In this document: positions 1 to 64,000 of the stretch, piece by piece | Position numbering within the stretch: the stretch's first letter is position 1 | Layout: every line of letters starts with the position of its first letter | NCBI GenBank assembly: GCA_023473255.1 | Contig: JAMCYW010000015.1 | Coordinates: 932-64,931 of the forward strand | Reading direction: 5' to 3' | DNA: 64,000 bases | From: Candidatus Marsarchaeota archaeon | Lineage (GTDB): Archaea; Micrarchaeota; Micrarchaeia; Micrarchaeales; Micrarchaeaceae | The notes under the pieces: generated by a model | Databases searched by the model: none | What the model was told of the DNA's origin: nothing | Seen by the model: the letters and a program-made list of their open reading frames with translations, nothing else | Translations under genes and position numbers: made by a program

Positions 1-2
1 TA

Positions 3-197
3 ATAGGTCTGCAATCAAATAAATCTATAAACAGAACTAAGATAAATTTTATAAAGTTGAAAATTAAAGATTTACTTATTAAAAGAAAGGATGAAAGTAT
101 GTATATATCTGATATTGCAGAAATCTTAAACGTTAGACCTTCTGAAGTTAAATTAGCAGTATCTGAACTAATTGAAGAAGGCTTTCTGAAAGGTTAA
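3..197 (+). CDS. Winged-helix-like DNA-binding protein, C-terminal fragment (5' end outside window)
   Basis: Frame open from the window edge; stop TAA 195..197, 3 nt before the next ATG. C-terminus MYISDIAEILNVRPSEVKLAVSELIEEGFLKG resembles a wHTH recognition helix plus wing. Confidence 0.4.
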   Translation: MGLQSNKSINRTKINFIKLKIKDLLIKRKDESMYISDIAEILNVRPSEVKLAVSELIEEGFLKG

Positions 198-200
198 TTA

Positions 201-626
201 ATGCCCTCTTTTAAAGATACTTTAGAGCCCAATGCCTGTATTTTTGGTGCTGTTATTACTGGAGGCAAAAAAAGGGCTGATAAAAAAGGGCCATTATACT
301 ATAAACTACATAAGTTTGAATGCGGAATTTATAAAGAATGCAACGATAAAAACAAAAACTTTGTTTTAAGTTCGTATGGATATTATAAACCATTAGATGG
401 TACTCTTGGCACTAAACTAATTGGTTCGGTAGGTTTTATAGAATGCGTCGAAGACGGCCAATATTTAGAGTCAAGCAGCAAGAAACACCCGCCTAAAACT
501 GGTACACATTCATCTTATTTTAGTGCAAAAGGAGAACATGTAGTTTGTCATTTTGATGCCAAAATTCAAGATATTCAAGGACCTGTAAAAAGGTATAGTG
601 TAATTAAAGATAAAGTTAAACTATAA
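201..626 (+). CDS. Hypothetical protein (141 aa) upstream of the methyltransferase
   Basis: ORF-track ORF with ATG start 3 nt after the preceding stop; no motif I can name with confidence. Confidence 0.5.
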   Translation: MPSFKDTLEPNACIFGAVITGGKKRADKKGPLYYKLHKFECGIYKECNDKNKNFVLSSYGYYKPLDGTLGTKLIGSVGFIECVEDGQYLESSSKKHPPKTGTHSSYFSAKGEHVVCHFDAKIQDIQGPVKRYSVIKDKVKL

Positions 627-792
627 CAAAAGTATAAAGGTTTATCTTTCTTATAATTTATTACAAAAAGCGAATGGCTATACGCTATACAAAACTAGCT
701 GCGTTTTCTGGGTGCAAGGTTTAAAGGCTTAATCTGCTTATGTATTGTTAGCTTAGGCTATATATTTATAAAAAGTTATTATTGGTGATATT

Positions 793-1572
793 ATGGGCAT
801 ATTTTTAAACACAGACAAAATAAAAATAATAAATGAAGATATTCTTAAAACTAGAAAGATAAAAGACGGAACAGTTGATTTGATAATTACCTCACCGCCT
901 TATAATCTAGACATAAAATATAACAGTCATAAAGATAAAATTGCATACCCTGATTATCTAGATTTCAGCAGGAAATGGATTAAAAAGTGCTTTAAACTGC
1001 TTAAAAATGATGGCCGGTTTTGTTTGAATATACCTTTAGACAAGAATAAGGACGGGCAACAAAGTGTGGGTGCTGATTTAACGTGCATCTCAAAAGAAGT
1101 CGGTTTTAAATATCATTCTACAATAATCTGGAATGAAGGTAATATATCGAGAAGAACGGCATGGGGATCTTTTAAAAGTGCATCAGCACCGTATGTAATT
1201 GCTCCTGTTGAACTTATTATTATACTATATAAAAATCAGTGGAAAAAAACAAGTGGTACAAAAATATCTGATATATCTAAAGAGGAATTTATGGCATGGA
1301 CTAACGGGTTATGGTCTTTTAATGGCGAAAATAAAAAACATGCTGGTGGCCATCCAGCAGCGTTTCCTTTAGAACTACCAAAGCGTTGCATAAAATTATT
1401 TAGTTTTGTTGATGATTTAATATTAGATCCGTTTTTAGGTAGTGGGACTACATTAGTAGCTGCTGCACTAAGTCAAAGGAGAGGTATAGGTGTAGAGATA
1501 GATAAAGATTATTGCAGTATAGCAAAAGAAAGACTTAAAAATGAAGCATATCTATTTAATAAAAAATTGTGA
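793..1572 (+). CDS. DNA methyltransferase, beta-class (N4-cytosine or N6-adenine)
   Basis: Motif IV IITSPPYNL near the N-terminus and motif I DPFLGSGTT near the C-terminus give the IV-before-I order of beta-class amino-methyltransferases. SPPY is typical of N4-cytosine enzymes such as M.PvuII. Confidence 0.85.
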   Translation: MGIFLNTDKIKIINEDILKTRKIKDGTVDLIITSPPYNLDIKYNSHKDKIAYPDYLDFSRKWIKKCFKLLKNDGRFCLNIPLDKNKDGQQSVGADLTCISKEVGFKYHSTIIWNEGNISRRTAWGSFKSASAPYVIAPVELIIILYKNQWKKTSGTKISDISKEEFMAWTNGLWSFNGENKKHAGGHPAAFPLELPKRCIKLFSFVDDLILDPFLGSGTTLVAAALSQRRGIGVEIDKDYCSIAKERLKNEAYLFNKKL

Positions 1573-1576
1573 TTTA

Positions 1577-2164
1577 ATGCCAGAAGATAAAGAATCTCAA
1601 ATGGATATCATAATGGAATATTTTAAATCTCATCCCAAAAAAGACATCCCACATCCAGAGGTTGTGGATTGGGTTGTGGCCGAATATAAACACAGAACAG
1701 GTAAAGTTTTTCGTGATCCGGACAGAGCTATAAGAAAGCTTTCGCAAGAAGGATATCTAATAAAAGTTAAGAAAGGTGTGTATAAATATGACCCTTCTGC
1801 AGTAACACATAAGGAACTAGAAGATTTTACTCCTGCACAAAAGAAAGCAATAATGGAAAGGGATGGCTATAGGTGTGTAATATGTGGTAGGGGAATAAAG
1901 GATGGGGTAGAGCTACAAGTAGATCATATTAGACCTAAAGATTTGGGTGGTACGAATTCTATAGATAACGGAGAAACCCTATGTGCGCAACATAATATTC
2001 AGAAAAAAAATTATAAGCAGACGGAATCGGGTAAACGCTATTTTATAAGATTGTACGAAGCTGCAAAAGCAAATGGTGACAAGGAATTGCAGAAATTTTG
2101 TGCGCAGATCCTTGAAGTATATGAAAAAAATGGGGTAAATGGTCACATTGTGTGGAAAAAGTAA
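1577..2164 (+). CDS. HNH endonuclease with N-terminal winged-helix-like domain (candidate restriction enzyme)
   Basis: CVICG...QVDHIRPKDLGGTNSIDNGETLCAQHN is an HNH/beta-beta-alpha-Me motif. ATG 1577 lies 4 nt after the methyltransferase stop; the ORF-track start at 1541 overlaps the methylase. Confidence 0.8.
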   Translation: MPEDKESQMDIIMEYFKSHPKKDIPHPEVVDWVVAEYKHRTGKVFRDPDRAIRKLSQEGYLIKVKKGVYKYDPSAVTHKELEDFTPAQKKAIMERDGYRCVICGRGIKDGVELQVDHIRPKDLGGTNSIDNGETLCAQHNIQKKNYKQTESGKRYFIRLYEAAKANGDKELQKFCAQILEVYEKNGVNGHIVWKK

Positions 2165-2202
2165 ATTTATTCTTTTTATTACCTATATTTTCTTATAGCT
2201 GA

Positions 2203-2646
2203 TTACTTTTTTTTATCAAGTCGTGTTTTATGTAATGCTGCTAATTTTTTGATTAGGTCTAAACCTTTTATTGTCAAAGTTTTTAGCTTATTGTCCGTAT
2301 CTATATCATTAAAGTCTATGCCTATTAAATAGTGTGCGAATTCGTTTCTACCAGAATAAAAATTAGATAAGTCTTTGTATAATTTATTATCTATGTTCGC
2401 TAACATGTTATTTATGGCTATAAGATAAGTGAAACCCAAACGTCCTACATTATCTTCAACTCCCTTCCCTAAGTTATTATTCTCAGAGGTTGAAGATAAA
2501 GATATAAGACTTATGAGATAACTTTCCATAGCACTACTTTCTAAAAATAAGGCAGTTAAATTATTACTTTTATTTATTTCCGTTTCTATTTTTCCGATAA
2601 TCATCTCTGGCGGGCCCAAAACTGCTTTTGGATTGTGTTTAACCAT
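2203..2646 (-). CDS. HEPN-domain protein (Rx4H motif, HepT/DUF86-like signature)
   Basis: C-terminal GRNEFAHYLIGID matches the HEPN Rx4-6H active-site motif and the RNxxxHxY..ID pattern of DUF86/HepT toxins. Very AT-rich gene. Confidence 0.65.
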   Translation of the reverse strand: MVKHNPKAVLGPPEMIIGKIETEINKSNNLTALFLESSAMESYLISLISLSSTSENNNLGKGVEDNVGRLGFTYLIAINNMLANIDNKLYKDLSNFYSGRNEFAHYLIGIDFNDIDTDNKLKTLTIKGLDLIKKLAALHKTRLDKKK

Positions 2647-2823
2647 TTATTTACCCTTATACCTAAATTTGTATCCAGTAATTACTGAAATCGCCCAACC
2701 ATTTTTAACTATAAACAATACTCTTTTTTTAATAGTTGGATCAAAAGCAGTAATGTATTTTGTCATAATATCAAATCTTCTTTTTCTGACTAGTTTTTTA
2801 TTACTTTGTTTTGTTAGCTTCAT
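2647..2823 (-). CDS. Small basic protein, 58 aa (below ORF-track cutoff)
   Basis: Hand translation: MKLTKQSNKKLVRKRRFDIMTKYITAFDPTIKKRVLFIVKNGWAISVITGYKFRYKGK. Its ATG overlaps the integrase TGA (ATGA at 2820..2823) and its TAA directly abuts the HEPN ATG (TAAATG). Confidence 0.45.
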   Translation of the reverse strand: MKLTKQSNKKLVRKRRFDIMTKYITAFDPTIKKRVLFIVKNGWAISVITGYKFRYKGK

Positions 2824-3749
2824 TTTCCCACCCTCTTCTTCAATGAGGCTATCTCGCTCAACGCCATGCTGTCTATTACGTCATAGACCTCCTGCTTGCT
2901 GGTGCTTATGTAAATACTGGTTGTGCTAGGATCAACGTGCCTTGCGAATCTGCTGGTGAGGATGAGATTGCCATTAGCCTGCTTTGCGAACCTAGTTATC
3001 GCATAATGCCTTAGGCTGTGCGTTGTGAGCCTGTGCAGCCTTCTGGGCCTCCTGCCCTGCTGCTCATCGCTTGTGTCATAGACCTCATCCAAGCCCGCAA
3101 GCTCAAGATAGTGCCTGAACCTGTTCCTTACGTAGTTGGGCTCAAGGTAAGGCTCGATCCTGCGGCTCTTTGCCGCATCCCTAAAGAATATGTAGCCTTT
3201 AGCCTGCTCTATCTGGCTGGAATTAGCCTGAGCGAACTCCACTAGCTCCTTGAACAAAGGCAATGGTATCCTTAGGCTGTCCAACAGCCTTGTCTTCTCT
3301 GTCCTTACTGTAAGCTCTCTTGTCTCAAAATCTATGTCTTTTACATTCACTCTTATCGCCTCTCCTATTCTTAGGCCGAGCTGAGCCTGAAAATTGAAAA
3401 GAAGCCTGAATTTAGGGTCGTTTATTGCCCTGAAGAACCTCTGAAGCTGCTCCTCTGTGAAGCCTTTGTTTATGGTTCCATACTTAGGGGTTTTCCTCCT
3501 GCGGAATTTTGTTATGTAATACTGCCTTATCATATGAGTAAGGTCTTCTACTTCGTGCTTTGCCAGATGCGGCAATAGGCTCTGTATGTATCTCTTTGCC
3601 TCTGTGGGTGCAGTTTTGCGTGCAAATTCGTGTTCGGATTCCTGCAAATATCCGAACCCAGCTTTCGCTAACCTTTGGTTATTCTTCATGGCTACCACTC
3701 TTGTACCTATTTTGAGCCTCCGAGCGTGTATCCGAACCCTTAAACTCAT
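2820..3749 (-). CDS. Tyrosine recombinase / integrase
   Basis: LGLRIGEAIRV (box I Arg), HSLRHYAITRFA (HxxR) and RHVDPSTTSIYIS (H...Y) are the catalytic residues of the tyrosine recombinase family. Higher G+C than its neighbours (62 % at 3001..3060 by hand count). Confidence 0.85.
   Translation of the reverse strand: MSLRVRIHARRLKIGTRVVAMKNNQRLAKAGFGYLQESEHEFARKTAPTEAKRYIQSLLPHLAKHEVEDLTHMIRQYYITKFRRRKTPKYGTINKGFTEEQLQRFFRAINDPKFRLLFNFQAQLGLRIGEAIRVNVKDIDFETRELTVRTEKTRLLDSLRIPLPLFKELVEFAQANSSQIEQAKGYIFFRDAAKSRRIEPYLEPNYVRNRFRHYLELAGLDEVYDTSDEQQGRRPRRLHRLTTHSLRHYAITRFAKQANGNLILTSRFARHVDPSTTSIYISTSKQEVYDVIDSMALSEIASLKKRVGK
3632..3657. repeat. Inverted repeat GTTCGGAT-N10-ATCCGAAC inside the integrase 5' coding region
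   Basis: Read directly: 3632..3639 GTTCGGAT and 3650..3657 ATCCGAAC. Confidence 0.6.
3727..3741. repeat. 15-nt direct repeat TGTATCCGAACCCTT, copy 1 (integrase codons 3-7)
   Basis: Identical 15-mer at 3727..3741 and 3911..3925, positions checked against ORF-track frames. Confidence 0.7.
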
Positions 3750-3910
3750 TGAGCTTCCTCTGGCTTAATACTCTGTCTAACTTATCCAATACCTTGTTGA
3801 GTTTCACTATCGCCTTGGCGTGGGCCTCTATCTGCGCTGAGTAGTAGTTGAGCTGGTTCTGGGTGGTGAGCTGGGAGTCTGCTATGCAACTAGAATTAGC
3901 GTATATGCCC

Positions 3911-3925
3911 TGTATCCGAACCCTT
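3911..3925. repeat. 15-nt direct repeat TGTATCCGAACCCTT, copy 2 (between integrase and tRNA-Pro)
   Basis: Identical to 3727..3741; lies 24 nt from the tRNA-Pro 3' end. Confidence 0.7.
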
Positions 3926-3948
3926 TCTTTTCTCCCTGAAACAAAGCA

Positions 3949-4021
3949 TGGGGCTGCCGAGATTTGAACTCGGATAACCGCGACCCGAACGCGGTAGTCT
4001 GCCAGGTTAGCGTACAGCCCC
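3949..4021 (-). tRNA. tRNA-Pro (anticodon CGG), no intron, no encoded CCA
   Basis: Reverse complement GGGGCTG...CCGCG-TTCGGGT-CGCGG...CCGAG-TTCAAAT-CTCGG-CAGCCCC-A. Perfect acceptor, anticodon and T arms; the D stem pairs poorly (about 2 bp). Confidence 0.75.
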
Positions 4022-4030
4022 AGATAAGGA

Positions 4031-4044
4031 TATAAATATAAAAC
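4031..4044 (+). promoter_or_regulatory. TATA-like box upstream of the priL-like gene
   Basis: TATAAATATAAAAC centred about 24 nt upstream of ATG 4060, consistent with a leaderless transcript. Confidence 0.35.
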
Positions 4045-4059
4045 AACATATTTATTTTG

Positions 4060-4980
4060 ATGTATACAAAAGAGCAGCTCGATTTCGCATGCAAGTACCC
4101 ATTTTCGCAGGATGCAAAAGCAGTACTGGAAAGTCTAAAGATCAACTCGATAGACTACAGGTACATGGAACTGGGCAAGGAACGCATATTGGGCGATATG
4201 GACAAGAACGTGCATATCGTAAACATTTCATTGGAAAATGTCAAGATAAGCGAAATCCTGAGCTATGCATATGCAAGGATGATAGTGAGTGCAATGGAAG
4301 ATAAGCAGGCACTATCAAATTTCATAGAAGGCGAGCAGAGGCGCATTGGCGAAACGCTGAAAGGCGATACCACTGAAAACTTGATGAAGATTGCATCAGA
4401 ATTGAAGGTAAAGATAATAAACAATAATGTGGAATTCCTAATAAGCCTGGGGGGGTATTTGAAGAACATTCCAAAAGGCGAGACTGCGGCCCTTACGAAT
4501 CAAAAGCTAAGCGGCGGGTTTATCATAATAGGCAGGCCTCTGCTTGTCGGCATCCTAACGAGCGCATCTAAGGCAGCCATAATGCAGGGCTTGCCAATAC
4601 GCAAGGAAGAACTTCCAAAAGACATAATAAAATTTTCCAAGACATTCACGTTCAAACCCGCACAGACAATAACCGTAAAAGGCGGCAACAGCAGGGCATG
4701 GATAGATAAAGTCCTTGCAACTCCTATACCTGATGTAAGGCACAGGGTGGTAAACCTTGTGCTTGCACCTTACCTTGTGACGGTAAAGAAGATGAGCCCG
4801 GAAGACGCATACGCAATAATACTAGAATACATAGAACGCTGCAAGAAAATAAATCCAGACACTAAAATAAACGAGCAGTATATAATGTACCAATGCAGAT
4901 ATGCAAAAGCAAAAGGCTTAAAGCCTCTTTCGCTCGTAAAAGCAAGAGAGCTCCTTGCAGGGATGATAAACTTTGATTAA
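4060..4980 (+). CDS. priL: DNA primase large subunit PriL-like protein
   Basis: N-terminal KYPFSQDAKAVLESL resembles the archaeal PriL start (DPFSEKAKELL in Pyrococcus p46, from memory). The C-terminal region parallels the PriL-CTD but lacks the four Fe-S cysteines. Confidence 0.55.
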   Translation: MYTKEQLDFACKYPFSQDAKAVLESLKINSIDYRYMELGKERILGDMDKNVHIVNISLENVKISEILSYAYARMIVSAMEDKQALSNFIEGEQRRIGETLKGDTTENLMKIASELKVKIINNNVEFLISLGGYLKNIPKGETAALTNQKLSGGFIIIGRPLLVGILTSASKAAIMQGLPIRKEELPKDIIKFSKTFTFKPAQTITVKGGNSRAWIDKVLATPIPDVRHRVVNLVLAPYLVTVKKMSPEDAYAIILEYIERCKKINPDTKINEQYIMYQCRYAKAKGLKPLSLVKARELLAGMINFD

Positions 4981-4982
4981 AA

Positions 4983-5141
4983 ATGGCGATATCGGTGCAA
5001 GATATAAAACAGCTATGTGCGATATGCAACCGGATTGCGACGCATACGTGCAAGCTCTGCGGCAGGCCTATGTGCGAAGACCACTTCATAAAAGAATTAG
5101 GAATATGCATTTCATGCAGGCGCGGCAGATCTGCAAAATAA
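4983..5141 (+). CDS. Small Cys/His-rich zinc-finger protein, 52 aa (not in ORF track)
   Basis: Hand translation MAISVQDIKQLCAICNRIATHTCKLCGRPMCEDHFIKELGICISCRRGRSAK with pattern CxxC-x7-CxxC-x4-CxxH-x7-CxxC (HIT/cross-brace-like). Starts 3 nt after the priL-like stop. Preferred over the alternative-frame ORF 4973..5167. Confidence 0.5.
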   Translation: MAISVQDIKQLCAICNRIATHTCKLCGRPMCEDHFIKELGICISCRRGRSAK

Positions 5142-5146
5142 TGCAT

Positions 5147-5575
5147 TCAATGGCTTTTTCTGTATAACGTGAACGCTATAGCTGCATTCAAGAGCACGAA
5201 TACGAACAGCCCAGTGAAGGCGAACGAAGTGCTGAAAGACGAAACTGCATTTGTGCCGAAACCGAACAGGTAAGCCCACCCAAAGCCCGGGCTGACGCTG
5301 TGCGCCTGGCTAAGCGGCAGGCCGAAAGCTGCATCCGCAAGCATGAATACGAATGCTAAAATAGATATCGTGCCTGCTATAAACAGATACATCTTCTTTT
5401 CCTGCTTATAATAGCCCATGGCCAGCACAAGCACTATCGCCAGATAAACCAGCAGCATGGTCCAGTGCAAAGCGCCAAGGCTCTGCAGCAGCGTATCGAA
5501 TATGAGCAGATACATGCCGAAGAGCAATTCCAATGCAAACGTAGCATAGAAAGCCTTTTTCAGTGCGCCTGCCAT
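5147..5575 (-). CDS. Integral membrane protein (about 4 TM helices)
   Basis: Hydrophobic 142-aa ORF, 5 nt downstream of the glycoprotein gene on the same strand. Confidence 0.6.
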   Translation of the reverse strand: MAGALKKAFYATFALELLFGMYLLIFDTLLQSLGALHWTMLLVYLAIVLVLAMGYYKQEKKMYLFIAGTISILAFVFMLADAAFGLPLSQAHSVSPGFGWAYLFGFGTNAVSSFSTSFAFTGLFVFVLLNAAIAFTLYRKSH

Positions 5576-5579
5576 AATA

Positions 5580-6692
5580 TCACTTCTTCTTAAAAGCGAA
5601 GAATGCCGCTATCAGCACTAATATAATGACAACAACTGCAATGGCTGCATAAGGCGGTTTTGATGCGGAAGGCGCAGTATATGGCACAGTAGTAGGCGTA
5701 GTTGTCGTGGTGCTGGGCACTGTAGTCGAAGATACATTTGCCGCAGGCGCGAATGTGAACACCCACATGACCGGCTTGAAAAACTGGTCGTTTGATATCG
5801 TCTTCGCCGTAGCATTGTAAGTCCAAGCATCCTTAAACTTATACGCTCCTCCAGTATATGTAGTGCCGTTTGCGCTAAGGCTGCCTCCAAAATATGTCCA
5901 CGATCCCCATGTAGGCGGGTATGCAGCTGTCGTTATAACTGGCTGGTTCTTTCCCAGCTTATTGACAAAGCTTATGGCTGGGGTTATCTTCCCGTTTACC
6001 TCGTATGCGAACCCATATGCCATATTATAATTTGATTCGTTAGGCGGCAATGCAAGGTTGCTTACGGTAAATATTGCAAGCGTAAAGTTATACTTGCTCA
6101 AAAGCGTTCCGCTTACGTTTGCAAAAGTATCTGCAGGTATGGTGACGTTAACTGCCACGCCATCGAATGATTTTACGGATAAGAATCCGCCTTTAGTTGC
6201 ATTTATGCTTGACGTAGATGCATTGAAAAGCGTGAAAACTGCGGGCGCCTGCGGAATGGTTGTAGTAGATGTAGTCGCATTAGACGCCTTGCTGAATATT
6301 GTCAGGCTTAGCGCAGCATTGGAACTTGAAGGGTCATCGCCTGTCGCATTTAATAATATGTTATATGCGCCTGGCTTTGCGCTCGAAGATGCAGATATGC
6401 CCAGCGTTCCAGAATATGTCGGATCGCCATAGCTGTTTGACAAAGTCAACGTTATTCCATCTGCAAGCAGTTGATTCTTATTTACTATATTGAGCGTAGT
6501 TCCCCATGGAGTCCCGCTCACCAATTTCACCGTATATCCTACTGAAGCAGAGCCTCCAACGCTGAGATTGGCGCTGCTCTGGGTTAACTGTATGCTCGAA
6601 CTGCCAATTCCAGATGCAAATGTATAGGACGGAATGATTAGGAATGCCACCAAGGCAAAAAAAGCCAATGATGCAGAGTATTTGCCTTTCAT
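5580..6692 (-). CDS. Exported, C-terminally membrane-anchored glycoprotein candidate
   Basis: Start moved to Met26 (MKGKYSASLAFFALVAFLIIPSYTFASG, signal-peptide-like) because the ORF-track N-terminus overlaps the 5S rRNA. Thr/Pro-rich stalk plus C-terminal TM helix and KKK. Many N-x-S/T sequons. Confidence 0.7.
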   Translation of the reverse strand: MKGKYSASLAFFALVAFLIIPSYTFASGIGSSSIQLTQSSANLSVGGSASVGYTVKLVSGTPWGTTLNIVNKNQLLADGITLTLSNSYGDPTYSGTLGISASSSAKPGAYNILLNATGDDPSSSNAALSLTIFSKASNATTSTTTIPQAPAVFTLFNASTSSINATKGGFLSVKSFDGVAVNVTIPADTFANVSGTLLSKYNFTLAIFTVSNLALPPNESNYNMAYGFAYEVNGKITPAISFVNKLGKNQPVITTAAYPPTWGSWTYFGGSLSANGTTYTGGAYKFKDAWTYNATAKTISNDQFFKPVMWVFTFAPAANVSSTTVPSTTTTTPTTVPYTAPSASKPPYAAIAVVVIILVLIAAFFAFKKK

Positions 6693-6702
6693 ATAACCCA
6701 CC

Positions 6703-6711
6703 AAATAAAAA
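6703..6711 (-). terminator. Oligo-T tract immediately after the 5S rRNA
   Basis: Minus strand reads GGCAC-TTTTTATTT directly after helix I of the 5S rRNA. Confidence 0.4.
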
Positions 6712-6713
6712 GT

Positions 6714-6826
6714 GCCAAACAGCAATGCGGTCTTCCGCCCGAAGGCAGTACCACGCATCGTTAGCAAGCTTAGCTTCCGAGTTCGGAATGGGATCGGGCG
6801 TTTCCTTGCTACTATGACCGTTTGAC
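6714..6826 (-). rRNA. 5S ribosomal RNA (unlinked to 16S/23S)
   Basis: Minus strand has GTCAAACGG...CGCCCGATCCCATTCCGAACTCGGAAGCTAAGC...CTGTTTGGC: the universal 5S loop-C/helix-III motif plus a 9-bp terminal helix I. Confidence 0.9.
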
Positions 6827-6845
6827 AATAATATAAGCAAAGATA

Positions 6846-6855
6846 CTTTTATATA
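6846..6855 (-). promoter_or_regulatory. TATA box of the 5S rRNA gene
   Basis: Minus strand TATATAAAAG centred about 24 nt upstream of the 5S 5' end (6826). Confidence 0.5.
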
Positions 6856-6899
6856 CCTTGCGCAGGGCGCCTTTAAGTAAAGGTAAAAAATACAAAAAG

Positions 6900-6933
6900 G
6901 CCTGTGCAAAGCACAGGCACCGTTTCTGGGGTT
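6900..6933 (+). repeat. Hairpin-plus-tail motif, copy A (GCCTGTGC-AAA-GCACAGGC-ACCGTTTCTGGGGTT)
   Basis: 8-bp perfect stem followed by a 15-nt tail; a second copy at 7076..7106 has compensatory stem changes. Confidence 0.45.
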
Positions 6934-7075
6934 GCCAAATCGGCAATAATATACTGGCCTTAAAATATAAAAAGGTTTCCTTTAATACACATATATGTAG
7001 AAGTATATAAATAGTTTTACTATGATAAAAGTATGCAAAAGATGCGCATTTGCCAGCGCCGTAAAAATTGGCTAG

Positions 7076-7106
7076 GCTTGCAAAAGCAGGCACTGTTCCT
7101 GGGGTA
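7076..7106 (+). repeat. Hairpin-plus-tail motif, copy B (GCTTGC-AAAA-GCAGGC-ACTGTTCCTGGGGTA)
   Basis: 6-bp stem (one G-U) plus a tail matching copy A at 12 of 15 positions; ends 6 nt before ATG 7112. Confidence 0.45.
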
Positions 7107-7111
7107 ATAAG

Positions 7112-7399
7112 ATGAAGTGCAAGCGTACTGCGAAGTACCACAAAAATAAACTCTATGGATGCATAGAAGCACTGACAAGGGATGCAAACATTGCATGCAG
7201 CATGGACCTGATGAAGGACGAAAAGGAGCTTGAGCAGTCCGATGAAAAATTCAGCAGGGAAGTAGCAAAGATAACTGAGGACCTGATCAACTTAAGGAAG
7301 CTGTCAGAGGGCCTAAAACTCGCAGGCAAAGAGGCAAGGTACACTGTGGCTATAGAGCTGAAAAGCGATGAAATAACCTACAGTGTAACCTCAAGCTGA
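7112..7399 (+). CDS. Hypothetical small protein (possibly starting at an internal Met)
   Basis: ORF-track ORF followed by a long T-rich tract; charged coiled-coil-like sequence, no recognisable motif. Confidence 0.35.
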   Translation: MKCKRTAKYHKNKLYGCIEALTRDANIACSMDLMKDEKELEQSDEKFSREVAKITEDLINLRKLSEGLKLAGKEARYTVAIELKSDEITYSVTSS

Positions 7400-7420
7400 T
7401 GCATCTGGAACGCCAAATCG

Positions 7421-7450
7421 TTTATTTTTTCTTTTTTTTCTTTTTGTTTT
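7421..7450 (+). terminator. T-rich tract (archaeal oligo-T terminator candidate)
   Basis: TTTATTTTTTCTTTTTTTTCTTTTTGTTTT about 20 nt after stop 7399. Confidence 0.4.
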
Positions 7451-7495
7451 CAATTTTGAAAAGCATATTAATCCTGATGTGCAGTTATAAGGCAT

Positions 7496-8056
7496 ATGCT
7501 AGACAAGATAAAGCTAAAGGGATGCGCTTCGGTATACGGCCCGCTGGAAGACTCATACCTGATGGCAGAGCAGGTTGAGAAATATGCGTTTGGAAGCGTT
7601 CTTGATCTGGGCACAGGCACAGGAATCAGCGGCATAGCCGCTGCGCTTAAGGGGTGCAATGTAACGTTTGCAGACATTGATTCTAATGCAATAAGGTGCG
7701 CAAAGGAAAATGCAACAGCAAACGGGGTTTCCGGAAATTTCATAGAAAGCGACATGTTCGAAAGCATAAATGGAAAATTCAACACCATAGTATTTAATCC
7801 TCCCTACCTTGAATCTGCAAGGGTGGCTGAAAGGGACATGGCTCTTGACGGAGGTGCAAGCGGCCGCGAACTCATAGACAAGTTTCTTAAAGAGTATCCG
7901 GGCTTCATAGAAAATGAGTACGTGGTGTTGCTGCTTGAGAGCTCAATAAACGGATATGAAGCAGATGTCAAACGCCATAACTTCAAAGTAGTTGCAAAGG
8001 AGCACTTTTTTTTCGAGGAGATTGCCGTGCTTAAGGCATCGTCAGGTATTTATTAA
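7496..8056 (+). CDS. HemK/Mtq2-like SAM-dependent methyltransferase (NPPY motif)
   Basis: VLDLGTGTGISG (motif I) followed by IVFNPPYL (motif IV). Size and motif order match archaeal HemK-related glutamine/adenine-N methyltransferases. Confidence 0.75.
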   Translation: MLDKIKLKGCASVYGPLEDSYLMAEQVEKYAFGSVLDLGTGTGISGIAAALKGCNVTFADIDSNAIRCAKENATANGVSGNFIESDMFESINGKFNTIVFNPPYLESARVAERDMALDGGASGRELIDKFLKEYPGFIENEYVVLLLESSINGYEADVKRHNFKVVAKEHFFFEEIAVLKASSGIY

Positions 8057-8084
8057 TTAAATTTAAAAATATGCATGCGATACT

Positions 8085-8567
8085 ATGGAATTTGATATTG
8101 TTGATATAGAGAAAGGCGAAGATGTGCAATGCATAGTAGGGCATGCAGGCTTTATCAAGACTACTGAAGACTTATACGAAGCAATGATGAATGCATGCCC
8201 AACGCTCAAATTCGGGATAGGGTTTGTCGAAGCAAGCGGGCCGCGGCTTGTAAGGGGCGAAGGCAATAATCACGAACTGGAAGAGCTCGCCAAGAAGAAT
8301 GCATTTGCAATAGGTGCAGGGCATTCGTTCGTAATACTATTCAAAGGGGCATTCCCAATAAACGTGTCTAATGCAATAAAGTATGTTCCAGAAGTGTCTA
8401 GGATTTTTTGTGCAACTGCGAATCCTGTGCAGGTCATAATAGGCAAAACAAATAACGGCAAGTCAATATTGGGAATAGTGGATGGAGGTGCAGCAACAGG
8501 CATAGAATCCAGTTCTGATAAGAAGGGAAGGAGGGAGTTCCTTAGGGAGATAGGATACAAGCTGTGA
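8085..8567 (+). CDS. Adenosine-specific kinase family protein (PF04008-like)
   Basis: FIKTTEDLYEA...KFGIGFVEASGPRLVRGEGN...GAGHSFVILF...INVSNAIKYVPEVSRIFCATANP matches my memory of this conserved archaeal family. Confidence 0.7.
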   Translation: MEFDIVDIEKGEDVQCIVGHAGFIKTTEDLYEAMMNACPTLKFGIGFVEASGPRLVRGEGNNHELEELAKKNAFAIGAGHSFVILFKGAFPINVSNAIKYVPEVSRIFCATANPVQVIIGKTNNGKSILGIVDGGAATGIESSSDKKGRREFLREIGYKL

Positions 8568-8568
8568 A

Positions 8569-10239
8569 CTATTTTATGCATAGCTTACCTTTAGAAATGA
8601 GTGCATAAAACAGAACAATTGCGGCAATGAACGCCGCAAACGCTGCGACGAATAGGTAAACGGTGCTGTCATTTATGTATAAAGGCAAGGTTGTCGTAGA
8701 ATTAGTCGTGTTTACTGCAGTGTGCGTCTGATTCTCTGAAGTGGGTGTGCCATTATAAAATGCCGTCCCGCTGTAAGTAATCTCAGAGTTTTTGCTAATT
8801 ATTGCATTCGCCTTACTATAGCCATAAAACGAAACGTTAGACAGCCTAAGGCTTGATTGGGTTGCATTAACTGCAATGTTGGTAAATGCGTTGGCATAAA
8901 AGGAGCTATCCGATATGCTTGCATTTTTGGCATTTTTCAACAGCAATCCATTTCCGTGTATGTTGCAATCCTTGATGGTGAGATTGTCAGAGCCTATGCC
9001 GAATATGCTCTGGTTTGTGGAATTTATCCTGCCGCCGTTGCAGTCCAGAGTGACGTTATTTGCATATATAGTCAGGGCATTTTCACAGGTTATCTCAGAT
9101 GTAGTGAATGTGTTTAGCAAATGCAAGCTGCCGTACGCCAATGTATAATACCCTGAATTTGTTATTGGCACCTCGTTCTGGGTGCAATACGAAATCCCTA
9201 TCGAATACGTTTCCGTAGTTGAGTTGTCCTGCTCCATCGCAGATGGGGATTTTAGCACGCCTATAGTCTCATGTATCCCAGGGGTCTGTATGCCCCTGTC
9301 GAAATGTATGGTCTCATTTGTGACATTGTGCACAATGTCAATTATATTTCCATTTGGATCTACCTGATACCCGCTCCACAAATAAGCAGTCATGTTTGGC
9401 GCGTGGCTGTATTTCACTATTGTGTAATTCCAATAGACATTTGTATTGTCAGGCAGCTGTGCCTCCTCTACCATATCCGGTTTTATGTATGTCGGCGTGT
9501 AATTCATGTTGCCTGTAATGTTGAAGACTTTGAACGAGAGTATGTCATGCCCCCAAAAAGGGATTATAATCCAATATGGATTGAAACTCAAGACCTTATT
9601 TCTGTATATCTGCTTAACGTCGAGAAGGAAATGCGTATTTAAATGGCCGAGGCCCATTGGCGTTATAACCCCGAACCTAGGCAGAGGGATGCCATATACA
9701 TTCGATATGTTCTCTATCATGCTGAAATTAAGGTTTTGAAGCCCAGCTGCAACCCTGTTTTTCAATACTATGCTGTATGGAAATATGCCTATGAACCCTT
9801 CAGGGGCTGGAAATCCAGACATATTCAAAGATACGAAGTTGAAGAAATATCCTATTGCTATATTGGATCTGTTGCCATAGAAGCCAAGCGAATAATTTCC
9901 GTATGGGCTAGCAAGGTTGTTTGAAGCGTTTTTAAGGCTCAATATGCGCGAGTTGGAAAAGGTGCAGTTGTATAGTGTATTGTTGTATGTGTTCTGCCCG
10001 AACGTCACATTACCCACCAAATCGCTGCGGCTGCAATAAAAGCTGGAATTATATGCATGAGAAAAATTTAATGACATAAGGCTGCAGCTGGCGTTGTAAT
10101 ATAAAGACGCATTAGAATCTGCGGCGCCAATATTTAAACTGCATCTTCCTTGCGTAGCTGCGAAAGCCGTGCCCTGAAAAGCCGCAAACGCTACTATTGC
10201 CGCGAGTGCCATGTATGCTACAGAAAGCCTATTTTTCAT
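8569..10239 (-). CDS. Exported beta-helix (PbH1/NosD-like repeat) glycoprotein with C-terminal membrane anchor
   Basis: Signal-peptide-like N-terminus, C-terminal TM helix, repeats such as CNIHGNGLLLKNAKNASISDSSFYANAFTNIAVNAT. 32 N-x-S/T sequons in 556 aa by hand count. Confidence 0.7.
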   Translation of the reverse strand: MKNRLSVAYMALAAIVAFAAFQGTAFAATQGRCSLNIGAADSNASLYYNASCSLMSLNFSHAYNSSFYCSRSDLVGNVTFGQNTYNNTLYNCTFSNSRILSLKNASNNLASPYGNYSLGFYGNRSNIAIGYFFNFVSLNMSGFPAPEGFIGIFPYSIVLKNRVAAGLQNLNFSMIENISNVYGIPLPRFGVITPMGLGHLNTHFLLDVKQIYRNKVLSFNPYWIIIPFWGHDILSFKVFNITGNMNYTPTYIKPDMVEEAQLPDNTNVYWNYTIVKYSHAPNMTAYLWSGYQVDPNGNIIDIVHNVTNETIHFDRGIQTPGIHETIGVLKSPSAMEQDNSTTETYSIGISYCTQNEVPITNSGYYTLAYGSLHLLNTFTTSEITCENALTIYANNVTLDCNGGRINSTNQSIFGIGSDNLTIKDCNIHGNGLLLKNAKNASISDSSFYANAFTNIAVNATQSSLRLSNVSFYGYSKANAIISKNSEITYSGTAFYNGTPTSENQTHTAVNTTNSTTTLPLYINDSTVYLFVAAFAAFIAAIVLFYALISKGKLCIK

Positions 10240-10243
10240 AATA

Positions 10244-11899
10244 TCATTTTATATAATATATATTTGTAGGTTTGTCAGGCAGCTCCGGGCCCTCATTTTT
10301 TATAAAGAATTGCGGAATGCCTGTCGGTGGGCTATCATTGAATATGTCTACCCAATTTGAGCATAGTGGCGGGCCTGACCAGACTGCATAGCTTCCAGAT
10401 ATGAATACGCTGCAGTTTGTTTTGTTGTTTACCTGCGAATTTACTAGATCGGTCGAAGGATCACCAATATAAGACGGGAATTCAGACCCGGTATAAGAGA
10501 GCGAAGCAACCCCGTAAAGCGCATCCACATATATCATAGCGTTATGATTCACCGTGCTGTTATACCTGAGGTAATTGGCCGGCTGTATCGCAAGGCTTTG
10601 TGGATATATATCCCAATAATACCAGAAGTATGATATAGTAAGGTTTTGGGTATAAAGAACGCCCAATATCGCAAAGAGTATTATGGCATTGATGGCAAGC
10701 AGGCGCTTGTTTCTGACCTCTATTAGCTTAGTCAGGCCTATGCCTATTATTGCGCAAAGAGGAACGCTAAATACCATCAAGAACCTGCCTAATCTATATG
10801 CAGGTATGTATATGATATGCAGCGGATTCAGGCTCAGCCCTACGTGCATAGGCCCGAATTCCATGAATAAAAGCATAAACAGGAACCAGAACGCGATGAA
10901 GAAGACCCTTTTTTCCCTGAATATCAAAAGCAATGCCAGTATCGGCACCACAAGGTAAAAATACAAGCCATAATCCGAATCTGCAGGCATCCTGTATATT
11001 GAAGCAAAGATATTGCTGAATATATTGGATAGATTGCTATGCAATATCGTTTGAATGAATAAATAAGGGAACATCATGTCAGGATAAAAGTTAAGGTTCA
11101 CATTTGTGCTTGGTATTGTCGGCAATCCTCCTACCTTGGCGCCTACTGCGCTATAAAATCCTAGATTCCTGGTTATTGTTATGAATGGCAAACCGGCATT
11201 CCATGCGCTGAATACGAATGTTATAAGGAATGCTATCGCTATCCCGTAAATGAACATTATGCTTACTCTGTTGATGGTCAGTTTTTTTGTCAATAGCCTT
11301 ATTATTATATAAAATATCAGAAATGCGATAACGACGCCAGCCTCGTAGCTTATCAACCATGAGGCTACCAAAAGCATGCCGCTCGCAAAGAAATATTTTC
11401 TCTGCCCGAATTTTTCGCCGTAAATAAAAAGCAGTATAGCCAGAGAGCCTATAAAGCAAAGCGCAGGATCTTCGCCAACCGTTACTCCGAACTTTGTCAG
11501 AAGCGGAAATATGCTTGCTATGAAGGCACTCATAAGCGCAGCTTTATCATTATAAAAAAGTTTCACCAGGTAAAATACCACCAGGATTATGCCTAAATAA
11601 GAGATTATGTCCCATAGCGAAGATGTGAGCGTATTGACGCCAAAGAGTTCATAGAACAAGGCTATTGGCCCGAACTGCATGAGCCTCAGTGAAAAGATGT
11701 ATCCGGGGCTAAGGTGGTAATTTCCGTTGACAACTGAGCTTGCCAGGTACAGGTAGTTCGGATCGTCTCCATAGAGGCTAGGGCCTTCATAATGCGTGAA
11801 ACCATAATGTGCTGCGTTAAGCAGTATCAGGAAAAGCATTCCGTATACTAAATAGGAGCGTTTTATCCCGAAAATACTGTCGCTTTTGGCTGACTTCAT
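10244..11899 (-). CDS. Polytopic GT-C-fold glycosyltransferase (ArnT/PMT/STT3-like)
   Basis: More than 10 predicted TM helices; acidic first-loop motif YGDDPNYLYLA; short C-terminal soluble domain beginning WYYWDIY. Family assignment within GT-C not resolved. Confidence 0.65.
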   Translation of the reverse strand: MKSAKSDSIFGIKRSYLVYGMLFLILLNAAHYGFTHYEGPSLYGDDPNYLYLASSVVNGNYHLSPGYIFSLRLMQFGPIALFYELFGVNTLTSSLWDIISYLGIILVVFYLVKLFYNDKAALMSAFIASIFPLLTKFGVTVGEDPALCFIGSLAILLFIYGEKFGQRKYFFASGMLLVASWLISYEAGVVIAFLIFYIIIRLLTKKLTINRVSIMFIYGIAIAFLITFVFSAWNAGLPFITITRNLGFYSAVGAKVGGLPTIPSTNVNLNFYPDMMFPYLFIQTILHSNLSNIFSNIFASIYRMPADSDYGLYFYLVVPILALLLIFREKRVFFIAFWFLFMLLFMEFGPMHVGLSLNPLHIIYIPAYRLGRFLMVFSVPLCAIIGIGLTKLIEVRNKRLLAINAIILFAILGVLYTQNLTISYFWYYWDIYPQSLAIQPANYLRYNSTVNHNAMIYVDALYGVASLSYTGSEFPSYIGDPSTDLVNSQVNNKTNCSVFISGSYAVWSGPPLCSNWVDIFNDSPPTGIPQFFIKNEGPELPDKPTNIYYIK

Positions 11900-12618
11900 T
11901 GCACCACCAATTCTTTGCAGGTTCTAGATATATAATTGATTACAGACGAGTTGCTCAAATCTGTCCTGTTGTATGTAAGGCGGTTGAAGACATTGGGCCA
12001 GTCTGTATAATTACTGTATACCAAGAATGTACCTCCACAAAATATCCACTGCTTTCCTGAAGCGTTTACTGTGGGTGCCACATTAACTACAGTTTCAGTA
12101 TAATTATGCGGGTTGTATCCTTCTGGAGTAGTTATGTATGGGTTCTTCGATATTGTAAAATAATCAGTCACATTTGGCCTATTGTTATAAACGAGCATGT
12201 CTTCTGCACCCTTCTGGTAAAATCCAAAGTAATTCAGCTGTACCACATGGTCTAGAAATGCACTTGCATTGTAAACGCCAAAATTGAATGTGCCATTGTA
12301 TAATACGCTGAGGGTGATATTGCTTCCAGGCGTTGCATTGCTCTCTGACAAGTTTATTGCAATGTTTCTAATCCCATATATTTCAATGGTCTTGTAAAAT
12401 TTACCTGTACTTATGCTTGTAAGGTTCTCATAAGTCAGATTTTTTAAAGTTGCCCTGTCTGGATACAATGGCACATTGTTATGCGTTATTGCAACCGCAC
12501 CGCTTCCAAAATGCAGGTGCATAGTGGCCAGCACAAGCAGCACAATAAGCACGGCTACTGCAAGGTTTGCTATAATAAAGGTTCTATCCTCCCTTATGTT
12601 CCATTTGTGCCTCGACAT
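11896..12618 (-). CDS. N-terminally anchored extracytoplasmic protein, sequon-rich
   Basis: Single N-terminal TM helix (FIIANLAVAVLIVLLVLA), many N-x-S/T; 4-nt overlap with the GT-C gene. Confidence 0.65.
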   Translation of the reverse strand: MSRHKWNIREDRTFIIANLAVAVLIVLLVLATMHLHFGSGAVAITHNNVPLYPDRATLKNLTYENLTSISTGKFYKTIEIYGIRNIAINLSESNATPGSNITLSVLYNGTFNFGVYNASAFLDHVVQLNYFGFYQKGAEDMLVYNNRPNVTDYFTISKNPYITTPEGYNPHNYTETVVNVAPTVNASGKQWIFCGGTFLVYSNYTDWPNVFNRLTYNRTDLSNSSVINYISRTCKELVVQ

Positions 12619-12637
12619 TATACTACCTATCTACTGC

Positions 12638-13177
12638 CTATCCGTACAAAGCAGTCTCAGTTATGGTCCCGTTGGCTCCAGTATCTACAATTATTGTTTT
12701 ATTCACAAGCAATATAAAATTAGGTGTTGTATACGGGCATATCACCCCAGGGTAGCATCGCGGCCCCATTGTGCCATGAAGGGATATGCTATAAGGGGAA
12801 TACGGCTTTAGGCCAGTAAAAACGAATGTGCGCTCCTGCATCATCAAGGCAGGCAGAGCCGAATTTTGAGCCAAAGCATTATACGCAAGCGACTGATCCG
12901 AGATGGCAAACGTATTGTGCGCGCCAGTGCCATTGATGCTCAAAGAAAGATTGTAATAAAAAGAAGCGCCTATAAGTAGGTAAGCCGATATTGATGCGTT
13001 TCCATAAGGCCTATAGACTATTCTGGTAGCATTCAAAGCGGCGCCAAGCTGCGAGTACACATGATTTATGTATACGTATGCATACATTATGACTACCGCA
13101 AGCATTATCAGCATTGCCAATATCATTATGGGCATGTATGCGTACCGGCTGCCTTGTCCTGCCTTCGTGCGCGCCAT
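12638..13177 (-). CDS. N-terminally anchored extracytoplasmic protein, sequon-rich
   Basis: N-terminal TM helix (MPIMILAMLIMLAVVIMYAYVYI); first gene of the 13177-to-8569 minus-strand cluster. Confidence 0.6.
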   Translation of the reverse strand: MARTKAGQGSRYAYMPIMILAMLIMLAVVIMYAYVYINHVYSQLGAALNATRIVYRPYGNASISAYLLIGASFYYNLSLSINGTGAHNTFAISDQSLAYNALAQNSALPALMMQERTFVFTGLKPYSPYSISLHGTMGPRCYPGVICPYTTPNFILLVNKTIIVDTGANGTITETALYG

Positions 13178-13381
13178 GCATTATATGCTCAGCAATGTTT
13201 TAAAATATGATGCGGACTGCGATAAAAAGAAAAGCACACGCGCAAATAAACTCCTGGTCACTGCCCTGCCTATTAGCGTAAACAAAAATAGCGATACTGT
13301 TTTTTGACTGCCTATCGGCGCTGAAGGAAAACAGCAAAAATAAATATCTATTCGAACACATCTAAAAGCAGTCATATGTGA

Positions 13382-14305
13382 TTGCGAATGTCTGCATATT
13401 TGTCGAAGATAATGCCTGACAAGGAGCTCAGTGAGAGCTACTCATATATGGAGTACAAATATTGTATAAAGAAAATCAATTCGCTTATGCGTATGGCTTC
13501 AGATTTCGAGCTTAAAATCAATATGCTTGAACAATATGGGTCACTTCAAGAAAACGATAAACCTTGTGTGGACCCCAAATCCGCAATAGAAAACTCAAAA
13601 GTTCGAATAGAATCGCTTTTGGAGGATTTGAAAAATGTTGAAGATCATATCATCAAAAAGAGCAGGAAAGAGGATAGCCTTGCCATATTCGAATTAAGCG
13701 AAATACAAGATGCGATATCAGAAATAAGGCATTTCATATTATCTACCAACCACCAGGTAAATTACGGCATGATGCTGCGAAATCCAATCAGTGAAGCCTT
13801 AGATTTAAGGAAGATGCCGCTTCCTCCGAGCGAAGAAGCAAAGCTCAGCAATGCCAGAATAACTGATATCTTTAACATAGATTCGTTAATCAAACGCAAT
13901 AAAAATGACGTAATGCAGTTTAGCGAAATAAACAAAGGGGCAATGGATGGAGAAATCCAGATACTGGTGGGCCCAGACGATATGCCCATATACGGAATAA
14001 GGCGCTACGTATACCTAAAATCGAACGAGGCTTCGAGCTACTACTACCGCATATACTTAGGAAAAACGGATTTTTACTCTATGGTTGATAAAATAAATTC
14101 AGAGCTTGCATTACAAAGCACAGTATGGACCGGGCCTAATACTGCTGTGAAAATCGATGATATAAAGCTAAAGGATTACTACGAGCAAGGCATACTTGAA
14201 ATCTTCTACCAAGGCTCAGATTCAAAGACTGAGGGCATAAAGCATAGCTTGGTTAAAGGGCTCAGCGAGTATGCAATAACTAATTTTGAATTTGATATGT
14301 TTTAG
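13382..14305 (+). CDS. Hypothetical protein (307 aa)
   Basis: Long ORF with no recognisable motif. ORF-track start is TTG; ATG at 13388 is an alternative. Confidence 0.5.
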   Translation: MRMSAYLSKIMPDKELSESYSYMEYKYCIKKINSLMRMASDFELKINMLEQYGSLQENDKPCVDPKSAIENSKVRIESLLEDLKNVEDHIIKKSRKEDSLAIFELSEIQDAISEIRHFILSTNHQVNYGMMLRNPISEALDLRKMPLPPSEEAKLSNARITDIFNIDSLIKRNKNDVMQFSEINKGAMDGEIQILVGPDDMPIYGIRRYVYLKSNEASSYYYRIYLGKTDFYSMVDKINSELALQSTVWTGPNTAVKIDDIKLKDYYEQGILEIFYQGSDSKTEGIKHSLVKGLSEYAITNFEFDMF

Positions 14306-14405
14306 CTATGCCAAGGATGCAAAATCATCAATGCCTAAGCGCTAAGGGCTAAAAGCACGAGCTCTACATATCAAACGCATGCACTAATGCAAGAGGTGCA
14401 TCGCC

Positions 14406-15572
14406 CTAATAATCGGTCAATTTCTTCATACTGCGCTTGTCCTTTTTCGATATAAGCAGAGGCATGGTCAGGGACAGCAATATGGTGCCAAATATGATTA
14501 TGGAATACATGCTATTGGTTATGAGCCCAGATGTGAACGCTACGCTGCCTATGGTCACTCCTACTGCACCCCTGCTGCCTATTATGCCGGTTCCGGTAGA
14601 TGCCATTATTTTTTTGAATATACGCTTTCCCAGCAGAAATGTTACCATGCTAAATAATCCCACTATCGCAAGCGCAACTACCAGCATCTCCAGATACTTA
14701 CCCTCTGGGAATATTGTGCTAAGTCCTGCAATGCTGAAGAACAAAGGTATAAAAAAGCTGTAATTTATCCTCTTAAACGTCCTAGATACTCTGTTGTAGA
14801 AGTGCCTGCCCATTATTGCATCATATATCAGCATGCCTGCAAAGAACGCGCCAAGCACATATGTTATCCCTATCAGTTGGAAGACCGACGCAAAGACCAA
14901 TCCTGCAACTATTATGAGCCCGAACGTTATCCTTTCGCCGCTATTGCTGAGGCTCATCCTGTTGAAGAACTTCCTTATGTAAAATGCATGCTTCTTTATA
15001 AGCGAATCGATTGCAAAAAGCGCTATAAGCACCAACACCAACGATATAATTATCAGCATTGCGTTGCTCCTGTTGCTGAGTATTGCAAGAATGGAAAATG
15101 CTATTATATCGCTTGCTACAGTGCTGGCTATTATTATCGATCCATCTTGGTATTTCAATAGCCTGTATTTGAGCACCAGAACCGATATTATAGAAATTGA
15201 CGGTATCCCAACTGCAATTGCAGTTATCATGCTGCTTACTGCGCCAAAATGGAATCCGTAAATGAATATCAATGCCATCATGACGGACGGCAAAGCAAAT
15301 CCTGTAATCGTAAAAAGGCTGTATTTTCCAACATTTTTTGTTATCAGGTCTGTTGTTACCTCTATGCCTATGAGCAATATTATGAAGAACAGTGAAATTT
15401 CCGATATGGCACCAAGTTCAGGGTTTGGAGCTATGATTCCGAATATTGCTGGACCAAGCATCAACCCCGCAATTATGTTGCCAATTATGCCTGGAAAACC
15501 CAATCTTTCAAAGAGCTCTCCGATTATCAGCGATATGCCAAGCAATAGGAGCAGCTCGATTATTATCTGCAT
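14406..15572 (-). CDS. Cation:proton antiporter (CPA2 / Kef-NapA type)
   Basis: N-terminus LLLLGISLIIGELFERLGFPGIIGNIIAGLMLGP is typical of the Na_H_Exchanger family; about 11-12 TM helices. Confidence 0.8.
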   Translation of the reverse strand: MQIIIELLLLLGISLIIGELFERLGFPGIIGNIIAGLMLGPAIFGIIAPNPELGAISEISLFFIILLIGIEVTTDLITKNVGKYSLFTITGFALPSVMMALIFIYGFHFGAVSSMITAIAVGIPSISIISVLVLKYRLLKYQDGSIIIASTVASDIIAFSILAILSNRSNAMLIIISLVLVLIALFAIDSLIKKHAFYIRKFFNRMSLSNSGERITFGLIIVAGLVFASVFQLIGITYVLGAFFAGMLIYDAIMGRHFYNRVSRTFKRINYSFFIPLFFSIAGLSTIFPEGKYLEMLVVALAIVGLFSMVTFLLGKRIFKKIMASTGTGIIGSRGAVGVTIGSVAFTSGLITNSMYSIIIFGTILLSLTMPLLISKKDKRSMKKLTDY

Positions 15573-15620
15573 AGTTAAATTCCCTCATTAATCAATAAAA
15601 AGACACACTCTTTTCTGATT

Positions 15621-15746
15621 CGCCAGGGTAGGGATTTGAACCCTAAAGCCCTTGCGGGCACCGGTTGCCTTGTTATGCATCACTGATCAGCTCTTGATGA
15701 CTTAAAATCTCAAGACCGGCGCAATACCGGTTTCTGCCACCCTGGC
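15621..15746 (-). tRNA. tRNA-Ser (anticodon UGA) with a 42-nt intron at the canonical 37/38 position
   Basis: GCCAGGG...CCGGT-CTTGAG[42-nt intron]A-ACCGG, long variable arm TGCCCGCAAGGGCTT, T arm TAGGG-TTCAAAT-CCCTA, acceptor CCCTGGC, discriminator G. The intron 3' end CAAG can pair with anticodon-loop CUUG (BHB-like). Confidence 0.85.
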
Positions 15747-15791
15747 ATGGCATTCTACTATATTGCACAATAATTTATAAAAGGTGTCTAG

Positions 15792-17588
15792 ATGTTTAAT
15801 ATATCAAATATTTTCACCCTGATTTGGGACTACCCAAAAATGGCATGCGCATCGATACATGCGCGCACGAAACAGAATAGCAAAAACAGAGAAAAAAAGC
15901 TGATTTTTGAGTTGGGCAGCTCTAAATATGTGCTTGCCGATGCGATGAGCATAAGGTATCAGTACAACATGCGTTCATTGCAATACGCCCACGAATACAA
16001 ATGGAAAAGGATAACGCATCCCATATCGATATGCCCATCGGACGAACCGAACCCCCATATGGTGATAGTTGGGATGTCAGGCAACGGCAAAAGCACTCTT
16101 ATAAAGTCTATGATTTATGGGATGCACGAAGCAGGCATGCCTGTGTTGGTCTTCGATGCACATAACGAGCACAGCAATATAATAAGTTCGCTTGGCGGCA
16201 GGGCATTCGACGCCTTTTACCACTGGTTCAACATATTTGAACCCAACGGCGACAATCTCGAGGGGCAGATATCAGAATTGACAAACATGTTTGCGCAGGT
16301 TTACCGCTTAGGCATAGTACAGTCGCGGCTGCTTCACAGCTGCATAAGGTATACATACCGCAACAAAGGGATAGATAAGAAAAATTCCAATGGCAATACG
16401 TATCCGGATATGAAAGATTTGCTTCGCGAGATAATGGTATTCATAAATAATTCAAAGATGTCATCTGAGCGGAATGCGTTAAAGCACTTATATTCGAGGC
16501 TGAGGCCGCTGGCTGAGTTTGCATCATCGGGCGAGGGCATAAGCTTCGAAAACATCTTGACAAGCGCAAACTCATTCTCTCTTTCGGGCCTGGCAAGCAG
16601 AGACGCCCAGATCATATATGTAGATGAACTTCTCAAGCGCATATATCGCGCCATGCATAAAAGGGATAAAGAAAACGGCATAGGCTTATACATAATAATA
16701 GATGAAGCGCAGTTTGTCCTGGACGGATATGGAGGTGAATCGTCGTTGATACGCAAGATATTCGAAGAGGGGAGGAAATATGGCATCGGTGTAATAATAG
16801 CAACGCATATGGCAACCAATCTTCCAAAGCAGGTGATAGCTAATGCGGCTACATTCATAACGCTATACTCTAGGGAGCCAACCGAGATAAATTATGTAGC
16901 CAACATACTATCCGGAAGCAGTCCTGAAAAATCCAATGCAATCAAATCGATGATAGGTTCGTTGGGCATAAACGAATTCATATTGGCAAGCAGGGCAATA
17001 AAAGATACATACGTATGCATTGGGAAGCCTGCAAGAGATTTTAGGCCGTCTGAAAAATTTGACAAAGGCGATCAGGTTAGGGCATTAACTGCAAAGGTCA
17101 AAATTCCTGTAAGGCTCACTGACCTGAAAGGATTTTCTCAAGACGGAACTGATGTGCCGAGCATCCTTAAATCCAGTAAAAGCGCCATTGACAGGTATGT
17201 AGTAAACCGCAATGGCATTGATGAGACATGGATTATGGCGCACAACAATTCGATAAGCATCGAGCATCAGGTAAATGTCACAATAATGAAGGAGGAATTC
17301 ATGCGCAAAGGCATAATATCCAGGATAATAAACGACAGCACCGGCCCAGACATAATCATAGATGTAGGGAGCAAAAGGATAGCCGTTGAATATGAAACAG
17401 GCATGAAATCTGCAATGTCGACAAAACGCATGCTTAGCAAAAGGGCATCAGAATACTATATGGTATTGGTATTCGTCAATGATTTGCATGCAGGCAGATA
17501 TTCGGCATATGAAAGCCAACGGGTCAAGATATTTCCGATGAGCAGGTTCAACGAAGCACTGGAAATGGTCTCATGCCAAAATGCCTGA
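15792..17588 (+). CDS. HerA/FtsK-superfamily (DUF87-like) P-loop ATPase with C-terminal nuclease-like domain
   Basis: Walker A MVIVGMSGNGKSTL, Walker B LYIIIDEAQFV. The C-terminal 90 aa has GPDIIIDVGSKRIAVEYETG, resembling a PD-(D/E)xK core with E in place of the usual K. Confidence 0.65.
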   Translation: MFNISNIFTLIWDYPKMACASIHARTKQNSKNREKKLIFELGSSKYVLADAMSIRYQYNMRSLQYAHEYKWKRITHPISICPSDEPNPHMVIVGMSGNGKSTLIKSMIYGMHEAGMPVLVFDAHNEHSNIISSLGGRAFDAFYHWFNIFEPNGDNLEGQISELTNMFAQVYRLGIVQSRLLHSCIRYTYRNKGIDKKNSNGNTYPDMKDLLREIMVFINNSKMSSERNALKHLYSRLRPLAEFASSGEGISFENILTSANSFSLSGLASRDAQIIYVDELLKRIYRAMHKRDKENGIGLYIIIDEAQFVLDGYGGESSLIRKIFEEGRKYGIGVIIATHMATNLPKQVIANAATFITLYSREPTEINYVANILSGSSPEKSNAIKSMIGSLGINEFILASRAIKDTYVCIGKPARDFRPSEKFDKGDQVRALTAKVKIPVRLTDLKGFSQDGTDVPSILKSSKSAIDRYVVNRNGIDETWIMAHNNSISIEHQVNVTIMKEEFMRKGIISRIINDSTGPDIIIDVGSKRIAVEYETGMKSAMSTKRMLSKRASEYYMVLVFVNDLHAGRYSAYESQRVKIFPMSRFNEALEMVSCQNA

Positions 17589-17659
17589 AATACGCGAAGA
17601 TATTTATTATTTCATTATTAATGTGTTTCAAACTAATCGCCTAGCCTTTAGAGGATGTG

Positions 17660-18760
17660 ATGGAAAAAAGAGCCTACCTTTATACTGGGGACGGAATCTT
17701 GTTAGAAGGTAAAGGTTTTGGCAGTTCGAAAATCGCAAGCGGCGAACTCGTATTTTCAACGGCAATGAACGGCTATCCCGAAAGCCTCACTGATCCCTCA
17801 TACTTTGGCCAGATACTCGTCCTTACAAATCCTCTTATTGGCAACTACGGCGTCCCTAATGAAATATCTTCACATGGCATACTGCAGAATTTTGAGTCCG
17901 AAAAGATAATGGTGGCAGGGCTTGTCATAAGCGATCTCAACGACGCGCCAAAATGGAACAAAAGGCTCAGCCTAGATGCATGGTTAAAGGAAAACGGCAT
18001 TCCTGGCATCTACGGCATAGACACAAGAGCGCTCACGCTTTTGATAAGGAACAAGGGAGCAATAAATGGGGGCATACTTCAAAGCAGAAATGCTTCTAAG
18101 CAGAGGTCCGAGGACTACGAGAAAAATAACATTGTAAAGGCAGTCTCTACGGCAAAGCCCATAATCTATAAAAATAAAGCAGGAAACGGCAAGACTGCAG
18201 CAGTAATAGATTTGGGGCTAAAGCACGGGCTTCTTTCAGAGATATTCTCAAAAGGCTACTCGATATGCAGGTTGCCGTACGATTCGAAAGCCGACGAAGT
18301 GCTTTCTTACAAGCCCAGTTGCATAATCTATTCAAACGGACCCGGTAATCCAAATGTCATAACCAAGACCATATCCACTTTTACAGAGCTATCTGAGACC
18401 GGCATACCTATGCTTGGGATATGCCTCGGCCATCAGGTTGCGGTATTGGCAAATGGCGGCTCCATGCAGAAGATGAAGTTTGGCCATAGGGCTATAAATA
18501 AGCCAGTAATAGACCTCGTGTCAAAGAGGGCATACATAACTACGCACAACCACGGATATGCTGCATATCTAAATGAAATTCCAAAAGGCTTCAAGCCATG
18601 GTTCATATCCCCTGATGATGGTGTTCTTGAAGGGATGGTGAGCAACGATGGCAATGTGATGACAGTACAATTTCATCCAGAGGCGAAACCTGGAACGCAT
18701 GACACGTCATTCATATTTGATATTTTCTTCAAGAAGGTGGGCAAGCATGCAAGGCGATAA
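17660..18760 (+). CDS. carA: Carbamoyl-phosphate synthase small (glutaminase) subunit
   Basis: GICLGHQ catalytic Cys motif, HNHGY and FHPE motifs. ATG 17660 preferred (GAGGA 4 nt upstream) over GTG 17657. Confidence 0.9.
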   Translation: MEKRAYLYTGDGILLEGKGFGSSKIASGELVFSTAMNGYPESLTDPSYFGQILVLTNPLIGNYGVPNEISSHGILQNFESEKIMVAGLVISDLNDAPKWNKRLSLDAWLKENGIPGIYGIDTRALTLLIRNKGAINGGILQSRNASKQRSEDYEKNNIVKAVSTAKPIIYKNKAGNGKTAAVIDLGLKHGLLSEIFSKGYSICRLPYDSKADEVLSYKPSCIIYSNGPGNPNVITKTISTFTELSETGIPMLGICLGHQVAVLANGGSMQKMKFGHRAINKPVIDLVSKRAYITTHNHGYAAYLNEIPKGFKPWFISPDDGVLEGMVSNDGNVMTVQFHPEAKPGTHDTSFIFDIFFKKVGKHARR

Positions 18761-21700
18761 GAAACCAAGGAAAGTATTGGTGCTCGGTTCTGGCCCTATA
18801 AAGATAGCCGAAGCTGCAGAATTCGATTACAGTGGGAGCCAGGCACTAAAGGTTCTAAGGGAGGAAGGCATAAAGAGCATTTTGATAAACCCTAACGTAG
18901 CCACGTTCCAGACGAGCTACGCATCTGCCGATAGGATATATCTGCTTCCGGTCAATGCTGAGACTGCAGAAAGGGTCATAGCATCTGAAAAGCCCGATGC
19001 CATACTAATGGGTTTCGGTGGGCAGACCGCACTAAGCTGCGGCATAGAATTATACGAATCTGGGGTGCTTGAAAAGCACGGCGTAAAGGTGCTTGGCACA
19101 CAGGTAAAAGGCATAAAGAGCGCCCTTTCGCGCGAGGAGTTTAGGAGACTTATGATTAAGTCGGAAATACCTGTTCCGCCCAGCGCATCCGCAAAAACCG
19201 AGAAGGAAGCGCTGGATGCTGCAAAGAAGATCGGCTATCCAGTAATGATGCGCGTAAGCTTCAATCTCGGCGGGCGTGGATCTGCAGTTGCCAGGAACCG
19301 CACTGAACTTGAGAAGGAGCTCAAAAGGGCATTTGCCAACAGCGTCATAAACGAAGTGCTGGTGGAAAAATACCTAAGCGGCTGGAAGGAGATCGAATAC
19401 GAGGTCATGAGGGATGCATATGGCAATGCGGCCGTAACTGCGTGCATCGAGAATCTTGACCCTATGGGCGTGCACACCGGCGAATCTGTCGCCATTTCGC
19501 CATCGCAAACACTCGACAACTACGAATTTCAAGCCATGCGGACGATGGCGATAAGGGTTGCCGAGTCAATAGACCTTGTTGGCGAGTGCAATGTCCAGTT
19601 TGCCATAGACAAAAGAAGCTATAAGTTCTATGTCATAGAAACAAACCCAAGGATGTCAAGGTCAAGCGCACTTGCAAGCAAGGCGACCGGGTATCCACTT
19701 GCATACGTAAGCGCAAAGCTTGCGCTGGGTTATGCTCTTTACGAAGTCAAAAATCTCATATCAAAGGCGACAACATCATTCTTTGAGCCTAGCCTGGATT
19801 ACGTAATAGTCAAGATGCCGAGGTGGGACCTGAAGAAATTCGACGGCGTCAGCAATGCCCTGGGCACTGAAATGAAAAGCATAGGCGAAGTAATGGCCAT
19901 AGGTAGAAATTTCACCGAGGCGTTTCAAAAAGCAGTAAGGATGCTGGACATCGATGCATCTGGCATAAGTAACGGGATATACAAAAGCAGAATGCGGCAC
20001 GATGAAATAATAAGCGCGTTAAGTGGGCATAAACCCTACTGGTTCCTTTATGCAATGAAGGCCATAAAAGAAGGCATGAAGACGGAAGAGATTTCCAAGC
20101 ATTCGGGCGTCGATATATTTTACATATCTAAGCTAAAGGAGCTGGTGGAATGCGCAAGTGCGCAAAGCCAGAGGCACAAAAAACTTTCGCCGAGAGAAAA
20201 GCATAACATGAAGCGTCTTGGCTTCACCGACTACGAACTGGGCTGCAACACATCATTCCCGGTAATAAAACAGATAGATACGCTTGCAGGCGAATTTCCA
20301 GCGCGCGCGAACTACCTATATACGACATATGATGGCACGTCAGACGACTTGAAGCCTAAATCAAGCATCCCAAACGGATTGCTTGTTATGGGCGCAGGTG
20401 TATTCCGGATCGGCGTATCCGTCGAATTTGATTGGAGCGCTATGGCCATCGCATCATTCGCGAAGAAATACTTTGACAGGGTGGCAATGATAAACTACAA
20501 TCCTGAAACCGTATCAACAGATTGGGATAATTTCAAAGAATTATATTTTGAAGAATTGAACGAAGAAACAGTATCAAAATTATATAAAATGGGAAAATTT
20601 TCATCAGTTGCTACCTTTGCAGGGGGGCAGATAGGCAACAGCCTGTCAAGGACGCTCGAATCAAAAGGGGTAAAATTGCTGGGTACAAGCGGTGCAAGCG
20701 TTGATATAGCCGAGGACAGGGAAAAATTTTCCATGCTGGCCGAACGCCTTGCTGTCAGGCAGCCGGAATGGATAGCTGCAAAGACAATGCCTGAAATGCG
20801 CAAATTCGCAAACGAAGTTGGCTTTCCTGTCATGGTGCGCCCAAGCTACGTGCTGGGCGGAACATCAATGTTCATAGCTAATGATTGGGATGAACTAAAA
20901 GATTACATAAACGGCGCCGCCTTACTTTCGAAGTCCCATCCTGCAGTCATATCAAAGTTTATAAAGGGGATAGAAGCAGAAATGGACTGCGCCAGCGATG
21001 GCTCCAATGTGATTGGCATAACGATGCAGCACATAGAAGAAACCGGAGTGCACAGCGGTGACGCAACGATACTCACTCCATTCAATGATGCATCTATGCC
21101 TTATGGCACGATGTCAGAATACGCCCTAAGATTTGCAAATGAGCTGTCGATAAAAGGCCCGTTCAATATACAGTTCGCTGTAGCTGATGGCATTCCATAC
21201 ATAATAGAGCTCAACCTCAGGGCGAGCAGATCAATGCCGTTCAGCAGCAAATCAGTAGGCATAAACCTGATAGAGCATGCAGTAGACGGGATATTTTCGA
21301 AATACAAAAAGAGCGGGTTCTTCGAACCAAAGCACGCGTCGTATATGGTAAAAAGCCCACAGTTCGCATGGTCGCAACTCAGGGGGAGCTATCCTGCCCT
21401 AGGCCCAGATATGAGAAGCACTGGCGAAAGCGCTGCATACGGCCACACCTTGGAAGATGCGCTGCTCAAGAGCTGGCTTGGCGTACAGCCCAACCGCGTT
21501 CCCTCTGCAGGCGTCCTGATTTACGGAGAATCCAACACTGATTCGCTTAAGCGTTCAGCACGCCTGCTTGAAAAAATCGGCATAAGCACATATACCATTG
21601 AAACGCATCCAGTTGATGGTGCAACACGGCAGCTTACGCTGTCAGGTGCCATGAATTCAATCAACATGAAAAAAATTAATGCGATATTTACCGATGGGGC

Positions 21701-21872
21701 AATAAAAAGCTCAGACTATAAGCTGAGAAGATATGCGGCAGACATGAACTTGCCTTTGGTGCTAAACGGAAGGCTTGGATTTGCCCTATCAAAGGCATTC
21801 AAAGCAAAGCTTTCATACGGGGAGATGTCAGAATATATATGCAAAGGCGGGAACATTCGCCCCTCAAAATAA
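18747..21872 (+). CDS. carB: Carbamoyl-phosphate synthase large subunit
   Basis: Duplicated ATP-grasp halves (KVLVLGSGPIKIAEAAEFDYSG; second half LVMGAGVFRIGVSVEFDW). Start moved to MQGDKKPRKVLVLG (AAGGTGG upstream); 14-nt overlap with carA. Confidence 0.9.
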   Translation: MQGDKKPRKVLVLGSGPIKIAEAAEFDYSGSQALKVLREEGIKSILINPNVATFQTSYASADRIYLLPVNAETAERVIASEKPDAILMGFGGQTALSCGIELYESGVLEKHGVKVLGTQVKGIKSALSREEFRRLMIKSEIPVPPSASAKTEKEALDAAKKIGYPVMMRVSFNLGGRGSAVARNRTELEKELKRAFANSVINEVLVEKYLSGWKEIEYEVMRDAYGNAAVTACIENLDPMGVHTGESVAISPSQTLDNYEFQAMRTMAIRVAESIDLVGECNVQFAIDKRSYKFYVIETNPRMSRSSALASKATGYPLAYVSAKLALGYALYEVKNLISKATTSFFEPSLDYVIVKMPRWDLKKFDGVSNALGTEMKSIGEVMAIGRNFTEAFQKAVRMLDIDASGISNGIYKSRMRHDEIISALSGHKPYWFLYAMKAIKEGMKTEEISKHSGVDIFYISKLKELVECASAQSQRHKKLSPREKHNMKRLGFTDYELGCNTSFPVIKQIDTLAGEFPARANYLYTTYDGTSDDLKPKSSIPNGLLVMGAGVFRIGVSVEFDWSAMAIASFAKKYFDRVAMINYNPETVSTDWDNFKELYFEELNEETVSKLYKMGKFSSVATFAGGQIGNSLSRTLESKGVKLLGTSGASVDIAEDREKFSMLAERLAVRQPEWIAAKTMPEMRKFANEVGFPVMVRPSYVLGGTSMFIANDWDELKDYINGAALLSKSHPAVISKFIKGIEAEMDCASDGSNVIGITMQHIEETGVHSGDATILTPFNDASMPYGTMSEYALRFANELSIKGPFNIQFAVADGIPYIIELNLRASRSMPFSSKSVGINLIEHAVDGIFSKYKKSGFFEPKHASYMVKSPQFAWSQLRGSYPALGPDMRSTGESAAYGHTLEDALLKSWLGVQPNRVPSAGVLIYGESNTDSLKRSARLLEKIGISTYTIETHPVDGATRQLTLSGAMNSINMKKINAIFTDGAIKSSDYKLRRYAADMNLPLVLNGRLGFALSKAFKAKLSYGEMSEYICKGGNIRPSK

Positions 21873-21902
21873 GCAAAAACTAAAAGTTTATATAATCTAT
21901 TT

Positions 21903-22598
21903 TTGAAATATGGGTGTGATTATTTGTCATTCATAAAGGATTTGAATTACTACAAATCTATACTTTCACCTGGAAAATATTCATCAAAGAACTTTGATGT
22001 CGGCAGTGCGCTATTGCTTTACTACAAACTCAGCATAATACCGATATTGCTCTCATTTTTGGTTGGGTTGCTTGTAGCACACGCCTATCCATCCGCTACG
22101 CACGCGTTTGTACCCCTATTCACCATGTTTTCTATCTTCGCAGGTGCCAGCATAGCGGTCATAGCAAGCACGCTCATAGTGCTGTGGGCAATTGTGCCTA
22201 TCGGAATATTCATAAATGCATTCATATACCATATGTTTGGAAAGTATTTTCTGAAAACCTTCAAATTCAAGTATGGAAAAACATTCGCAGGGGCGACGTT
22301 CGGCATATTCCCACTGCTTTTCTTGTATTGGCTTCTGTTTGTACCCAAGCTTTCAATAGTGGTATTGCCAATAATCGGCGTATGGGAGTTCGTCGTGCTT
22401 GTTATAGCTGTGTCGTCACAGCAGAAGATAAGCAGGCTGCAATCATTCGGCGTGCTTGTTGCATCTGAATTGATAATATTAATGTTCATATTCACCATGT
22501 TTATGATAGGGTTCGCATCGCTGCTCCCTGCTGCATTGAGCAGCACGCATGGCGTAGCATCAGGTGCCACTATTGGTTCAGCAACATCATATCCTTGA
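21903..22598 (+). CDS. Polytopic membrane protein (Yip1-like?)
   Basis: Five or more hydrophobic helices; non-ATG (TTG) start in the ORF track. The antisense ORF 22085..22678 is judged a shadow. Confidence 0.55.
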   Translation: MKYGCDYLSFIKDLNYYKSILSPGKYSSKNFDVGSALLLYYKLSIIPILLSFLVGLLVAHAYPSATHAFVPLFTMFSIFAGASIAVIASTLIVLWAIVPIGIFINAFIYHMFGKYFLKTFKFKYGKTFAGATFGIFPLLFLYWLLFVPKLSIVVLPIIGVWEFVVLVIAVSSQQKISRLQSFGVLVASELIILMFIFTMFMIGFASLLPAALSSTHGVASGATIGSATSYP

Positions 22599-22625
22599 AT
22601 ATGCAATGCATAATGGCGTTTTGAA

Positions 22626-23297
22626 ATGAGAAGTGCAGACGCTGTAACGGTACTACGTACGGCAGCTATAATTATCATAGCCTATCTCGTGCTCCTTAAA
22701 GTAAACGCATTCCTTTTGATATTCCTTTTTGCCGCAGCCATAATATCCGATGCGCTGGACGGATTCTTCGCTGTGCGCGAAGTCAGCAGAGGTAAAGTAG
22801 GCATCATCGAGTATGCAAAGGGCGCACTTGGAAATATAAAAATAAGAGAGCGCATGTCTGAGTATAAGCACAGGGTTTCCAAGCTTGCGCCATCCGGAGC
22901 AAGAATCGATGTTGCAGGCGATAGGGTTACAGAATACGTGATGTGGATTCTCTTCACATTTCTACACATAGTGCCTCTTTTTGTAATCTTCATAATAGTT
23001 ATAAGGCATTCATTTGCCGATGCGCTGCTTGCATCAAAAGGAACTTCGTCAAAAATGAAGTCCAGGTTTGCAAAGGCAATCTATGCATCGAACATCAGCA
23101 GGTTCGGAATAAACACCTTGAAATTCCTGACGTTTTCATATCTGATGCTGATCTACATATATTCATATCCGCTGTGGATAGGGTATGTGCTGATAGCCGC
23201 TCTTGTAATATATATAGTGATTAGGGGCATTGCAGAGGTATATGAAGCCACGTTCTTCAAGGCTGGGAAACCACTGCAAAAAACGAAAACTATTTAA
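22626..23297 (+). CDS. CDP-alcohol phosphatidyltransferase family protein
   Basis: DALDGFFAVR ... GARIDVAGD gives D-G-x2-A-R ... G-x3-D-x3-D, but with 39 residues instead of the usual 8 between the R and the G. Confidence 0.7.
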   Translation: MRSADAVTVLRTAAIIIIAYLVLLKVNAFLLIFLFAAAIISDALDGFFAVREVSRGKVGIIEYAKGALGNIKIRERMSEYKHRVSKLAPSGARIDVAGDRVTEYVMWILFTFLHIVPLFVIFIIVIRHSFADALLASKGTSSKMKSRFAKAIYASNISRFGINTLKFLTFSYLMLIYIYSYPLWIGYVLIAALVIYIVIRGIAEVYEATFFKAGKPLQKTKTI

Positions 23298-23327
23298 ACA
23301 AAAAAAGCTATATCAAAATGTGATAAA

Positions 23328-23663
23328 ATGGCTAATAAACCAACTGCGGCATTTGTGCTGCTTTTGATAGGAGGTATATTCGTACTTCTGGAAGGACTGG
23401 CATTGTCTGTCATAGGTGCTTTGGCAACATTGGTATTTGCATCTGGAATAGGTGCGTTGGCAGGCATTCTAGGCATCATTACTGGAATAGTGATGATCGT
23501 ATCTGCATTAATGATAAACACTACCGACAAGTCAAAGATAAAGACCTGGTCCATCATAGGATTGGTAGTTTCTATCGTTAGCCTTTTGGGCGGCGGGGGA
23601 GTAATCCTGGGATTTCTGCTTGGGCTGATAGGTGCAATACTCGGCTTGACCTATAAAGGTTAA
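23328..23663 (+). CDS. Small membrane protein (3-4 TM, Gly-rich)
   Basis: Hydrophobic 111-aa ORF followed by a long pyrimidine tract. Confidence 0.55.
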   Translation: MANKPTAAFVLLLIGGIFVLLEGLALSVIGALATLVFASGIGALAGILGIITGIVMIVSALMINTTDKSKIKTWSIIGLVVSIVSLLGGGGVILGFLLGLIGAILGLTYKG

Positions 23664-23675
23664 ACCTGTATTGTA

Positions 23676-23718
23676 TTTTCTCCTTTCTTCTCCTTCTTCT
23701 TCTTCTTTTTTTGTTTTT
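23676..23718 (+). terminator. Pyrimidine/T-rich tract after 23328..23663
   Basis: TTTTCTCCTTTCTTCTCCTTCTTCTTCTTCTTTTTTTGTTTTT read directly. Confidence 0.4.
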
Positions 23719-23832
23719 AAATAATACTAGTTTTAACTTATGCATGTGTTAAAAGTGCAAATCCGCGCTAACCGCAATATATAAATATCTCATAGCTCGC
23801 TATAAGTAGAACCCCAGTTCAGATGATTTAAA

Positions 23833-24207
23833 ATGAAAGGATTAGAAGAATTTAATAAGGCTATGGCCACGAAGCCTCTTCTGAGGAAAACAAGCCAGAC
23901 TTGGGAAGAACCAAAATCCCCTACGCTAGATTCGGAAGAAAAGGCATTTACAGCGAATTGCGTAAATGCGCTCAAGAACGATTTTGAGATAAAGCCAAAT
24001 ATGCCAACTCCAGAATGCGATCACGTAAAGGCTGCTCTTTATGCATATTCCGCACTTGATGCATGCTCTCCAAAGCAATTTGACAAGGAATCGCTTTCAG
24101 ATTACGGAAGCTATATGATTTTCAGCGTAAGGGAGAAACGCATGAAAAACAAACAAACACATAATCTTACTGCGGCTTTGCAGGAAGAGGTCTTTGGCGT
24201 ATTCTAA
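23833..24207 (+). CDS. Hypothetical protein (124 aa)
   Basis: ORF-track ORF, ATG start, no recognisable motif. Confidence 0.45.
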   Translation: MKGLEEFNKAMATKPLLRKTSQTWEEPKSPTLDSEEKAFTANCVNALKNDFEIKPNMPTPECDHVKAALYAYSALDACSPKQFDKESLSDYGSYMIFSVREKRMKNKQTHNLTAALQEEVFGVF

Positions 24208-24210
24208 ATT

Positions 24211-24238
24211 AAAAAGAAAAAAAGAAAAGAAGAAGGAA
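24211..24238 (-). terminator. T-rich tract (minus strand) after 24243..25706
   Basis: Plus strand AAAAAGAAAAAAAGAAAAGAAGAAGGAA; on the minus strand this is a T/C-rich run directly after the stop at 24243. Confidence 0.4.
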
Positions 24239-24242
24239 TTAA

Positions 24243-25706
24243 TCAACTTGCGGTTACATTCATGCTCGCATATGCTCCTTCTTCTCCTATTACCCTAACT
24301 GCATAGGTCTGGTTGGCTAACAGTTTTATTAACGGTCCAGTGCCAAGGTTTGCATTTGCATGTGCGTTAGCTAATGCGCCATGTCCAAAAGCCACTGTTC
24401 CGTTGAATATCAAAGTTACACTGCTGCCTGCGCCCAATACATATCCGTTCGGGCCTTCAGCTTCCGCTTGCGTAAACGGCAGCGACAATGTGCCATTGCT
24501 TGTCACTATGAAGTTCAGGGCGTTATGGTAGTCATGCGAAAATCTGTTTGCCTCTCCTATCGCAGCTTCCAAACTCACGTTTGACACGTTTATGTTATGC
24601 ATGTCCTCTATGACTGATGCATTTATTTTGCTCCTGAATTCATTTTCAAGCGCTTTGGCCCTAGGGCTGTTTGCCATCTTTGTCAATACGTTTGCAGCTT
24701 CACTAATATCTGACGAATTAAACGCACTTGCAAAGGAACTTATGGCGCTGATGTTGGCACTTGAATTTAACAAGCCTAGCGCGTCCATATAATCAGATAA
24801 ATTTGCGCTTGTAGAAAGAGACGAGACAATGCCTCCCAATCCCGAAGAGAACCCGCTGCGCTGCTGGTCTGGCAGGTTCAACGAAGCGTTTGTGCTTATT
24901 ATGGAACGCATGTATCCGAACAGCATCACCTGCTTGAGCGTTACTGAAGAATTTGCATTGTTCTTCACTATAACTGCCAAATATGTGTTGTTGCCAGAAG
25001 ACGTGAGCGATGCACCCGTAATTGTTATATTCGGCCTTACCTGTTCAAGTTTTGCTTTTGCAACTGCATTTACGCGTGCTTTGAATCCGATGTGTACGCT
25101 TGTGCCGTTTATTGATCTGTTGCTTATCGTTATTGCTCTTGCTGCCGGAACCATTACGAACAGTGTCTGATTGGCAGCGTATATCTGCAATACTGTGGGC
25201 GACAGGTCAACTAGTGCTCCTCCTGAAGTTCCGTTCAATCCTGATATCTTTATCTGGAGCCTGTTGTTTGGAACGCTCACATTGTAAATAGTGCCGTTGA
25301 TGTCTATCCTTGCGGATGTTATATTGAATCTTACTATGTTAAAAGATTGGTTAACATTTACGTGTGCAACTGCGATGGTCTGCGTGAAATTCGTCAAGTT
25401 CATAAGGTTGACGCTTCCGCTTGCGTTCAGATTAATGAATCCGGTCGAATTGGATTGCCCTGCTTCATGCAATGCCAATCCCGAATACCCTATAATCAGG
25501 GACTGGGTGCCTTCAGGCACATGCGGAGGATCCGTAAGCTGTACCGCCAAAGTGCCAAGCGGCACGTATGAAACGTTAGTTACGGTAGTTGGGGTTGTAG
25601 TCTGTACAGACGGGTGCGTTAGAGATATTGCAACATATATTATTGCAAGCACTACTATTATCCCTATCAAATATGTCCCAGCCTTATTCATTCCATCACT
25701 AAACAT
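24243..25706 (-). CDS. N-terminally anchored extracytoplasmic protein (DUF4382-like N-terminal region), sequon-rich
   Basis: TM helix TYLIGIIVVLAIIYVAI, then LAVQLTDPPHVPEG..., which resembles the DUF4382 start as I remember it. ATG at 25706 preferred over the TTG at 25721. Confidence 0.6.
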   Translation of the reverse strand: MFSDGMNKAGTYLIGIIVVLAIIYVAISLTHPSVQTTTPTTVTNVSYVPLGTLAVQLTDPPHVPEGTQSLIIGYSGLALHEAGQSNSTGFINLNASGSVNLMNLTNFTQTIAVAHVNVNQSFNIVRFNITSARIDINGTIYNVSVPNNRLQIKISGLNGTSGGALVDLSPTVLQIYAANQTLFVMVPAARAITISNRSINGTSVHIGFKARVNAVAKAKLEQVRPNITITGASLTSSGNNTYLAVIVKNNANSSVTLKQVMLFGYMRSIISTNASLNLPDQQRSGFSSGLGGIVSSLSTSANLSDYMDALGLLNSSANISAISSFASAFNSSDISEAANVLTKMANSPRAKALENEFRSKINASVIEDMHNINVSNVSLEAAIGEANRFSHDYHNALNFIVTSNGTLSLPFTQAEAEGPNGYVLGAGSSVTLIFNGTVAFGHGALANAHANANLGTGPLIKLLANQTYAVRVIGEEGAYASMNVTAS

Positions 25707-25790
25707 ATAAATCGATGGCAAACAATAAAAGCCTTATCCTGCGTGGAAAACGATTTAAAGGTTACTTTGGAATTATTATCGGGGGTGCAG

Positions 25791-26456
25791 ATGGCTGCCA
25801 AAAAAGCCGAAAAGGCCAAATCTAGACCTATTTCTTTGATGTACGGATTGCGCTGGAATCCTAACAAGAATATAACTTCTACTCAATATGCATTATATGC
25901 TGTGCAGATAGCCGTTGTAATACTGCTATCGTGGCTCGGCACTATAGCTACGCCCGTAGTGGGTCCAGGCATAGGATTTCTGTACTGGGCATATCCATTC
26001 TTTGTGCTTTTCACGCTATGGTGGGGCATGTGGGGTGTCCTTGGTGCGTTCCTTGGGAGCGTAGTCGGCGCAGGGTTGCTTACTGGCTTACCCATACTTC
26101 CTGCATTAGGGTTTAGCATAGGTGACTTCATACCTGCCATACTGATATTCCTATTATACCGTGGATATCTGATAAAACGAGATGTAGATCCATTTGGCAG
26201 GGACATACTCTCCAAACCGAAATCGGCTGCATGGTTTGTATTCTGGGTCATGGGGATAACCAACATCATAGGCGGCTTATGGGGGGTATGGATACTTACA
26301 GTATTGGGCTTCGTTCCATTGCATGCCTATTGGTTTGGTGCAAGTTTATGGATAATAGGGGATGCGATAGTCCTTCTGATGATGCCTTTTATGAGCAAGT
26401 ACCTGACTCCAATAGTGGAGAGATACGGCCTTCTTACAAAAGGTTGGATATCGTAA
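25791..26456 (+). CDS. Candidate ECF-transporter substrate-binding (S) component
   Basis: Six-helix Trp/Gly-rich membrane protein directly upstream of ecfT and the fused ecfA genes. ATG 25791 preceded by GGGGGTG. Substrate unknown. Confidence 0.5.
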   Translation: MAAKKAEKAKSRPISLMYGLRWNPNKNITSTQYALYAVQIAVVILLSWLGTIATPVVGPGIGFLYWAYPFFVLFTLWWGMWGVLGAFLGSVVGAGLLTGLPILPALGFSIGDFIPAILIFLLYRGYLIKRDVDPFGRDILSKPKSAAWFVFWVMGITNIIGGLWGVWILTVLGFVPLHAYWFGASLWIIGDAIVLLMMPFMSKYLTPIVERYGLLTKGWIS

Positions 26457-26475
26457 TAGACTGCAGTGATAATAG

Positions 26476-27381
26476 ATGGTGCGCAAAGATGGCAAAGTAA
26501 TGCATGCCGAGCCTAAGGCAGAATCCAGAATAAACCGCAAAGGCGAGAAGAAGTACATACGCACCATACTATTCTATGCAAGGGCAAATTCGGTATTTGC
26601 ACGCATCAATGCCCTTACAAAATTCATTGTGTTGATTCTGGTCTCCCTGGCCGTGATACACCTAATAACGGAACGCACTCCAGACATAATATTTTCAGGA
26701 ATAATGCTTCTGTCGGTGCTGTTTTTCATGGCAGATGCAAGAGTCATACGATATCTTGTCAAAAGCTATCTGGCTATTTTGATAGTTGCGCTTTTTGTGA
26801 TGCTTATGTGGTGGTTAGTGTTCAACCAAGTTGGCAGCGTTGTGCTTGTGAACTTAAGGGCATTAGGCATCCCCCTTACCGTAACTACGCTTTCGTTGGA
26901 GATAGGCGTAACAAAAGTCTTTGGCTATGCAGTTCTGGCATTTCTTACCCTCCTTGTGCTGATGACCACAAGAGACTCTGATGTCATAAGCGCGCTCAGC
27001 AAGCTCAAGCTCCCATTCAAAGCAGTCTTCTTTTCATCATTCATCCTTCGCGCGTTTCACATAATGCAGGGCGATTTCGAATCGATACGCCATGCACAAT
27101 TCGCACGAGGTTCGAGCATAAGCTCAGGGAAGAACATCGTCAAGAACGCAAGGAACTTTGCATCGCTTTCGATACCTTTAACCGCGGTCATGCTGAAGCG
27201 TTCCGTAGACATGGGTTCTGCACTAGAAGCAAGGGGCTTCAGCAAGAGCAAAGGCGTATCGGAATTCAAGAACGGGAATGGTTTTTCGCGATATGATTTT
27301 TCGATGATTGCATTGTCGGTTGCAGTGCTTTTTTCAGCATATATGTTCAATCTTACGCTGATGTTTGGGATAATGCGCTGA
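26476..27381 (+). CDS. ecfT: ECF transporter transmembrane (T) component, CbiQ/EcfT family
   Basis: Polytopic protein with the C-terminal coupling motif SALEARGF typical of EcfT/CbiQ; ATG 26500 is an alternative start. Confidence 0.75.
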
Positions 27382-27385
27382 TATT

Positions 27386-29683
27386 ATGGATGCAATAAAT
27401 GTCAATAAATTCTACTGGAGGTATCCTACGTTTACCGGCAGTGTAAACGAATTTGCGCTGAATGGGATAAGCCTGCAAATACGGGAGAATGAATTCTTCG
27501 GCATAACTGGTCCGAGCGGGTCCGGGAAGACTACCCTTTGTTTTGCAATATCTGGATTGATACCTCACCAGATGCATCTGTCTTATGAGGACGCAAAACA
27601 GTTCATGGGCGGAAGCATAAAAGTATTCGGCGATACCGTAAGCGCAGTAGTCAGGAGAAACGGCAAGAACGTAATAATAGGCAAAGGGACTATGGCCCCA
27701 ACTGTCGGCATAGTGATGCAGGACCCAGAAAGCCAGTTTCTTACAATGAGCGTAAAGCAGGAGCTTTCCCTAGGGCTTCAGTTCATGGGAATACCCCAAA
27801 GCGAAATAGATGCAAGGATAAAAGAGGCCCTTCGCAGGGTAGGCATGTACGACCTGTACGCAGATTCAGAGCGCATACACCCGGCTGAGCTTTCTGGAGG
27901 GCAGAAGCAACGGCTTATAATAGCCAGCTTCATAGCCATGCGGCCTAAGGTACTGATACTTGACGAGCCTACCTCTGATTTAGATCCTGCCGGGAAGATG
28001 GAAGTCATAGATGCAATAGAACGCATAAAGGAGGAGCACAAGCTTACTGTCATACTTGTAGAGCACAACCCGGAAATAATGCAGAGATTTGCCGATAGGA
28101 TTGCAGTGATGGATAAAGGCTGCATAGTTGCAGTCGATACTCCAGAAAAGATATATTCAAATAAGCAACTTGTCGAAAAGCACAGCATATATGCGCCGGA
28201 ATTGACTGATGTTAAAATGGGCAGGGGAAACCGGACATACCTTACTATAGAATCATTCGTGGCACATGCAAGGCTGCTTAAAATAAAGGATGAACGTGTG
28301 CTTCAAGAATCTTTTGAAGCCATCAAAGAGCCATCAAAAGAGCTCATATCCGTGAAAGACTTGGACTTTAGCTATGGGGACGGAACGCATGCCCTTGATT
28401 CCATATCATTCAAGATAGCGAAAGGCGAATTCGTAGCTCTGGTGGGCCAGAATGGTTCTGGCAAAAGCACGCTGTCCAAAGTGCTAAGCGGTATAGAGAG
28501 CTCGTTCAAAGGCAATGTAAACGTAATGGGCATGGATCTTCATGCCGCTAAGAACAGGGCCCTGATGCCATTCAAAGTGGGCTATATATTCCAGAATCCC
28601 GACCATCAGATATTCAACAGGAGCGTATATTCGGAGGTGGCATATGGCCTGAAGAACATGGGCCTGCCAAAAGAAGAAATAAATATGAGGGTAAAGAAGG
28701 CGCTGAAAAACGTCGGGCTCGAGAGCAAAGCCTCTGAAGATCCTCTTTTCCTGGGCAAGGGGCAAAAGCGCAGGCTTGCAGTTGCAAGCGTGCTTGCAAT
28801 GGAACCTGAAATACTGATAGTCGACGAACCGACCACTGGCCAAGACTACGTTATGGCAAAGGAGATAATGGAACTCCTCAAAATCATGAACGATGCCGGA
28901 AAGACAATATTTGTAATAACGCACGATATGCGCCTTGTAGCAGAATACTGCAAACGCTCGATAGTCATGAATGCAGGCAGCATAATATATGACGGCAGCA
29001 CCGTAAACCTATTTGAAGATGATGCATTGCTATCCAAGGCATCGCTCGTTGCTCCTCAATCAGTAAAACTTTCAAAAGAGCTCAGAAGGATAGGCATGCT
29101 GAACAACATATTGCTTACCGCATCCGATTTGAACGATTTTTTCAGTTTTAGCAGCATGAAGACAAAATACAAACGCATGGACTTTGATGCAATGCGAATG
29201 CATGCAAAGAGCATAGCGTCCGCCATAAAATCCAAGCACGGTGCCCCAAGTGCGATAGTATACGTGCAAAGGGGTGGCATGGTGTTCGGGCGTTTGCTGA
29301 GCGACTATTTGGGTGTCAGCAAAGTGTTTGGGATCAAGGCCAGCTACTACAACGAATATAGTCTTCCCTCAAAAGGCGTCTATGTCGGCAGCCTAAACGG
29401 AGTTCAGGAAAACAACGGATACATATTGCTGGTGGACGATATAATAGATACCGGGAAGACGATGGCTGCGGTATCAAGCAAGATATTGCCTATCTCTAAA
29501 AAGTTAGTGACTGTTGCGCTGCTATGCAAGGAAGGCTCATCTTTCAAGCCCGATTTCTGTGGCACCTATACAAGTAAAGACAGTTGGATAATATTTGATT
29601 ATGAAAAGGAGGAGGCATACAGAAGTTTCCAGCATGACAATAACCATGCAGGAATGAAATTCATAAAAGAAAATTTCAGGTGA
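27386..29683 (+). CDS. Fused EcfA1-EcfA2 ABC ATPase with a C-terminal Gpt-like purine phosphoribosyltransferase domain
   Basis: NBD1: GPSGSGKTT, LSGGQKQRL, LILDEPTSDLD. NBD2: GQNGSGKST, LGKGQKRRL, LIVDEPTTGQD. The C-terminal ~175 aa has IVYVQRGGMVFGRLLSDYLG and the PRPP loop ILLVDDIIDTGKT. Single uninterrupted ORF of 765 aa. Confidence 0.8.
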   Translation: MDAINVNKFYWRYPTFTGSVNEFALNGISLQIRENEFFGITGPSGSGKTTLCFAISGLIPHQMHLSYEDAKQFMGGSIKVFGDTVSAVVRRNGKNVIIGKGTMAPTVGIVMQDPESQFLTMSVKQELSLGLQFMGIPQSEIDARIKEALRRVGMYDLYADSERIHPAELSGGQKQRLIIASFIAMRPKVLILDEPTSDLDPAGKMEVIDAIERIKEEHKLTVILVEHNPEIMQRFADRIAVMDKGCIVAVDTPEKIYSNKQLVEKHSIYAPELTDVKMGRGNRTYLTIESFVAHARLLKIKDERVLQESFEAIKEPSKELISVKDLDFSYGDGTHALDSISFKIAKGEFVALVGQNGSGKSTLSKVLSGIESSFKGNVNVMGMDLHAAKNRALMPFKVGYIFQNPDHQIFNRSVYSEVAYGLKNMGLPKEEINMRVKKALKNVGLESKASEDPLFLGKGQKRRLAVASVLAMEPEILIVDEPTTGQDYVMAKEIMELLKIMNDAGKTIFVITHDMRLVAEYCKRSIVMNAGSIIYDGSTVNLFEDDALLSKASLVAPQSVKLSKELRRIGMLNNILLTASDLNDFFSFSSMKTKYKRMDFDAMRMHAKSIASAIKSKHGAPSAIVYVQRGGMVFGRLLSDYLGVSKVFGIKASYYNEYSLPSKGVYVGSLNGVQENNGYILLVDDIIDTGKTMAAVSSKILPISKKLVTVALLCKEGSSFKPDFCGTYTSKDSWIIFDYEKEEAYRSFQHDNNHAGMKFIKENFR

Positions 29684-29688
29684 CAAAG

Positions 29689-30279
29689 ATGAAAAAAACG
29701 AGGTATGCAAGGATAAGCTTCGAAGAGATGCAAAGCCTGAGCAAGGCAATTGCATTGGCATTTTCAAGAAAATATGGCACTCCCGAAGCCATAATATACG
29801 TTGAGCGCGGAGGCATGGTGTTCGGGCGTTTGCTGAGCGATTATCTTGGCGTAAGCCGGCTATATGGAATAAGGGCAAGACACTATCCAAAAACGAATGC
29901 AATGGCAAGCACGGTACATTTAGAAGGGATGGAAACATTGCCCGAGTCGTGGCCTAACGACAAGCATATACTCGTTGTGGATGACATTGCAGATACCGGG
30001 AAGACACTTAATGCCATATTATCAGAGCTAAGGAAATCAATACCCAACATAGCGACTGCGACCATGCTCCGCAAACCGCGGTCAATTATACTGCCGGATT
30101 TCTTCGGCAAAACGCTGGACAACGATGTGTGGGCCATCTTCGACTACGAAGAGATGGAAACAGGCGCGGACTTCAAAAAGTCCGGCAACAGGGGCGGGCA
30201 GGACTTCATGCGCAAAAAGTACTGCATTGGGCGCAATGCTAGAAGCAAAGCGAATTCCACTGCAGGCTTTGGCAAATAA
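29689..30279 (+). CDS. Purine phosphoribosyltransferase (Gpt/Hpt-like), free-standing paralogue
   Basis: IIYVERGGMVFGRLLSDYLG and ILVVDDIADTGKT; closely parallels the C-terminal domain of the preceding gene. GTG 29680 (overlapping the upstream stop) is an alternative start. Confidence 0.8.
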   Translation: MKKTRYARISFEEMQSLSKAIALAFSRKYGTPEAIIYVERGGMVFGRLLSDYLGVSRLYGIRARHYPKTNAMASTVHLEGMETLPESWPNDKHILVVDDIADTGKTLNAILSELRKSIPNIATATMLRKPRSIILPDFFGKTLDNDVWAIFDYEEMETGADFKKSGNRGGQDFMRKKYCIGRNARSKANSTAGFGK

Positions 30280-30292
30280 TCAGGGCGGAATA

Positions 30293-30571
30293 ATGAAAGT
30301 AACGCTTGTAGTGCATGGGTTTGTACAAGGTGTTGGTTACAGGTATCTAGTCATGAAGAACGCGGTGTCCCTGGGGATTAAGGGAAATGTAAGGAATATG
30401 CCGGATGGCAGCGTATTGATATTGGCGGAGGGTACGAAAGAACAGATACTCAAATTGATAAAAGCGATAGACATAAGCACGGAAAACGGCCCTCAGGTCT
30501 ACAAAATAGAAAGATCCAATGTCAAAGGCAGCGATTACGGGGCATTTGATGATTTCAGCATAGCGCATTGA
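30293..30571 (+). CDS. acyP: Acylphosphatase
   Basis: VHGFVQGVGYRYLV...GIKGNVRNMPDGSVLILAEG is the acylphosphatase signature. Start at Met57 of the ORF-track ORF (GGGCGG upstream), giving 92 aa. Confidence 0.85.
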   Translation: MKVTLVVHGFVQGVGYRYLVMKNAVSLGIKGNVRNMPDGSVLILAEGTKEQILKLIKAIDISTENGPQVYKIERSNVKGSDYGAFDDFSIAH

Positions 30572-30580
30572 ACCTGAAAG

Positions 30581-30961
30581 TCATTTTGGCTCATTTTCGC
30601 ATTCTATCGTTGCCTGCAACTCAATCCTCTCGGAAATGGCCCCATCATGGTCATATGCATACGCGGTTATTTTTACTGCATACCCATCTGGAAAATTATT
30701 AGGCCTTGTATATATCTTAATCTGCTTCTCTATGGTGCTTTCCGGATGAACGATGCCCATTCTTGTCCTTCCTGTATCTAACTCCCTATCGTGCGCCAAT
30801 GAAAGGGGGGACTTTACATTAACGTCGCATTCGCACCAATAATGGTTAGTCTTGTTTGCATTGCCTAAGCTTATGATCATTATGGCCTCATTCTTTGCAT
30901 ATGCCTTGAGCTTTTCCGGCACGAACTTTGCGCTAACGCTTAAATCGGACATGTAATTCAC
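30581..30961 (-). CDS. Hypothetical protein (126 aa)
   Basis: ORF-track ORF, ATG start, divergent from 31039; no motif recognised. Confidence 0.5.
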   Translation of the reverse strand: MNYMSDLSVSAKFVPEKLKAYAKNEAIMIISLGNANKTNHYWCECDVNVKSPLSLAHDRELDTGRTRMGIVHPESTIEKQIKIYTRPNNFPDGYAVKITAYAYDHDGAISERIELQATIECENEPK

Positions 30962-31038
30962 TCTTAATTATACGCAGATAGTAATTTATAAACTTTAATT
31001 TCTAAATACATCTTGTAAACCCTCAACCGTGTGCAGAT

Positions 31039-31497
31039 ATGGAAGTTAATGAAGCAAAGCTTATAGAGCGGGAGATAACGCTAAGGGAGCTAAGGCTCAC
31101 AAAAGAGGTCGTGGAGACTAGGCGCTCAATGGTCAGGTGGCTTGCACTCAGCCTAGGGGTAATAAATCCTGGCGAATCAAGGCTCAGCGCAATATCCGTA
31201 TTAGATTCGATGTTATACTTCCAATTCACGAAAAACGAGGATCCCACTGTAGAGGAATTGTCGAAGTACATAGGTGAGGCATGGGCCCCAATAAATGAAA
31301 AGACATTGAGGTACCATCTCCTGCAGCTTGCAAATGCGGGCGTTCTTTCACATTCAAAGGGCAAGTACCGCTTCATAATTCCTGACGGATATGACAGGTA
31401 TGACATCGATGCGTGGGTGGAGAACTACTTCGAATCAGGGATATACCCGATAAAAGGCAAGGTATCAACTGTAATAAAAGAATTGAGCAAAAGGTAA
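31039..31497 (+). CDS. Winged-helix-like protein (152 aa)
   Basis: TVEELSKYIGEAWAPINEKTLRYHLLQLANAGVLSHSKGKYRF resembles a wHTH. Ends 4 nt before the next gene. The antisense ORF 31023..31406 is judged a shadow. Confidence 0.55.
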   Translation: MEVNEAKLIEREITLRELRLTKEVVETRRSMVRWLALSLGVINPGESRLSAISVLDSMLYFQFTKNEDPTVEELSKYIGEAWAPINEKTLRYHLLQLANAGVLSHSKGKYRFIIPDGYDRYDIDAWVENYFESGIYPIKGKVSTVIKELSKR

Positions 31498-31501
31498 TGC
31501 A

Positions 31502-33229
31502 ATGGTGTCTAAGAATGTTGTATTTTATGGTATGCTTGCGATAGCGGTCGCATTAATAGTCTTTATATCTGCACTAATGCTAAAGCCTTCATCTTCATAT
31601 AATGTGGCGGTGCATATAACCGCTCTGAACTATAGCGCATCCAATGCCCTATATCCATATCAGACGTCACACTTTCTTATAACTGTATATAATAAAGGCA
31701 ATTTTTATGCCAAGGCCATACCTTTGGGATTCTACTTGAACGGCACCGAGCTTGCGTTCTATAAAGTATCGATACCATCAAATTCAAACGTATCTGTAAA
31801 TGAAAACTATACATACAATGCAAACGGCACGTACCAGTTTTCTGCAGTTCTTGATCCTGCCAATGTCCTAAATATAGCAAACAGGTCGGATGCTTCAAGC
31901 GATGTTAACATTAAGGTTGAAGCCCCACAGACTCCGGATTTATATACATTCATACCAAACAACGGCATAATAAATACTACCGAGTTTTCACTCTTCCCTA
32001 AAGGCGCTGCATTTTCATCGCTTGCATACGATTCCTATAATATTAGCAACTTCAAGATGTTATTCGGCCCATCGCAAGGCATAATATCAAAGGTATTCAC
32101 GGATATTTTGCCGCTGATAAATGTAGAAAACGGCGTATATGCCAAGTATCGCAACGGGAGCATAGCTTACGGAGCGTGGATACAAGGGGCATTGACGAGC
32201 GAAAAGATAGCCCTTCTTCTTTCTACTTTCAATATACCTGTATACAATTTCACGGCCGGCGGCAACACTGCTACGTTTGCCAAGGCAAACAACGATACTA
32301 GCATATGCACGCTTACATACGGGGGCTGGACAAAGGTGATGGCGTACTACAATGAATTAGGCAATGCAACATGCATGAATGTGATATCAAAAACTTATCA
32401 GCCATCAGAGGCCAATGCCATAATTGCGGCATCTAAGTCAAATCACACATTGGGTGCGCATCTTGCCAATTTCACATATACTAATTCCACCCCAATAGGC
32501 CAGGCATTTGGAATTTCATCGAACCACACATATTACATGAATATGTTCCAAAACAGTTTTGGGACATTTGCAGCATACCTGCAAAAGAACGCACATCCAT
32601 TGAACGTATCCAGAATTTACAATTCTACGCGTAGCTGCTTAGGCCTAATATATAATAGCAACAAAACCGGCACAAGCGTATGCTCAATATACCTGGCGCC
32701 AATAAACGGGGCAGCGTCATCGCTTTCCAATTACTCACTCATAAAATCGGAGGAGATTGGCACCAACTATACTGCAATATTATATTCGTTTGTCAACTCT
32801 TCAAACGCATTGAATGCACATTACAATTCTGCCAAGCTGATACAGGCGCTGAACCTAAGCCAGCGCAGCGCAATATGGCAACCGGCGTTCAAGAATTCGT
32901 GCAGCATAAGCAATTCTTCAATAGGGTGCAAGGCGCTGGCTTTCAATACATCAGATGACTATGCATCTATGCAGATATTCAACAGGCTGCCACATTCGAT
33001 TCATATAAACACCATGTCGTGCTTCATATCCGGAGAAGAAGCCAACCAGACCATAAACCAGACGATAGCCAGCGGCGCAAGCGCCAACGATACAGTCGCA
33101 TGCCACAACATACCGGTGCCAATTGCAAGCATCACCACCGCATATGAGATGCATATGAATTACACATACGAAAACGTGGCAAGGTCAGTCAATGGAACAT
33201 TCAATGCAACAAATGCATTCTTCGGATGA
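31502..33229 (+). CDS. N-terminally anchored extracytoplasmic protein, sequon-rich (575 aa)
   Basis: TM helix VVFYGMLAIAVALIVFISALML followed by a large Asn/Ser/Thr-rich domain with dozens of N-x-S/T. Confidence 0.65.
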   Translation: MVSKNVVFYGMLAIAVALIVFISALMLKPSSSYNVAVHITALNYSASNALYPYQTSHFLITVYNKGNFYAKAIPLGFYLNGTELAFYKVSIPSNSNVSVNENYTYNANGTYQFSAVLDPANVLNIANRSDASSDVNIKVEAPQTPDLYTFIPNNGIINTTEFSLFPKGAAFSSLAYDSYNISNFKMLFGPSQGIISKVFTDILPLINVENGVYAKYRNGSIAYGAWIQGALTSEKIALLLSTFNIPVYNFTAGGNTATFAKANNDTSICTLTYGGWTKVMAYYNELGNATCMNVISKTYQPSEANAIIAASKSNHTLGAHLANFTYTNSTPIGQAFGISSNHTYYMNMFQNSFGTFAAYLQKNAHPLNVSRIYNSTRSCLGLIYNSNKTGTSVCSIYLAPINGAASSLSNYSLIKSEEIGTNYTAILYSFVNSSNALNAHYNSAKLIQALNLSQRSAIWQPAFKNSCSISNSSIGCKALAFNTSDDYASMQIFNRLPHSIHINTMSCFISGEEANQTINQTIASGASANDTVACHNIPVPIASITTAYEMHMNYTYENVARSVNGTFNATNAFFG

Positions 33230-33249
33230 AGATATCTGATAAAAGCCTC

Positions 33250-33444
33250 TCAAAGCCCGATGAAATCCTTTGCGCCCATGCCTTCAGGGAAAGCCCTTCC
33301 GTTTTCTGCTTCTACTGGGAGCTTGAGCTGATTTGCAAGCCTTTGCAGTTCGCTCATGTCAATTATCCTATCTAAAAAGAGCTCTGCGAATGTACCGCTC
33401 CCTATCGGTATCCGCCTCACTTTGAAAACCACGTACTGAAGCAT
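33250..33444 (-). CDS. Hypothetical small protein; true start uncertain
   Basis: ORF-track ORF. The same frame stays open upstream to about 33525 with protein-like sequence (AIISETAKAILDDGSIRIKVKRAG) but no ATG/GTG/TTG. Confidence 0.35.
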   Translation of the reverse strand: MLQYVVFKVRRIPIGSGTFAELFLDRIIDMSELQRLANQLKLPVEAENGRAFPEGMGAKDFIGL

Positions 33445-33535
33445 TCCGGCGCGCTTTACCTTAATGCGTATGCTTCCATCATCTAGTATCGCTTTTGCAG
33501 TTTCGCTTATTATTGCAGCACCTTTTTACATTTAC

Positions 33536-33556
33536 TATATAAATATAAATAAAATA
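33536..33556 (+). promoter_or_regulatory. TATA-rich region upstream of nuoH
   Basis: TATATAAATATAAATAAAATA located 36-56 nt upstream of ATG 33592. Confidence 0.35.
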
Positions 33557-33591
33557 AGTTATAAACGTACCTGAGATAAGGATGTGGTTGG

Positions 33592-34641
33592 ATGTTTCAG
33601 ATAAACTCGCCTTCAATAAGCCAGTATTTCGGCATCGTAGACGTGTATCTATCCAAAGTTCTTCCCCATCCCATCGCATTCGGGCTATCCATTATAATTG
33701 CATTGGCAATATTTGCAATACTACTCTTCGTGCTTGTTACGCTTTTTGTATATCTGTTTGGCTGGGCCGAGCGAAAGATAATGGCAAGGATGCAATCAAG
33801 GCATGGGCCCACATACGTTGGCAAATACGGAATACTTCAAAATATGGCCGACGTAGTCAAGCTGCTTTCAAAAGAGAACATCGTTCCGGATGAAGCAGAC
33901 ATGCCTCTGTTTGCAATGATCCTTCCAGTGGTATACGCCCTATTTGTATTGGCGCTGGCGTTCATACCTCTGAACGCATCATTTGTAGGAATCAATACCA
34001 CATTCGGGCTTATAGTCGTATTCCTGATACTCTCGTTCATGCCGCTTCTGCTTTTTCTTGCAGGGTGGACGAGCGGCAATAAGTTTGGCTCTATAAGCGC
34101 CCAAAGGTCGGTAGTCATGCTGATAAGCTATGAGGTGCCTTTGATGATAGTCCTAGCTGCCGTTGCGCTCGCCTCGCATAGCTTTAGCCTTTCAGCCATA
34201 GTAGGTTCACAATCCCACATATGGTTTGCATTGATGATGCCGATAGGATTTGCAATATTCTTCATAGTGATGCTTGCTGAGCTGGAGAGGCCTCCATTCG
34301 ACCTGCGCGAAGCCGACAACGAATTGATATCCGGATGGCTGACAGATGTAAGCGCCCCATACTACGGGCTTGCGCTCTTCCTAGATTATACAAGGATGTT
34401 TGTTGGCACGCTGCTGATAGCCCTGTTGTTTCTGGGCGGGTGGAATGGCCCAGTATTGCCCCCATTCATATGGCTCATGCTCAAGGTGGTAATACTTACC
34501 ATATTGATAGTCATAATAAGGGCAACTACTGTGAGGATGAGGATAGATAGGCTGCTTAAGATAGGGTGGACCTACCTGCTGCCTCTTTCTGTAATCAATT
34601 TATTCCTTGCATATGTAATATTTATCGTGGTTGGTGTATAA
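33592..34641 (+). CDS. nuoH: NADH-quinone oxidoreductase subunit H
   Basis: WAERKIMARMQSRHGP...GILQNMADVVKLL and ELERPPFDLREADNELISG are NuoH/ND1 signatures. Confidence 0.9.
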   Translation: MFQINSPSISQYFGIVDVYLSKVLPHPIAFGLSIIIALAIFAILLFVLVTLFVYLFGWAERKIMARMQSRHGPTYVGKYGILQNMADVVKLLSKENIVPDEADMPLFAMILPVVYALFVLALAFIPLNASFVGINTTFGLIVVFLILSFMPLLLFLAGWTSGNKFGSISAQRSVVMLISYEVPLMIVLAAVALASHSFSLSAIVGSQSHIWFALMMPIGFAIFFIVMLAELERPPFDLREADNELISGWLTDVSAPYYGLALFLDYTRMFVGTLLIALLFLGGWNGPVLPPFIWLMLKVVILTILIVIIRATTVRMRIDRLLKIGWTYLLPLSVINLFLAYVIFIVVGV

Positions 34642-35004
34642 ATGATAGGGAAAAGCATAATGAAGGTAGGGGAGGGCTTACTGCAAAAGCCTGCGACGCT
34701 GGAATTTCCAGAGCAGAGGGAAGAGCTCACGGACAATTACAGGGGCATACACAAGCTTGACATAAAGACGTGCATAAGCTGTGCAGCATGTGCAAGGATA
34801 TGCCCAAACCAGACCATAGACATGGTTGACATTGAAACAGAGAAAGGCACGAAGAAGATGCCGCTAGTCAATCTGGAGAGGTGTCTTTTCTGCGCTTTAT
34901 GCGAAGAGGTATGCCCTCCGAAATGCCTTATATTGACAAAGGATTACAGCTTCGAAGCGTTCGACAGAAGGGAGTATATAAAGAGGCCTGAAGACCTAGG
35001 ATGA
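34642..35004 (+). CDS. nuoI: NADH-quinone oxidoreductase subunit I (2x[4Fe-4S] ferredoxin)
   Basis: CISCAACARICP and CLFCALCEEVCP cluster motifs; starts at the nucleotide after the nuoH stop. Confidence 0.9.
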   Translation: MIGKSIMKVGEGLLQKPATLEFPEQREELTDNYRGIHKLDIKTCISCAACARICPNQTIDMVDIETEKGTKKMPLVNLERCLFCALCEEVCPPKCLILTKDYSFEAFDRREYIKRPEDLG

Positions 35005-35016
35005 TGTGGTGCAATT

Positions 35017-35484
35017 ATGCTCGTTGAGTTTCTGGCGATAGCTGCATTGGAATTGATTTCGATAGCTGCGATATTCGCGCTGAAGGACCTTCTGCATATC
35101 GGCATAATGCTGGCAGCCATATTCCTGTTAAACTCGCTAATGTTCCTGATATTGGGCCAGCCTCTAATGGCAATAATACAGCTTTTCATACTTATAGGGG
35201 GCATTACAACATATTTCGTGATCGGCGTCGCATCTACGAGCTATTCGAAGTTCCCGCACACGAATGCAGCAAAACTTGCAGCCGTATCAATCATATTATT
35301 TGCCGCAATCGCATATCCTATGCATGCGTTGCAATTTTCCCAGGGATCACCGGGCGCCGTTACGGGCAGCGGCATATCGAATTCCATATCTGCATATCTG
35401 CCGCTGTTTTACATGCTTGCCATAATGCTTTTCGCAGCTGCATTCGGCTCAATAATACTGTTCAAGAGGATTGGAAGACCATGA
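35017..35484 (+). CDS. nuoJ: NADH-quinone oxidoreductase subunit J
   Basis: Position between nuoI and nuoK; hydrophobic 155-aa protein with an ND6-like N-terminus. Confidence 0.8.
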   Translation: MLVEFLAIAALELISIAAIFALKDLLHIGIMLAAIFLLNSLMFLILGQPLMAIIQLFILIGGITTYFVIGVASTSYSKFPHTNAAKLAAVSIILFAAIAYPMHALQFSQGSPGAVTGSGISNSISAYLPLFYMLAIMLFAAAFGSIILFKRIGRP

Positions 35485-35777
35485 TGGAATACTTCATAAC
35501 CTTTGGCATTGCCCTCCTGTCGATAGGCATAGCCGGCATAGCATCAAGCAGGCACCTTGTCATAATGCTCATGTCGATAGAGATAATACTTGTGGGTGCA
35601 TCACTTGTAGCAATTACCTTCTTCACATATTATTCTGGCAGTGCCATAATCCCGCTTCTGTTCACCATATGGGCTGTTGCTGCATCTGAAGTGATAATGC
35701 TCATATCGTTCTACAGGTATATGGCGAAGAGTGAATTCAGCCTGGATATAGCCAAGCTTTCGGAATTGAAGGATTGA
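35481..35777 (+). CDS. nuoK: NADH-quinone oxidoreductase subunit K
   Basis: 98 aa, three TM helices, ND4L-like (LMSIEIILVGASL ... AASEVIMLISFY); ATGA overlap with nuoJ. Confidence 0.85.
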   Translation: MMEYFITFGIALLSIGIAGIASSRHLVIMLMSIEIILVGASLVAITFFTYYSGSAIIPLLFTIWAVAASEVIMLISFYRYMAKSEFSLDIAKLSELKD

Positions 35778-35782
35778 TAAGC

Positions 35783-37573
35783 ATGTTACCATTATTTGTA
35801 ATCGCCCCGCTGTTATTTGGCGGATTCATATCCCTTTTCATGCGAGGCCGCTCACATATCGCCGGATGGACCGCATTTGCGTTCAGCATCGCATCGCTGG
35901 CCCTTGCTGCATATGCAGTGTTATATTCATTTGGCAAAGCCTATTCGATTACATGGTTTGCAATAGGCGGGCTAACCTTGCATATATCAATGGCAATATA
36001 CTCCCTCAACGCCATACTGCTCATGCTTGTTGCACTCATCGCCCCGCTTATAATGCTTTATTCGATAGGATACATGGATGTGCCTAGCGAACGCCCAAGA
36101 TTTTTCTTTGAGATAAGCATATTCGCAGCATCGATGATGCTTTTTGCGATATCCGCAAACTTCATAACAATGTTCATAGCGTGGGAGATGCTGGGCATAA
36201 CGAGCTACCTGCTTATAGGGTTCTGGTACCATCGTGAAAAGGCGCCTTACGCAGCCAGGAAGTCGATAACGACCATACTGATCGGCGATATGGCCATGCT
36301 GGCCGCAATGGTAGTCATATGGAACTCCTTCCATACATTCAATTTCTATTCGATAATGGCAAGCCCGTATATAAATTCAATACAGATCCCCCTGCTGCTG
36401 ATATTGGCGGCAGTGTTCACTAAATCAGCGCAATTCCCTTTTCACGAATGGCTTGCCGATGCTATGGAGGGCCCTACTCCAGTATCTGCATTCCTTCATT
36501 CATCGACAATGGTAAAAGCCGGGGTTTTTCTCGTTGCGCTCCTTCTGCCTCTTTTTTATGAAGCACACCTGCTTTACGTCATACTGGCATTCGGCATAGC
36601 TACGGCATTCATAGGTGCGACAAATGCAATAGCTGAGCGCCACATTAAAAAGATACTTGCATATTCAACTATGGAAGACCTTGGAATAATGCTTGTCGCC
36701 CTGGGGCTTCACGCTCTTTTGGCAGCAATGCTTTTCTTCATAGTGCAGACGTTCTATAAGGCCCTGCTTTTCATGAGCGCAGGGTCCATAATGAAGGCTA
36801 ATAACAACGCAGAGAACATATACCTAATAAAAGGCTCTTCAAAAAACAGGCTTCTTTTCATTTCTACGCTCTTTGGGGTCGGATCAATTGCAGGCATATT
36901 CCCATTGAGTGGATTCTTCGGAAAAGTTGCAATAGACTCGGCAGCCAGCAATATTTACGTATACATATTGTTGACTGTAGTGGAATTTGCAAGCAGCATC
37001 TACATATTCAGATGGCTTTTCATACCTATGCGCGATCCGCTTACCAAAGGCATTGACGCAGAGCTGACCTCAAAATACCAGAACATACCAAAGACCATGC
37101 TGTTCGCCATCGCAGTGCTTGCATTCCTTGTTGTAGTGGGTGCGTTCGCATATGCATACCTGCCTAATCTGCCATATTCAAATGCGTTCATCAATACTAA
37201 TATACCGTTACATATTTCATTTATTTCGGGATTAGTGGAAACAATAGCGGTGCTCCTTGGTTTATCCATAACCTATTACGCATATGTCAAGATGAGCCTG
37301 AAAGGCCTGTCGTCGCATAGGATACTTCATACTCTATTATACAACAGCATTGCAGTGAATTGGGCATATTCTATAATCGCCAGTGCAGTCTATGAACTTG
37401 GCGGACTAGTAAATTCATTCGATTACGCACTTTACTGGTTTATGGTAATGGGTGGCGACGGCACTGTATTCATAGCAGAAAAGCTAAGGAGGGTCGTAAA
37501 CGGGCAGATTAACACATATGCGGTTGCATTCGCCGCCGGCATAATATTATTAATAATAATCATCGCTGTGTGA
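35783..37573 (+). CDS. nuoL: NADH-quinone oxidoreductase subunit L
   Basis: ND5/Mrp antiporter-like (WEMLGITSYLLIGFWY, KSAQFPFHEWLADAMEGPTPVSAFLHS). ATG 35783 preferred over TTG 35774. Confidence 0.9.
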   Translation: MLPLFVIAPLLFGGFISLFMRGRSHIAGWTAFAFSIASLALAAYAVLYSFGKAYSITWFAIGGLTLHISMAIYSLNAILLMLVALIAPLIMLYSIGYMDVPSERPRFFFEISIFAASMMLFAISANFITMFIAWEMLGITSYLLIGFWYHREKAPYAARKSITTILIGDMAMLAAMVVIWNSFHTFNFYSIMASPYINSIQIPLLLILAAVFTKSAQFPFHEWLADAMEGPTPVSAFLHSSTMVKAGVFLVALLLPLFYEAHLLYVILAFGIATAFIGATNAIAERHIKKILAYSTMEDLGIMLVALGLHALLAAMLFFIVQTFYKALLFMSAGSIMKANNNAENIYLIKGSSKNRLLFISTLFGVGSIAGIFPLSGFFGKVAIDSAASNIYVYILLTVVEFASSIYIFRWLFIPMRDPLTKGIDAELTSKYQNIPKTMLFAIAVLAFLVVVGAFAYAYLPNLPYSNAFINTNIPLHISFISGLVETIAVLLGLSITYYAYVKMSLKGLSSHRILHTLLYNSIAVNWAYSIIASAVYELGGLVNSFDYALYWFMVMGGDGTVFIAEKLRRVVNGQINTYAVAFAAGIILLIIIIAV

Positions 37574-37577
37574 AAAT

Positions 37578-38987
37578 ATGATCCAAATATTGTTTATATC
37601 GCTCATTACAATTGCAATAGCAATAGCTGCAAATATTATTTTCGGAAGGAGATACTCGCAGCATATATCAATAGCCGCAGTGTTGCTTGTAATCGCATAC
37701 ATGTCGTATTCGATAAGCGCATTTACGTCAGGCAATCTTGCGGTATCGGAAAGCCTGCCGTACATAAGCTCATTGGGCATATCCTTGCATTTCATACTTA
37801 GCCCGATATCGCTCATGCTCATAGTCATGTCATTGATAGTCACGCTTGCCGCAATAGTGTGGCAGGGCTCCAGGGGCGCAAATACTCGTTCCATAAATTC
37901 GTTGCTGTTGCTTTTCCTGCTTTCGGCAATAGGCCTGTTTGCATCTGCCAATCTGTTCCTGTTTTATGTCTTCTGGGATGTAGGGGTCATATCTGTATTC
38001 TTCATCATACGATCGTTCGGAAGCGCATCCAGGGATGTTGCAGCGAAGAACTTCCTGATATACTCCATATTTGCTAGCGCGCTGCTGCTCTTTGCGATAA
38101 TGCTGATATACTTTTATACCCCTATAGGGTCATTCAACATAAGCTACATAACAGCACATTCATCAGAAATACCTACTGCTGTCCAGGAATCGATATTCAT
38201 GCTCATGTTCATGGCATTCGCCATAAAGATGCCAATATTTCCATTTCACTCCTGGATGCCGAACGCGTATTCCGATGCACCTACTTCAGGTTCAGTGGTG
38301 ATTGCGGGAGTGCTCTCAAAATTCGGAGCGTATGGCATGCTCGTATTATTCTATCTGCTTCCTGTTGCAGAAACGCTTAAATCATATGTATATGCTATAG
38401 CTGTCATATCCGTATTCTACTCTGCATTTGCAGCAATGAGGCAGAACGATTTGAAGAAAATGGCAGGTTATACGAGCATGATTGAAAGCGGCATAATATT
38501 GGCAGGCATAACTGCTATGAATTACCTAGGAGAATACGGGTCTGTATATATGATGCTTGCGCATGGATTTACAATTGCATTGATGTTCATAGCGATAGGC
38601 TCGCTTGAGTTCGCATACGGCACCAGGAGCATAAGCATACTAAAGGGCGCGGTATCGTCGGCCAAGTCCGCTTCCTATTCGTTTATATTCTCAATATTCA
38701 GCTCCACTGGCATGCCATTGACTGCAGGATTCATCGCAGAGCTAATGATATTCATAGGCACTGTTGGCGCTTTCGGATTATACGGAATCGTACCGCTGAT
38801 AGGCATAATACTTCTTGGCGCATATATGTATCTGGCCGCAAGCAGGTCTATAATGTCAACAAAGGAAAAACTCCCAGATGTCGGGATTATAAACAGATCG
38901 CAGAGAGCTGCAATGGCGATAGCAATCGCAGCCGTATTGTTCTTCGGCATATTTCCATTCATATTTCTTAATATGGTAAAAATTTAG
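37578..38987 (+). CDS. nuoM: NADH-quinone oxidoreductase subunit M
   Basis: ND4-like (FYVFWDVGVISVFFII, AIKMPIFPFHSWMPNAYSDAPTSGSVVIAGVLSKFG). Confidence 0.9.
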   Translation: MIQILFISLITIAIAIAANIIFGRRYSQHISIAAVLLVIAYMSYSISAFTSGNLAVSESLPYISSLGISLHFILSPISLMLIVMSLIVTLAAIVWQGSRGANTRSINSLLLLFLLSAIGLFASANLFLFYVFWDVGVISVFFIIRSFGSASRDVAAKNFLIYSIFASALLLFAIMLIYFYTPIGSFNISYITAHSSEIPTAVQESIFMLMFMAFAIKMPIFPFHSWMPNAYSDAPTSGSVVIAGVLSKFGAYGMLVLFYLLPVAETLKSYVYAIAVISVFYSAFAAMRQNDLKKMAGYTSMIESGIILAGITAMNYLGEYGSVYMMLAHGFTIALMFIAIGSLEFAYGTRSISILKGAVSSAKSASYSFIFSIFSSTGMPLTAGFIAELMIFIGTVGAFGLYGIVPLIGIILLGAYMYLAASRSIMSTKEKLPDVGIINRSQRAAMAIAIAAVLFFGIFPFIFLNMVKI

Positions 38988-38995
38988 GTATTTAA

Positions 38996-40399
38996 ATGGC
39001 ACCAATAGAATATTTCGGATATGCGCTTTTCGCGCTGCTGGCACTGCTGGCGCTTGCGGCCATGTCTGCACCATTTCACAGGCGTAAAAAGGTGTCATTC
39101 GTTTTAGGAGCAGCAATACTTGCAGCCATAACCTTGACTGCATCATACCTATTTGCCTCTGGATCAAGCTTCTACCTGCTAAATATATTCAGGATATATC
39201 CGTTTTCAATGCTGTTTGTTGGCATATTTTCAATATCGCTGCTATTGGTGATGGCCCTTTCATATGATGCACCTGGAAGTTTTGATTCTTTCTTCATGAT
39301 GTTTGGGTTTGCTGCCCTGGGCATAATTATGGTGCCTATGGCGTCGTCATTGATAGGGCTTTTGCTGTCGCTGGAATTGGCATCGATACCGACTGTATTC
39401 ATGATAGCGATAAACGGCAAGAAATTCATAGAGTCATCAGTCAAGCTACTCATAATGTCCGGCATTGCAATATCCATATTGGTATTTGGAATGGCGCTAA
39501 TATTTCCGTACGACGCCCAGTTGTCATTGGTGCAGATAAGCAGTGCATCTGGGCTGATAAAAGGCAGCTACCTCGCCCTTCTGGCACTAGTGCTTTTCAT
39601 AGGCGGCCTATCGATAGAAGCAGCACTATCTCCGTTCAATCTGTGGGTTCCTGACGTGTACTCTGGCGCCCCTACGAATATGTCTGCTATGCTTTCCGGC
39701 ATAAACAAGAAGGTGGCGTTGGTTGCGATTATGGAGATATCGTTTGCCATGTTTGCAGCATACAGCAGCACATACGTAACCATTTTCATGATCCTGTCAA
39801 TATTTACTATGTTCTTCGGCAACCTCGCTGCGATGGTGCAAAAAAGCGTCAAGCGCCTTTTAGCATATTCATCCATATCTCAGGCCGGCTACATACTAGT
39901 AGGATTTGCAGCAGCGTCGCAATATGGTTTGGAAGCCAGCATATTCCAAATGATCACGCACTCCTTCATGATCATAGGCGCGTTCGCCGTAATAATGTTC
40001 TTGGAAAGCCAAGGCATAAAAACCATAGAAGAATACCGCGGGATGAGTTCAAGGAACAAGTATCTGCCAATTGCGTTATCGCTTCTATTGCTCTCCATGG
40101 CAGGGGTACCTCCTCTGATGGGCTTTGACGGCAAATTCCTGCTTTTCACAAGCGCCATAAAATCAGATCTATTGGCTCTGGCATTTATAGGCATCCTCAA
40201 CAGCTTCTTGTCTATCTATTATTACGGCAAGGTCATTATTGCAATGTACCAACCAAAGAAGGAAGAAAGGATAATCGCCCCAAAAGCAATAATCGCAGTG
40301 ATTTCCATAGCGTTGTTCGTGATAATAGTGTTTGGCATCTATCCACAGCCCGTAATGACAATAGCTGGAAAGGCAGCATCTGCGCTACTTGGCATATGA
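38996..40399 (+). CDS. nuoN: NADH-quinone oxidoreductase subunit N
   Basis: ND2-like (SPFNLWVPDVYSGAPTNMSAML, KRLLAYSSISQAGYIL). Confidence 0.9.
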   Translation: MAPIEYFGYALFALLALLALAAMSAPFHRRKKVSFVLGAAILAAITLTASYLFASGSSFYLLNIFRIYPFSMLFVGIFSISLLLVMALSYDAPGSFDSFFMMFGFAALGIIMVPMASSLIGLLLSLELASIPTVFMIAINGKKFIESSVKLLIMSGIAISILVFGMALIFPYDAQLSLVQISSASGLIKGSYLALLALVLFIGGLSIEAALSPFNLWVPDVYSGAPTNMSAMLSGINKKVALVAIMEISFAMFAAYSSTYVTIFMILSIFTMFFGNLAAMVQKSVKRLLAYSSISQAGYILVGFAAASQYGLEASIFQMITHSFMIIGAFAVIMFLESQGIKTIEEYRGMSSRNKYLPIALSLLLLSMAGVPPLMGFDGKFLLFTSAIKSDLLALAFIGILNSFLSIYYYGKVIIAMYQPKKEERIIAPKAIIAVISIALFVIIVFGIYPQPVMTIAGKAASALLGI

Positions 40400-40444
40400 C
40401 AAAACATATTAATATTATAAAATCCGGATCATACTGGTGAGCAA

Positions 40445-40990
40445 ATGCAAAGCTCTATAAATCACAGCAAGAACGCAGAACAGGTTAATGATTGGGAAAT
40501 TAAAAGATATAAGACTACGGATAAGGAGATAAAGGAACTGCTCAAGCGCGTGTTTGCTGCAGAAGACAAACTGATAGAATGCAATTCGTTTCTTAAAAGG
40601 CTAACGTCATTAAGGGGCTCTTCAAAGCTGAAGAATGAAGCTGCCAAATTAGAGCTGTCAAAAGCTATGGTGTGCGCGCTTGAAGAATTGAAAAAGACGG
40701 AAAACGGCCCATTGGAGTACATCAGGGAAAGCACCATGGATCTTTATGGTGTATACCGCATCGTGCAAATACTGCCTATATATCACAAGGATATGCAAGC
40801 ACAATTCTATTCGCTTAAGAAAAATTCAATGCAGTTATTTCAATACTCTACCGAAAGCAGCTACAATCAATTGCAAAATGCATATATGGATATTTATACC
40901 GATATCCCTGCCACAGAATACAATAAGGCGAAGTGCAATGAAATCATAGACGATATGATAAAGCATCTAAAATTTGCATACACTATCTAA
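40445..40990 (+). CDS. Hypothetical protein (181 aa)
   Basis: ORF-track ORF, ATG start; helical and charged, no motif recognised. Confidence 0.5.
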   Translation: MQSSINHSKNAEQVNDWEIKRYKTTDKEIKELLKRVFAAEDKLIECNSFLKRLTSLRGSSKLKNEAAKLELSKAMVCALEELKKTENGPLEYIRESTMDLYGVYRIVQILPIYHKDMQAQFYSLKKNSMQLFQYSTESSYNQLQNAYMDIYTDIPATEYNKAKCNEIIDDMIKHLKFAYTI

Positions 40991-42099
40991 TCTGACAGTC
41001 CCCGCAAAAAGAATCTTTTTATCATAACCTTCGGGCTATCCATATCGCCATATTTGCCGAAGAAATTTTCTGCTCCAAGAAGCTTTGCGGTCTTCATGAG
41101 CAGTTCAAGCCCAAGCGCCCCGCTTCCAGAATAATATCTGTGTAAAATTGAGTGGAGTTTAAGGTCAAGTCCATATCTCTTCCTCCATTCTTTCTCGTAT
41201 GCCGATAGCGGAACATTGCTGTTTATGTTGCGTATTATTATTTCAGAAGCAGTTTTAGCGCATGATGCGCCGAATATTATGCCTCCGCCTGTGGTTGCCT
41301 TTATCTGCCCTGCTGCATCTCCTACCAACAATACATTGCCACTTACAGTTTTCTTCCTTGCAGCCAATGGGATAAGGCTTGCATGCGCCCCCTCCTGCAC
41401 GGCGCCGCCTATCGCGTGCTCTATCGAGCTGTTCTTTACAAATTTTTCAAACGCGCTCCTGCTGTTGCTTTTAGAGCTATCGCTGGTGCCTACTCCTATC
41501 TCGAGTTTAGAGTCAGAATATGGTGCCATCCATCCAAAGAACCGGTTAGAAATACTGTTTGAAAAAAAGAGGTCCACTACATGTTTATCCTCAATTTTGG
41601 CCTTGCTGTACTCTGCTTTATATGTCAATACATATTCATTTATTTTAGGAAATCCGAATGCCTTAGCAACGCTGGAAACTGCCCCGTCTGCTCCGACCAC
41701 TATGGAATCGGGATCCTTGGCAATCTCTTTTATATCCTTTTCGTACAGCCTTCGCCCAAGCACCACATCCGCACCAAACGATAATGCTTCTTTGTAAAGC
41801 GCCTCAACAAACATGCCGCGGTCCAAAACATATGCCTGCACGGATTTCGATTTTACATTCAATTCAGCCCTATTGGCGTGCAGCCGCGCGCCATACAGGG
41901 TGTTTACAATAGAGTCTTTGTAATTTATCTGAAGCCTTTCAAGTCCGTTCTTGGAGAGTATGCCTGATGCCCTCTCCGCTCCATCTGATACTCGCTTTTT
42001 GCCATCGTATACCGTAACATATATGCCCTTTTTTGCAAGTGCAATGGCCAGCGTTAAACCTATGACTCCTGCTCCTATTATTGCAACATTTCTCGCCAT
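40987..42099 (-). CDS. Geranylgeranyl reductase family FAD-dependent oxidoreductase
   Basis: N-terminal VAIIGAGVIGLTLAIALAKKG (FAD-binding fold) and LLVGDAAGQIKATTGGGI (GGR-family motif). Confidence 0.85.
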   Translation of the reverse strand: MARNVAIIGAGVIGLTLAIALAKKGIYVTVYDGKKRVSDGAERASGILSKNGLERLQINYKDSIVNTLYGARLHANRAELNVKSKSVQAYVLDRGMFVEALYKEALSFGADVVLGRRLYEKDIKEIAKDPDSIVVGADGAVSSVAKAFGFPKINEYVLTYKAEYSKAKIEDKHVVDLFFSNSISNRFFGWMAPYSDSKLEIGVGTSDSSKSNSRSAFEKFVKNSSIEHAIGGAVQEGAHASLIPLAARKKTVSGNVLLVGDAAGQIKATTGGGIIFGASCAKTASEIIIRNINSNVPLSAYEKEWRKRYGLDLKLHSILHRYYSGSGALGLELLMKTAKLLGAENFFGKYGDMDSPKVMIKRFFLRGLSD

Positions 42100-42136
42100 A
42101 TGAAAAAGCCCCTATAAATACTATATATTTATATTT

Positions 42137-42565
42137 TTGTTTTTAAACTTATCTATAGATGGTGGTTATACGGCTTCAAAAAAAACTGGCAACACAAAAA
42201 TAGAAAAAAACACATTGCAACCTAGTTCTGCTGGCAACATAGAGTTCCCAAAGATAAAAATACAGAATATAGTTGTGAGCGCAGACCTTCACGCTGTAAT
42301 AGACCTATATGCGCTTTCGAAGGAAGTGAAAGCCGTAGACTATGAACCAGAGCAGTTTCCTGGAGCTATATTCAGGATTGCTGAACCTAAAGCAGTTATA
42401 ATATTATTCAAGAATGGAAAGATGATATGCACCGGAGCCAACACTGAAGTAAATATAAGAAAGGTACTGGCATACGCAGCAGGAATAATGTCAAAGTACG
42501 TGATATCGCTAAATGCTCCTGCATCTGAAGGCAAGCCGCAAAGGCCGTCAAAGCAGGTCAAATGA
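42137..42565 (+). CDS. TATA-box-binding-protein homologue with a single TBP repeat
   Basis: IQNIVVSADLHAVIDLYALSKEVKAVDYEPEQFPGAIFRIAEPKAVIILFKNGKMICTGAN is one TBP repeat. There is no second repeat and no in-frame ATG/GTG upstream of the repeat (TTG at 42137 or 42215). Confidence 0.6.
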   Translation: MFLNLSIDGGYTASKKTGNTKIEKNTLQPSSAGNIEFPKIKIQNIVVSADLHAVIDLYALSKEVKAVDYEPEQFPGAIFRIAEPKAVIILFKNGKMICTGANTEVNIRKVLAYAAGIMSKYVISLNAPASEGKPQRPSKQVK

Positions 42566-42569
42566 GAAA

Positions 42570-43712
42570 TTATCCGGAATCCCTTACTTTTTTAAGCCCT
42601 GCATCGAACAGCTTGAAAAATCTTTCCCACGAATAATGTTTTTTGACCCTTTCAATTCCATTCCTGCCCATCCTTTCGGCTAGGTCTGCATTCCCTGCTA
42701 TGAGCGCCATTTTCCTAGCCATTTCCTCCTTGCTGTTTGCAAGGAACCCTGTTTCTCTATCAATTATAGTTTCCTTAGGGCCGCCTTCATTTACTGCTAT
42801 TATCGGTTTTCCGCTTGCCATGGCCTCCAAAGGCACCAGTCCATAATCTTCATTGGACGGCGTATAAAGCACAGCTGTGGATCTAGAATAAAAATCTATC
42901 AGCATTGCCTCGCTTACACCCTTTGCTACTATTACGTTTCCCGTTTCTTCAGCGAGCTTCATCACCCTAAGGTAATATTCATAATAAAATTTATCCTTAG
43001 AAATGTCGCCCAATATGATAAGCTTGTAATTACTGAATTTCTTGTTTTTCCTGAATATCCTAAATGCCTCAATGGCATAGTCCTGTCTTTTGTTGGGCGA
43101 TATTCTTGACGGGTAAAAGAAATACTTCTCATCACCCTTATTTTTATATTTGTCATAGTCCACCCCCCCGGGAAGCACCTTTGCATCATCCCTCTCAAGA
43201 TATTTTGATATCCTGCTTTTGGTGTTTCTGCTGTTTGCGAAAATAAGCTCTATGTCCTTAGTCACATTCCTGTCTATGCGCCTGACAATCCTGGCACCTG
43301 CTGCATATACTGGCTTCTTCATTGGGTTCCTCAGCGACATTCTGTAGCTGTAAAGGTCATACACCTCCCTCAAAGGCGTATGGCAGTACCACAATACCCT
43401 GTCGTTGTGCTTCCTTATCCAGTTGCTTGGGGATATGTGCGCATTTATAACATCGTAGTCCTCTTCAACTTTGAAATTGTAGAAGCCCATGCCGTAATCC
43501 AACCCCTGGGTAAGCCTTCCATACGGCAGCATCCTTCCGAACATGCCTCGCCCTATAACCTTTATGTCAATGTCCTTGAACCCTTCGAATGTGCTTTCCT
43601 CAGCATATTCTGGCGTATATATGGTGGCGCCATAATGCTGAGCTATCTTAAGTATGACGCGTTCCGCACCTCCCTTAAGGGTAAGATTTGCCTGTGCGAT
43701 AACCAGTTTCAA
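42570..43712 (-). CDS. Glycosyltransferase family 4 (GT-B, group 1)
   Basis: C-terminal EDYGLVPLEAMASGKPIIAVNEGGPKETIIDRETGFL is the GT4 EX7E-type motif. Confidence 0.85.
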   Translation of the reverse strand: MKLVIAQANLTLKGGAERVILKIAQHYGATIYTPEYAEESTFEGFKDIDIKVIGRGMFGRMLPYGRLTQGLDYGMGFYNFKVEEDYDVINAHISPSNWIRKHNDRVLWYCHTPLREVYDLYSYRMSLRNPMKKPVYAAGARIVRRIDRNVTKDIELIFANSRNTKSRISKYLERDDAKVLPGGVDYDKYKNKGDEKYFFYPSRISPNKRQDYAIEAFRIFRKNKKFSNYKLIILGDISKDKFYYEYYLRVMKLAEETGNVIVAKGVSEAMLIDFYSRSTAVLYTPSNEDYGLVPLEAMASGKPIIAVNEGGPKETIIDRETGFLANSKEEMARKMALIAGNADLAERMGRNGIERVKKHYSWERFFKLFDAGLKKVRDSG

Positions 43713-43888
43713 TGCAACACCCTAAATAAATCTCTTAAAGGATTAAAATGATTATGCTATTTATATTGTTATATGACAGCGCAAGTTTCCAAATTGCAGC
43801 GGCAAAGCCGCGCACTGCAATCTGCTGCATGAATCATCAATTCAAAACAAATAAATAATAAAAAGTAGATAGCTCTATACTGGTTTTC

Positions 43889-45184
43889 ATGGATTTGGGT
43901 GAAGGCCTTAGACAAGCACTTGCGAAGCTGTCAAGGGCAACTATAATAGACGCTAAGACTATAAAAGAGTTCAACAAGGAGCTCCAGAAGACGCTTTTGT
44001 CTTCAGACGTAGAGGTAAGCCTAGTCTTCAAGCTCACAAAAGCGATAGAAGACAAGGCGCTCAAGAGCCGCCCGCCTGCTGGCCTGGACCCAAGAGAATA
44101 TATAACAAACATAGTCTATGATGAGCTTGTAAGCTTAATGGGGCCAACATATGCGCCGAAAATGGGCAGGCAAAAGATACTTTTGGCTGGGCTATATGGC
44201 TCGGGCAAGACGACCACAGCAGCAAAGCTTGCCAAATACTACCAAGATCGTGGCTTCAGTGCAGGTGTCATATGCTGCGATGTAGTCCGCCCTGCCGCAT
44301 ACGAGCAGCTAGAAACACTTGCAAGGCAGGCAAACATTGGTTTTTTCGGCATAAAGGGCGAGGCTGATGCGGCAAAGATAGCTGAAAAGGGAATCCAAGA
44401 ACTGAAAGACAAGAAGGTCATTATATGCGATACCAGCGGAAGAAATGCTCTTGATTCGCAGCTCATAAACGAATTGAAAGCAGTAAATAAGGCTTTCAAT
44501 CCTGATGATAAAATCCTGGTCATAAGTGCGGACATCGGACAGGTTGCCGGAAGGCAGGCCAGAGAATTTGATTCTGCAATAAAACTCACTGGCGTCGTAA
44601 TAACAAAAATGGACGGTTCTGGAAAAGGCGGCGGAGCCCTGAGCGCTACCAATGCTGCGAAATCTAAGGTGCTGTTCATAGGCGTCGGAGAAAAATTAAA
44701 GGATTTGGAGCCATACGATTCTGACAGATTCATAGAAGAGCTCCTCGGCATACCTAATATATCAAAACTTGTTGAGCATGTGCAGAACGCAATAGCCGAA
44801 TCTGACATAAAGCAGGAAGAAGTAGACATAGACAAGTTTAATTTCGAAAGCTTTTATGCCCAGCTGAAAACCTTAAATAAGGTCGGACCGCTAAAAAATG
44901 TTTTTGGCATGATGGGTGCCCCTGATGTGCCTAAAGACATGCTTGAAAAAAGCGAAGGAAAATTGCAAAAATACAAGGTCATAATAGCTTCAATGACTCC
45001 GCAGGAGCGTTCTAACGAAAGGCTTATACATGATGCCAAAAGGATAAAAAGAATCGCTATGGGCAGCGGCACTACGGAGAAGGATGTGCACGAATTGCTG
45101 TCGGATTTCAATAAGATGAAGAAATCATTCAATCTGCTAAAAAATGACAGAAATATGAAACGATTTTTCTCAAAATTCGGCTGA
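43889..45184 (+). CDS. srp54: Signal recognition particle protein SRP54
   Basis: N domain, G domain (LLAGLYGSGKTTTAAKLA, ICDTSGR, ITKMDGSGKGG) and a Met-rich C-terminal M domain. Confidence 0.9.
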   Translation: MDLGEGLRQALAKLSRATIIDAKTIKEFNKELQKTLLSSDVEVSLVFKLTKAIEDKALKSRPPAGLDPREYITNIVYDELVSLMGPTYAPKMGRQKILLAGLYGSGKTTTAAKLAKYYQDRGFSAGVICCDVVRPAAYEQLETLARQANIGFFGIKGEADAAKIAEKGIQELKDKKVIICDTSGRNALDSQLINELKAVNKAFNPDDKILVISADIGQVAGRQAREFDSAIKLTGVVITKMDGSGKGGGALSATNAAKSKVLFIGVGEKLKDLEPYDSDRFIEELLGIPNISKLVEHVQNAIAESDIKQEEVDIDKFNFESFYAQLKTLNKVGPLKNVFGMMGAPDVPKDMLEKSEGKLQKYKVIIASMTPQERSNERLIHDAKRIKRIAMGSGTTEKDVHELLSDFNKMKKSFNLLKNDRNMKRFFSKFG

Positions 45185-45208
45185 GATGGTAAATAATAAG
45201 CCATCTAT

Positions 45209-45246
45209 CAAACAAAACAAAAAGAACACAAAAATAAAAAACAAAT
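45209..45246 (-). terminator. T-rich tract on the minus strand downstream of the 29-aa Lys-rich ORF
   Basis: Plus strand CAAACAAAACAAAAAGAACACAAAAATAAAAAACAAAT; T-rich on the minus strand about 20 nt after the stop at 45266. Confidence 0.35.
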
Positions 45247-45265
45247 CAATGGGCTAATACCCAAA

Positions 45266-45355
45266 CTATCTCTTCTTTGCCTTTTTCTTAGAGCCCTTTT
45301 TAGCGCTCTTTGCGCTTTTTTTCGTGCTCTTTTTTACTTTTTTCTTGGCTGCCAT
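45266..45355 (-). CDS. Very small lysine-rich protein, 29 aa (not in ORF track)
   Basis: Hand translation MAAKKKVKKSTKKSAKSAKKGSKKKAKKR; ATG start, TAG stop, TATA-like TTTATATAC upstream and a T-rich tract downstream. The low-complexity sequence could also be chance. Confidence 0.35.
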   Translation of the reverse strand: MAAKKKVKKSTKKSAKSAKKGSKKKAKKR

Positions 45356-45496
45356 TTGCTCACTTTTTCAGCAACATTTTTGTATGTTAACAGGTAAAGT
45401 ATATAAACATAAATATGTTATGCATTACACCTGCATCTATATAACTTTACTAAAGTACTAAATTATATACATAAATATATGTATCACCGGGATCGA

Positions 45497-46600
45497 ATGG
45501 CGAACAAGGAATATCTTGAAGGAAGGCTCAAAGAATTGGAGGAGGAGCTTTCCAAAACCAAGGACAACAAGGCAACAAACAAGCATCTCGCAAAGCTCAG
45601 GTCCAAGGTTGCGACGGTCAAAAAAGAGGTCATAAATGCAAGCAAACGTGTTCATGGAAGCGGATTTTTCGTAAAAAAGACAGGAGATGCAACAGTAACG
45701 CTACTTGGATTCCCAAGTGCAGGCAAATCTTCTATATTGAACGCGCTTACCAACGCAAATTCTAAGACTGCGCAATATGCATTTACGACGACAGATATAA
45801 TACCAGGCATTATGGTATATCGCGATGCGCATATTCAGATATTGGATATGCCTGGATTGATTGCTGGCGCTCATAAGGGTTTGGGCGGTGGTTCAAGTGT
45901 CATAGCACAGATGCGCGTGTCTGACCTTGTTATATTCGTGATAGACATAACAAATCTCAGCCAGATAGACACCATACTGGGCGAACTTTTTTCATTGAAC
46001 ATATACATAAACAAGAAAAAGCCGAACATTCAAGTAAGGCAGAATCGGGAAGGGCATGGCATACTGCTAGAAGTAAACAAGTCAAAGATGTCATATGACG
46101 ATATAAAGATTGTCCTTAACGGTTTTGGCATATTCAATGCAAATGTAAGAATATGGGATCCAGTTGAAGAAGATGAATTCATATCATTTATATCCAACAA
46201 ATCGCTCTATCTAAATGCGATAATGGTGCTCAACAAGATAGACATGGCTCCGGATTTTCAGAAGATTGCGGACCAAATATCCTTTAGGTACAAGATGGAG
46301 GCAATTCCAATAAGTGCATTAAATATGGATAATCTAGAGTCATTGAGGGCAAAGATATACGGCAATCTAAGCATAATGCGCGTTTACTTAAAGCCAAAGC
46401 TGGACAAGATCGGGCAGCCCATAACAACAAAATCAGGCATCACTGTAGGCAATCTGGCAAAACGGCTTCATACTGAGATATCAAGCGAACTAAAATGTGC
46501 ATATGTGAACGGCAGAAGTGTAAAGTTTGCCAATCAAAGGGTTGGCATAGAGCATGTACTAAAGGATGGAGATTCCATCACATTTATAAAAATAAAATGA
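45497..46600 (+). CDS. DRG/Obg-family GTPase with C-terminal TGS domain
   Basis: G1 GFPSAGKSS, G2 FTTT, G3 DMPG, then the GAHKGLGGG motif and a C-terminal TGS-like region. Start at MANKEYLEGRL (Met7 of the ORF-track ORF). Confidence 0.85.
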   Translation: MANKEYLEGRLKELEEELSKTKDNKATNKHLAKLRSKVATVKKEVINASKRVHGSGFFVKKTGDATVTLLGFPSAGKSSILNALTNANSKTAQYAFTTTDIIPGIMVYRDAHIQILDMPGLIAGAHKGLGGGSSVIAQMRVSDLVIFVIDITNLSQIDTILGELFSLNIYINKKKPNIQVRQNREGHGILLEVNKSKMSYDDIKIVLNGFGIFNANVRIWDPVEEDEFISFISNKSLYLNAIMVLNKIDMAPDFQKIADQISFRYKMEAIPISALNMDNLESLRAKIYGNLSIMRVYLKPKLDKIGQPITTKSGITVGNLAKRLHTEISSELKCAYVNGRSVKFANQRVGIEHVLKDGDSITFIKIK

Positions 46601-47076
46601 GTAAAGATGGATGGTTAGCATTTGTGGTCCATATGGCAATAAAATACTGGGAATTTGAAGATGCACCTCTGAAGGATAAGATAAGGTCGCCAAAAATAAA
46701 GGAAATTGCAAAGATATTCTTTGAGAATGAAACCGAAGCGTACAGGTTCAGCAAACTTATTTTAGCAGTAAAGAAAAGCGGCAAATTAAGGCTAAAAGAC
46801 ATACCTGAAGGGATACCGATTGCAACTGCAAAGCGATACCTTGATTACGCTGTGCAGATAGGTCTGATAAAGCATGAAGCCAACGCATACGAGCTCACGG
46901 ATAGGTATTCCCGCCCATTTAGGAATATAGCGACGTACATAAAGGCATGGATGGACAGCGATGCCGAAGAAGACTTGGAAATCGAATTTGCGAATGCGCG
47001 AACTGAAAAGCAGAAGCGGCGCGGCGGCAGAACGCAATCAAATGCAGTTCCAGAGCATGCAGTGTCCGAATTATGA
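46597..47076 (+). CDS. Winged-helix-like hypothetical protein (159 aa)
   Basis: Start moved to MSKDGWLAF (ATGA overlap with the DRG stop). IATAKRYLDYAVQIGLIKHEANAYELT resembles a wHTH. Confidence 0.5.
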   Translation: MSKDGWLAFVVHMAIKYWEFEDAPLKDKIRSPKIKEIAKIFFENETEAYRFSKLILAVKKSGKLRLKDIPEGIPIATAKRYLDYAVQIGLIKHEANAYELTDRYSRPFRNIATYIKAWMDSDAEEDLEIEFANARTEKQKRRGGRTQSNAVPEHAVSEL

Positions 47077-47137
47077 TTTGATGCAGTAATTGCAACACTT
47101 GTTGTGCTCTCATCTACTGCGGCTGTGTTTACATTAT

Positions 47138-47695
47138 TCACTTGCCATTAATCCTTTTAGTCCATTTCACAAGTGCGTCTACTATTTCTGCAATGCGTTT
47201 TTTTGTTTCTTCATCAACGACCTTACCATTCTCTATCTTTTTATGTGCATCTGTAACAAACATCTGCGGTTTCTCTAACGGATGCATGTTTAGGAATGCA
47301 GCTATTTCCCTGAAATGATATTGTGCAACCGCTGTGCCTATGCTTCCTCCGGTTGCGCCTAATGTGGCTACTGGTTTGTCATCGAACGAATTGTCGCCGT
47401 ACGGTCTTGAAGCCCAGTCTATTGCATTCTTCAAAACACCTGGGAGCGACCTGTTGTATTCAGGTATTGCTATAAGGAGTGCATCTGCGGACCTGATACT
47501 TTCTTTGAATGCCTTTACCCGTGCCGGCTCATCTTTTTCAAGATCCTGATTATATATTGGTATGCCCTCCAAGCTGAATATCTCTATTGTAACGCCTTCC
47601 TTTTGCAGCCCTGCTGCTTCTTTTATTAAAGCTTCGTTGTATGAGTTAGCCCTTAAACTACCTGCAAATGCTAGTATCTTGATATTGTTAGCCAT
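47138..47695 (-). CDS. NAD(P)H-dependent FMN reductase family protein
   Basis: MANNIKILAFAGSLRANSYNEALIKEA and ADALLIAIPEYNRSLPGVLKNAIDW match the FMN_red family. Start moved to Met16 because the ORF-track N-terminus overlaps tRNA-Arg; AAGGTGA lies 6 nt upstream. Confidence 0.8.
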   Translation of the reverse strand: MANNIKILAFAGSLRANSYNEALIKEAAGLQKEGVTIEIFSLEGIPIYNQDLEKDEPARVKAFKESIRSADALLIAIPEYNRSLPGVLKNAIDWASRPYGDNSFDDKPVATLGATGGSIGTAVAQYHFREIAAFLNMHPLEKPQMFVTDAHKKIENGKVVDEETKKRIAEIVDALVKWTKRINGK

Positions 47696-47719
47696 TAGAT
47701 TCACCTTAAGCATAAATAG

Positions 47720-47826
47720 CGGGCCCGGCGGGATTTTCACAAAGCAGTAAATATGTGTACCCTATTTTGAACCCGCGACCATCAGCTTAGAAGGCTGTTG
47801 CTCTGTCCAAGCTGAGCTACGGGCCC
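47720..47826 (-). tRNA. tRNA-Arg (anticodon UCU) with a proposed 32-nt intron in the T-loop
   Basis: GGGCCCG-TA-GCTC...GAGC-A-ACAGC-CTTCTAA-GCTGA-TGGTC-GCGGG-TTCAAA[32 nt]T-CCCGC-CGGGCCC-G. The T-stem and acceptor 3' strands are found only after skipping 32 nt. The exact splice position is ambiguous within the A-run. Confidence 0.7.
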
Positions 47827-48626
47827 GCATTGCGCATAAACTTAGCGGTGCTAATATTAAAGAACCTTTTTGTATTTTCAGTTAATATGTGTGCTGCATC
47901 TTCATACTGCATGCCTTTGGCATCAGCTATAATGCTTACCGCCTTGTCGACATCGGAAGGCGACGAATTTGCAGTCGGCGAATCTGTTTCCGCCATCAGG
48001 TTCCCAATCGGCACGGCTTTTATGGCAGATGTCCTGGATCCTGATTTTAAGGGTGGCACAGATATCATATAGCCGCGCCGCGCCGCTTCAATTGCATTAT
48101 CTACATTGCCTTCAAAGAAATGCAGATGCACTGCATGTGCATCCTTTTCATCAAGTATATGCAGCACCTGTTGCATCGCATCCCTGGAATGTACGCTTAT
48201 GGGCAGGTTTAGTTCATTTGAAAGGTCTATGAACGTTTCAAACAGCGCGATCTGCTTCTCAATGCCTTTAATCCCATTTGCGTGTGTAAAATCCAGGCCG
48301 ATTTCGCCTATAGATTTAACGATATTCTTATTCTCCCTTATCAAGCGTATATTATATTCTATCTCATCGTCGCCTATATTCTCTGCGTAATCTGGGTGTA
48401 TGCCCAATGCGGGGAATACGTGCCTGCCATCAGATACCTCAAGTGTCTTAAGGTTTGATTTGGTATCTATTCCATTGCTTATCATGGTCGCCACTCCTCT
48501 AGCAACTGCGTCAGCTATCGCGCTGCCATCAAAGGCATATAGATGGCAATGCGCATCTGCCAACTCAACCAATGTTTTATATTTTGATTTATCTTCAGAA
48601 GTAATCTGTTTCGCGATTGCCGCCAT
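47817..48626 (-). CDS. tatD: TatD-family metal-dependent hydrolase/DNase
   Basis: ADAHCHL, IGEIGLDF, ISVHSRDA, VHLHFF and AETDSP motifs. Start moved to MAAIAKQ (Met84). The last 10 nt, including the stop, overlap the tRNA-Arg 5' end. Confidence 0.8.
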   Translation of the reverse strand: MAAIAKQITSEDKSKYKTLVELADAHCHLYAFDGSAIADAVARGVATMISNGIDTKSNLKTLEVSDGRHVFPALGIHPDYAENIGDDEIEYNIRLIRENKNIVKSIGEIGLDFTHANGIKGIEKQIALFETFIDLSNELNLPISVHSRDAMQQVLHILDEKDAHAVHLHFFEGNVDNAIEAARRGYMISVPPLKSGSRTSAIKAVPIGNLMAETDSPTANSSPSDVDKAVSIIADAKGMQYEDAAHILTENTKRFFNISTAKFMRNAGP

Positions 48627-48699
48627 ATAATTACCAAAGCAGTATGCAACTGGTGCATAACCTGTAATAAATGTAATGTTAGGTAAAATATAATTATAT

Positions 48700-49839
48700 G
48701 TGATACAAAATTTCATACAAGGTAATGCTGTGCGATACAAAAAAAATTCTGGAAAATCGAAGATCCCATATAAGGGCATAAACGTTGCATTGCTTGTAAT
48801 TATAATAGCATTGCTGGCAGTGACATTCTCTGACATCAATTCATTGAATGCTAAGATCAGCTCATTGCAAAGCAACGTGACGCTGCTCTCATCCCAGCCG
48901 GGATCTGTCAGCGCAACTAATGGAACTTCGCTGCTTTCAATAAAAAGCTATAACATAAATGGCAGCATGATAGTGCCAAACACATCATTGCCGGGATTTC
49001 CCGTCATAACTGCAAATGCTTCATTTGGGCAAAGGCTTACAAACATAAACAAGCCCCTCAATTCATCATATCTTTCGGTCATAAACAACGCACCTGATTC
49101 TTATTTTGAAACTGCCGGCCTCATGCTGCTCAACGGCAGCATAAACAACAATGTAGGCGTTACACCTATAAAAGTTAACCCGTTCATACTCAACGGCAAG
49201 CCGACAGTAATATACCTTGGGTCTATAACATGCGTGTTCTGCGGGGAGAACAGGTGGGCCATGGCTCTTGCACTGGGGAGGTTTGGGAATTTTTCTCATT
49301 TATTCGAAGGATATAGCTCTTTCGGCGACCACGACCTGCCTACCTTGTATTGGTCCCCTTCGCACTACAACATTTCTGCGGAAGATCTTGGCAATTTTTA
49401 CAGCAGCAAATATCTTAATTTTATATCTATAGACGATGCAATGCCGATAACCGGCGGTTTTCAACTCAATTCTCCTGCACTTATTCAGCAAAGGATAAAT
49501 GCTACTGGCAATGTGCCGTACAAAGATGCATTTGAATTTATAGCAAGGCTGAACAATTTCCAGGGCACTCCATATACTATATGGGGCAAATACAATGTGC
49601 CGGGCGCAGACGCGGTGGATTTTGGCAATTCTACCCCAACAACGCAAAACCTTACGCTTACGTATATGACCCATAAGGATGTGTTTAATGCCCTCTCAAA
49701 GCCGAGCGATCAATTTGCATGGACTGAATATGCTGCCGCTGACATATACATAGCAATGGCGTGTTCATCCATCAACAATTCAGCGCCCATATGCACTCTG
49801 CCTGCGATACAGCAGATGGAGATAAAAGGAGGGTATTAA
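48700..49839 (+). CDS. N-terminally anchored DUF929-like thioredoxin-fold protein (CxxC)
   Basis: TM helix INVALLVIIIALLAVTF; GSITCVFCGENRWAMALALGRFGNFS resembles the DUF929 CxxC...RW..ALxRFG motif as I remember it. Confidence 0.6.
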   Translation: MIQNFIQGNAVRYKKNSGKSKIPYKGINVALLVIIIALLAVTFSDINSLNAKISSLQSNVTLLSSQPGSVSATNGTSLLSIKSYNINGSMIVPNTSLPGFPVITANASFGQRLTNINKPLNSSYLSVINNAPDSYFETAGLMLLNGSINNNVGVTPIKVNPFILNGKPTVIYLGSITCVFCGENRWAMALALGRFGNFSHLFEGYSSFGDHDLPTLYWSPSHYNISAEDLGNFYSSKYLNFISIDDAMPITGGFQLNSPALIQQRINATGNVPYKDAFEFIARLNNFQGTPYTIWGKYNVPGADAVDFGNSTPTTQNLTLTYMTHKDVFNALSKPSDQFAWTEYAAADIYIAMACSSINNSAPICTLPAIQQMEIKGGY

Positions 49840-50348
49840 TGAAAAAAGGTTTTTTTTCAAGTCGCGCCCATATATTGAAAAGGGTATTTACAAAGCCTGC
49901 ATATATAGCAATAGCGATAGCTGCATTCATAGCCTACTATCTTTTTTACAATTATCTGATAAAGCTGAGTAGTTATGGGATATTCATAACTACCGTACCT
50001 ATGTATATGGTAGACACGCTGATAGCAACATCTGCAATTCTGCTGAGTTTGAGCGTCTTCGGAATTATGCAAAGCAGGCGAAGGCGCAAATCCATTTCTA
50101 AATCCGCCATACCTAGCAGTGCAATAAGCGTGGCTATGCCTTCCGTCGGCGGGTTGGTGGCAAGCTGTGGATGCGAAACGCCCATCCTTGGATCCATATT
50201 GTATCCGTTGGGCCTTAATTTCATAGCTGTGGGCAACGTTATATCCTTCATATCTAGATATAATTTCACCCTTTTGGGGATTTTTATAGCGATAAATATA
50301 ATGCTAATTTTTTATCAGTCTGGAAAAATGCCTAAAACCATCATATAA
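49839..50348 (+). CDS. Membrane protein with CGC motif (169 aa)
   Basis: Start moved to MKKGFFSS; its ATG overlaps the upstream TAA by 1 nt (TAATG). Four hydrophobic helices; GGLVASCGCETP lies in a loop. Confidence 0.5.
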   Translation: MKKGFFSSRAHILKRVFTKPAYIAIAIAAFIAYYLFYNYLIKLSSYGIFITTVPMYMVDTLIATSAILLSLSVFGIMQSRRRRKSISKSAIPSSAISVAMPSVGGLVASCGCETPILGSILYPLGLNFIAVGNVISFISRYNFTLLGIFIAINIMLIFYQSGKMPKTII

Positions 50349-50474
50349 CCAATAATGCCCATGCCTGTTGCCCAAAAGCGCGAATTGGAAGGTATTTAAA
50401 TTTTGCTGTATCATGTTAAATGTTCAAGAATGGGTTAAATGGTTGTTACATAAATACAGAAAAGAAAGTGTTGA

Positions 50475-50669
50475 ATGCAAGGTGGTAAAATGAATGCAAT
50501 ATCCAAAATGATAATGCACTATAAGAGGACGAAGAGGGAACAGAAATTAGCCAGCGATCCAAATAATGACAGGAAATTCATAGTAATAAAAGACAGCCCG
50601 TATTCATGGCATATGGAATGGCTTGACGAATACGAAGCGTCTAAGAAAGAAGCAGAATCGCATAACTGA
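50475..50669 (+). CDS. Hypothetical small protein (64 aa)
   Basis: ORF-track ORF only; no supporting motif. Confidence 0.3.
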   Translation: MQGGKMNAISKMIMHYKRTKREQKLASDPNNDRKFIVIKDSPYSWHMEWLDEYEASKKEAESHN

Positions 50670-50834
50670 TTTTAAAGCTGGTATTTTCCAAGGCGTCATA
50701 AGCAGAAGATAAAGCGGCGTAATTCCCTGCCTGAAAGCAGGAGTTTCACTTAGGCATGAAGCCCGTGATATCTTGCACTACTGATAAAACATATCAACTT
50801 TTTTAGATTTGTAGCATATAATATATTTGGTGTA

Positions 50835-52028
50835 ATGATGCCATCTGGCAGGGGATATGGTCATGTCAAGCCCAAACATGGAAGTGGCAAAACTAAAATT
50901 GCCTATCCAAAAAATAAAACTCGGAATAGGCATTCGTATTCTAAAATCAAACCACATATGGCAAAAAAACGCACGAAAACTGCCAAACGCCCTGCAGGCA
51001 TACGTTTGCATAAAGCTTTGCGCACTAAAGGCGCACAAGAGAAGAAAACAACCAAGCGCATGCATCCAAATCAAGATGTGCATGCCATCGTTCCAAAATC
51101 CATAAACGAGGCACTTATCCTTGACATACTCGGAAATCGCAATTCTGGAACCACAAGCGGCGAAAGCGTGCTTCTTGCGCAGATTCTGTCCGGCTTTACG
51201 AAAAGCATGAGGAAACTTTCATACATGGCAGGCATATCCAACGGCATGTTCTTATACCGGATTAATAAACTGCAGAAACGCTACGCATGGTACCAGGATT
51301 CAGTAAAGGACATATCGGAATTCTTCGAGAAAGCAGGATATATGGCATCGAGCTATGACATTTTTCCAGACAAGGTAGTCATAAAGCTTTACGGTGCTGG
51401 CCCGAATCTTGGGGGAAATATGCACGTTTTCGAATCTGGCGTAATATCGGGATTTCTTACTGCGGCTATCGGGCATTATGTTCCTGTCAGCGAGGAGGAA
51501 TGCGGGCATGCGGGCGCCAGCTATTGCAGGTTTTCAACATCCAATTACAAAGCTGCCTCAGATGTGAATGAGGACAATCTGCGCCACATAAACGCACTCG
51601 CTAAATACATCTCAGATAGCAAGCCTACTGCAAAACCAGACACGTTTTCAAAGAGCTATCTTAATCTTATATATCAGGTTATAATGGAAAGGGAATATCT
51701 GGATAACATGAAGGATTTGCTGGGCTACTTTGGGGAAATCATACTGCAGATGTCCAATGCAAAGAAGCCCAAGAAGCTGAAGGGCGGCGAGTTGGCCTCA
51801 TTAGCGCAGCGAAACATAAACCTATTAAACCTTGGCAAGTTAAATATTAAGAGCGCCAATGCGCTGGATGCTGAACTGATGTTCGATTCATCACAGTCCC
51901 GCAGCGAATTCGTGGAACTTGCAGTAGCCTTCCTAAGCGGGGTACTTGGAAAAGACATGGTCCGTGCCGCCAAGCTCAAAAGCGAAAATGATTTATACAG
52001 CATACGAATAAATAAAAAGAATAAGTGA
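50835..52028 (+). CDS. V4R-domain protein with a basic N-terminal extension (start uncertain)
   Basis: FESGVISGFLTAAIGHYVPVSEEECGHAGASYCRF is a V4R (4-vinyl reductase) signature. In-frame Mets at 50958 and 51060 are alternative starts; the first 75 residues are extremely basic. Confidence 0.55.
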   Translation: MMPSGRGYGHVKPKHGSGKTKIAYPKNKTRNRHSYSKIKPHMAKKRTKTAKRPAGIRLHKALRTKGAQEKKTTKRMHPNQDVHAIVPKSINEALILDILGNRNSGTTSGESVLLAQILSGFTKSMRKLSYMAGISNGMFLYRINKLQKRYAWYQDSVKDISEFFEKAGYMASSYDIFPDKVVIKLYGAGPNLGGNMHVFESGVISGFLTAAIGHYVPVSEEECGHAGASYCRFSTSNYKAASDVNEDNLRHINALAKYISDSKPTAKPDTFSKSYLNLIYQVIMEREYLDNMKDLLGYFGEIILQMSNAKKPKKLKGGELASLAQRNINLLNLGKLNIKSANALDAELMFDSSQSRSEFVELAVAFLSGVLGKDMVRAAKLKSENDLYSIRINKKNK

Positions 52029-52046
52029 CAAATCCAAGTTGATCCT

Positions 52047-53498
52047 ATGGCTCTGGAATTCATGGACAAGATAGCTCCATACATACCTTCAATAAAAGGT
52101 CCAGCCAAGCCTCTTTCGTTAAGAGAGAAGATGTACTGGACTGCAGGCATACTTACAGTATACTTCTTGCTCTATAACATATATGCGATAGGCGTTAATC
52201 CTACTGCCGTTACGCAGCCTCTGTTGCAGCTTATAAGCATAATATTTGCAGCTAAGGTTGGCAGCCTCATCACCGTAGGCATAGGCCCTATAGTATTGTC
52301 TAGCATAATATTGCAGCTCGTATCCGGGTCGGGCATAATAAAAATAGACCTTAATGACATAACCAACAAATCGAGATGGCAGGCAATGCAGAAACTCTTC
52401 GCCATATCAATAGCCGTAATAGAATCATTGATATTCGTCATAAGCGGATATGTGCCTGTAGCATCGCCTTCGGTCATAGGGTATGTTGTGCTGCAGATGG
52501 CAATCGGCGCCATAATAATAATATTCCTCGACGAAATAATGACAAAATACGGGATAACATCTGGTATAAATATATTCATAGCTGCTGGTGTTTCTTATGC
52601 GATAGTTGCAGGAACGTTCAGCATACTGATACCAGAAGCTATAGCCGCCATACAAGCCGGCGGCGCAGCTGCACCTGCAAACGCGCTGATGGCATTCGGC
52701 CCGCTCTTCTTTGCGATAATAATATTCTTGGTGAGCATATATGCTTATGAAATGAAAGTGGAGCTTCCCCTAAGCTTTGAGCAATTGCGGGGCATTGGAG
52801 GGAGGCTTCCAATTCCATTTTTGTACGTAAGCGTACTCCCAGTCATACTTGCATCATCGCTAGAGCTCAGCCTCACGGTATGGTTTAGATTCCTTGCAGG
52901 GGTCCATGGCACATTTGCCGGCCTTGCGAAGTTCATAGCATTTTACCAACCTGTAGGGGGCTCATTGCAATTGAGCGGCGGATTGGCATACCTTATATCT
53001 CCAACATTTCCATTGCCGTATGCTGCACCGTATGGGATAGGAGGATACGGCGCATATTTCAGCTATTTGCTGACCCATACAAGCGAGCTCTTTCTGCCAT
53101 GGGGCGGGATGCTGTTGATTCCAGAGTGGATACATGTCCTAGTCTATATGGGCGTGCTTCTTGTGCTTTGCGTTATATTCGGTAAGTTCTGGATAGAAAT
53201 GACTGGGCAGAGCCCAAAACATCTTGCAGAGCAACTTGGCACGACAGGATGGCAGATACCTGGCTTCAGAAGAGATCCAAGGATTATCGAAAACGTGCTC
53301 AACAAATACATACCAAATGTTACTGTATTGGGCAGCCTATTCGTAGGGTTCCTTGCAGCCATAGCAACGCTCACGGGCGCCATAGGCACAGGCATGGGGA
53401 TACTTCTTACGGTCGGTATAATCTACATGGTATACCAGCAGCTGCTGCAAGAAAACCTATACGAAACATATCCGATACTTGAGAAGATCACGAAATAA
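52047..53498 (+). CDS. secY: Protein translocase subunit SecY
   Basis: IPSIKGPAKPLSLREKMYWTAGILTVYFLL at the N-terminus, 10 TM helices, GTGMGILLTVGIIY near the C-terminus. Confidence 0.9.
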   Translation: MALEFMDKIAPYIPSIKGPAKPLSLREKMYWTAGILTVYFLLYNIYAIGVNPTAVTQPLLQLISIIFAAKVGSLITVGIGPIVLSSIILQLVSGSGIIKIDLNDITNKSRWQAMQKLFAISIAVIESLIFVISGYVPVASPSVIGYVVLQMAIGAIIIIFLDEIMTKYGITSGINIFIAAGVSYAIVAGTFSILIPEAIAAIQAGGAAAPANALMAFGPLFFAIIIFLVSIYAYEMKVELPLSFEQLRGIGGRLPIPFLYVSVLPVILASSLELSLTVWFRFLAGVHGTFAGLAKFIAFYQPVGGSLQLSGGLAYLISPTFPLPYAAPYGIGGYGAYFSYLLTHTSELFLPWGGMLLIPEWIHVLVYMGVLLVLCVIFGKFWIEMTGQSPKHLAEQLGTTGWQIPGFRRDPRIIENVLNKYIPNVTVLGSLFVGFLAAIATLTGAIGTGMGILLTVGIIYMVYQQLLQENLYETYPILEKITK

Positions 53499-53528
53499 GC
53501 AGAATTTTTTGCCCCTTTCGTTTCTTCC

Positions 53529-53795
53529 TCATCTAAAAGATGCACCAGAAACTCCAACATTTAAATATTCTGATGGGGTATAATTACCAACGAGAGAAAA
53601 TGATGATTGTGATTTTCCCATTGATCCTGGCGATTGGCTTCTGGACGATATTCCTTCTGGCGGTGCGTTGGATTTTGCGAGATTTCCGCCGAGCGCTGCA
53701 ACAGAAACAGAAATAGTTGCATCGAATGCACCAAAGCTGAGGCCCATTTTCACAGCGTTAATCCCTACTGTTTTTGCTACGTTAATTACACTCAT
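53529..53795 (-). CDS. Hypothetical Gly/Ala/Ser-rich small protein
   Basis: ORF-track ORF. The frame is open upstream through a DFAGLLGA-DFAGLFGA repeat but without a start codon; low-complexity sequence. Confidence 0.3.
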   Translation of the reverse strand: MSVINVAKTVGINAVKMGLSFGAFDATISVSVAALGGNLAKSNAPPEGISSRSQSPGSMGKSQSSFSLVGNYTPSEYLNVGVSGASFR

Positions 53796-53856
53796 TCCTT
53801 CTGGAAGTGTGGCACCGAATAAACCTGCAAAATCTGCACCAAGCAGACCTGCAAAA

Positions 53857-54891
53857 TCAATTCAATATTGATATGTTTGATACTACGCCATAGCTCTGTA
53901 ATGGCTGACCTGAGAGCCTGAAATCGCCTACTGCTACAAATTCGCCGCTAGTAGAAGTGTCTGCCACCACGCGCAACGTTAAGTTTTTGCCAATCAAAGT
54001 TCCTATTGGTATAGTCACATTTCTGAATGTATATGATCCAGAGGCGCCAAACGCACTTTCGTTGAACGTATTGTAATGCGCGATTATCTTTGGTATTCCA
54101 TTCTCAAGAATCTCAACGTAAATCAAATTGTTTTCAGGGCTTATGGTCTGGAAATCAATGAAATGTTCTGATGCATAGAACAGGCTTGAAGTCAGATTTC
54201 CTGCAGCATTGGATGACCCGCAGTTGTATGTAGAAGCGAAATACGTGCCGTTATATCCTGTCCACGGCCCTCCTGCAGTGCAGTTGTGCGTATCTGCATA
54301 GCTGGCATTTATGGGTTTGCTGCCGAATCCTTTGCCAGTAAGGTTCCAGCCAATATAAGTACCGCTTGCGAATTTGCCATTGTATATATTTTTGTATATG
54401 GCATTCTTCGGAGGCACAAGCGTAGTATTCAGGTTTATTATCGAATATTTATTGTTGCAGAGTCCTCCTGCAAAACCTCTATGCATTGTTATCCTATAAG
54501 CTTGTGCAGGCATTGAAAAGTTGCTGAATAATGCTATGCATCCATAGTTTATGCTCTGATTAAGGTATGTGACGTTATTTGCTCCTATGATTGTGAAATT
54601 TGTATAACTGCTGTTGCCGTTTGCAAGCCATATGCCTAATGCTCCTCCTCCCCACATGCATGTTCCTGTATATGTTTTGTTGAATAGGGCAGATAATATG
54701 GCAAAATTATCGCAGCTCGCAGAATATATTACCGTAGTAGTGGGTGCAGTCGTAGTTGCAGTAGTGGCAATAGGAGATATTGTCGTAGAAGCAGGCAGTT
54801 GGTGTAATACAAAATTATATCCGGTAATCAGATATCCCAGTATCGCTATCACTATAATCATTATTGCCCATACTAAAAATCCTTTGTGCAT
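53857..54891 (-). CDS. N-terminally anchored extracytoplasmic protein, sequon-rich (344 aa)
   Basis: TM helix FLVWAIMIIVIAILGYLITGY, Thr-rich linker ATTATTTAPTTT, many N-x-S/T. Confidence 0.65.
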   Translation of the reverse strand: MHKGFLVWAIMIIVIAILGYLITGYNFVLHQLPASTTISPIATTATTTAPTTTVIYSASCDNFAILSALFNKTYTGTCMWGGGALGIWLANGNSSYTNFTIIGANNVTYLNQSINYGCIALFSNFSMPAQAYRITMHRGFAGGLCNNKYSIINLNTTLVPPKNAIYKNIYNGKFASGTYIGWNLTGKGFGSKPINASYADTHNCTAGGPWTGYNGTYFASTYNCGSSNAAGNLTSSLFYASEHFIDFQTISPENNLIYVEILENGIPKIIAHYNTFNESAFGASGSYTFRNVTIPIGTLIGKNLTLRVVADTSTSGEFVAVGDFRLSGQPLQSYGVVSNISILN

Positions 54892-54985
54892 AATACACCA
54901 CTTTATGTATAGGTATTTATTTATATAGTATAAATATTTTCTTATTCAGATACTAGAGCTTATAATGCTTGATTAAGGTGTAATT

Positions 54986-55099
54986 TTGGGAAGCATACCT
55001 AGAAAGTGGAAGAAAAAAGGAAGAATGCGCTGGAAATGGCTCAAGAAGAGGCGAAAGCGCCTTAAGAGAGCGCAGAAGAGGAGAGTAGGAGAGCTGTAG
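54986..55099 (+). CDS. rpl41e: Ribosomal protein L41e (37 aa with TTG start; ATG at 55025 gives 24 aa)
   Basis: Hand translation (M)[36 protein letters not shown]. The [21 protein letters not shown] pattern matches archaeal L41e as I remember it. Not in the ORF track. Confidence 0.65.
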
Positions 55100-55411
55100 C
55101 CTCTTCCTGCTATCTGCATCTTTTTTGCAGTTGTTTATTGCAAAGGCCTAGCTTTGCCTAGGTTCTGCTGCAGCAGGCATTAATATTTTCCCTTGCTGGC
55201 GTGCCATATTGCATTAAATATGATATAATTGGGCAGCATATGCATTAACGCAATTGCAGTCAAACTAACAATGTCTTAATGAACCTGAAAGCCATTATGT
55301 TATTGCGTCATCCCAAATCTATCGATAAGCCAGCGGCGTAGTCAGTCAGGGCGTTATCCACATGAGAAAGTTTTTAGTTATGCCTGCTCATTTATCTTAG
55401 CTAGTGTTCAC

Positions 55412-56584
55412 ATGTCAAGCTTGAGATCTGATTTGGAAAAAGAAGGTTTTTCACTTCCTGAAGTGTCAAGGAGCAATCTTGAAGTTGCAAAGGAAATCGC
55501 AGAAGGCGGAGGAAGCCTTATAGGCAAACACAAAACGAAGCGTTTCTTCCTTGTCATAGATGGTTTAGGGTACGACCTTCTTAATATGGTCATGAATAAA
55601 AGCCCAGCGTTATCAAAGGCTTTTTCCGATGCAAAAATAGAAAAAATAAAGACGATGTTTCCTTCGTTTACGCCATCGGTAATGACAAGCATAGACAGCG
55701 GGTTGACAATAGCCGAGCATGGCATTGTAGGAAGCCCAATACCTATGAAGGAATATGGAAATATGCTGGATGTATTTAATATACCCTGGGGCCCGAGCTT
55801 AGACGAAGCTTTGGGGAAAACAGACAAATATCCAATATTTCCTGAGATGCAGACATTAATAAAAATGTCCAGGCGCAAAGGATTTCTTTACCTGCAACAT
55901 GAAAACATATTGAACAAGGGAAGGAATCTGAATGCATTGAATAAAATCAACTACAGCAAATATATATCGATGGATGACATGATAATACAGGTATTGAAAG
56001 CGATAAAGTCGAATTCTAAAGAAACTGTATATGTATACATTGATTACGTGGATCATGCACAGCACGTATATTCGAAAAGCACATATGATGGTTTGGAGAT
56101 TACTAGATATGCCCTTGAGCGCTTGGCAGAAAAACTGATTCCTGCGCTTAAGCAAAGCGGGTGGGAGACTGTAATCACATCAGATCATGGCCAAGGGTCA
56201 TTCAACGAAAAAGATTTAAGAAAGATATCGCCGCAGAGCAAAGTAATGGAAAACCTCACCACATACCCGTGGGGAACCCACAGATCAATGTTCTTTAACG
56301 CGGTTGACGGTAAAGGCAAGCTCTTTGAAGACGAATTCCAAAGGAGCTATGGGAAGAGCGCATATCTTGCTGATTCAGACGAAGCAATAAAGTCAGGGTT
56401 GTTTGGAAAATCAAAAGTCAGCAATTGGTTGCGATACCGATTTGGGACGCATATAGCCATAGCTAAGGGCAGCAGCTTCCTTTACTACAAATATCCGGAC
56501 AAGAAGGACTACGAGAAAAAGATATTCGGCCATCATGGCGGAATGTCCAAAGATGAAATGGAGATACCTCTTGTGATCGTATAA
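55412..56584 (+). CDS. Alkaline-phosphatase-superfamily protein (nucleotide pyrophosphatase/phosphodiesterase-like)
   Basis: FLVIDGLGYDLL, MFPSFTPSVMTSIDSGLTIAEHGIVG, ITSDHGQ and FGHHGG are the metal-ligand motifs of the type I phosphodiesterase/NPP family. Confidence 0.75.
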   Translation: MSSLRSDLEKEGFSLPEVSRSNLEVAKEIAEGGGSLIGKHKTKRFFLVIDGLGYDLLNMVMNKSPALSKAFSDAKIEKIKTMFPSFTPSVMTSIDSGLTIAEHGIVGSPIPMKEYGNMLDVFNIPWGPSLDEALGKTDKYPIFPEMQTLIKMSRRKGFLYLQHENILNKGRNLNALNKINYSKYISMDDMIIQVLKAIKSNSKETVYVYIDYVDHAQHVYSKSTYDGLEITRYALERLAEKLIPALKQSGWETVITSDHGQGSFNEKDLRKISPQSKVMENLTTYPWGTHRSMFFNAVDGKGKLFEDEFQRSYGKSAYLADSDEAIKSGLFGKSKVSNWLRYRFGTHIAIAKGSSFLYYKYPDKKDYEKKIFGHHGGMSKDEMEIPLVIV

Positions 56585-56593
56585 GCTAAAGGG

Positions 56594-57352
56594 TTATGGC
56601 TTTAAAATCAGATTTATGGGCGCATGGTCGGATCCCTCTACGCTATTCATTATATCAGAGTCCGAAATTCTACTTATAATATCGTTCGTAACTAAGAAAT
56701 AATCTATCCGCCACCCTATATTTTTCTTCCTTGCGCTGAATCTATACGACCACCAGGAATATTTTACATCATCTTTGTGAAAATATCTATAGGCGTCTAT
56801 GAATCCATGAGACAAGAATAAAGTCATCCAGTCTCTTTCTGCCTCTGTAAATCCTGCGTTATTCGAATTCTCTTTGGGCCTTGCTATATCTATATCCGCG
56901 TGTGCTACATTCATGTCGCCGCATATGACAAGAGGTTTTTGCTTCTTCAACTTATCTGCATAGCTCATGAATGCAGCGTCAAAACCAAGTTTATAATCAA
57001 GTCTTTTCAAGTCCCTCTGCGAATTCGGGAAATAGGTGTTTATAAAATAGAAACTCTTAAACTCAAGAGTCTGAACCCTGCCCTCATGGTCGAATCCATT
57101 TATGCCTATGCCGTTTAATACCGACAGAGGTTTTTCCTTTGCCAAAACCATGGTGCCGCTATACCCTTTCTTCACTGCAGGGTTTATGTATTGCGTGTAT
57201 CCGAGCTTTTGGAGTTCAATGTGCTGTATGCTTTCAGATGACTTGATTTCTTGCAGAGCAAGTAAATCTGGGGATTCTTTCTCGATGAATCCAACAAGCC
57301 CTTTCTTCACAGCCGCTCTTACGCCGTTTACATTCCACGATATTATCTTCAT
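56594..57352 (-). CDS. xth: Exodeoxyribonuclease III (AP endonuclease)
   Basis: MKIISWNVNGVRA, LQEIK, VICGDMNVAH, WSYR and GSDHAPI motifs of the ExoIII/APE1 family. Confidence 0.9.
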   Translation of the reverse strand: MKIISWNVNGVRAAVKKGLVGFIEKESPDLLALQEIKSSESIQHIELQKLGYTQYINPAVKKGYSGTMVLAKEKPLSVLNGIGINGFDHEGRVQTLEFKSFYFINTYFPNSQRDLKRLDYKLGFDAAFMSYADKLKKQKPLVICGDMNVAHADIDIARPKENSNNAGFTEAERDWMTLFLSHGFIDAYRYFHKDDVKYSWWSYRFSARKKNIGWRIDYFLVTNDIISRISDSDIMNSVEGSDHAPINLILKP

Positions 57353-57393
57353 TGATTATATTTAGTTGCAAACACTTATATCACTTGATAAAA

Positions 57394-58104
57394 TCAGCTG
57401 AATATCGCAGCTTTGCATTTTACTTTTGGTGCAGTAAAGCTCACGTTAAAGAAGTCAAGCGCCTTCTTATCGTAACAGTACCCGCTGTTCATGCCTGCCT
57501 CCAAGCTGTCTATCTGTTTGCCCGATATGCGGTATATTAAATTCATTGACGGCACATACAATGTTCCGTTATGTGCAGTATAACTTAAGCCTCCCATGTT
57601 TGCAGTGAATTTGGACCCATTGGCAGCAATGTAAGTCGTATAACAGGGGTCGCCATTTGCTATTCCTTCAATTATGTTATAAACATCTGTGTTGTTCGGA
57701 TTCCTAAATATTAAGAGGACGGGACATGAGAACACATCAGTGCCTGTATTATATCCAGATATTGTAGTAGTTTGATTTATTGGCACAGCCCTAAAGCTAA
57801 AGTACACTATAACAAAAAGCATTATACTAATGATTGTTATTGCAGAGATTCCTATTGCATATCCGTTTGTCTTGCCATCTTTTTTATCGCCATCTGCGCG
57901 CCTTTCTGCGGCTTTGTAATATTTTATCCTTTTGAAATGGCCATTATACTCCAGTTCTACCATGCCCATGTCAATCAGCTCCGATATATGCTGACTTACC
58001 GTCGACTTTGCAAGTCCCAATGCTTCGCTTATCTCTGTAACTGTCATCTTTTTTTCTTTAAGCAGTTTTAATATCCTATTTTTAGTTTCAAGGGTTTTAC
58101 CCAT
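57394..58104 (-). CDS. ArsR-type wHTH protein fused to a TM helix and an extracytoplasmic domain
   Basis: NRILKLLKEKKMTVTEISEALGLAKSTVSQHISELIDMGMVE (ArsR-like HTH), then TM GISAITIISIMLFVIVYFSF, then a 120-aa sequon-containing domain. ATG 58104 preferred. Confidence 0.65.
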   Translation of the reverse strand: MGKTLETKNRILKLLKEKKMTVTEISEALGLAKSTVSQHISELIDMGMVELEYNGHFKRIKYYKAAERRADGDKKDGKTNGYAIGISAITIISIMLFVIVYFSFRAVPINQTTTISGYNTGTDVFSCPVLLIFRNPNNTDVYNIIEGIANGDPCYTTYIAANGSKFTANMGGLSYTAHNGTLYVPSMNLIYRISGKQIDSLEAGMNSGYCYDKKALDFFNVSFTAPKVKCKAAIFS

Positions 58105-58302
58105 GGCTACACCTAACAATATATTCTAGTTTAAGGTTTATTAAAGATCCTTGACCGTTAGGTTTTTGTTCGGTTTTTAAGTGAAGAAGAATTGAAAATC
58201 CTGATTTATCCATAAATCCATTTCAATATATCCAAAATCTAGGGGCTAAGTACGCAAAACAGAATTAATAAATATCTCCCGCATGATAAGAATTTGATTT
58301 TT

Positions 58303-58980
58303 ATGGAGAAGCAATTTGAAAATAAAGAAACACCATATTCTGCAAAGGCATTCGCAAATTCATATACGCGTGTCAAATATGTTTTCGGAAATCCAATAAT
58401 GCTCTCGTATGCAGATGCAGCAAGCAGCTTCTGCTGCAATCCTGAAGTGAAAACAGACACATTGTACTGCATGATACCCAACAGCAAGATGATAGAGGTA
58501 GACACCCAAAGGGCCAATCTGATGGGCTTTTATGTAGAAGACGTAAGAAGCAGGTTCATAGAGTTTTACGACACTATAAACGCCATAACCATCAAAATAG
58601 GTCTAAAGCACGAAAAGTATAGCATAGTAAACGAATCGCTTAAGGAAATAATTGGCGAAAATGAAATAATTAACAATCATTCATTTCTAGGCGTGAGTAC
58701 TGACGAGCTTTTGTTCTATTCAAAGCTGATAACCGTAGACCATTCTAAAGTGCTTGTGCCTTCATACATCCATCAACTTGCAATGCTTTATTCATTATGG
58801 CTCTCTGAAACCGATGACGAGCACACAAACAAGTATACCAACATAATAAAGCCAATCCTGTTGCACCATTTTCGCAATCCTGAAAAGTTATGGCACCTTT
58901 CGCATGATGCCATGTCTACCGAAAGCCCCAGGTATGTAAATTCAATGTGCGTTGATTTAGAAAGGATGCTAAGGAAATAA
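58303..58980 (+). CDS. Hypothetical protein (225 aa)
   Basis: ORF-track ORF with ATG at Met4; no motif recognised. Confidence 0.45.
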   Translation: MEKQFENKETPYSAKAFANSYTRVKYVFGNPIMLSYADAASSFCCNPEVKTDTLYCMIPNSKMIEVDTQRANLMGFYVEDVRSRFIEFYDTINAITIKIGLKHEKYSIVNESLKEIIGENEIINNHSFLGVSTDELLFYSKLITVDHSKVLVPSYIHQLAMLYSLWLSETDDEHTNKYTNIIKPILLHHFRNPEKLWHLSHDAMSTESPRYVNSMCVDLERMLRK

Positions 58981-59158
58981 TGCCAAATCGGGAATAAACC
59001 AAGCCCAGATTGCCTAAAGAATTTAGTATTGCAGACTATATTGCGCCATGCTTGCCTATATTCAAAATCCATACATTGAATATGCAAGAAGCGGCTTTTA
59101 TTCTAGCCATTATACAAATAAAATTTAATGTTTTACCTCCAATAATATGTGTGGTAAT

Positions 59159-59779
59159 ATGAAAATAGCAATAATAGGGACTGGGAATGTGGGCAGGAGC
59201 TTGGGCGAGGCCTTATCCAAGAATAATGAAGTGGTATATGGATCAAGGAAACCTGAAGAAGCCAAAGCGAAACTTAATGGCGCAAATGTTGCAACTATAG
59301 AAGAGGCATCGAAGGGCGCAGAACTGATAATACTCGCAGTTCCGTATCATTCAGCAAAAGAAGCCATACATGAGATGAAGAACAATGAGAAGGACAAGAT
59401 ACTAATAGACGTATCGAATCCCATGGATGAGCATATGAGATGGGCAAAGGGTTTCAACGAATCCGCTGCGGAAGAGATATCAAAGCACGCAAAAGGCGCA
59501 AAGGTTGTCAAGGCCTTCAATACCATATTTGCCGAAAATATGAAGACTGGCCAGTTGGGCTCCGAGAAGCTTACAACATTTATTGCCGGTGACGATGAAG
59601 GGTCGAAGGCGAAGGTCATGGAGCTTGCAAAAAGCATAGGCATGGAGCCCGTAGACGTAGGCATGCTTGAAAAAGCCAGATATATCGAGCCAGCTGGAAT
59701 GCTTATGATAGAATTAGGGTATGGGAAGAAAATGGGCACCGGCATAGGCATAAAACTTGTCGGCGCAAATCAAGCGTAA
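59159..59779 (+). CDS. NADP oxidoreductase, F420-dependent-type (NpdG/Fno-like Rossmann protein)
   Basis: MKIAIIGTGNVGRSLGEAL dinucleotide-binding start; size and overall pattern match the F420_oxidored family. ATG at Met5. Confidence 0.7.
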   Translation: MKIAIIGTGNVGRSLGEALSKNNEVVYGSRKPEEAKAKLNGANVATIEEASKGAELIILAVPYHSAKEAIHEMKNNEKDKILIDVSNPMDEHMRWAKGFNESAAEEISKHAKGAKVVKAFNTIFAENMKTGQLGSEKLTTFIAGDDEGSKAKVMELAKSIGMEPVDVGMLEKARYIEPAGMLMIELGYGKKMGTGIGIKLVGANQA

Positions 59780-59791
59780 TAAGGCAGTTAA

Positions 59792-59815
59792 GTGCAGGTG
59801 CATGTGCGCCTGCAC
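59792..59815. terminator. Hairpin between convergent genes (GTGCAGG-N10-CCTGCAC)
   Basis: Perfect 7-bp inverted repeat between stop 59779 (+) and stop 59824 (-), followed by TCTGTTTCTATTGTTT. Confidence 0.3.
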
Positions 59816-59823
59816 ATCTGTTT

Positions 59824-61062
59824 CTATTGTTTATCAACTGCACTTGCGTTAAGCTTCGAGCTTGCGCCCTCGAAAATGAAAGCACTTGCCACCAACAGCA
59901 ATCCAGCAACTACAAAGCTGGCGGAATATCCCAAGTAATAAGATATGTATCCTGCCAGCAATGCGCCTACTAAGAAAGATACGCTAATCAAAGAGGTATA
60001 TATCCCGAGCTTGCTGGCTCTGTGTTCCGTCCCTATGGCTTCGAAAACCAGTGTATTGGATGCAGTATAATACAGCGAGTATGCAAGCCCTGCTCCTATC
60101 GCATACAGCACGATGTTCAGTATTATAAATCCTGGAAATTTTGTAAATGTGAGGAATATGAATGCGATGGCAATGTACGACCCTCCGCGCAGGAGTATGG
60201 CATTGGGTAGCATGCGTGTTTTTATTCTTTTTGCAACGTAGTTGCCAAAGTAGGCGAACGTGAAAACCTGTATGAATATGCCTATCGTTATTATCAGGAA
60301 TATCGTGAACTCCGTAAGCCCTATATCCTTCAGGCCTACTGGATAAGCAGTATTAAAGAGGCCGCTGCTGATGAAGAAGGCAAATATCGCCAGATAAAGG
60401 GCCCCTAGGTAGGATTTCGGCCTGTGCATCTTGTTGCCTATATTAAATATTATCTTGAAAACAGATAGCTTAGGCGTAGAAATAAGGAGCACAGGCTGCA
60501 TCATTACCCGTGTGATGAATGAGTGTATATTGGAAAGCATCAACTTTCTTGGCAGCATGCGCGCCGGTTCGTATATCAAAATCATGCTCATTACTATTGA
60601 AGGTATCGCAACAAGCCCAAACATTAATGGCAGGAATCTTATCGAGACAAATCCCAATAAAGCTGTTGAAAGGGCGAATCCCATTCCTCCCCCAAGGCTT
60701 ACTATAAACTGAAACTTGGAGAAGACTGCAGGCCACTGATCCTTTGGAGAATTCTCCATGACCAGCATGTTGAGTGGAGTTGCATTTGCACCTATAACAA
60801 ACGACAATGCACCATAGAGCAGTATGACAAACAGTATGTTCTCCGTAAAAAACATCATTACAAGGAAGAACGCAAGTCCCGCATAAGAGAATATTATCAT
60901 GCTTTTCTTGTTGTTAAACCTATCAACTACTCGCCCCCAGAAGTATGCTGCAGGTATCGCAAGCGCACTTCCGAACGTTATTGCGAATGATGCATCTATT
61001 ACGTTGCCGCCTATGCTGAGTATGTACAAGATGACAATTGTGGATACTGGGCCGTATGCCAT
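59824..61062 (-). CDS. Major facilitator superfamily transporter
   Basis: 12 predicted TM helices; WGRVVDRFNNKKSM resembles the MFS loop 2-3 motif. Confidence 0.8.
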   Translation of the reverse strand: MAYGPVSTIVILYILSIGGNVIDASFAITFGSALAIPAAYFWGRVVDRFNNKKSMIIFSYAGLAFFLVMMFFTENILFVILLYGALSFVIGANATPLNMLVMENSPKDQWPAVFSKFQFIVSLGGGMGFALSTALLGFVSIRFLPLMFGLVAIPSIVMSMILIYEPARMLPRKLMLSNIHSFITRVMMQPVLLISTPKLSVFKIIFNIGNKMHRPKSYLGALYLAIFAFFISSGLFNTAYPVGLKDIGLTEFTIFLIITIGIFIQVFTFAYFGNYVAKRIKTRMLPNAILLRGGSYIAIAFIFLTFTKFPGFIILNIVLYAIGAGLAYSLYYTASNTLVFEAIGTEHRASKLGIYTSLISVSFLVGALLAGYISYYLGYSASFVVAGLLLVASAFIFEGASSKLNASAVDKQ

Positions 61063-61208
61063 GCTTCCTGGGAATGTGGCGTATATCCATTTCTGGCCGT
61101 TTTGTGAACCTTGCGTTATAATTCCACCATATTATTTTGCTTTTTAAGTTGTCAATAAAAATAGTGCGTACAATATTTAAGCATAAACACTCAATCACTT
61201 TTGATAAA

Positions 61209-61514
61209 ATGTCGAACAAGAATCATGACATTCAAGTACTATATATACTGGCATACCTTCTAGAATGGTTTTCAGGTATAATAATATTCTTCGCATTCGG
61301 AAAAAACAACAAGAATCTAAGAAGGCATTCACTTCAAGCAATACTCCTTGGTGTCATATCAATAATAGTTGTGCCTTTCTTTTCAATCATAGCAATTCCA
61401 GTATTGGGAAGAGCGATAGTGCTGCTAATATGGTTATATGGCATGTATATAGGCTTTGAAGCGTATATGGGCAGAGAGATAAGCATACCTCTGATATCAG
61501 AATACGTCAAGTGA
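61209..61514 (+). CDS. Small membrane protein (3 TM)
   Basis: Start moved to MSNKNHD (ATG, Met25); hydrophobic, no firm family call. Confidence 0.5.
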   Translation: MSNKNHDIQVLYILAYLLEWFSGIIIFFAFGKNNKNLRRHSLQAILLGVISIIVVPFFSIIAIPVLGRAIVLLIWLYGMYIGFEAYMGREISIPLISEYVK

Positions 61515-61529
61515 TTCCGTCCTTCAAAA

Positions 61530-62501
61530 TTGCCACCCGGACTGCAAACTTATAAATATTTCTACGTGTGCAATGCAGAACCGGTAGATATATTGGAAAA
61601 GACACTTGGGCAAAAATCGGCACCCGCCAAAGCAATCCCTGCAATTACGTGCAGTTACATAAATTTTGAGCCTGATTCAGTATGCCAGAATATTGCGTGG
61701 GATGAATCTAACGAGCGCTATAGCGCGAGTGCCATATCTATGCTGCGCAATATAGACGGCATAGATGCATATATCGGAGTATGTGGCGGTTTCACGCAAA
61801 ACATGCTGATCATCGGCGCCCTACAGGAAAAAAATATGCTGCGTACGATCGACATATTCGATATAGATAAGAACCAACTCACCAATGCTTCAAAACTTGC
61901 AAGGCAGGCTGCCATGCCAAGTTATCTTGCTGCTGAAATGGAAAGATTCAATATAATCCCATTTGCAATGAAAGTAAAACTTGAAATACGGCCTCTTGCC
62001 GAAAAGATAGATGCTATAAGCGAATATGGAAAATATTTTATATATCTTTCGAATGTGGTAGCAGTCCCTTTCAAAGGAATCGGTTCAGATAAGAAATATG
62101 GGTTGAGCTACGTGGGAGGGTATACTGGAAGCGGCATCGTGAAAGGCAACGAAACGCTCAAGCAGATAGCTAGCAATGAATTCATACTGGACGGCAGTTA
62201 TGTGATGGCATCATCTCCTTCATGGGCAGTGCTTCTAAACGACAAAAGCATGAATATATACAGCGACGTAATGATTATAAAGAAGGAACGCCAGTGCGGA
62301 AAAAGTTTGATGACATATCATTTTTCATATATACATAATTATGGACATGTGGATAAAGCTTGGGAAAATCGCTATCTAAAATCGCTGTCAAATAAAAATG
62401 CATTTATGGGGCTGATGCGCCAGTTCTACAGCAACTACAGGAAACTCATGAACCTGTCAGATATAGACTGGTATGAAAAAGAAGTTCTTTGGAGAGATTG
62501 A
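61530..62501 (+). CDS. Hypothetical protein (323 aa); possible Rossmann-like region
   Basis: ORF-track ORF with a TTG start. DAYIGVCGGFTQNMLIIGAL...RTIDIFDID loosely resembles methyltransferase motifs I/II; unverified. Confidence 0.4.
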   Translation: MPPGLQTYKYFYVCNAEPVDILEKTLGQKSAPAKAIPAITCSYINFEPDSVCQNIAWDESNERYSASAISMLRNIDGIDAYIGVCGGFTQNMLIIGALQEKNMLRTIDIFDIDKNQLTNASKLARQAAMPSYLAAEMERFNIIPFAMKVKLEIRPLAEKIDAISEYGKYFIYLSNVVAVPFKGIGSDKKYGLSYVGGYTGSGIVKGNETLKQIASNEFILDGSYVMASSPSWAVLLNDKSMNIYSDVMIIKKERQCGKSLMTYHFSYIHNYGHVDKAWENRYLKSLSNKNAFMGLMRQFYSNYRKLMNLSDIDWYEKEVLWRD

Positions 62502-62548
62502 TAAGGGCATGGCATTAAGCACTAATTTAATTAGGATTAATATTATTG

Positions 62549-63580
62549 CTAGTTTGTGTTGTTCGTCGAATTAGTTAGGTTACGATAATTTATCTCAAGA
62601 AAACCGATGCTTTGCAATATGCTCCCAGTTCTTTTTATTACCATTATGGCATTTGGTGCAGGCACTGCCTTGCAAGTTTTGAAGCATTGTTGCTGGATGA
62701 AGCTTGCCTTTACGTGGAATTTAGTGCTGACTGTGTAATTAGAAAGCAGCACTATGTACCCACAGCCATTAGCCATATGGCCTACGATGCTCCCAGACGC
62801 CGATCCGACAACCTTGCCATTATTGTGATTGGAAAAGGCATCTAAATACCCATGAAATGGCATATTCACCGAAGTCGAATTCTCAACTTCTGATAAGAAA
62901 GTTTCGTTGCTGAAAAAGAATACATTAGATGCAGCAGATGATGTAAATGATATGCCCAATGTGACATTAGACCCTGAGATGCATATGGGGTCCGACACAT
63001 AGTAGGGTGTTGGCGACATAGCAACCGAATAATTGGAATAGCTTTGGGCGCTAACATTGTAATAGTATGGCACAGATACGTTAATATACTGGCTAAGCGG
63101 CACTGCAGTGCTTTGCGGCCAAAATGGGCCCAAAAGCAATACCAACGCTGCGATTATGCCAATATAAGAAATATTTATTTTATGTTTTTTAATAAAACCG
63201 ATAAAACTTTTTTCTACCTTTGACCCATTTCCGTTTCCAATCATTACAGAAATGAATATGCCGATTACTGCGCTTATAAGCAGGTAATAGCCTACTATTG
63301 CAACATTAATCCCTATGGTTGAAAATTTTGCCTGAATAAAATAAAAGGCTGATCCTATGATTATAAAAACCAACGCCGCAATTATCAAATCCTTTGAAAT
63401 GTTTTCATAAAACCCTGATATAACCCCTATTGCTATGAAAATCAGAAAAGAATAAAGTATCATCTGGCTGTTGTTAAGAATAACGAATTCAAGCACGAAG
63501 CAGAGTGCCAATATTGCGTATAATATGATAAGCGAGTACCGTACCAATCGGTTTTCGGTTTTTGTACTCACGTGCATCAT
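62549..63580 (-). CDS. Polytopic membrane protein with C-terminal sequon-rich extracytoplasmic domain
   Basis: Five N-terminal TM helices followed by a 190-aa domain with many N-x-S/T; AAGGTTG lies 1 nt upstream of the ATG. Confidence 0.65.
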   Translation of the reverse strand: MMHVSTKTENRLVRYSLIILYAILALCFVLEFVILNNSQMILYSFLIFIAIGVISGFYENISKDLIIAALVFIIIGSAFYFIQAKFSTIGINVAIVGYYLLISAVIGIFISVMIGNGNGSKVEKSFIGFIKKHKINISYIGIIAALVLLLGPFWPQSTAVPLSQYINVSVPYYYNVSAQSYSNYSVAMSPTPYYVSDPICISGSNVTLGISFTSSAASNVFFFSNETFLSEVENSTSVNMPFHGYLDAFSNHNNGKVVGSASGSIVGHMANGCGYIVLLSNYTVSTKFHVKASFIQQQCFKTCKAVPAPNAIMVIKRTGSILQSIGFLEINYRNLTNSTNNTN

Positions 63581-63594
63581 ACAACCTTAACGTA

Positions 63595-63682
63595 TGGGCC
63601 CGCGGAGGGTCGAACTCCGATCTCCAGCGTGTAAAGCATATGCGCAATAAGCTTGGCATCTTAGCCGTTGGACGACGGGCCC
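63595..63682 (-). tRNA. tRNA-Val (anticodon UAC) with a proposed 16-nt intron in the anticodon stem (between 29 and 30)
   Basis: GGGCCCG...GATG-CCA[AGCTTATTGCGCATAT]GC-TTTACAC-GCTGG-AGAT-CGGAG-TTCGACC-CTCCG-CGGGCCC-A. A canonical anticodon arm CCAGC/GCTGG forms only after removing 16 nt. Confidence 0.65.
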
Positions 63683-63689
63683 ATAAAGA

Positions 63690-64000
63690 TTATTTTCCTG
63701 CATGTCTTATGCAAAAATTATTTATCTTATTAATTGAATAATCTAATATTCCTTTCGGTGCCAATGAGACTATCCTGAAATGCGATTCAGCTCCGAATCC
63801 TGACCCTCTTGTTACCTGTATGCCCTCTTCAAGCAGGAGCTTTTGCACGAATTCAGCATCATTTTTCATATGAAGCGCCTTTAAGTCTATCCTCGGCAAT
63901 ATGTAAAATGCGCCATTCGGCGCTACCGTTTTTATAAAACTATTGCTTTTTAGTATCCTCATGGAATGGTTGACCCTTTTTTCTATTTCTGCGGTCATAT
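63690..64000 (-). CDS. Class I/II aminotransferase, C-terminal fragment (5' end outside window)
   Basis: NGAFYILPRIDL...EGIQVTRGSGFGAESHFRIVSLAP is the typical C-terminal region of aspartate/aromatic aminotransferases. The frame runs off the window end. Confidence 0.65.
   Translation of the reverse strand, partial: MTAEIEKRVNHSMRILKSNSFIKTVAPNGAFYILPRIDLKALHMKNDAEFVQKLLLEEGIQVTRGSGFGAESHFRIVSLAPKGILDYSINKINNFCIRHAGK

Follow-up and report, generated by a model that had tools for sequence, protein, structure and literature searches.

The stretch of DNA analysed here, hereafter the window, comprises 64,000 nucleotides (C36:932-64931) from a Candidatus Marsarchaeota archaeon, whose genome assembly amounts to 618 kb and is 83% complete. 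At the start of the window lies the integrase-proximal part of an ~4.6-kb element integrated in the tRNA-Pro(CGG) gene of this small archaeon, probably a member of the Micrarchaeota (Table 1). Between the integrase gene (int) and a restriction–modification (R-M) pair sits an AT-rich cassette of two genes, the first encoding a 39-residue β-protein, contained in an open reading frame (ORF) of 58 codons, and the second a 147-residue HEPN protein. The HEPN gene and the HNH endonuclease gene of the R-M pair are convergent, and the cargo of the element also includes a 123-residue protein.

The far border of the element is marked by a repeat: contig positions 1-306 reproduce window positions 3662-3967 with 93% identity, a stretch made up of the terminal 20 nt of the tRNA, the spacer and the opening codons of int. 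This places the border at C36:~306, with the element running ~625 nt past the window start, and shows that a second, related element lies in tandem, the contig ending within the int gene of that second element. A degraded element on another contig (L011) likewise bears the 23-nt core formed by the tRNA end, matching at 100%, at its far end.

Table 1 Features of the element and of its integration site, in window coordinates
Feature	Position	Strand	Basis or remark
End of 86-aa wHTH protein, element cargo	1-197	plus	
141-aa protein, element cargo, function not assigned	201-626	plus	
N4/N6 DNA methyltransferase of the R-M pair	793-1572	plus	Pfam N6_N4_Mtase 3.3e-47; PADLOC MTase_II 6e-94
wHTH-HNH endonuclease, probable type II restriction enzyme	1541-2164	plus	Pfam HNH 4.7e-10; PADLOC REase_II 2.5e-5
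147-aa minimal HEPN-domain protein, predicted RNase	2203-2646	minus	Motif and family profiles
Codons R100-N-E-F-A-H105, predicted HEPN catalytic motif	2332-2349	minus	Contains the sole invariant columns (R100, N101, H105); aligned with Csm6 RNKVAH
58-aa ORF, basic	2647-2823	minus	ATG overlaps int TGA as ATGA at 2820-2823
Conserved 39-aa basic core of the 58-aa ORF, MTKYITAFDPTIKKRVLFIVKNGWAISVITGYKFRYKGK	2647-2766	minus	Predicted four-strand β mini-protein; alignments, AF2, dN/dS
Composition step and recombination junction just beyond the int stop codon	2805-2850		Composition profile; G177 homology resumes at 2805
Tyrosine recombinase (int)	2820-3749	minus	309 aa; Pfam Phage_integrase 1.7e-14; phrog_216 and phrog_1 integrase ~1e-23
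attL core, the tRNA 3' end	3945-3967		Copy at the far element end, C36:284-306, outside the window; own-genome search and ungapped comparison
tRNA-Pro(CGG), integration target of the element	3948-4022	minus	ARAGORN

Gene layout and base composition

The three minus-strand genes are arranged as set out in a preliminary description of this DNA: int and the small ORF overlap in the tetranucleotide ATGA, and the TAA of the small ORF (2647-2649) directly abuts the ATG of the HEPN gene (2644-2646), leaving no intergenic gap. The 147-codon ORF carries the motif GRNEFAHYLIGID. The G+C content is 47.4% in int, 25.4% in the small ORF and 29.7% in the HEPN gene, with 43% in the rest of the window. The abrupt drop past int that had been reported is thus real (47% to 25–30%), although the accompanying figure of 50–60% for int was somewhat high, maxima in 200-nt windows being 52–54%. 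The whole block of int, small gene, HEPN gene, HNH gene and methyltransferase gene was found again on at least 7 other contigs, at ~87% DNA identity.

Identity of the 147-residue protein

Searched on its own, the 147-residue protein matched no curated model in Pfam, NCBIfam or PADLOC. Direct family assignment of this protein and of the 58-residue product failed in these three collections, and PHROGs returned only phrog_22031 (5.8e-4), whose function is not known. A word-based search with the 147-residue protein recovered close relatives only, all of them within the same gene block. The name carried by one close homologue at JGI, 'predicted nuclease of restriction endonuclease-like (RecB) superfamily', found no support in any search made here.

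A profile search run exhaustively gave 66 representatives, 57 of which were aligned, down to 20% identity. HEPN proteins are characterised by a conserved Rx4-6H motif (often R-N/H/Q-xxx-H), an up-down bundle of α-helices and endoRNase activity that does not depend on metal. Across these 57 homologues no column other than R100, N101 and H105 is invariant. Individual members matched several families in Pfam, namely HEPN_RiboL-PSP (16/57, best 4e-7), Csm6_HEPN (9/57), HEPN_Cthe2314 (8/57), MtlR (5/57, weakly) and DUF4145 (3/57), with LA2681 and Swt1 also among the families matched. Against the PDB, the family profile found the HEPN domain of Csm6 from Enterococcus italicus (6tug; E 6.1e-5), aligned over RNxxAH; the comparison with HepS, a HEPN Abi protein, gave an E value of 0.098. 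The AF2 model of the 147-residue protein is all-helical and of moderate quality (mean pLDDT 70), and its best Foldseek match in the PDB is 2q00, with a probability of 0.91 but otherwise weak (E 0.47, TM 0.51–0.59); 2q00 has been listed as a HEPN-T structure (Anantharaman et al. 2013, PMC3710099). Judged by the invariant residues and by the matches to Csm6 and RiboL-PSP profiles, the protein is what its motif had suggested from the outset, a HEPN protein with an intact predicted Rx4H site.

The 'HepT/DUF86 flavour' ascribed to it earlier did not hold. HepT/DUF86 (PF01934) and the classical HEPN family (PF05168) are not among the 25 families most often matched by the 57 members, and a PDB profile search with the HEPN family, at E values up to 10, returned no HepT structure; the nearest families are instead the RiboL-PSP, Csm6 and Cthe_2314 HEPNs. 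NTP_transf_2 (MNT, PF01909) has no match anywhere in the 83%-complete assembled genome. The upstream partner does lack a nucleotidyltransferase motif, as had been pointed out, but because the HEPN protein is not of the HepT/DUF86 type the missing MNT partner is to be expected and is no anomaly. The window protein itself does not match HEPN_RiboL-PSP (PF18735, gathering threshold 28.4 bits), and it is best treated as belonging to a sister clade.

A conserved β-protein in the 58-codon ORF

Comparison with relatives showed that the conserved unit of the 58-residue product consists of its last 39 residues and that the first 19 codons lie outside it; most homologues of the small protein are 38–48 residues long and start 2–6 residues ahead of KYI. 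The core gave dN/dS values of 0.036 and 0.000 against two relatives (dS 0.38–0.93), whereas in the 19-codon N-terminal extension dN is about equal to dS. By this measure the extension evolves neutrally, and it is specific to the window clade. In an AF2 model built with 24 sequences, residues 20–58 form a four-strand β-structure (pLDDT ~95) and the extension a low-confidence helix; the protein is strongly basic and has no tail past the β core. The 58-codon ORF had previously been treated as a single unit: the small upstream gene is indeed real, but only its C-terminal 39 codons are conserved. The recurrence of the gene block on at least seven contigs, together with the low dN/dS of this core and of the HEPN gene (~0.2), argues that both reading frames are more than chance ORFs.

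Within the window clade, an SD-like GAGGGTGGG inside int precedes the upstream ATG and nothing comparable stands before M20, so translation may really start at the ATGA. The residues that such a start would add are not under constraint at the protein level.

The small-protein family comprises 205 clusters in a collection of 5.8e9 proteins, all named 'hypothetical', and is represented in Thermoplasmatales, Woesearchaeota, Pacearchaeota and Micrarchaeota, among others. The small protein matched no family, solved structure or viral model, no DNA-binding fold or family was detected in it, and a Foldseek comparison of its model with the PDB and BFVD returned no match with E below 0.1. The profile searches that had been proposed for both proteins thus led to HEPN relatives for one (Csm6, 6e-5) and left the small protein without a family. 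A scan of viral contigs found no relatives of the small protein, and hence no virus-borne copies there. A bL33-like zinc ribbon devoid of Cys was also considered, on account of two short motif matches to PDB profiles (E 0.14), and was rejected, the hhalign probability being only 8.7%.

The junction between int and the cassette

In a sister genome (G177), a different insert lies between the same int (94% amino acid identity) and the same methylase/HNH pair (94–97%). Window positions 2436-2804, which hold the small gene and the 5' half of the HEPN gene, are replaced in G177 by 1.64 kb encoding a 327-residue protein and a 162-residue membrane protein, neither of which gave family matches; a 3' remnant of the HEPN gene is left. 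Homology on the int side resumes ~15 nt after the int stop; the overlapping ATG and the initial ~6 codons of the 58-codon ORF fall within it. The suggestion that the cassette is joined exactly at the int 3' end is accordingly close to the mark, as the composition step matches this recombination junction, but the point at which homology resumes lies ~15 nt past the int stop. Because the overlapping ATG is kept in G177, the ATGA overlap is a property of the int-side junction and not of the small gene. Its coupling to int appears, on this comparison, to be a by-product of the site at which the cassette was joined, outside the conserved module; in the window clade the overlap may permit read-through translation.

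Distribution of the pair in archaea

In 16 independent contexts the small gene is followed, at a spacing of −8 to +9 nt, by a HEPN gene of the aligned family (A3 type) or of the RiboL-PSP type. The survey proposed earlier, of whether homologues of the small ORF recur upstream of HEPN genes, thus has a positive outcome. The partner is an A3-type HEPN in the window clade, L043/44, L045, L047, L048 (HEPN decayed), L049, L050, L052/53, L055, L056, L067, L070, L078-81, L082 and L083-85; in L069, from Thermoplasmatales (I-plasma), the small gene precedes the gene of a genuine PF18735 member (45 bits versus a cut-off of 28.4). The HEPN partners in these other contexts are 25–50% identical to the window HEPN, and the small protein there is 56–97% identical. 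The pair is present in Micrarchaeota, Woesearchaeota, Thermoplasmatales and other archaea, and has a G+C content of 22–39% in hosts of 28–62%. Its contexts, in at least four archaeal lineages, include integrative elements, R-M islands and housekeeping neighbourhoods. Among 401 genomes sampled from the phylum, strong HEPN matches occurred in 3, the small gene being present in all three of these (3/3) and in 5 genomes overall. The same sample also holds weaker HEPN-profile matches (L034-L042, E 1e-11 to 1e-6) that have no small gene and were counted as other HEPN families.

Type I, II, IIG or IV restriction genes lie within 5 kb of the pair in ~10/16 contexts. The neighbours include type I HsdS/HsdR genes (L070, and L048 by eye only), type IIG Eco57I/MmeI-like genes (L050, L052), an N4/N6 methylase with an HNH gene (the window, L055), a C5 methylase (L056, and L069 by eye only), two Dam-type methylases with AlwI and Fic (L082), GmrSD (L078) and an AAA_21/AAA_15 ATPase (L049). 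An integrase gene is found directly upstream of the pair in the window, in L067 (in the order tRNA-Glu, int, small gene, HEPN gene) and, with a weak match, in L043, and directly downstream of it in L055; around the pair of L083/84 there are housekeeping genes only. The pair thus follows two or three unrelated integrases, clearly so in L067 and less clearly in L043.

In layout, with small co-directional genes that abut or overlap and the putative antitoxin gene first, the pair resembles type II toxin–antitoxin loci. Its conservation and distribution show a real, selected and horizontally mobile two-gene cassette that is autonomous and occurs in varied contexts. The proposal that int-linked small ORF and HEPN gene form a new small-protein/HEPN module fares well by this evidence, the pair being conserved and having no match in Pfam, NCBIfam or PADLOC.

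In ~10 other contexts, the small gene precedes genes other than HEPN genes. It is followed by a STAND/AAA ATPase gene and then a methylase gene in L054, by a methylase gene in L057, by the gene of a 135-residue protein (PD-(D/E)xK-like by eye only) on a PolB-bearing contig in L086, and by a primase-like gene within an integrated element of a complete genome in G042. It is also carried by integrative plasmid-like contigs (L060-63), it lies directly after tRNA-Val in L071/74, and small membrane or zinc-ribbon proteins are likewise encoded behind it. That the small protein outconserves every partner and precedes non-HEPN genes argues against a classical co-evolving antitoxin; the earlier idea that the small ORF encodes an antitoxin is weakened in so far as it implied one dedicated to the HEPN protein. 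These contexts keep open a role of the small protein as regulator or adaptor.

Comparison with known systems

RiboL-PSP-HEPN (PF18735), one of the closest described relatives, shares the RNxxxH (Rx4H) motif, is the Pfam family matched by the largest number of members (16/57) and, in L069, supplies a true member preceded by the same small gene. Ribo L-PSP-HEPN has been described from Bacteria, as a clade with a distant relationship to AbiD/AbiF (Anantharaman et al. 2013, PMC3710099). By contrast, the window protein is archaeal, is shorter (~147 residues versus a model of 191 positions), has neither an L-PSP fusion nor a ParB neighbour, and is preceded by a dedicated small gene, an arrangement undescribed for the PF18735 family. 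HepT-MntA (HEPN-MNT, type II/VII toxin–antitoxin) likewise combines a minimal HEPN of similar size with a partner encoded upstream in a tight two-gene operon, and is common in archaea and on mobile elements. Here, however, the HEPN protein has no DUF86/HepT profile match, and its partner is a 39-residue β-protein that lacks a nucleotidyltransferase motif; as the 83%-complete genome also has no NTP_transf_2 gene, neutralisation by AMPylation is excluded.

In RnlA-RnlB and LsoA-LsoB with phage T4 Dmd, a HEPN RNase is silenced by a small protein, as is proposed for the present pair. Small neutralisers can act on several toxins (PMC3710099); that would agree with the occurrence of the small protein beside different partners. 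No relation in sequence or fold between the small protein and RnlB or Dmd was detected, and the putative toxin here is a bare HEPN domain that lacks the extra domains of RnlA. PrrC/RloC and other R-M-linked HEPN RNases resemble the window protein in standing beside restriction systems, and have been modelled as a second line of defence, suicidal RNases that are released once restriction is disabled (PMC3710099). The published association of HEPN and R-M genes matches the restriction-gene linkage of the pair (PMC3710099). Unlike PrrC/RloC, the window HEPN has no ABC ATPase domain, its gene is convergent with the R-M genes and not co-transcribed with them, and the pair is not confined to the vicinity of R-M genes.

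Possible function of the pair

The best reading of the locus is a mobile, AT-rich, toxin–antitoxin or Abi-like cassette on an element at tRNA-Pro. The HEPN protein would dimerise to form an Rx4H RNase, which the co-translated small protein would restrain by binding or by control of expression; once released, the HEPN protein would cleave cellular or viral RNA (tRNA, rRNA or mRNA) and cause growth arrest. The pair would then serve as an addiction or abortive-infection module, backing up the adjacent R-M system and stabilising the element. We give an even chance to this reading taken as a whole, that is a toxin with its cognate neutraliser or regulator in an Abi-like module.

The main competing possibility is that the small protein, instead of binding the toxin, binds nucleic acid and regulates archaeal mobile-element and defence operons in a generic way, as a functional counterpart of R-M controller proteins or AbrB-like repressors, with the HEPN protein acting as a stand-alone Abi effector that is controlled by expression or by neighbouring R-M proteins, as in PrrC. 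The strongly basic character of the small protein, a conservation far above that of any partner, its position directly ahead of non-HEPN genes (L054, L057, L086, G042, L060-63) and its frequent location near att or int ends (in L071 right behind the tRNA) would all suit such a regulator, and it has been proposed that R-M subunits hold R-M-linked HEPNs in check (PMC3710099). Start/stop coupling to the HEPN gene in 16 contexts, however, suggests stoichiometric co-production, the small protein shows no detectable DNA-binding fold or family, and the pair is found without a neighbouring R-M system as well (L083/84), so that we consider a generic regulator possible, though on the unlikely side. A bolder idea that starts from the same conservation is that the 39-residue β-protein is a new, partner-independent switch, which would recognise a conserved target, cellular or viral (RNA, ribosome, DNA or polymerase), and gate whichever HEPN RNase, PD-(D/E)xK nuclease, STAND ATPase or methylase is encoded behind it. 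If true, such a switch would explain why the small protein is far more conserved than any partner; we put it forward as a speculation that is rather more likely wrong than right.

The two remaining readings concern the integrase and the catalytic site. If int, the 58-codon ORF and the HEPN gene formed one translationally coupled operon in the service of the integrase, the small protein could be a recombination directionality or excision factor and the HEPN protein an accessory. The ATGA overlap and the SD-like sequence are conserved in the close clade, and int lies directly upstream in two unrelated contexts, L067 and L043 (the latter with a weak integrase match). Yet most pairs have no integrase near them, the overlap is created by an extension that evolves neutrally, G177 retains the overlapping ATG although its small gene has been replaced, and the composition step points to different histories of int and cassette; this reading is improbable. 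Placed no better, and in our estimation the least probable, is a HEPN-like protein that binds RNA or a ligand and has no catalytic activity, as MtlR, or a pair that is decaying, functionless cargo. Weak matches of 5/57 members to MtlR, and several copies that are truncated, chimeric or split, could be explained in this way, but across the whole family only the catalytic R, N and H never vary, and the dN/dS values, ~0.2 in the HEPN gene and no more than 0.04 in the small core, are at odds with it.

HEPN toxins with partner genes, and their linkage to R-M systems, are well known (PMC3710099). The particular HEPN clade, its archaeal distribution and the 39-residue partner family are found in none of Pfam, NCBIfam, PADLOC and PHROGs, and no description of them was found in the literature searched. 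Few recognised defence systems are reportedly present in DPANN and other small-genome archaea (PMC12988326); in several archaeal phyla, a compact and widely transferred module that escapes Pfam, NCBIfam and PADLOC stands beside restriction systems. To the repertoire of HEPN toxins the small protein would add a new type of partner, neither MNT, ParA, RnlB nor CARF, and it defines a family of uncharacterised ~40-residue proteins that comprises at least 205 clusters; conservation this extreme suggests that these proteins have a precise molecular target. Quick genetic and structural tests are within reach, both genes being small.

Rearrangement and loss

Integron cassettes are bounded by attC and inserted at attI beside a divergent intI. 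An integron-type origin was considered for the present cassette and rejected: it is placed downstream of int, in the same orientation, the replacement in G177 is irregular, the deletion in L011 occurred over a microhomology, and no attC-like structure was found. In L011 the amino-terminal part of int is fused to the carboxy-terminal part of the HEPN gene (int-N::HEPN-C), a chimera that arose by deletion over the 15-nt microhomology ACGAATyyGCACrC, which coincidentally spans the HEPN catalytic codons. Decayed or deleted HEPN copies in L011, L048 and G177 show that the module is easily lost.

Gene content around the small gene and the HEPN gene

In the sister genome G177, two other genes take the place of the small gene and of the HEPN gene's 5' half. 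Their products are 327 aa and 162 aa long, the latter a multi-pass membrane protein, and no family match was obtained for either one. Together these two genes may form a further defence or addiction cassette of the two-gene type, situated at this same junction next to int. A different neighbour is found on the virus- or plasmid-like contig L086 (L086:1-8183; genes for a family B DNA polymerase, an HU-like protein, HNH, radical SAM and SNF2 proteins), where the small protein is followed at 0 nt not by HEPN but by a protein of 135 aa with the look of a PD-(D/E)xK/Hjc-like nuclease. At the related locus L050, the position of a Hypoth_Ymh gene gives the island one more uncharacterised gene beside the restriction enzyme.

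Coordinates of features at the window and related loci
Feature	Location	Strand	Remark
42-aa ORF (MKLNKVLDKLDRVLSQRKL...)	window 3679-3807	-	overlaps int start, different frame
Hypoth_Ymh (PF09509) protein	L050:2020-2733	-	between small/HEPN pair and type IIG restriction enzyme
Replacement of small gene and 5' half of HEPN gene	L040:1706-3349		sister genome G177
In-frame chimera, int N-terminus and HEPN C-terminus	L011:5226-5669		protein P0007

Two resemblances of the encoded proteins were set aside. The alignment of the small protein (A5) and ribosomal protein bL33 have two short motifs in common, FDPxxxxRV and TGxxF/Y, in swapped order; because the match reaches only E 0.14 against the PDB profile and a probability of 8.7% in hhalign, the likeness is probably due to chance. 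The HEPN-protein homologue P0004 (loci L004-L009; 79% identical) bears the JGI name 'predicted nuclease of restriction endonuclease-like (RecB) superfamily', an assignment that finds no backing in any result of the present analysis.

Rearranged and repeated int sequence

The chimeric protein P0007, encoded in a degraded element on contig L011 that retains the 23-nt att core, originated by deletion across a 15-nt microhomology, ACGAATyyGCACrC, which happens to cover the codons for RNEFAH in HEPN and for HEFAR in int. On the same contig, the counterpart of the 42-aa ORF sequence reads in frame with int, so that a 1-nt indel may be present close to the 5' end of int in the window, or the real start of this gene may be in doubt, with 3749 and the ATG at 3689 as the candidates.

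A direct repeat of 306 nt (93% identity) links C36:1-306, on the same contig upstream of the window start, with window 3662-3967, and runs from the 3' end of the tRNA through the spacer into the beginning of int. The repeat thus shows that there is a second, related element integrated in tandem, the int gene of which is interrupted by the contig end. A more distant int paralogue (74% nucleotide identity) lies on contig C11.
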